NCBI GenBank assembly: GCA_027068725.1
Contig: JAMOMD010000467.1
Location: 1 to 20,447, forward strand
Direction of reading: 5' to 3'
Source of the DNA: Thermoproteales archaeon
GTDB lineage: Archaea; Thermoproteota; Thermoprotei; Thermoproteales; Thermocladiaceae
DNA length: 20,447 bases
Positions 1 through 20,447 of the stretch are shown here, piece by piece (positions within the stretch are counted from its first letter, which is position 1; every line of letters starts with the position of its first letter). The notes under the pieces were generated by a model. That model was given only the letters and a program-made list of their open reading frames with translations, did not search any database and was not told the origin of the DNA. The translations under genes were made by a program, and so were the position numbers.

Positions 1-9
1 GAATTTTGC

Positions 10-18
10 TTAAAAATA
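10..18 (+). promoter_or_regulatory. TATA-box-like element (TTAAAAATA) for the C/D box sRNA
   Basis: This A/T box lies about 23-31 nt upstream of the C box at 41. That spacing fits an archaeal TBP/TFB promoter placing the transcription start just before the C box. Confidence 0.5.
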
Positions 19-36
19 CGAGACTATTAAAACTAA

Positions 37-97
37 AAGGGTGATGATCTCCCTACTAGCTGAGTACTCCTTGATGAGAAGCCTCATTGCTGACTTC
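37..97 (+). ncRNA. C/D box sRNA (guide RNA for 2'-O-methylation)
   Basis: All four boxes are canonical and correctly spaced. C box GTGATGA is at 41-47, followed by a 12-nt guide TCTCCCTACTAG (48-59) and D' box CTGA (60-63). A 7-8 nt spacer leads to C' box TGATGA (72-77), a 12-nt guide GAAGCCTCATTG (78-89) and D box CTGA (90-93). A short terminal pairing is possible (G40-C94, G39-U95, A38-U96). The 12-nt box spacing is the archaeal rule. The exact ends are approximate. Confidence 0.75.
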
Positions 98-851
98 CAC
101 CTCCTGTAATTCCGGAAAATCTGTGCACTTTGAGCCACTGCACATACCATTCAGGTAATTTTTCGTACATATCCGTCAAGGGGTCTGGAACGCCAGCCTC
201 CATGAACGATCTTAATCGAGTTGTACAGGAAAAGCAAGTTCCACACGGTCTCTCTCCTCCCCTGTAGCAGCTCCAGGTCAACTCATACGGTACTCCAAGT
301 CTTACTCCTTCTCTAATTATGTCAGCTTTAGTCATATTCACGAAAGGAGCCCACACACAGATCTCCGCCTTCCTTTCTACCACCGCTGCGCTGCCTAGAG
401 CTACTGCCCTACTGACAGCCTCTACAAATTCTGGTCTTGTATCAGGATACCCCATTGTCTCATATCTGTGAACTGCAATACCGATCAGTCCACGAGAGTA
501 CCCACGCTCAAGTACTAGAGACTCAACCCATGCTGCTGCAAGTGCTATAAACACGAGATTTCGCTGAGGAACGTAGTCCCTGCTTACCTTAGATAGCTGT
601 ACTTCTACACCACCTTCGACAAGTCTTGATGCGTAAAACGCCCAGGATATTGACGATAAGTCAACTATCCTATGTTCAATAACTCCTGCAAGGGTACTCA
701 ACCTTTTAGCACACTCTACCTCCTTCCTGTGCTTTTGTCCATAAATTAGCGTTAATGCATAAACATCAGCATCAAGCTCCTTCTTAGCTTTCCAGAGTAA
801 AGTAGCCGAATCTAGGCCACCACTTAACAGAACTACACAACAAGTAGACAT
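84..851 (-). CDS. queC: 7-cyano-7-deazaguanine synthase QueC (archaeosine/queuosine precursor pathway)
   Basis: It has an N-terminal PP-loop, VVLLSGGLDSATLL. It also has a C-terminal Zn-binding cysteine cluster, WSCYRGGERPCGTCFSCTTRLRSF. Length is 255 aa. Confidence 0.85.
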   Translation of the reverse strand: MSTCCVVLLSGGLDSATLLWKAKKELDADVYALTLIYGQKHRKEVECAKRLSTLAGVIEHRIVDLSSISWAFYASRLVEGGVEVQLSKVSRDYVPQRNLVFIALAAAWVESLVLERGYSRGLIGIAVHRYETMGYPDTRPEFVEAVSRAVALGSAAVVERKAEICVWAPFVNMTKADIIREGVRLGVPYELTWSCYRGGERPCGTCFSCTTRLRSFMEAGVPDPLTDMYEKLPEWYVQWLKVHRFSGITGGGSQQ

Positions 852-902
852 TCCAAAAGAGTATGAGGACTGTACGGTAGAAGATTAGTCCAAGCCAGTA
901 CG

Positions 903-1310
903 TTACTTCTTCTTTTTCTTCTTCTTTTGCGCCTTCTTCTGTCTAATCTCTTCTCTCAGCTTCTCAGCCTCCTCCTTGGGCATGTTCCTGAGCTGTATGT
1001 AGAGTGGCTCAATCTTCTTTCCAAACTCAGGATCGTCGTATACGTGGACCTCTACCTTGCTCTTACCCCATCCAAACTCAGTGTATATGTGCCTGACAAA
1101 GACTCTGTTAACATCGACTCCAAGCATCTCAGCAACCTTCTGCCTGACCTCTAGTCTTGTCGGAGTTGGAAGACCAATGTGCCAGATCTCTATCATCAAC
1201 TCTCTTCTTCGTAGAAGCGGGTTCTTCCTGTCCTCAACTATCTTGTAGACTATCTTACCCGGCTCGATTCCTTCAGGTAGTACCTTAACTAAGCTCTCAG
1301 GTATGCTCAT
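903..1310 (-). CDS. rps24e: 30S ribosomal protein S24e (eS24)
   Basis: The NPLLRRRE motif and overall S24e pattern (ELMIEIWHIGLPTPTR...VFVRHIYTEFGWGKS) are present. The protein has a lysine-rich tail. It sits downstream of spt4, as in conserved archaeal gene strings. Confidence 0.9.
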   Translation of the reverse strand: MSIPESLVKVLPEGIEPGKIVYKIVEDRKNPLLRRRELMIEIWHIGLPTPTRLEVRQKVAEMLGVDVNRVFVRHIYTEFGWGKSKVEVHVYDDPEFGKKIEPLYIQLRNMPKEEAEKLREEIRQKKAQKKKKKKK

Positions 1311-1337
1311 GATAGCGTGTGTAGGAGGTCTAGTGAG

Positions 1338-1345
1338 TATTTAAA
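1338..1345 (-). promoter_or_regulatory. TATA box (TTTAAATA on the minus strand) for rps24e
   Basis: It lies about 28 nt upstream of the ATG at 1310, consistent with a leaderless or near-leaderless transcript. Confidence 0.5.
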
Positions 1346-1359
1346 CTTTGTGAGAGAAA

Positions 1360-1599
1360 CTATGGCACGTCTATTGCAAACATGCCCTTCCTATTTATGC
1401 CAAGCTTCTTTGCGAAACAGGACTTCTCTGGGTCTATTATTATTATGAGACCATACCACTCGTCTGAGAAGTCTTTACCTCCACAGACTGGGCATACTGG
1501 CTCGTTTTCAGGAACGATGGCTTTACAGTTTCTGCATGCCTTGTATCCGGGGAGTGCTCGTTTCCTGACTCTTCTTCTGCCAGTTGTTGACGATGACAT
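1360..1599 (-). CDS. spt4: Transcription elongation factor Spt4 / RNA polymerase subunit E''
   Basis: A zinc ribbon CRNC...CPVCG is followed by SDEWYGLIIIIDPEKSCFAKKLGI, the typical Spt4 NGN-binding pattern. It lies directly downstream of rpoE'. It carries an unusual basic N-terminal stretch of about 20 aa. Confidence 0.85.
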   Translation of the reverse strand: MSSSTTGRRRVRKRALPGYKACRNCKAIVPENEPVCPVCGGKDFSDEWYGLIIIIDPEKSCFAKKLGINRKGMFAIDVP

Positions 1600-1634
1600 T
1601 GTGCTGATGTAGTAAAGTGAGGGAGGTTATTAAC

Positions 1635-2234
1635 CTACTTGCCTGGCTTTGCAGGTGCCTTCTTCTTGAGTGCTTGAATGTCCTCCTCAATCCACTCTGG
1701 CTTGCCTAAGAATGGCTGTCTAGCCGTGAGTCCTATCCTGATTGTGAGTCCATGAGCAGTTAGTGCGTAGCTTACGCTTACTATGCGTACTCTAACAGTA
1801 TCTCCCTTGCTTAGCCTTCTCTTAGTCTTCTCTCCAATAAACGTGCCACTCATCTTGTCGTAATGTATGATGTTGTCATTCATCATCTGAGTCTTATGTA
1901 GTAGTCCTCTCACAGGCCCAATCCTGACGAAGGCTCCGTACTCCGTAGTCTCAACTACGTCTCCCTCAACGACCTCGTTGTTCAGGGGAGTGAACACGAG
2001 AACCTTCAGCCTAACTTTGTGATACGTTGCTCCATCACCAAACGTTATGATACCCTTCTTGCTGACCTCGAGAGAGAGAATTTTCACAAATACACCTATG
2101 TCACGCTCAATCTTGCCCTCATACTGTTCTCGAAGCTGCTCGTACGCAACCTTCTCAAGAGGCTCTCCAAATCTCGAAGGTGGAATCCTAACGTAGTCCT
2201 CAACTGTTAGTACACGCCACAAGGTTATCGCCAA
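1635..2234 (-). CDS. rpoE: DNA-directed RNA polymerase subunit E' (Rpo7)
   Basis: The N-terminal Rpo7 domain is present (VEDYVRIPPSRFGEPL...). So is an S1 domain (GDVVETTEYGAFVRIGPVRGLLH). The listed start at 2234 is a TTG codon, so the exact start is uncertain. Confidence 0.9.
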   Translation of the reverse strand: MAITLWRVLTVEDYVRIPPSRFGEPLEKVAYEQLREQYEGKIERDIGVFVKILSLEVSKKGIITFGDGATYHKVRLKVLVFTPLNNEVVEGDVVETTEYGAFVRIGPVRGLLHKTQMMNDNIIHYDKMSGTFIGEKTKRRLSKGDTVRVRIVSVSYALTAHGLTIRIGLTARQPFLGKPEWIEEDIQALKKKAPAKPGK

Positions 2235-2264
2235 GCAGTGACACGTAATAATGTACTTTTAAGC

Positions 2265-2684
2265 CTACTCCTCGAAAGTGAAGAATCTGCTTTTTCGAAG
2301 GTACATAACTCTTACTCCCGCAGATTCAAGCCTCTTCCTGAGCTCTAAATCACACGTAACCACTATTATGTTGTAGCCTCTTTCGGATAGTCTTCTAGCA
2401 ATGTCTAGTATAGCTTTGTCAGTCGGCTTATTCTCGTCATATGATATTATTGAGAACTTGTTAATGATAAGTCTTAGAGATAGTTCTGCTGCACGTGAAG
2501 TTGCTCGTTCTCTCTTTGTAGATAGTTCTTTAAGTTCTCTAATTGTGTTTGGTAAAATTATTGGAATGTGAGGTCCAACTGTCAGATATACTTGACGTAG
2601 TGTATCTACCTTTTCTTTGAATATTGCTAGTATAGAACTTGTGTCATATATTACGAGTGGAAGCTTCTCCTGCTTACGTGACAT
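2265..2684 (-). CDS. PIN-domain protein of the Fcf1/Utp24-like type (COG1412-like), candidate rRNA-processing nuclease
   Basis: PIN-like acidic positions are present (VIYDTSSI..., ...VVTCDLELR). It sits 4 nt downstream of aIF2-gamma and upstream of rpoE', the conserved archaeal context for this PIN family. Confidence 0.6.
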   Translation of the reverse strand: MSRKQEKLPLVIYDTSSILAIFKEKVDTLRQVYLTVGPHIPIILPNTIRELKELSTKRERATSRAAELSLRLIINKFSIISYDENKPTDKAILDIARRLSERGYNIIVVTCDLELRKRLESAGVRVMYLRKSRFFTFEE

Positions 2685-2688
2685 TAAG

Positions 2689-3924
2689 CTACTCGTAGAC
2701 TACAGTTCCTCCCTGTATTGTTCCATAGCCAACTATTCTCCATCTGTTCTCTACCTGCTTCGTCAGGACGACCTTAGCTCCCTGTTCAGCACAGATTGCT
2801 TTTCTTAGCGTCACAATGACTCGTCCATCCTTTCTCAGCTCCTTGACCATGCCTAGAACTGTGGCTGCACCAGCGTTCACCATGAGCACATCTCCCTTCT
2901 TTATCTGGTACTGCTTGTCCTTCCTGATCTGCTCGTAGTCTAGCTCTATCTCAGACCAGACTGGTGGTAGCTGGTTTGGATGACCCACGACACTGCCCAC
3001 GAGTGCGTCAGCTTTTGTCAGTGCAGGATCGAGCTTTGTGCCTATTCCTACTAGTGCTCCAGGTCTTGCGTAGTCTACGAACTCTTTACCTATGGATATT
3101 GAGACTACGACTGATCTTAGTGGAACATGTTTAGCACCTACCTTCAGTCCAGGTCTTATCTCAATCTCGTCCCCAACCCTTATTTCTCCTCGAACAAGTA
3201 CTCCTCCCAATACTCCTCCAACTAGGTTCTCTGGTGGAGTTCCAGGTTTGTTAACATTGAAACTCCTCAGTACATGCATTAGAGGTGGTCCTGGCGCGAA
3301 CTCTGTCTTCTTTGGAAAGTACTCGTGTATGAGCGTGGCAATTGCGTCTATGTTGACCTTGTGAAGTGCAGATGCTGGTACTATTGGCGAGTTCTCGGCC
3401 CAGGTTCCTTTCAGGAATTTCTTAATCTGCTGATAGTTCTCGATAGCCTTCTCCTTTGGCACAAGGTCTATCTTGTTCTGGACGACGATCATCTTCCTGA
3501 TGCCCATGATTGTTGCTGCAAGAAAGTGCTCCTCAGTCTGAGGCTGTGGACAAGGCATGGAAGCGTCAATTATCATTATTGCACCATCGACAAAGCCAAC
3601 TCCTGCAATCATTGTTGAGAGCAGAACCTCGTGACCTGGAACGTCGAGTATCGATATTTTCCTTATGAGACGGGGCTCAGACCCGTCAGGACATTTCCCA
3701 TCCTGTAGTAGGCCATCAGTGATGTAGCGAAACTCTCCTGATGGACACTCGTATACTCCAATTGTGACGTAGCCTAGCTTTATGGTCATTGCTCGCTTAA
3801 TCTCCTCGCTATGTCTCGCAACCCATACACCGCTAAGCGCCTGTACGAGTGTTGTCTTTCCATGATCGACGTGTCCTAGCGTTGTCAGTATCGTGTCTGG
3901 GTATACAATCTTCTCCTGAGACAT
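2689..3924 (-). CDS. eif2g: Translation initiation factor aIF2 gamma subunit
   Basis: GTPase motifs are G1 GHVDHGKTTL, G3 DVPGHE, G4 QNKID and G5 SALH. Domains II/III resemble EF-Tu. It aligns by eye along its whole length with Sulfolobus aIF2-gamma. Confidence 0.95.
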   Translation of the reverse strand: MSQEKIVYPDTILTTLGHVDHGKTTLVQALSGVWVARHSEEIKRAMTIKLGYVTIGVYECPSGEFRYITDGLLQDGKCPDGSEPRLIRKISILDVPGHEVLLSTMIAGVGFVDGAIMIIDASMPCPQPQTEEHFLAATIMGIRKMIVVQNKIDLVPKEKAIENYQQIKKFLKGTWAENSPIVPASALHKVNIDAIATLIHEYFPKKTEFAPGPPLMHVLRSFNVNKPGTPPENLVGGVLGGVLVRGEIRVGDEIEIRPGLKVGAKHVPLRSVVVSISIGKEFVDYARPGALVGIGTKLDPALTKADALVGSVVGHPNQLPPVWSEIELDYEQIRKDKQYQIKKGDVLMVNAGAATVLGMVKELRKDGRVIVTLRKAICAEQGAKVVLTKQVENRWRIVGYGTIQGGTVVYE

Positions 3925-3950
3925 TAGTCAGAATTAGGCGCAGTCAAGAG

Positions 3951-3960
3951 AAATTAAAAA
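3951..3960 (-). promoter_or_regulatory. TATA box (TTTTTAATTT on the minus strand) for the aIF2-gamma operon
   Basis: It lies about 27 nt upstream of the ATG at 3924. Confidence 0.5.
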
Positions 3961-3974
3961 TGCTTGCATGAGCA

Positions 3975-4325
3975 TCAGTCCTCGACACGTACTCTTCTAC
4001 TAATTTCGTCCAGAGTCTCCTCGTCTACGTTAAATGCAACTAAGTCAAACCTCCTATCATTAGCTACCCTGAGAGCTGCTGCTCGGCTTGGATCACTAAC
4101 AATACAGAAGGCAAGTCCCTGATCTGTCATGAAGTAGCCGTAGTACCTTCCTGGTGTGTATAGTCCAAGTATGCGGTATCTAACTCGAACGTTTCTAAAA
4201 GGAATAATCTCGACTATTGAGTTCAGCGGTATCCTGATGTATTTTCTAGGTCTCAGACATAGAATGCGCTCTAGTACTGAGAGCTCAATCAGTAGATTAT
4301 TATCCTCTAGTCTCACTTTCACCAT
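3975..4325 (-). CDS. Hypothetical 116-aa protein, possibly a bacterial-type PH-like (bPH) domain
   Basis: This is the only long ORF in the interval. The pattern RILGLYTPGRYYGYF...GLAFCIV...AAALRV......LVAFNVDEE resembles bPH-domain small proteins. No search was run. Confidence 0.4.
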   Translation of the reverse strand: MVKVRLEDNNLLIELSVLERILCLRPRKYIRIPLNSIVEIIPFRNVRVRYRILGLYTPGRYYGYFMTDQGLAFCIVSDPSRAAALRVANDRRFDLVAFNVDEETLDEISRRVRVED

Positions 4326-4338
4326 TCTGATTCTCTAT

Positions 4339-4623
4339 TTATGTTACATCTACGAGAGAACTAATTAGGCTGAAGGGATCGTCCGCAAGTCGTGTCTTGG
4401 CTTGTGCTTTTTCTAGTTCTTTAATCATGTGAGGAAGTACATTGAGTGCCTCTGTCACGGGAGAAGGTACTGGAAGTCCTAGAAGAGGACCGAGGATCAG
4501 GATTGTGAAGAGAAGCTCTTTTTCATGAAGTTCAGATTCTACATGTTCTCGAGCTATATCAGTTATGTAGTCTTTCAGTCCTTGAAATATTTCTTTTAGA
4601 AATCTCCTCAAGCTCCGTGTCAT
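4339..4623 (-). CDS. Hypothetical 94-aa protein translationally coupled to cstA (MTRSLRRFLKEIF...)
   Basis: Its ATG at 4621-4623 overlaps the cstA TGA at 4620-4622 as an ATGA. The upstream part of the 218-aa ORF call (4339..4995) lies inside cstA in another frame and is treated as spurious. A central hydrophobic segment LLFTILILGPLLGLPVP is present. Confidence 0.55.
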   Translation of the reverse strand: MTRSLRRFLKEIFQGLKDYITDIAREHVESELHEKELLFTILILGPLLGLPVPSPVTEALNVLPHMIKELEKAQAKTRLADDPFSLISSLVDVT

Positions 4624-6404
4624 TTCTCTACTCTGCTTTTCACGAAGAGAGCCATAAGTACTAAGTTGAGTGCTAGCGATACTCCAAGTATTATGCCTAC
4701 TATAACTCCTGTGATTACTCCCATTCCTCCAGATGCTACTATTGATGGGACGACGTAGGCCTCGTACCAGACTAGTGCAGAGGTCACGGTTATCCATAGG
4801 AATATTGCAGGCACTACTACTAGAAGTCTTGCTCCTGTGCTTCTGCAGATCCTGTATATCCACGCTGATATTACCATAAGTGCGAGACTTGCCAGTAGCT
4901 GGTTCATTCCTGAGAAGCTTGGCCATAGTATTAGGAATGAGCCATTCCACGCAAGTAGTAGACCTAGCAGGACTGCTATCAGTGATGCAAGCCACTTGTT
5001 CGATAGGGCATTCCTGATCTTTGGTGATCTTAGTCCAAGCATCAGCTCATGCCAGGAAAATCTTGCGAGTCTTGCAGCAGTGTCTAGTGAGGTTAGTGCA
5101 AATCCTGTTATCCATATTGTCGCAAATATTGTCATTGCCTTAATGTTGAGTCCAAATGCCTCGTGGACAGTCAGTGCGTATGATAATGGTATGACTTTCC
5201 ACTTTCCTAACGTCTTCAGCAGATACGCATACTTATCTGCAAATAGCTGTGGATTCGCGAGCATCTGCCTGATTAGGCTCTTCGTGGCTGGTGGAGCTAT
5301 CATGAGCATTGCCATGGGCACGAACGCTGCCATTGTTGCAACAACCATTGTTGCGAGAAAGCCCTCGCTTAACATGCCTCCATAAGCTACGAGTAGTGCA
5401 TCAAGCTCATTTGATAGCTGTTTTGACGTTGTTCCTGATGCTACAAGGCTATGAAATCCTGATAGTGCTCCACACGCGACTATGAGTGGTATACATGGCC
5501 AGAATGGAGTTGGCACGCCATGTATTATCCTTGGCATGAAGCTCGTGATTGCTGGAATCTCAGCTGGGTGCCATGCAACTACGGCAGCTGCACCACCTAT
5601 TATGAGGCTTGCCCATAGTATGAGAACGTTCGTGAAGTCTCTAGGCTGCAGCAGCAGCCACACGGGGAGGCTTGCAGCAATTATGCAGTATATGGCCAGT
5701 ATGAGCATCCATAGCTGACGTGTCGTGATGCCTATTGATGCGGCAATGCTCGTCATGAAGTGGCCGAACACGTCACCAAACATGTAGCCAAGTGCGACTG
5801 ATGCTATTACTGCCACTACTGCTAGTACTGTACCACCTGCAACTCCTAGTCTTGTCCTGTACATGACTGTGCCTACGAGCAGTGCAAATAGTATTAGCAC
5901 AATTGCTGCAAGACCACTGCCAGGAACACCTGTGAAGAATGCTGCTGTGACAGCGATGAATGCTGCAATTACTAGTATTAGCGCGAACCAGACGTAGAGA
6001 TTGAATATGTATGATGCCTTCCTGCCAAGTAGCTGACCAGCTATCCAGCTTATGCTTCTGCCCTCATGACGTACAGAAGCCATGAGGGACAAGTAGTCGT
6101 GCACTACTCCGATGAAGATGTTGCCAAACCATATCCAGAGCAGTGTTGGAAGCCAGCCCCAGGCAAGTGCAATTGCTGGCCCAACTATTGGTCCTGCACC
6201 TGCGATACTTGCAAAGTGGTGACCGTACAGTATTAGCTTTGATGTTGGTGTGTAATCAACACCATCGTACAGTCTATGTGCTGGAGTTATCTTGTCAGGA
6301 CTAGCCTCTACTATTCGTCTCTCTAGATACTTTCCATGAGTTAGGTAGGAAGCTACGTATATCAGGACTGCCAGTATTATGAACAGGCCTGTCGAGATTG
6401 GCAC
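4620..6404 (-). CDS. cstA: Carbon starvation protein CstA family transporter (peptide/pyruvate uptake family)
   Basis: This 594-aa polytopic membrane protein has the CstA N-terminal signature: TPAHRLYDGVDYTPTSKLILYGHHFASIAGAGPIVGPAIA. It uses a GTG start at 6404. Confidence 0.85.
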   Translation of the reverse strand: MPISTGLFIILAVLIYVASYLTHGKYLERRIVEASPDKITPAHRLYDGVDYTPTSKLILYGHHFASIAGAGPIVGPAIALAWGWLPTLLWIWFGNIFIGVVHDYLSLMASVRHEGRSISWIAGQLLGRKASYIFNLYVWFALILVIAAFIAVTAAFFTGVPGSGLAAIVLILFALLVGTVMYRTRLGVAGGTVLAVVAVIASVALGYMFGDVFGHFMTSIAASIGITTRQLWMLILAIYCIIAASLPVWLLLQPRDFTNVLILWASLIIGGAAAVVAWHPAEIPAITSFMPRIIHGVPTPFWPCIPLIVACGALSGFHSLVASGTTSKQLSNELDALLVAYGGMLSEGFLATMVVATMAAFVPMAMLMIAPPATKSLIRQMLANPQLFADKYAYLLKTLGKWKVIPLSYALTVHEAFGLNIKAMTIFATIWITGFALTSLDTAARLARFSWHELMLGLRSPKIRNALSNKWLASLIAVLLGLLLAWNGSFLILWPSFSGMNQLLASLALMVISAWIYRICRSTGARLLVVVPAIFLWITVTSALVWYEAYVVPSIVASGGMGVITGVIVGIILGVSLALNLVLMALFVKSRVEK

Positions 6405-6476
6405 GCCACAGTGACAATAATGGAATTAAAGGTATTACGCTCACTATTGAACAGACTTGTTCACTAGAGAATAATG

Positions 6477-8978
6477 CTAGTCCACGTAACTCACCTTAAC
6501 TCTTCGGTCACCATCAATGCGCTCAATCTCGATCAGCTCAACTGGAACATTCTTTGAACGTGCCTCCTGCACTATCTGATCAATGAACTCACGACTCTGC
6601 GATGTTATGACTAGCTGACTGACCAGCCTCTCAGTTATTAGCCTAGTTATTAGACTAGCAAACGCCTTCCTAACCTCAACATCTACGTAAGGTATTGGCT
6701 CATCCATTATTAGGAAGCTCACGTTGTGACTAGCGACTGAGTACACAGACAACATGAATGCTAGAGCAAGAGTTAGTCTCTGACCATCGCTCATTCTTGA
6801 TATTGGGACTTTTCTGCCGCCTCTCCTTATGCCATATAGAACGTACTCACTTACTAGAACTCCAAGGCGCTCGCGTGTACTTATCTCTATGCTTGCTCCC
6901 GTGAGATCAGGATGAGGATATATCATTCTGAAGTACTGATCAACAAGTGATCGTGTGCGCTCGATCATTCTCTCTCTAAGATCCTTCTGTATTTTCCTCA
7001 GGACATTCCTAATCGTGTTAAGTTTCTTGTAGAGATCTTCAAGCTTGTAGACTCTGTTCCTGAGCTCCTCAACAGTCTCAACAGGAATCGAGCTGAGAAT
7101 CTGCTCAAGCCTAGAAGCCTCAACACTAAGCGCGTTTAGCCTCTCGCGAGTCTGCTCAAGTCTTCTAGAGACTTCAGAAATCTCTTCCTCTAGACGAGAA
7201 GCACGAGAGAGATCAAAGCCCTGAGCACGAAGCTTCTGTTCAAGCTCCTTTTCCTCACGTAAGAGCTCTCTATACCTCTTGATCTTCTTCAAAAGCGTTA
7301 GTGCTTCATCAACCTTGTCTAATCTACTTCTAACTTCATCAATTAGAAATCTAAGTACCTGAGCACGCTTCTCAAGAAACCTTCTATTCTTATCAATGTT
7401 CTCAAGCTTTGCAACAACTCTACTATAGTTCTCTCTCAACATTTTCAACTTTGTATAGAGTTCCTCATACTCACTAACAATAGGCTTGAGACTTTCCATC
7501 TTTGCTAACACTTGCTCAAGCTCAGTAATCCTGCGTCTAGCATTCTCTATCTCATCAAGAACCTTCCTATGCCTCTCCCTCAGCTCCTCAATTCTTCTCT
7601 TCGCCTCCTCCCTATCCTTATCACTAAGCTCTCTACCACACACAGGACAAGTGTCTAGCCGTCCTGAAGCAATTGCCTGTAGTATAGTTATGATAGCAGA
7701 GACAACACCTACATCACTCGTAGTCTTCTCCACGAGCTCTCTAAGACGCTCAAGCTCGCTTCTGATAGCCTCAGGCTGACCATACTTATTCTCCAGCTCC
7801 TGATACTCCCTAAACTGACTTTCCAGCTCTCTAAGTCTTCTCTCAATATTCCTTATCTCACTACTAAGTCGCTCAGCCTCTACCTTAAGCTCCTCATGAG
7901 CCTTAGCAAGATTCTCCTTCTCTTCATCAAATCTCGATAAAGCATCTTCAAGACGCTTCAAAATATCATAAATTTTCAGCGCAGCTTCTTCCAAGTTCTG
8001 AGAGGTTATAGAAAGCTTGGCAAGCTCCTCAGCTTCCTTAGAGAAAAGCAACTCCTCTAATTTAGAAACTAGAAAACTCCTAATAAGATCAAGCTCAATC
8101 TTTATTGAAGTTTCAGAAACGTCACTCTCCTTACCACTTATCTCCTCTTCAAGTTTCTCACGCTCACTCCTAATTTGAAGATACTTAATGTATACATTCT
8201 CAAGATCCCTCAAAGACTTAAGAATACTATTTCTCTCCTCAATAAGCTTAGCATACTTCTTCTGAAGCTCCTCTTCAAGTTTCTTCAATTCTTCTATCTC
8301 CCTCTTTATTCTATCAAGTGCTCTACGCGCTTCCTCAACAGACCCATACCTTGATATTATCTCAGGAAGCTCCTTATAGGCAGATAACTTACTCTTCTCT
8401 TGCTCAAGTATCTCTTCTACTTTTCTGATTGGTATCGACTTGTATATATTTTCAAGTATATCTATGCCAAATAGCTTATCAATAGTCAAGCTTCTTCTCG
8501 TTGATGTACCATAGACAAGTCCTTCGAGAACTCTATGAGTTACTAGAATAAACCTCGAGAAATCTTCCTCGTCTAGTCTAAGTATTTCAGTAATGATATC
8601 TGTCACATCTCTAACAGTAGAGGCAACCTTCTTGCCTCCAATAACTAGCTCGACCTGATGCTCTCTGGCAGAATCACCAACTCTCTTAAGTGCACGCATG
8701 ACACGAAGCTGCTCACCCGTGTCCTCTCTTACTAGTGTCAACGTTACACGTGCCTCGGACTCCTCCTCATTTATCAGATCTGCGAGCTTTGCTATTCTCT
8801 CCTTAATCTCAAGCTGCTTACCGTATAGTGCATACTCTATTGCTTGGACTATGCTTGATTTTCCAGCACCTACAGGTCCGTAGATTGCTACTATTGGCCT
8901 ATCGAAAGGTATGCTAACTTTTCCACGAAATCCTCGGAAATTGATAATTTCGAGACTCTGTAACCTGTACTTGGTCAT
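6477..8978 (-). CDS. SMC/Rad50-like coiled-coil ATPase; arcadin-4 candidate
   Basis: Motifs are Walker A GPVGAGKSS (aa 34-42), about 550 aa of heptad-rich coiled coil and a central CPVCGR hook-like motif (C444/C447 of 833). A divergent signature MSDGQR and Walker B FLIMDEP follow. It is the last gene of the crenactin operon, with an ATGA overlap to the upstream small ORF. Confidence 0.7.
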   Translation of the reverse strand: MTKYRLQSLEIINFRGFRGKVSIPFDRPIVAIYGPVGAGKSSIVQAIEYALYGKQLEIKERIAKLADLINEEESEARVTLTLVREDTGEQLRVMRALKRVGDSAREHQVELVIGGKKVASTVRDVTDIITEILRLDEEDFSRFILVTHRVLEGLVYGTSTRRSLTIDKLFGIDILENIYKSIPIRKVEEILEQEKSKLSAYKELPEIISRYGSVEEARRALDRIKREIEELKKLEEELQKKYAKLIEERNSILKSLRDLENVYIKYLQIRSEREKLEEEISGKESDVSETSIKIELDLIRSFLVSKLEELLFSKEAEELAKLSITSQNLEEAALKIYDILKRLEDALSRFDEEKENLAKAHEELKVEAERLSSEIRNIERRLRELESQFREYQELENKYGQPEAIRSELERLRELVEKTTSDVGVVSAIITILQAIASGRLDTCPVCGRELSDKDREEAKRRIEELRERHRKVLDEIENARRRITELEQVLAKMESLKPIVSEYEELYTKLKMLRENYSRVVAKLENIDKNRRFLEKRAQVLRFLIDEVRSRLDKVDEALTLLKKIKRYRELLREEKELEQKLRAQGFDLSRASRLEEEISEVSRRLEQTRERLNALSVEASRLEQILSSIPVETVEELRNRVYKLEDLYKKLNTIRNVLRKIQKDLRERMIERTRSLVDQYFRMIYPHPDLTGASIEISTRERLGVLVSEYVLYGIRRGGRKVPISRMSDGQRLTLALAFMLSVYSVASHNVSFLIMDEPIPYVDVEVRKAFASLITRLITERLVSQLVITSQSREFIDQIVQEARSKNVPVELIEIERIDGDRRVKVSYVD

Positions 8979-9154
8979 TCTTCCTTGATCTCTATGCCAA
9001 TCTCCTTAAGTAAACCATACACTAAGTCACGCACCTTCTTCTGACCACCCTGCTTATATGCCTGATATAGCTGTTCTGCAAGTCTGTAAGTATCCTCGTC
9101 AGGTATCTCTCTTCTAAGAAGCTCAAGAACAATCTTATCAATTTCAGTACTCAT
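8975..9154 (-). CDS. Small 59-aa protein not in the ORF track; arcadin-3 candidate by position
   Basis: Hand translation gives MSTEIDKIVLELLRREIPDEDTYRLAEQLYQAYKQGGQKKVRDLVYGLLKEIGIEIKEE. Its ATG (9152-9154) overlaps the upstream TGA (9151-9153). Its TGA (8975-8977) overlaps the downstream ATG (8976-8978). Confidence 0.6.
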   Translation of the reverse strand: MSTEIDKIVLELLRREIPDEDTYRLAEQLYQAYKQGGQKKVRDLVYGLLKEIGIEIKEE

Positions 9155-9930
9155 CTCTCGCTAGCCTTCTTAGCAAGTATTTGAACCCATGGATTATCAC
9201 GCAAGAAATCAGGCACACCCTCACTAGGCGTAGCTCCTGCTTCCTGTACCGCCTCCTCAACCATGACAGGCTTTGCCTGCGGTTTCTCAGCAGGACTTAC
9301 AGTAGCACCAGTCTGAATACTTGTCTTAAGTCTCTCTATCTCTAGCTTTAGTCTATCAACAACGTTCCACAGACTATTCAACTCCTCTTTCAGCTCCTTC
9401 CCAATTCCGGATGTCGTAACCTTTGACTCGAGCTGACGTACTCTATCCTCAAGTGCCGAGATTCTTGTCTCAAGTATACGAATTTCCTGTATAATTTTCG
9501 ATAGCTGTTCATTAACTATCTCAGCTATTACTGGTCTAAGCCTATCAATACTCTCTATATCTACGACCTTTCTAATTCTTATAGCAGGGCTCGGAAGAAC
9601 CTCCACAACTGTTCCTTTTTCAAAATCAATACCAAGCACACCTATAGAGAGTTTTTTCAATAGTTTCCCATCTAGAAGATGCACATATTCACTCTGTAGT
9701 GCTACATATACTTTATTGAAATTGTTTCTATCTTTTGCAAGTTCCATTAATGTTGAGTTAAGTCTATCAACATCTGGAAAATCTTCGAAAAGTACAAGCT
9801 TTATGAGTACAGTATTGTCTCCCTCTCTTGCAAGAATCTCGTCTTCTCTAACGTCCTCTATTACTATGCCTCTCTCTCGTGCCCAAGATCTGACTATGGA
9901 TAGTGCCTGTTCCTGAATTAGTGAAGACAC
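9151..9930 (-). CDS. Coiled-coil protein immediately downstream of crenactin; arcadin-2 candidate
   Basis: The 259-aa architecture has four parts. A globular N-terminal region spans aa 1 to about 125, and a coiled coil spans about 135 to 205. A Pro/Ala/Glu-rich linker follows, then a C-terminal amphipathic peptide, VPDFLRDNPWVQILAKKASER. It uses a GTG start. Position and architecture fit published arcadin-2. Confidence 0.6.
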   Translation of the reverse strand: MSSLIQEQALSIVRSWARERGIVIEDVREDEILAREGDNTVLIKLVLFEDFPDVDRLNSTLMELAKDRNNFNKVYVALQSEYVHLLDGKLLKKLSIGVLGIDFEKGTVVEVLPSPAIRIRKVVDIESIDRLRPVIAEIVNEQLSKIIQEIRILETRISALEDRVRQLESKVTTSGIGKELKEELNSLWNVVDRLKLEIERLKTSIQTGATVSPAEKPQAKPVMVEEAVQEAGATPSEGVPDFLRDNPWVQILAKKASER

Positions 9931-9979
9931 GAGTCTCAGGATAGTGTGCTAGTGTGGAGGTGTTAACCCTATCGATAAC

Positions 9980-11655
<1,676 letters not shown>

Positions 11656-11677
11656 CTAGCTAGAGAGCAGTGGTAAT

Positions 11678-11688
11678 ACTTTAAAAGT
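11678..11688. promoter_or_regulatory. Near-palindromic A/T box ACTTTAAAAGT, a possible shared TATA element for the divergent arcadin-1/crenactin operon and albA
   Basis: It lies about 25 nt upstream of the minus-strand ATG at 11655. It lies about 34 nt upstream of the plus-strand ATG at 11722. It reads as a TTTAAA-type box on both strands. Confidence 0.45.
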
Positions 11689-11721
11689 CGTACCAACTGC
11701 ACTCAGTCTCGGTGCATATAC

Positions 11722-12006
11722 ATGGCAGCGCCAGAAGCAGTAATACTAGTTGGTAGAAAGCCAGCAACAAACTACGTAATCGCAACAGTAATGCAGTTCA
11801 ATGCTGGAAGCAAGAGAGTGATCCTGAAGGCAAGAGGATCAGCAATCGCAAGAGCAGTAGCAACAGCAGTAATGGTAAGAGACAGATTCATGCCAGGACT
11901 AGTCGAGATAAAGGAGGTAAAGCTAATGAGCGACAAGATACAGGCACAGGGAGGTAAGGAGAGATACGTAGCAGCAATCGAGATAGTACTCGAGAAGAAG
12001 TCGTAA
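11722..12006 (+). CDS. albA: DNA/RNA-binding protein Alba (Sac10b family)
   Basis: The 94-aa sequence VGRKPATNYVIATVMQFNAG..VILKARGSAIARAVATAVMVRDRF...AAIEIVL is the typical Alba pattern. Confidence 0.92.
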   Translation: MAAPEAVILVGRKPATNYVIATVMQFNAGSKRVILKARGSAIARAVATAVMVRDRFMPGLVEIKEVKLMSDKIQAQGGKERYVAAIEIVLEKKS

Positions 12007-12055
12007 AACAACAAAATAAAAATAATAAAAAAGCAGAAGAAAAATAACAAAGAAC

Positions 12056-12061
12056 TTTTTT
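12056..12061 (+). terminator. Oligo-T tract (T6) downstream of albA
   Basis: The TTTTTT tract begins 50 nt after the albA stop codon. Archaeal transcription terminates at oligo-T tracts. Confidence 0.35.
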
Positions 12062-12316
12062 CAAAGAAATCTTTCCAAAAGCTTCCACCTTATAAACTCC
12101 GAGTACAATAACAGATTTGTGAAGAACTAGATTCCAACATCTTAAGAACTTCACATTCCTACCTTATCCCCTCATTCTCCTTTCATTCTTAGTCTTTCTT
12201 CTTTTCTCGTGTACCTCCTCCTTTTACTCCTCATTCTTTCCTCTTCGTGGAAGTTGCCCTAGCTTATGGTATGAAAAATTAAAGCTAGTAATTACTTCCA
12301 AGTAGCGAGTATTGAC

Positions 12317-12688
12317 ATGACTCAGGCAGTTTCATTCAGAGGTTATGTTCTAAGCAAGTCCCTGACGTATGACGCGCTTGGTAACAGGATAGTTAAGATA
12401 GATATTGTTGAGGAGAAGGAGATCCCCGGTCCTGTCATAGCTGGGTCTGACGAAATAACTAGACTTGCACGTGAAGTTATGCCTCTTGTACAACAGTTGC
12501 TTAAGTCTATACCGTTCCCTGGCTTAGGTGGAACTGCAGGTAAGGTTCCTATACCTAGGATAACCCTGTGGTTAACAGAGGATGAGATGGAGATGTTTGG
12601 TAGAGTGGATGTTGGAGACTACGTTGAGGTGAGTATATCAAATGGAAAAATAGAGATTAGGAAAGTGGAACCTGAAGAGACTGGGTAA
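12317..12688 (+). CDS. Hypothetical 123-aa protein whose C-terminal part has an AbrB/SpoVT-like pattern
   Basis: It is the only ORF in the interval. A TATA-like AAAAATTAAAG box (12274-12284) sits about 33 nt upstream. The segment GKVPIPRITLWLTEDEMEMFGRVDVGDYVEVSISNGKIEIRK resembles the swapped-hairpin motif of AbrB (GRVVIPIELRRTLGI..KDALEIYVDDEKIILKK). Confidence 0.45.
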   Translation: MTQAVSFRGYVLSKSLTYDALGNRIVKIDIVEEKEIPGPVIAGSDEITRLAREVMPLVQQLLKSIPFPGLGGTAGKVPIPRITLWLTEDEMEMFGRVDVGDYVEVSISNGKIEIRKVEPEETG

Positions 12689-12706
12689 GGAGAAAATAGG
12701 AGAAGT

Positions 12707-13075
12707 TTAGTAGGGAAGACCGAATCCGTACTCTTTCTCTAGTTTCTGTAGGTCCTGTACTTTAATCTCGATCTTTCTTCCAGTTGGTAGTGTTCTAACA
12801 ACAATGAATGGTAGTTTGCCCTGCTTAAGCTCTTCTAGAGCTATTATGACGGGATCTCTTGTGTTCAGCTTAGAAACGTCAATGAGAGGTTTAGCACCCA
12901 TTGCAAGCTGTTTTGCGCGTGCAGCAACAATTCTAGCAATTTCGTACTTAGTAAGTCTCGGTGGATAAGGTAGAAGCTTTTTCTCTAGTGCCTCTATGAG
13001 TTCTTGAATAGACTCGAGTTTTACGTTTTCGAGACTGAATACTTGTACTTTTGATCGTCTAGAAGGGGTCGACAT
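12707..13075 (-). CDS. rpoK: DNA-directed RNA polymerase subunit K (Rpo6/omega-like)
   Basis: The core is LTKYEIARIVAARAKQLAMGAKPLI....DPVIIALEELKQGKLPFIVVRTLPTG. An N-terminal extension of about 40 aa precedes it. A TATA-like TTTAATAA (plus 13101-13108) lies about 26-33 nt upstream. Confidence 0.85.
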   Translation of the reverse strand: MSTPSRRSKVQVFSLENVKLESIQELIEALEKKLLPYPPRLTKYEIARIVAARAKQLAMGAKPLIDVSKLNTRDPVIIALEELKQGKLPFIVVRTLPTGRKIEIKVQDLQKLEKEYGFGLPY

Positions 13076-13176
13076 AGAACAGGAAATAGGGAAGTATTAC
13101 TTATTAAAGATTTCGAAGTTTGTGAGAAATTTTGAACAGGTAAGCTAGTGGGAGATGTTTGTTTTAGCTAATTGTT

Positions 13177-14817
13177 TTACTTCTCTTCCTCACTCTCTGC
13201 TGTGCCTGTCTTCTTTGTCTTGCCCTCGCCCTTAGATGGTGCTGCTGCAATAATGTCGTCGATTCTCAGGATCATTATTGCTGCCTCTGTTGCTGCCTTG
13301 ATTACGTTCTTCTTGACTAGTAGTGGGTCTACGACGTTGAGCTTGTACATGTTGTCGATCTTGCATCCTAGTACGTCTACTCCTGCATCGACCTCGCCTG
13401 CCTCGTGTCTCTTTCTCAGCTCTGCAATAGCGTCTACTGGGTCTAGTCCAGCTGTCATTGCTAGGATTGTTGGAATTGCCTCAAGTGCCTCAGCGAACTT
13501 GAGTACTGCTAGCTGCTCCTTGCCTGATAGCTTGCGTCCCCACTCTCTTAGTCTTCTAGCAATCTCTATCTCGAATGCTCCTCCTCCTGGCACTACCTTT
13601 GGCTCTCTGTATAGGTCACGTACTACGTGTAGTGCGTCCTGTATGCTTCTCTCTGCCTCGTCTAGGATTCTGTCAGCTGCTCCTCTGATCAGGATTGTGA
13701 CTGCTCTTGGGTTTGGACAGCCCTCGATGAATACCATCTTCTCCTCGCCGACCTTTCTCTCCTCTACTAGCTTGGCGTAGCCTAGGTCTTCTGGTCTGAT
13801 GTCTCTTAGGCTTGTGATGATCTTTGCTCCTGTTGCTCTTGCAACCTTCTCGATGTCGCTTCTCTTGACTCTTCTAACAGCAAGAATACCAGCCTTAGCT
13901 AGGAAGTGCTGAGCAATCTCGTCAATGCCCTTCTGGCAGATTACTACGTTGACTCCAATCTCCTTGAGCTTGTCGACGTAGCTCTTGAGTATCTTTGCCT
14001 CCTCGTCTAGAAATGCCTTGATCTGGTCTGGTGATGATACTGTAATCTTTGTGCTCCACTCAGGCTTCTCGATCTCCAGTGGACAGTCTAGAACAGCGAT
14101 CTTGGCATTCTCTACTCTTCTTGGCATGCCTGGGTGAACAACCTCCTTGTCTAGGACAATACCGTCAACTAGCTGTGTCTCGAATAGTGACTTTCCTCTC
14201 TTCTTCTCGATCTTAATCCAGTCTAGGTCTAGGTAGTACTTGCCATCTCTTACCTCGACGGCCTTCTGGCATGCCTCAACGACTAGGTTTGCTAGGTACT
14301 CTCTTGCCTCTGCTACTACCTTGCTGCTTAGTGCGTTCATTGCTACTCTGACAAGCTCCTCCTTGCTCTCTACATTGATTGGCTTGGCAATCTCCTCAGC
14401 TACCTGCATGGCGTACTCTGCTGCCTTCTTGTATCCTGAAATGATGATTGTTGGGTGAATACCCTCGTCTAGGAGTGACTCAGCTGCCTCAAGTAGCTTG
14501 CCTGCAAGGACTACTGCTGTTGTTGTACCGTCGCCGACCTCTGCGTCCATTGCCTTAGCTACCTCGACTAGGAGCTTTGCTGCTGGGTGCTGTACCTCCA
14601 TCTCCTTGAGTATTGTTGCACCGTCGCCTGTGATTGTGACATCGCCAAATGCGTCAATGAGGAGCTTGTCCATTCCTCTTGGTCCTAGGCTTGTCTGGAG
14701 AATCTCTGCAATTACCTTTGCAGCCATTATGTTGCTTCTTCTAGCGTCTGTTCCTGTCGTTCTCTGTGTGCCCTCCTTTAGAATTAGTACTGGTGCTCTT
14801 GTCCTTGCCTCACTCAT
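13177..14817 (-). CDS. ths: Thermosome subunit (group II chaperonin)
   Basis: Signature segments are [44 protein letters not shown] and [10 protein letters not shown]. Length is 546 aa. The subunit type (alpha or beta) cannot be told from sequence alone. Confidence 0.95.
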
Positions 14818-14847
14818 GGGCTCTCATGTGTGCGAGGGACCACTTCT

Positions 14848-14855
14848 ATAAAAAC
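14848..14855 (-). promoter_or_regulatory. TATA box (TTTTTATA on the minus strand) for the thermosome gene
   Basis: It lies about 31 nt upstream of the ATG at 14817. Confidence 0.5.
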
Positions 14856-14898
14856 CTTTCTCCGAGAGCATGCTTAAATCCTGACTAAGCTTACCAAC

Positions 14899-15396
14899 GT
14901 GTCCGTGAAGACGGACATTGTCTCAGCACTGTCAACAGCCATTGCTCTAGTATTGCTGGCACTACTCATACTGTCAGCACTTCACGTAATGACTCCTCCA
15001 TGGGCAGTAGTTGGGAGCTACAGCATGGTCCCAACCTTGGAGATAGGCGACATTGTGATACTTGTTCCACCACCAGCAAGCCCAAGCCAGCTCTTGGGAA
15101 AGGTCGTTGTCTACACGCCTCCAGGCATACCCTGGTTCGAGATTGTTCATAGAGTAGTCAAGGTGCAGGGCGATCATATAGTGACGAAGGGAGATGCTAA
15201 TCCAGTACCTGACGTGTGGAAGATAACTATTCACAATGTTCGTGGAGTTGTTGTGCTAGCAGTGCCTCACATTGGTCTGCTCGCACTTGCTGTAAAGACT
15301 GCAATGTCAGGATCTCCAGGGGGAGTTGTGTTATGCATGCTTGGGCTTCTATACATGATAGTCCTGTACTTTCTGTCAAAGATCGTCGAGCACTGA
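14899..15396 (+). CDS. Type I signal peptidase (S26, Sec11/archaeal type)
   Basis: An N-terminal TM helix is followed by the catalytic Ser box GSYSMVPTL, a GDIVIL box, the His box EIVHRVVKV, TKGDANPVPD and a C-terminal TM helix. It uses a GTG start. A TATA-like CTTAAATC is at 14873-14880. Confidence 0.85.
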   Translation: MSVKTDIVSALSTAIALVLLALLILSALHVMTPPWAVVGSYSMVPTLEIGDIVILVPPPASPSQLLGKVVVYTPPGIPWFEIVHRVVKVQGDHIVTKGDANPVPDVWKITIHNVRGVVVLAVPHIGLLALAVKTAMSGSPGGVVLCMLGLLYMIVLYFLSKIVEH

Positions 15397-15448
15397 GTTA
15401 GGCACTGAACTTTATTACTTGGTTAGCTCAGGTACACAATTGTAGAAT

Positions 15449-16000
15449 ATGCAGACTGCGAAGACTGTGACAACAGAGATCGAGGGTGAGGAGCTCATTG
15501 TCGGCAAAGATGGGAGAGTATTCAAACTTCGAGAATTTCGAATGAGTGATCTCGACAAAGTTGTTAAGATAAATAGAACTGTGCTTCCAGAAAACTACCC
15601 ACCCTACTTCTTCGTAGATCACTACTTAACGTATCCAAAGGCTTTCATTGTTGCTGAGCTTGATGGAGAAGTTGTTGGCTATGTCATGTGTAGAGTTGAG
15701 TATGGCTGGTCATTTCTGAAGAAAGGAGAGCCAGCCAGGAAGGGGCACGTCATATCTATTGGAGTTCTACCACACGCGAGGAGAATAGGAATTGCATATA
15801 ATATGCTTCTTCGCGCACTCCGTGCACTGAAGTATCACTATGGTGCAACAGAGGTCTATCTCGAGGTTCGCATATCTAACATGCCTGCAATTAGTCTCTA
15901 CAGGAAGCTTGGTTTTCAGATAGTTGATGTGATACAGAGATACTACCAGGACGGAGAAGATGCCTACATAATGGCAAGATCTCTCCAGGACCTCACCTGA
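15449..16000 (+). CDS. GNAT N-acetyltransferase, Ard1/Naa10-like protein N-alpha-acetyltransferase (RimI family)
   Basis: The acetyl-CoA motif RRIGIA (Q/R-x-x-G-x-G/A) lies within GVLPHARRIGIAYNML. The segment LEVRISNMPAISLYRKLGFQIV....YYQDGEDAYIM is typical of archaeal Ard1. A TATA-like CTTTATTA at 15410-15417 lies about 32 nt upstream. Confidence 0.8.
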   Translation: MQTAKTVTTEIEGEELIVGKDGRVFKLREFRMSDLDKVVKINRTVLPENYPPYFFVDHYLTYPKAFIVAELDGEVVGYVMCRVEYGWSFLKKGEPARKGHVISIGVLPHARRIGIAYNMLLRALRALKYHYGATEVYLEVRISNMPAISLYRKLGFQIVDVIQRYYQDGEDAYIMARSLQDLT

Positions 16001-16050
16001 CGACGATGTGGCTAAGAACTGCCTCGTAGCGAACGTTATAAGAGACTAAG

Positions 16051-16812
16051 ATGTTCTCGACAGAGGGGGGCACGAGTCAGCGACTGGAGAGCCTAGACGA
16101 AATTTGTCGCGAAGTCTGTCAGCACATATGTGATTCCCTGTCGGAGCTTCCTCTCTACATACTGTGCGGTCTCAGACATCAGGCACGCACTTGTGCACTG
16201 CTAGGCTTACGCTGCCTCGATGTTCCTGCAATAAGCACAAGCACAATACATGACATACCTGAGGATAAGAGAGAGCAGACGATTAGGAAGATCTGGAGAT
16301 TTCTTAGGAAGGAGATTGGGCAGGAGAAGAGATTCTTCATATATGATGATGGAGTAACGAGACTCAGCGTTGTGCTGCTATTAAAGAAGGGGCCACTTTA
16401 CGTGAATAGGACGTACAATATTGCTGTTGATGATGTAGACAGTAGTCGCATAGAGTGCGTGCAGGTAACTAATGTGCACAAGCTCTACATTTATGTTGAA
16501 GCTCATTTAGAGAGGGAGAATCTTCTCAAGATAAATGTCGTGTACATCCTGAAGAAGCTCTACGAGGCAGGGTATGCCGAGCTCGCGGATGAGCTTCTTA
16601 GACTCGTAGCTCTCCTGGTAAAGTTCAGGCAGGGATGCTATCACGTGCTTCCGAGCCTCTACAAGTCGCTGAGCAAGGTTGTGAGTAATCTGCAGATGTT
16701 CAGTGGAATACTGAAGGACATTGTTGGAAACGTTGAGAACATAAGCTTAGAGAAGCTGAGAACAGCCATCAAGCCGATAAGAGACATATTGAGCCACGTT
16801 GAGCATCGGTAG
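16051..16812 (+). CDS. Hypothetical 253-aa protein with a cysteine-rich N-terminus
   Basis: It is the only long ORF in the interval. I recognise no motif. Six Cys fall in the first 55 aa, including CREVCQHIC. The start codon is uncertain. Confidence 0.4.
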   Translation: MFSTEGGTSQRLESLDEICREVCQHICDSLSELPLYILCGLRHQARTCALLGLRCLDVPAISTSTIHDIPEDKREQTIRKIWRFLRKEIGQEKRFFIYDDGVTRLSVVLLLKKGPLYVNRTYNIAVDDVDSSRIECVQVTNVHKLYIYVEAHLERENLLKINVVYILKKLYEAGYAELADELLRLVALLVKFRQGCYHVLPSLYKSLSKVVSNLQMFSGILKDIVGNVENISLEKLRTAIKPIRDILSHVEHR

Positions 16813-16815
16813 ATC

Positions 16816-16898
16816 ATGGTCATGTTGTCTGATGGTCATCAACATTGTTGGGGAATGATGTTTTCACGCTGATAACCTTACATTTCCGTCATGGTCAT
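16816..16898 (+). repeat. Three exact direct copies of ATGGTCAT in the spacer upstream of the radical SAM gene
   Basis: The copies are at 16816-16823, 16832-16839 and 16891-16898, all within one 99-nt intergenic region. Confidence 0.7.
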
Positions 16899-16908
16899 AT
16901 TACCATGA
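16889..16908. promoter_or_regulatory. Inverted repeat TCATGGT-N6-ACCATGA, a candidate operator or 5' hairpin
   Basis: The perfect 7-bp arms are at 16889-16895 and 16902-16908. The repeat ends 3 nt before the GTG at 16912 and 6 nt before the ATG at 16915. Confidence 0.4.
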
Positions 16909-16911
16909 TAA

Positions 16912-18399
16912 GTGATGACACGTGAACATGGCTTAACAGGAATTCTAGCCCTATTTAGGCTATGTCTGAGCAATCCCGTGTCTAGGTACATAATTAAGGC
17001 ACTTCTGAAGGAGGTTGAGATACAGGGAGAGAAGAGACCACTACTCGACATTGCATTAGCCTATTTTGCAGGCGTGCTTCGTGATCTTCCACCAGCTGCA
17101 AGGTTTGTAAGTGAATTATTCTCTGCCTGGATGGAGCTCTCGCTTGCTCTGCTGAAGACTGATGATAAGTTTGCTCGTGAGCTTCTAGCTGATCCACCCA
17201 CGAGACGTGGCGTGCTTCTTGTGTTCAAGTCAATCGCGGCTAACGGTCTTGGAAAGCCCATGATCTTCGAGGCTCCCTTCTTCATAGTCTGGAACTTCAC
17301 AAACATGTGCAATCTCAGGTGTGCACACTGCTATCAGCGTGCTGATGGTAAACTACTCGAGAGAGAGCTGAAGCTTCCTGAAAAGCTAAAGCTTGTCGAG
17401 GAGCTTGATAAGATGTTCGTGTGTGGTGTTGCGCTTAGTGGAGGAGAGCCAACAATACATCCTGACTTCTTCACAATAATGAGCGAGATCGCGAGACGCG
17501 GAATGTATCCTGCTGTTGCAACGAACGGCATAGCACTAGCTGATCCTCACTTTGTTAGAAAGATGAAGAAGATCGGCATCAGGTACGTAGAGATAAGCCT
17601 CGACCATTCAAAACCTGAGGTTCACGACAAGTTCCGTGGCGTTATAGGAGCATGGGAGAAGACAGTGAGAGGTATACAGAACTGCGTCAAGGAAGGTCTC
17701 TTCACAGCAATTGCTACGACAGTAACGAAGCTAAATCTCGACGATGTGGAGAACATGCTTGACCTAGCTGAGGATCTCGGTGTTAGAAGAATAGTGTTCT
17801 TCAACTTCATACCTGTTGGACGAGGCAGAGACAACTACAAGCTCGACCTGACGCCAGAGGAGCGTGAGGAATTCATGAAGTTAATCTGTCGCGAATCTAG
17901 GAGAAGAAAGATCGAGATCGTCACAACTGCACCACAGTATGGAAGAGTTGTACTTCAGGAGACGCAAGGAGAGCTTGCGGCACCAACACACTTTACACCA
18001 GCTCTGAAACTTGGCATATACAAGGCAGCAATAGAGTTCATTGGAGGATGTGGTGCAGGAAGAGTGTACTGTGCTGTCGAGCCTGACGGCACGGTCACGC
18101 CATGCGTGTTCATGCCTATACCACGTGGAAACATTAGGAGCGAGAGCTTCTACAAGATTTGGAGAGAGGATGAGCTAATGAACAAGCTGAGAGACAGGAG
18201 AAACCTCATCGGAATATGCAACAGATGCAAGTACCGTGACATATGTGGTGGATGTAGAGCACGTGCCTTCGCATACTTTGGTGATCCTCTCGCAGACGAT
18301 CCTGGATGCATATACTGTAGAAGAGAGTTCTACACACTATGTTCAAGACCGGCAGAGCCCGAGAAAAGAAAGTACGCTGTTCTCACGTGGAAGGTGTGA
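16912..18399 (+). CDS. Radical SAM enzyme with a C-terminal SPASM domain (NirJ/AhbC/AhbD/PqqE-like, COG0535 type) and an N-terminal extension of about 120 aa
   Basis: The radical SAM cluster motif is CNLRCAHC (C133/C137/C140), followed by SGGEPT. The SPASM-type cysteines are GGCGAGRVYCAVEPDGTVTPC and CNRCKYRDICGGCRARA. The start could be GTG 16912 or ATG 16915. Confidence 0.8.
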   Translation: MMTREHGLTGILALFRLCLSNPVSRYIIKALLKEVEIQGEKRPLLDIALAYFAGVLRDLPPAARFVSELFSAWMELSLALLKTDDKFARELLADPPTRRGVLLVFKSIAANGLGKPMIFEAPFFIVWNFTNMCNLRCAHCYQRADGKLLERELKLPEKLKLVEELDKMFVCGVALSGGEPTIHPDFFTIMSEIARRGMYPAVATNGIALADPHFVRKMKKIGIRYVEISLDHSKPEVHDKFRGVIGAWEKTVRGIQNCVKEGLFTAIATTVTKLNLDDVENMLDLAEDLGVRRIVFFNFIPVGRGRDNYKLDLTPEEREEFMKLICRESRRRKIEIVTTAPQYGRVVLQETQGELAAPTHFTPALKLGIYKAAIEFIGGCGAGRVYCAVEPDGTVTPCVFMPIPRGNIRSESFYKIWREDELMNKLRDRRNLIGICNRCKYRDICGGCRARAFAYFGDPLADDPGCIYCRREFYTLCSRPAEPEKRKYAVLTWKV

Positions 18400-18440
18400 A
18401 GATAAAAACTCTAAACCACCTTGTAAGAGAATGATTTTCG

Positions 18441-19436
18441 ATGTCTAAACTAGATCAAGTAGAGATCTTTGTACTTGGAAGATATCCAAGATCTGCAAGA
18501 TTCAGAAAAGTTCTGAGAGATTTTGATGATGGAAAACTTAGCGATATTGAATATGTTAGAACACTTCAGGAAGAGATATCGTACCTTTGCGGAGTTCAGA
18601 TAGGTGCTGGACTAACAATAGTTCAAGACCCAGCACCGGATGAGCACGACATCTTCAGGCCCTATGTCGAGTCCTGGAGAGGAGTATACTACGATGGGTT
18701 GCTGAGATTTTTTGATAATAACTTCTTCTACAGGATCCCTGTCTTCATAGAGAAGCCAGATATACAGAAATTCTACATATCAAGAAGAGCAAAAGCACTG
18801 AGAGATATTGTTGGGCCTGAAGCTAAAATAAAGATAGCAGTACCAGGACCTGTAACATTTGCATTCTTATCAAAAACTCAGCTTGATAAGGTAGAGCTAG
18901 TGTTTGATATAGCTAAACTTCTAGTAATGGATATCTCGCGCGCAGTAGAGACCGCAGGACTTAATTATGTTCAGTTAGATGAGCCATTCTTATTTGATGT
19001 TGATGCAGAGCCTAAGCATGTTGAGCTTGTTAAGGAGTATCTTTCAGAATTTAGAAAGATTAATGTTAGAATAATACTTGCAGTATACTATAACGCTCCT
19101 AGACAGGATATTCTGGAGAAACTTATTGATTTACCTGTCGACATGCTGTGTATTGATGTTATTAATGGTGCTGATAAAGTTCTCGAGGTGTTTAGAAGAA
19201 AAAGACCTACTGTTAATATTGCTCTTGGTCTACTTAATGGTCGAGAAATAATGATAGAGGACTATGATACTGTTAGGAAGCTTGTAGAGAAAGTTGTTGA
19301 GATTGTTGGTAAAGATGTTGTGAAGGGTATAACTACAACATGCGGATTTGAGCTTATTCCACTGAAGTATGCTATTGAGAAGACCGTAGTGTTAGGTAGG
19401 TATGGATATAGACTCGTAAGTGAAGTACTATCGTGA
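18441..19436 (+). CDS. MetE-like protein, non-catalytic (N-terminal-domain-like) half of a split cobalamin-independent methionine synthase
   Basis: It is a paralogue by eye of the next gene (GRYPRS.., VQLDEPFL versus VQIDEPAL). It lacks the H-x-C Zn ligands: ILAVYYNAP replaces VHICFG. Confidence 0.65.
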   Translation: MSKLDQVEIFVLGRYPRSARFRKVLRDFDDGKLSDIEYVRTLQEEISYLCGVQIGAGLTIVQDPAPDEHDIFRPYVESWRGVYYDGLLRFFDNNFFYRIPVFIEKPDIQKFYISRRAKALRDIVGPEAKIKIAVPGPVTFAFLSKTQLDKVELVFDIAKLLVMDISRAVETAGLNYVQLDEPFLFDVDAEPKHVELVKEYLSEFRKINVRIILAVYYNAPRQDILEKLIDLPVDMLCIDVINGADKVLEVFRRKRPTVNIALGLLNGREIMIEDYDTVRKLVEKVVEIVGKDVVKGITTTCGFELIPLKYAIEKTVVLGRYGYRLVSEVLS

Positions 19437-20447
19437 GTGCCCATGACTGAGTACAGGTTACCAAAGGCTTTCATAACAACTGTTGTTGGTAGCTATCCTA
19501 GATTTCCTGAAGCTCAGGAAGCGCTAGAGAAGAGAAGACGAGGACTGATTGATGAAAGGACGTTCAGAGAGATGTGCAAGGTTGCTATAAGAAAAGTTGT
19601 TGAGGATTACATCTCAGCAGGAATTGACCTGATAAGTGATGGCGAGCAGACGCGTGAAGACATGGTTGTTCACTTCACAGAGAGAATGAATGGGTACAAG
19701 CTCGGTGACTGGGTCAGAATCTTCGATAACGTGTATTTCAGGAAGCCAATAGTCGTATCTAAGGTAGAGTATAGGGAGCAGATGATCATAGAAGACTGGG
19801 AGTATGCACAGAGTCTGAGTCAGGGAAGACCTGTCAAGTTCATAATAACTGGACCCTACACAATAGTTGACTGGAGCTTTAACCTATATTACAGAGACAG
19901 AAGAGAACTAATAATAGATGTTGCAAAAGTACTTAGAAAGGAAATAGAGGAAGCAGTAAAGAGAGGAGCAAAATTTGTACAAATCGACGAGCCAGCCCTA
20001 TCTACGAGACCTCTGCCGGAAGAAGCTGAACTTCTTAAGGAAGCTCTTAAGGAGATGCTTCACGGTCTTGATTGTAAGAAAATTGTTCATATATGCTTTG
20101 GTAGAATAGAAAAGATAATACCATACATACTGGACTACCCGGTAGATCAGTTTGATTTAGAATTCAAGAATAGCAACTTCAGATTACTGCCATACCTGAA
20201 GGAGTATGGCTACAATAAGGAGCTAGGATTCGGTGTGGTTGATGTACATACTTTAAGAGTAGAAACTGTTGAAGAGATAAAGAAGGCAGTGTATGAACTA
20301 CTTAAGCTTGACATAATTGGACCGGAGAAGATATATCTAGATCCTGATTGTGGATTGAAGAGACTTCCGAGAGAAGTTGCTTTAGAAAAATTAAGAAACA
20401 TTGCAAAAGCTGCTCAAGAACTAAGGAAGGAATACGGATACGAATAG
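19437..20447 (+). CDS. metE: Cobalamin-independent methionine synthase, catalytic MetE C-terminal-domain type
   Basis: Motifs are [17 protein letters not shown] and IDEPAL. The Zn ligands are H218-x-C220 (VHICFG), E242 (DLEF) and C305 (DPDCGLK). The start could be GTG 19437 or ATG 19443. The stop TAG forms the last 3 nt of the window. Confidence 0.8.

Follow-up and report, generated by a model that had tools for sequence, protein, structure and literature searches.

Box C/D sRNAs of the Thermoproteales have been described as 110 families in Pyrobaculum (Lui et al. 2018, PMC6009581). These families have RUGAUGA and CUGA boxes, an internal C'/D' pair and 12-nt guides. They include dual guides to rRNA sites less than 100 nt apart, they frequently overlap protein genes in 3' antisense, and their genes are gained, lost and relocated between close relatives. 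The locus that we describe here shares these traits. It lies near the left edge of a 20,447-nt stretch of archaeal DNA, the whole of which we analyzed and refer to as the window. Unlike the Pyrobaculum families, it carries guides that match no curated Rfam sR family at the gathering score, and its host is an uncultured archaeon whose aIF2-gamma is only about 58% identical to that of Pyrobaculum.

Eukaryotic box C/D snoRNAs provide a more distant comparison: they function in a homologous RNP (fibrillarin, Nop56/58 and Snu13/L7Ae) and obey the same fifth-nucleotide rule. By this rule, fibrillarin adds a 2'-O-methyl group to the target nucleotide opposite the fifth base of the guide, counted upstream from box D or D'. 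Unlike the eukaryotic snoRNAs, the archaeal form is shorter and symmetric and both of its guides are active; unlike those snoRNAs that are encoded in introns, the sRNA at this locus is an independent gene.

The predicted sRNA occupies positions 37-97 of the forward strand, its ends being approximate, with a core that runs from box to box at 41-93. Read directly and with a regular expression, this core is GTGATGA/TCTCCCTACTAG/CTGA/GTACTCCT/TGATGA/GAAGCCTCATTG/CTGA, a length of 53 nt. The C box GTGATGA (41-47) fits the RUGAUGA consensus and is followed by the D' guide UCUCCCUACUAG (48-59) and the D' box CTGA (60-63). The 8-nt spacer between D' and C' (64-71) leads to the C' box TGATGA (72-77), the D guide GAAGCCUCAUUG (78-89) and the D box CTGA (90-93). 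A sequence-only reading of the locus had claimed four perfect boxes, two 12-nt guides and a D'-C' spacer of 7-8 nt, and all of this held: the boxes are perfect, both guides are 12 nt long, and the spacer is 8 nt, or 7 nt if C' is taken as TTGATGA. The terminal stem is weak. Its putative halves, AGG at 38-40 and CUU at 94-96, offer three possible pairs only (G40-C94, G39.U95 and A38-U96). The minimum free energy fold of the sRNA was no better than that of shuffled sequences (z = -0.17), as is expected because kink-turns lie outside the folding model.

Strict and relaxed versions of the C/D expression, run on both strands, each returned a single match in the 20,447 nt, namely the sRNA at 41-93. 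Under a mononucleotide model the chance expectation of the strict motif in the window, both strands counted, is 2.5e-7, and the motif appeared in none of 3000 first-order Markov simulations. Against Rfam, the sRNA reached the gathering score of no family. The Pyrococcus family RF00095 (snoPyro_CD) nonetheless aligned with it end to end over 37-96, boxes and spacing included, with 28.6 bits, where the gathering threshold is 45 (E = 0.023, whole-window E-value mode), and this was the sole C/D-type Rfam match across the whole window. The guides and the phylum differ from those of RF00095; the sRNA resembles the class rather than this family. Scores below threshold are normal for such an RNA because the curated families are guide specific. 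We also built a sequence-only covariance model from nine neighboring and related C/D sRNAs; dominated by the guide sequences of its members, it matched the focal sRNA only in fragments (4.5 and 3.7 bits). We conclude, with a probability of about 85%, that the window encodes a dual-guide archaeal box C/D sRNA at approximately 37-97 of the forward strand. It has all the features that define archaeal box C/D sRNAs at the sequence level save a convincing terminal stem, with target complementarity judged on the rRNAs of relatives, and it is a previously uncatalogued but otherwise ordinary member of a well-known class.

What might the two guides recognize? The window itself contains no tRNA or rRNA genes that we could find, and within it the complements of the guides gave self-antisense matches and chance matches with two mismatches only. 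The target search therefore covered 120 Thermoproteota rRNA blocks, retrieved through a crenarchaeal 16S anchor, all of them from relatives and none from the host lineage; a scan of viral contigs with the 16S anchor gave no matches. The sequence-only reading had called for a search of both guides against rRNA and had expected at least 9-10 bp of complementarity, with the target nucleotide opposite the fifth base. Run on the nearest relatives, the search led to two sites in domain I of 23S rRNA that lie less than 100 nt apart.

The D' guide pairs over 12 of 12 positions (10 Watson-Crick and two G.U) with UUAGUAGGGGGA, and so exceeds the expected complementarity on related 23S rRNA, with the target opposite the fifth base. 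This sequence is present in 48 of the 65 Thermoproteota 23S blocks that cover the site, including those of Vulcanisaeta, in the context GGAAACAUC-UUAGUAGGGGGA-GGAAGAGAAA. By alignment numbering the site corresponds to 202-213 of E. coli rrlH, with U206 opposite the fifth guide base. It forms the 3' strand of a domain I hairpin, whose 5' strand covaries with it: the strands are CCCCC/GGGGG in most lineages and GCGGG/CCCGC in Pyrobaculum. When the D' guide was shuffled, 48-82 of 5000 versions (about 1%) found an equally good match anywhere in a 5.2-kb rRNA operon. The D' guide is thus predicted to direct a methyl group to the equivalent of 23S U206, a conserved site in domain I.

The D guide pairs over 11 of 12 positions with GAAUGGGGCUUC, by 10 Watson-Crick pairs and one G.U, and the one mismatch falls next to box D. 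We found this pairing in the Thermoproteales-type 23S sequences L072, L025, L042, L080 and L119, Pyrobaculum and Thermoproteus types among them. The site corresponds to E. coli 117-128, with G121 as the target nucleotide. It fits best in 23S of the Thermoproteales type, the group to which the host is related. Against Vulcanisaeta and many Desulfurococcales 23S sequences the D guide forms 9+1 pairs with an internal mismatch, and in Vulcanisaeta and most Desulfurococcales the site has one or two internal mismatches. An alternative site at the 5' end of Thermocladium 16S rRNA, GGGUGAGGCUUA, offers eight Watson-Crick and two G.U pairs, and we rejected it as a poorer fit than 23S. From the pairing in related rRNAs, the D guide would direct a methyl group to the equivalent of 23S G121.

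The two sites are separated by 84-95 nt in 23S, with the D site upstream. When both guides were shuffled as a pair, matches for the two within 200 nt of each other arose in 0-16 of 5000 trials in each of five operons. The rRNA with the best fit for both guides, L072, is 92% identical to that of Vulcanisaeta. The sequence-only reading had given the targets as the exact complements CUAGUAGGGAGA and CAAUGAGGCUUC, and this part of it stood incompletely. Two 23S fragments of metagenomic archaea, L130 and L131, carry CUAGUAGGGAGA at the D' guide site; hence the perfect complement of the D' guide is a natural variant of the site. Related rRNAs carry UUAGUAGGGGGA and GAAUGGGGCUUC, and the differences from the exact complements are absorbed by G.U wobbles and the one mismatch next to box D. 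The exact complements may not be the true target sequences. A metagenome scan for GGAAACATCYTAGTAGGGAGA returned one chance match and four 23S fragments, all four from other archaea of lower GC content.

Have these sites been assigned to other guides? A comparison of the C/D sRNAs of seven archaeal species includes a 23S alignment that carries predicted-target labels for Ignicoccus hospitalis (Iho), Methanopyrus kandleri (Mka) and Pyrobaculum (Pca) in the two 100-column blocks that contain both of our sites, the labels being placed here to the block and no finer (Dennis et al. 2015, PMC4644070). Judged by eye, Iho sR449 (CUCUUCCUCCC), Iho sR58 (CUCCGGCAGGAG) and Mka sR90 (UUUUCCUC) appear complementary to 23S sequence adjoining these sites. 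The core of the D' guide, CTACTA or CCCTACTA, occurs in none of the sRNAs listed in that work. Hence, no guide to this site in an identical register is catalogued there.

We infer that the RNA is transcribed, assembles into an RNP and guides methylation, and how precisely it pairs with the host's own rRNA, as follows. The C/D pair would fold as a kink-turn and the C'/D' pair as a kink-loop, and the two would bind L7Ae and then Nop5 and fibrillarin. Each 12-nt guide would pair with pre-23S rRNA for methylation by fibrillarin: the D' guide on the 3' strand of the domain I hairpin, E. coli 202-213, to give Um206, and the D guide on E. coli 117-128, to give Gm121. A single RNP might in this way hold on to two stretches of the 23S 5' domain that lie close to each other while it folds. 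Most dual guides directed at rRNA do target sites within 100 nt of each other, which has been read as a folding-chaperone role (Lui et al. 2018, PMC6009581), and a review says likewise (PMC7994747). The guide pair described here, as matched to related 23S, fits this usual archaeal pattern of sites less than 100 nt apart.

The host is an uncultured, Thermoproteales-related archaeon of a hot spring, and Vulcanisaeta is its nearest named genus. Identity of aIF2-gamma is 64-66% with Vulcanisaeta, about 60% with Caldivirga, Thermocladium and Thermoproteus, and 58% with Pyrobaculum. We place the host with the Thermoproteales because its aIF2-gamma is closest to that of Vulcanisaeta and because the window has a crenactin cluster. 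The window is metagenomic in origin, and the same QueC is found on two Logan contigs, L001 and L002, which run beyond its left edge. L001 differs from the window at 7 of 7500 positions and L002 at 5 of 4557. One of the seven differences in L001 is the only strain-level change in the sRNA: position 41 is G in the window and in L002 and A in L001, so that the purine of RUGAUGA is kept.

These contigs place the sRNA next to others of its kind. The intergenic region between queC and a DUF553 gene holds two further canonical C/D sRNAs, about 58-210 nt to the left of window position 1 (L001 7559-7608, reverse strand, and 7665-7713, forward strand; also in L002). One reads ATGATGA/AGCAGTCGACCA/CTGA/CTTGT/TGATGA/CAGGTCGTCAGG/CTGA, and the other GTGATGA/GCCATCCTGCTT/CTGA/CCTG/TGATGA/AAGCCGACCATA/CTGA. 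On the same strand as the focal sRNA, the D box of one neighbor ends 98 nt before the focal C box; the other neighbor lies on the opposite strand. Two guides of these neighbors resemble a variable region of 16S rRNA at +495 to +540 from the anchor; none of the 120 Thermoproteota rRNA blocks contains a perfect match to the neighbors' guides.

A relative with an 85% identical QueC, represented by L003 (GCA_054041175.1) and L004, retains the gene order S24e-queC-intergenic region-DUF553 and both neighboring sRNAs with near-identical guides (L003 5860-5909, reverse strand, and 5974-6022, forward strand; also in L004). The focal sRNA is absent from this syntenic locus in both contigs, and the stretch from the upstream sRNA to queC cannot be aligned with the window. 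It is likewise absent from the corresponding loci of L135-L139, from relatives with 80-85% identical aIF2-gamma. In those with 84-85% identity queC lies elsewhere and the locus holds only a homolog of the upstream sRNA, directly after S24e and on the same strand as it, with guides ATCTGTCGACCA and A/TAGGTCGTCAGG (L135 9033-9084; L136 and L137 8980-9031). Because this homolog sits at the S24e locus in relatives that lack queC there, the upstream sRNA must predate the focal sRNA, and the locus has been rearranged. Absence of the focal sRNA from the syntenic locus of a relative that keeps both neighbors points to a recent, lineage-specific gain or relocation of its gene at the 3' end of queC. The sRNA has no cross-species conservation of the kind that could demonstrate purifying selection.

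The gene at whose end the sRNA lies, queC, encodes a 7-cyano-7-deazaguanine synthase of 255 amino acids (PF06508; 84-851, reverse strand). The convergent overlap of the D box and the last guide bases with the end of queC, which the sequence-only reading had described, is borne out in detail. The D guide contains, at 84-86, the complement of the stop codon TGA, and the S-Q-Q codons, complementary to 87-95, cover the D box. The coding sequence spans sRNA positions 87-97, for an overlap of 14 nt once the stop codon is counted; the stop and the four codons before it are antisense to the sRNA, and positions 84-89 of the D guide are antisense to the stop and the last codon. The sRNA fits the 3'-antisense, CDS-overlapping category, which is defined by a convergent protein gene that overlaps by at least 5 nt from the sRNA 3' end and reaches the D guide (Lui et al. 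2018, PMC6009581).

The QueC tail differs as well. QueC has 255 residues in the window and 247 in the 85% relative, and the alignment of the two stops at residue 241. The tail VHRFSGITGGGSQQ, residues 242-255 (window 84-128, reverse strand), has no counterpart in the 247-residue ortholog. Since the orthologs align only as far as residue 241, the 14-residue tail is specific to the host species. The antisense strand of the sRNA gene, apparently a recent gain, now supplies the stop codon and last codons of queC. The UGA stop lies opposite the fourth to sixth bases of the guide, counted upstream from box D, and the fifth-base rule applied to the D guide points at the G of this codon (window 85). 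At position 84, the guide U that forms the G.U wobble with related 23S also encodes the A of UGA on the opposite strand.

Does the sRNA have its own promoter? A TATA-like element, TTAAAAATA, lies at 10-18 on the forward strand and is a candidate archaeal promoter. The upstream box that the sequence-only reading had noted is confirmed: 22 nt lie between it and the C box, and its center is about 24-27 nt before a predicted start set 1-4 nt ahead of the C box. It is identical in L001 and L002. The spacing is right for an independent archaeal promoter, and we infer that TTAAAAATA serves as one, from which the sRNA would most likely be transcribed. The alternative is read-through from the C/D sRNA that ends 98 nt upstream on the same strand. 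In that case a functional sRNA would be cut from a longer transcript begun at or beyond its neighbor, and TTAAAAATA would be incidental A/T-rich spacer. TATA-like motifs accompany only about 20% of archaeal C/D sRNA genes, and clusters, documented with two or three genes as TATA-bearing sRNA genes also are, are often cotranscribed (PMC7994747). Against this stand the good TATA-like octamer at the expected distance from the predicted 5' end and the fact that the upstream sRNA has an A/T-rich element of its own at a similar distance. We therefore regard processing from a longer transcript as possible but doubtful, and transcription from TTAAAAATA as the better account.

Perhaps the main business of the sRNA is instead with queC? 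One or both guides would then be orphans with respect to rRNA, and the RNA would act in cis on the 3' end of the queC mRNA, affecting termination, stability or decoding of the stop codon. By construction the sRNA is a perfect complement of that end, its D guide would by the fifth-base rule place a methyl group on the G of the queC UGA, and the fit of this guide is imperfect in several related rRNAs. Antisense regulation and mRNA methylation have been raised for 3'-antisense sRNAs, and guides that overlap coding sequences are often orphans (Lui et al. 2018, PMC6009581). However, any convergent overlap yields cis complementarity, from which function does not follow, and only 14 nt of the sRNA overlap the queC coding sequence and stop. 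Both guides, moreover, have good 23S sites less than 100 nt apart, an arrangement unlikely to arise by chance. To our knowledge, mRNA methylation by archaeal C/D RNPs has not been established. We consider a primarily cis-acting role improbable. To a combination of the two roles, in which the sRNA methylates 23S while its D guide also 2'-O-methylates the G at window 85 or acts there as plain antisense, we give very little credence; if it were true, the sRNA would tune the termination or stability of an archaeosine-pathway enzyme, and the guide U at 84 would be a compromise between the 23S wobble and the A of UGA. It is very unlikely indeed that the motif arose by chance or is a dead copy, a pseudogene neither expressed nor assembled. 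Conservation limited to near-identical strains, a score below the Rfam gathering thresholds and the weak terminal stem would suit a dead copy, but decay would be expected to degrade the C' and D' boxes first. The four perfect boxes, the exact 12-nt spacing (expectation 2.5e-7) and the paired rRNA sites for both guides speak against either origin.

As a dual guide to 23S rRNA, the sRNA leaves the current understanding of C/D RNPs unchanged. For an uncultured, Thermoproteales-related lineage it adds one well-defined guide RNA, whose predicted Nm sites are the equivalents of U206 and G121 in 23S. Its locus is a clean natural example of the fluidity of archaeal C/D genes, the sRNA being present in the window and missing in the 85%-QueC relative, and its insertion would have rewritten the C-terminal tail and the stop codon of QueC. 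Points of modest interest are the apparent recent gain, the rewritten QueC tail and a stop codon at a predicted methylation position.

Several side observations were made on the retrieved sequences. L072 (JALWDJ010000095.1) is a 6.3-kb contig with an archaeal 16S-23S operon in a metagenome-assembled genome (MAG) labeled Campylobacteraceae, and it is evidently mis-binned. A chimeric query of 23S 5'-domain antisense open reading frames (ORFs) retrieved at least 68 "proteins" of 257-466 amino acids from a protein database (P0241-P0308; contigs L140-L143). They are antisense ORFs across the archaeal 23S 5' domain, and these 68 entries are spurious gene calls; the contigs L140-L143, which account for two of them, are not of the host lineage.

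The loci of related MAGs contain more C/D sRNA candidates, at 9114-9163 in L005 and L006, 9096-9146 in L007 and 3735-3784 in L138 and L139. One of these candidates reads ATGATGA/ATGCCGAGTTCG/CTGC/.../TAAGGCACCTCT/CTGA, and the one in L138 starts at the last base of an enolase ORF. Within the window, positions 6477-11655 of the reverse strand encode an SMC/Rad50-like protein of 833 amino acids, a 259-residue ORF, an actin-family protein of 436 amino acids and a 120-residue ORF. This block looks like a crenactin-type cytoskeleton cluster: an actin-family/SMC-like pair together with Arcadin_1 makes up the crenactin cluster typical of Thermoproteales. In L135 and L136, the same SMC/actin block adjoins Arcadin_1 and Alba genes and directly abuts the aIF2-gamma gene.

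Follow-up and report, generated by a model that had tools for sequence, protein, structure and literature searches.

A 59-residue protein encoded directly upstream of arcadin-4 is a divergent arcadin-3 with similarity to the C-terminal tail of Mre11

The window, a 20,447-nucleotide stretch of DNA from a Thermoproteales archaeon, encodes a 59-residue protein which, judged by homology as well as by position, is a divergent arcadin-3, and which has sequence similarity to the C-terminal tails of Mre11 proteins. Arcadin-3 is probably a helical-hairpin subunit, that is, a detached Mre11 Rad50-binding domain that would clamp arcadin-4, with the two genes derived from an mre11-rad50 pair; this reading is built on sequence comparison and on analogy with the Mre11-Rad50 complex. 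The link to the Rad50-binding domain of Mre11 supplies a specific, experimentally testable hypothesis for an orphan protein. The gene and its neighbours are listed in Table 1.

Table 1. Genes of the crenactin array in the window
Feature	Coordinates	Strand	Product	Basis
arcadin-4 (Rkd4)	6477..8978	minus	833 aa, Rad50-like ATPase with zinc-hook region	NF053563, Pfam
arcadin-3 (Rkd3)	8975..9154	minus	59 aa	ATG start; ATGA overlap on each side; NF053562 match
arcadin-2 (Rkd2)	9151..9930	minus	259 aa, divergent	NF053561 and position
crenactin	9980..11290	minus	436 aa	NF053560, 741 bits (above the 630-bit cut-off); Pfam Actin
120-aa ORF	11293..11655	minus	candidate arcadin-1; arcadin-1 slot, first gene of the array	position only

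The original prediction described a minus-strand ORF that occupies the whole space separating the 259-aa from the 833-aa gene and is joined to both by ATGA overlaps, and the ORF listing returns exactly this ORF with the translation that had been quoted. The coordinates agree at both ends, as its ATG (9154-9152) overlaps the TGA of arcadin-2 (9153-9151) and its TGA (8977-8975) overlaps the ATG of arcadin-4 (8978-8976), and the opposite strand has no ORF of at least 40 aa within 8975-9154. The 59-aa ORF is a real gene and not a chance ORF, because its reading frame is kept in every relative examined, a check that had been proposed in advance, and because the dN/dS ratio to its nearest relative is about 0.03, indicating purifying selection. 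Between these two genes, synonymous differences are near saturation (25.5 of 36.5 sites) while non-synonymous differences affect 7.5 of 137.5 sites, and the proteins are 90% identical. The gene is unlisted, as first described, in the ORF track with its 60-aa cutoff, but the identical protein is already called as a gene in NCBI, JGI, ENA and Logan records, where it carries no name.

The NCBIfam model Rkd3 (NF053562) matches the protein with an E-value of 5.7e-9 and 35.9 bits over profile positions 3-52 of 56, and this ORF is the only match of the model in the whole genome. The curated equivalog cut-off is 90 bits, so the protein falls short of it and is left without a name in public annotation; of 62 genomes from the order Thermoproteales, just 13 have a match above it. 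An arcadin-3 homologue is found, as one match per genome, in 57 of the 62, while 14 control genomes searched at the same threshold gave none. Forty family sequences, collinear across at least six genera, make up alignment A1, in which the 59-aa protein aligns over its full length with the small ORFs found at the equivalent position throughout the order. In the numbering of the window protein, G37 is invariant and R14, L29, Y33, L49 and G53 are conserved at 90% or more, and the window protein carries all six residues. The name arcadin-3, which had been suggested from position, is thus backed by the model match, by the full-length alignment and by the flanking genes.

The arcadin-3 of the Pyrobaculum arcade cluster is said to go back to Ettema et al., its naming dating from 2011. 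It shares with the window protein the slot directly upstream of arcadin-4, the length class (48-62 aa), a collinear alignment and the six conserved residues. The window protein, however, is just 30-36% identical to it, and the Pyrobaculum gene starts with GTG, 23-36 nt past the end of arcadin-2, and overlaps arcadin-4 by 23 nt, whereas the gene in the window has ATGA overlaps with both neighbours. In the literature consulted, arcadin-3 is characterised by no more than the word ‘small’, and both this size and the content of the published arcade cluster agree with the 59-aa ORF (PMC5173319).

A word-seeded homologue search with the single 59-aa protein finds only three near-identical proteins, and a related-locus search finds one metagenome-assembled genome, labelled ‘uncultured Thermoproteaceae archaeon’. 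With profile A1 the word-seeded search reaches 31 proteins, and the named records among them are unnamed or ‘hypothetical’ proteins of Caldivirga, Pyrobaculum and Thermoproteus. The Pfam scan of the 59-aa protein gives only sub-threshold noise (DUF2267, RVT_N, RE_ScaI), and the PDB sequence search with A1 has no match below an E-value of 0.1. In-frame TAG codons in two matches of group g4 are natural stop codons that the alignment overran, and an apparent arcadin-2::arcadin-3 fusion in genome G021 was rejected, the whole cluster of that assembly being affected by frameshifts. The family reaches across the whole crenactin-bearing class, well below the NCBIfam cut-off, and many of its ‘hypothetical proteins’ can now be named.

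The genes around arcadin-3 are recognised with different degrees of certainty. Arcadin-4 matches NF053563 at 732 bits (cut-off 860), matches Rad50 families at 1e-44 and weaker, and has the Pfam matches SMC_N, AAA_23 and Rad50_zn_hook (residues 436-459). In a published phylogeny arcadin-4 nests inside the Rad50 radiation (PMC9389158), and its function has been termed ‘completely unknown’ (PMC5173319, PMC11946384). Arcadin-2 matches NF053561 under the cut-off, with an E-value of 3.8e-10 over profile positions 8-168 of 196, and lies between crenactin and arcadin-3, as in Pyrobaculum. The 120-aa ORF has no NCBIfam match and no match to the solved arcadin-1 chain.

The AlphaFold2 (AF2) model of arcadin-3 (pLDDT 93) is a two-helix hairpin, formed by a helix at residues 4-16, a loop and a long helix at residues 20-51 that bears the conserved AY(K/R)xGG motif, and the protein ends in an acidic G(I/V)x(I/V) tail. 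The Rad50-binding domain of Mre11 is a helix-loop-helix, known from the Mre11-Rad50 structures of Pyrococcus, Methanocaldococcus and Thermotoga. Arcadin-3 resembles this domain in its size of about 50 residues, in its helix-loop-helix form with a matching pattern of modelled helices, and in being encoded immediately upstream of the gene of a Rad50-type ATPase, in its case with an ATGA overlap. It differs in being free-standing, without the nuclease domain, the capping domain and the linker. In the AF2 model of the Mre11 from the same genome, a disordered linker (347-361) is followed by helices 361-374, 381-396 and 400-411, which map onto the two helices of arcadin-3, and G398 aligns with the conserved G36/G37.

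Six-frame translations of 401 genomes from the phylum Thermoproteota were searched with profile A1; the link to Mre11 had been written down as a hypothesis ahead of this search. Outside the class Thermoprotei, 12 genomes from three families have a match to A1 at the very C-terminal end of Mre11. The matched proteins have 370-420 aa and contain Metallophos domains, the matched segment ends 3-13 residues from the end, and rad50 begins within about 25 nt. The best of these matches has an E-value of 2.1e-7 per genome and 31.6 bits over profile positions 4-49, and the core AELAVxxYxAY(R)xGG is common to arcadin-3 and the Mre11 tails of the three families, although these tails are without the extra acidic G(I/V)x(I/V) tail of arcadin-3. 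In BLASTP comparisons with such a tail, one arcadin-3 is 45% identical over 47 aa (E-value 1e-7) and the window protein is 31% identical over 51 aa, ungapped (E-value 6e-7). In the reciprocal direction, an HMM built from 13 such Mre11 tails and searched against the 26,348 six-frame ORFs of the genome finds arcadin-3 alone, with an E-value of 0.0017, the next ORF being at 0.58.

Profile-profile comparison by hhalign extends this similarity to Mre11 tails from within the class; similarity played no part in choosing these, so that the test is non-circular. Arcadin-3 matches them over 43-46 columns with P-values of 1.6e-5 to 4e-4 and a probability of up to 79%, and against a full-length Mre11 profile the match falls on the C-terminal tail. 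Helical decoys are much weaker (P 0.012-0.13 for arcadin-4 and 0.16-0.39 for arcadin-2). Comparisons with Mre11 and CysRS sets from outside the class gave values of about 1e-9, which are inflated because these sets had been picked by similarity.

The main alternative is that arcadin-3 is a lineage-specific small helical protein unrelated to Mre11, whose likeness to the tails arises from convergence of short amphipathic helices, and which may still act with arcadin-4 given the coupling of their genes. The domain is short and helical, and several search results speak for convergence. HMM-to-sequence searches find no match between arcadin-3 and the genome's own Mre11 in either direction, and Foldseek of the AF2 model against the PDB gives no neighbour below an E-value of 5. 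The threshold of the Pfam model PF22226 (Mre11_C) is not reached by arcadin-3, which matches it in 2 of 40 members with a best E-value of 0.019, and a scan of 120 genomes with this model gives only noise; the model, though, also misses the Mre11 tails of the class itself and does not convincingly find the A1-matched tails, being too narrow to decide. The unrelated C-terminal anticodon-binding domain of CysRS scores only moderately weaker than Mre11: A1 matches it in 7-8 genomes at 16-22 bits, and hhalign against CysRS of the same order gives a P-value of 3e-4 over 19-26 columns (the C-terminal helix and G(I/V)xV), therefore P-values near 1e-4 can arise from a shared local motif. Against convergence, the best Mre11 match exceeds the best CysRS match about 1000-fold in significance and covers almost the full protein, the reciprocal search within the genome has arcadin-3 as its top match, the matched Mre11 segment abuts rad50 just as arcadin-3 abuts a Rad50 derivative, and the Mre11 target was predicted in advance. 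An unrelated origin is thus rather unlikely, and common descent of arcadin-3 with the Rad50-binding domain of Mre11 is the reading that we infer from the sequences. Being encoded beside an arcadin-3-like Mre11 tail does not bring a Rad50 nearer to arcadin-4: such Rad50s score 101-110 bits against it, other Rad50s 117-148 bits. No paper making a link between arcadins and Mre11 was found in the literature searched.

The genomic association of arcadin-3 is with arcadin-4 rather than with crenactin. In each of the 48 genomes examined, the gene immediately downstream of the arcadin-3 match is arcadin-4, a homologue is upstream-adjacent to arcadin-4 in 57 of the 62 Thermoproteales genomes, and a small arcadin-3-like ORF abuts an arcadin-4-like gene in 19 of 20 genomes sampled from other families of the class Thermoprotei. 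Of the double translational coupling put forward in the original prediction, the arcadin-4 side is the conserved one, as the two genes overlap there in 44 of the 48 genomes (gaps of at most 13 nt in the remainder); the overlap has 23 nt in Pyrobaculum and Thermoproteus and 4 nt in the window, as it does in Caldivirga-like genomes, while several members of the window's genus have 8 nt. The overlap with arcadin-2, in contrast, is lineage-specific. The arcadin-3 start overlaps the arcadin-2 stop in the window's genus, in g2, in g9 and in Vulcanisaeta-like genomes, but the junction is mostly a gap of 23-37 nt in Pyrobaculum and Thermoproteus, and in Caldivirga-like genomes the gene upstream of arcadin-3 is Trm112-like and unrelated to arcadin-2. 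In these Caldivirga-like genomes the arcadin-3/arcadin-4 pair lies away from crenactin and retains its ATGA overlap; in G004, a complete genome, the crenactin gene maps to 0.92 Mb, whereas the pair maps to 1.96 Mb, with the Trm112-like gene and an Lhr-type helicase gene as neighbours. Arcadin-3 travels with arcadin-4 and not with crenactin, so that the arcade cluster falls into two modules, one of actin and one Rad50-like.

This distribution bears on a second alternative, in which the main role of arcadin-3 would be that of an adaptor for arcadin-2 or crenactin, linking the actin filament to other parts, and not that of an arcadin-4 subunit. The overlaps with the arcadin-2 stop are in its favour, as is a preprint passage summarising the 2011 immunostaining, which groups arcadin-1, -3 and -4 as cell-shape auxiliaries (bioRxiv 10.1101/2022.04.06.487207). 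The unconserved arcadin-2 junction and the Caldivirga-like arrangement, with crenactin elsewhere, nevertheless speak against it, and published crenactin binding data concern solely arcadin-1 and arcadin-2 (PMC5173319), so this adaptor role is very unlikely. The suggestion that the protein is an accessory of the SMC-like ATPase is instead supported and sharpened by the conserved coupling to arcadin-4, but its ‘kleisin-like’ part is not. Like kleisin/ScpA, arcadin-3 is a small partner encoded beside an SMC-superfamily ATPase, probably in a fixed ratio with it. As a 59-residue two-helix hairpin without a winged-helix domain, however, it lacks by far the length needed to bridge two heads, and no kleisin match appears in the Pfam and NCBIfam scans, in the AF2 fold (two helices only) or in Foldseek. 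Arcadin-4, moreover, is a member of the Rad50 branch (PMC9389158), in which the partner is Mre11 rather than a kleisin, and the detectable relative of arcadin-3 is the Mre11 tail.

A small nucleic-acid-binding protein, similar to ribbon-helix-helix proteins or to the anticodon-binding domain of CysRS, is highly improbable: the Pfam model RHH_6 reaches an E-value of 3.9e-4 but in just 3 of 40 family members, the AF2 model is without the N-terminal strand needed for a ribbon-helix-helix fold, the tail is acidic, and in the unbiased test the local likeness to CysRS extends over no more than the final 19-26 columns.

Because of the Mre11-tail matches, the reciprocal match and the reported derivation of arcadin-4 from Rad50, arcadin-3 is most likely a free-standing Rad50-binding domain of Mre11. 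An mre11-rad50 gene pair is the most likely ancestor of the arcadin-3/arcadin-4 pair, in which a copy of Rad50 would have become arcadin-4 while, of Mre11, only the C-terminal Rad50-binding helix-loop-helix would have been kept as a free-standing mini-protein. The two proteins would be made together from overlapping cistrons, and arcadin-3, by analogy with Mre11-Rad50, would bind arcadin-4 physically, clamping the base of its coiled coil beside the ATPase head as an obligate small subunit that carries no nuclease. It may stabilise or gate the engagement of the arcadin-4 heads, or alternatively it may offer a docking surface to the crenactin/arcadin-2 part. It is reasonably likely that the pair is a nuclease-less offshoot of Mre11-Rad50 located beside crenactin, a freed Mre11 tail still clamping a Rad50 derivative, and such a complex may position DNA with respect to the actin filament, by tethering or organising it, as opposed to a purely cytoskeletal role. 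The link of arcadin-3 to Mre11 adds a second, independent gene in support of the proposed Rad50 origin of arcadin-4.

The 59-codon ORF, which starts with ATG, is present where the original prediction placed it, and its translation is exactly as quoted there. Read on the minus strand, its upstream junction is gagagATGAgtact and its downstream junction is gaagaATGAccaag, so its ATG overlaps the stop (TGA) of the 259-aa ORF, its TGA overlaps the start (ATG) of the 833-aa ORF, and the two predicted ATGA overlaps are borne out. The opposite strand has no ORF of at least 40 aa within this interval. The genome of the window is a MAG of an uncultured relative, 83% complete and divided into 469 contigs. 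Differences from its closest relative (90% protein identity) affect 25.5 of 36.5 synonymous and 7.5 of 137.5 non-synonymous sites (dN/dS ~0.03), and in five more genomes of the same genus the synonymous sites are saturated and the protein is still alignable. The ORF is a real gene. An identical protein is already called as a gene, without a name, in NCBI, JGI, ENA and Logan records, so the description "unlisted" holds for the 60-aa ORF track and fails for the public collections.

Features of the crenactin array in the window and their profile matches
Feature	Position	Strand	Length	Match
Crenactin			436 aa	NF053560, 741 bits (cut-off 630)
Arcadin-2 (Rkd2)	9151..9930	minus	259 aa	NF053561, E 3.8e-10
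Arcadin-3 (Rkd3)	8975..9154	minus	59 aa	NF053562, E 5.7e-9, 35.9 bits, profile 3-52 of 56 (cut-off 90)
Arcadin-4 (Rkd4)	6477..8978	minus	833 aa	NF053563, 732 bits (cut-off 860)
Arcadin-4 residues 436-459	7638-7649 region			Pfam Rad50 zinc hook, E 0.0011
ORF in the arcadin-1 slot	11293-11655	minus	120 aa	

NCBIfam gives a name to each of the four genes that can be recognised in the array. Crenactin lies in the arcade cluster alongside four arcadins, and "Arcadin-3 is small" (Izoré et al., PMC5173319). The Rkd3 profile has a single match in the window's genome, which is the 59-aa ORF. Across the order, 57 of 62 genomes have one matching place each, and none of 14 control genomes matches at the same threshold. 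The match lies directly upstream of the ~800-codon arcadin-4 gene in all 48 genomes with loci read. The 40 sequences of the family alignment are collinear end to end, with G37 (window protein numbering) invariant and R14, L29, Y33, L49 and G53 conserved in at least 90%. A search of a large protein collection with this alignment matches only small proteins of 52-59 aa, and those with a named source come from Caldivirga, Pyrobaculum and Thermoproteus and are nearly all called "hypothetical protein". The NF053562 match, the slot beside arcadin-4 and the collinear alignment bear out the original assignment of the ORF to arcadin-3, a known family of which it is a new, divergent member.

NCBIfam's curated cut-offs, both for Rkd3 and for the Rkd2 and Rkd4 matches of the window, are fitted to Pyrobaculum. 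The Rkd3 cut-off is passed by only 13 of the 62 genomes, so the arcadins of Caldivirga, Vulcanisaeta, Thermoproteus and the window's genus stay "hypothetical" publicly. The ORF that occupies the arcadin-1 slot starts its array 2 nt upstream of crenactin and matches neither NCBIfam nor the solved arcadin-1 chain; among PDB sequences it matches only twinfilin ADF-H actin-binding domains, and these weakly (E about 0.06), which is probably due to chance, though curious beside an actin gene.

The predicted coupling to both neighbours stands on the arcadin-4 side, where 44 of 48 genomes (one case of group g4 adjusted by hand) have the arcadin-4 start codon within the end of arcadin-3 or adjoining it, but the upstream junction varies between lineages. 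Arcadin-3 and arcadin-4 share 23 nt in 24 of 25 Pyrobaculum/Thermoproteus-like genomes, 8 nt in four members of the window's genus, and 4 nt in the window, its closest relative, Caldivirga-like genomes and group g9; the other genomes have a gap of 2-13 nt. Arcadin-2 overlaps arcadin-3 by 1-8 nt in most of the window's genus, groups g2 and g9 and Vulcanisaeta-like genomes, and the upstream gap is mostly 23-37 nt in Pyrobaculum/Thermoproteus and 58-170 nt in Caldivirga-like genomes. In Caldivirga-like and g4 genomes a separate contig carries crenactin, and in the complete genome G004 it lies at 916781-918061, ~1 Mb from the arcadin-3/4 pair at 1957543-1959977; there (locus L050, C1:1954000-1961200) the pair is preceded by a Trm112-like gene and an Lhr-type helicase and keeps the ATGA overlap. 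Crenactin and arcadin-4-like genes co-occur across the class (103 and 102 of 120 genomes, respectively) and are both missing from families f4 and f5. Of 20 genomes sampled from other families of the class, 19 have a small ORF that abuts the arcadin-4-like gene and is matched by the arcadin-3 profile. From the conserved junction, the unlinked crenactin and these 19 genomes outside the order, arcadin-3 is tied to arcadin-4 and not to arcadin-2 or crenactin. An arcadin-2::arcadin-3 fusion in the MAG G021 (L072, C1:75800-81500) looks like an indel artefact, with crenactin and arcadin-4 broken into several frames; these two genes are split likewise in the MAGs G022 and G027.

The AlphaFold2 model of arcadin-3 (32-sequence alignment; pLDDT 93, pTM 0.73) has two helices, 4-16 and the long 20-51, joined by a short loop, and its acidic tail is unstructured. 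In the PDB, Foldseek detects no neighbour of this model, and a profile search of the sequences gives no significant match. The "kleisin-like" accessory once suggested is not supported.

Archaeal mre11 lies directly upstream of rad50, and the Rad50-binding domain of Mre11, for which Pfam PF22226 is named, is its C-terminal helix-loop-helix. Arcadin-4 has been placed within the Rad50 radiation, with a Rad50 origin proposed (Yoshinaga et al., PMC9389158). This origin, taken with the gene order and the role of the Mre11 tail, led to the hypothesis, recorded before the tests, that arcadin-3 is this domain released as a protein of its own. With hhalign, arcadin-3 was compared with the C-terminal 70-85 residues of same-class Mre11 proteins, picked regardless of similarity. 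Thermocladiaceae tails alone give P 3.9e-4, and adding Thermoproteaceae and other tails gives P 1.6e-5 to 6e-5 (probability 65-79%) over 43-46 columns, almost all of arcadin-3. When the profile covers full-length Mre11, the best local alignment also falls at the C-terminal tail. Decoys score far worse, with P 0.012-0.13 (arcadin-4, 833 mostly helical columns) and 0.16-0.39 (arcadin-2), and reversed profiles about 0.007 over 1-4 columns. In the AlphaFold2 model of the genome's own Mre11, a nuclease and capping body is followed by a disordered linker (347-361) and helices 361-374, 381-396 and 400-411, which hhalign maps to the two arcadin-3 helices, with the inter-helix turn at Mre11 G398 matching the conserved GG of arcadin-3.

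The family alignment was also searched against six-frame translations of 401 genomes of the phylum, a search unbiased in target, and nearly all out-of-class matches fall at two kinds of place, the C-termini of Mre11 and of cysteinyl-tRNA synthetase (CysRS). The first kind lies at the extreme C-terminus, ending 3-13 residues before the stop, of 370-420-aa proteins with an N-terminal Mre11 phosphoesterase motif and Pfam Metallophos domains, in 12 genomes of three families (f25, f30, f41; best E 2.1e-7 per genome, 31.6 bits, positions 4-49), and rad50 starts within about 25 nt in each case examined. By BLASTP, such a tail shares 45% identity with g9 arcadin-3 (47 residues, E 1e-7) and 31% with the window's (51 residues, ungapped, E 6e-7), with a common core of AELAVxxYxAY(R)xGG and, after it, an acidic amphipathic helix. 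In the opposite direction, an HMM built from 13 such Mre11 tails was run on all 26,348 ORFs in the six frames of the window's genome and matches solely the arcadin-3 ORF (E 0.0017; next 0.58). The Rad50-binding tail of Mre11 evolves fast: in hhalign, tails of these three families align with those of the arcadin-bearing class at P 0.03-0.09, and with arcadin-3 at about 1e-9, a value inflated, as for CysRS, because the sets were chosen by similarity. These tails (L154-L165, L172) are more like arcadin-3 than like those of the arcadin-bearing class (L080-L123).

The second kind, the CysRS C-terminal anticodon-binding domain (Pfam CysS_C region; L166-L171, L173; L175-L204), scores 16-22 bits at positions 23-56. 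In hhalign, unselected same-order CysRS tails reach P 3e-4 over only 19-26 columns, confined to the last helix and its turn (LxxxG(I/V)xVxD), and the same G(I/V)xVxD turn reappears in other weak matches in the genome. A widely shared local motif can therefore yield values near 1e-4, and the argument could not stand on hhalign by itself. HMM-to-sequence searches between arcadin-3 and the genome's own Mre11 find no connection, the Pfam Mre11_C model misses the out-of-class tails too and is too narrow to be of use, and Rad50s beside arcadin-3-like tails are no closer to arcadin-4 than other Rad50s. Weighing match length, significance, reciprocity, the prior prediction and gene context jointly, common descent of arcadin-3 and the Rad50-binding domain of Mre11 is fairly probable on these sequence comparisons. 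This link was not found in the searchable literature, where a single review mentions both arcadins and Mre11.

Through the overlapping cistrons, arcadin-3 would be translated in step with arcadin-4. We infer by analogy with the Mre11 tail on Rad50 that it binds arcadin-4 at its coiled-coil base, next to the ATPase head; it would contribute no nuclease and serve as a structural or regulatory part for the arcadin-4 dimer. Mre11 tails have no counterpart of the acidic tail with its conserved G(I/V)x(I/V), and this segment is a candidate site for contacting a further partner. In arcadin-4, the weak zinc-hook match surrounds a CPVC motif, as would fit a Rad50-type apex.
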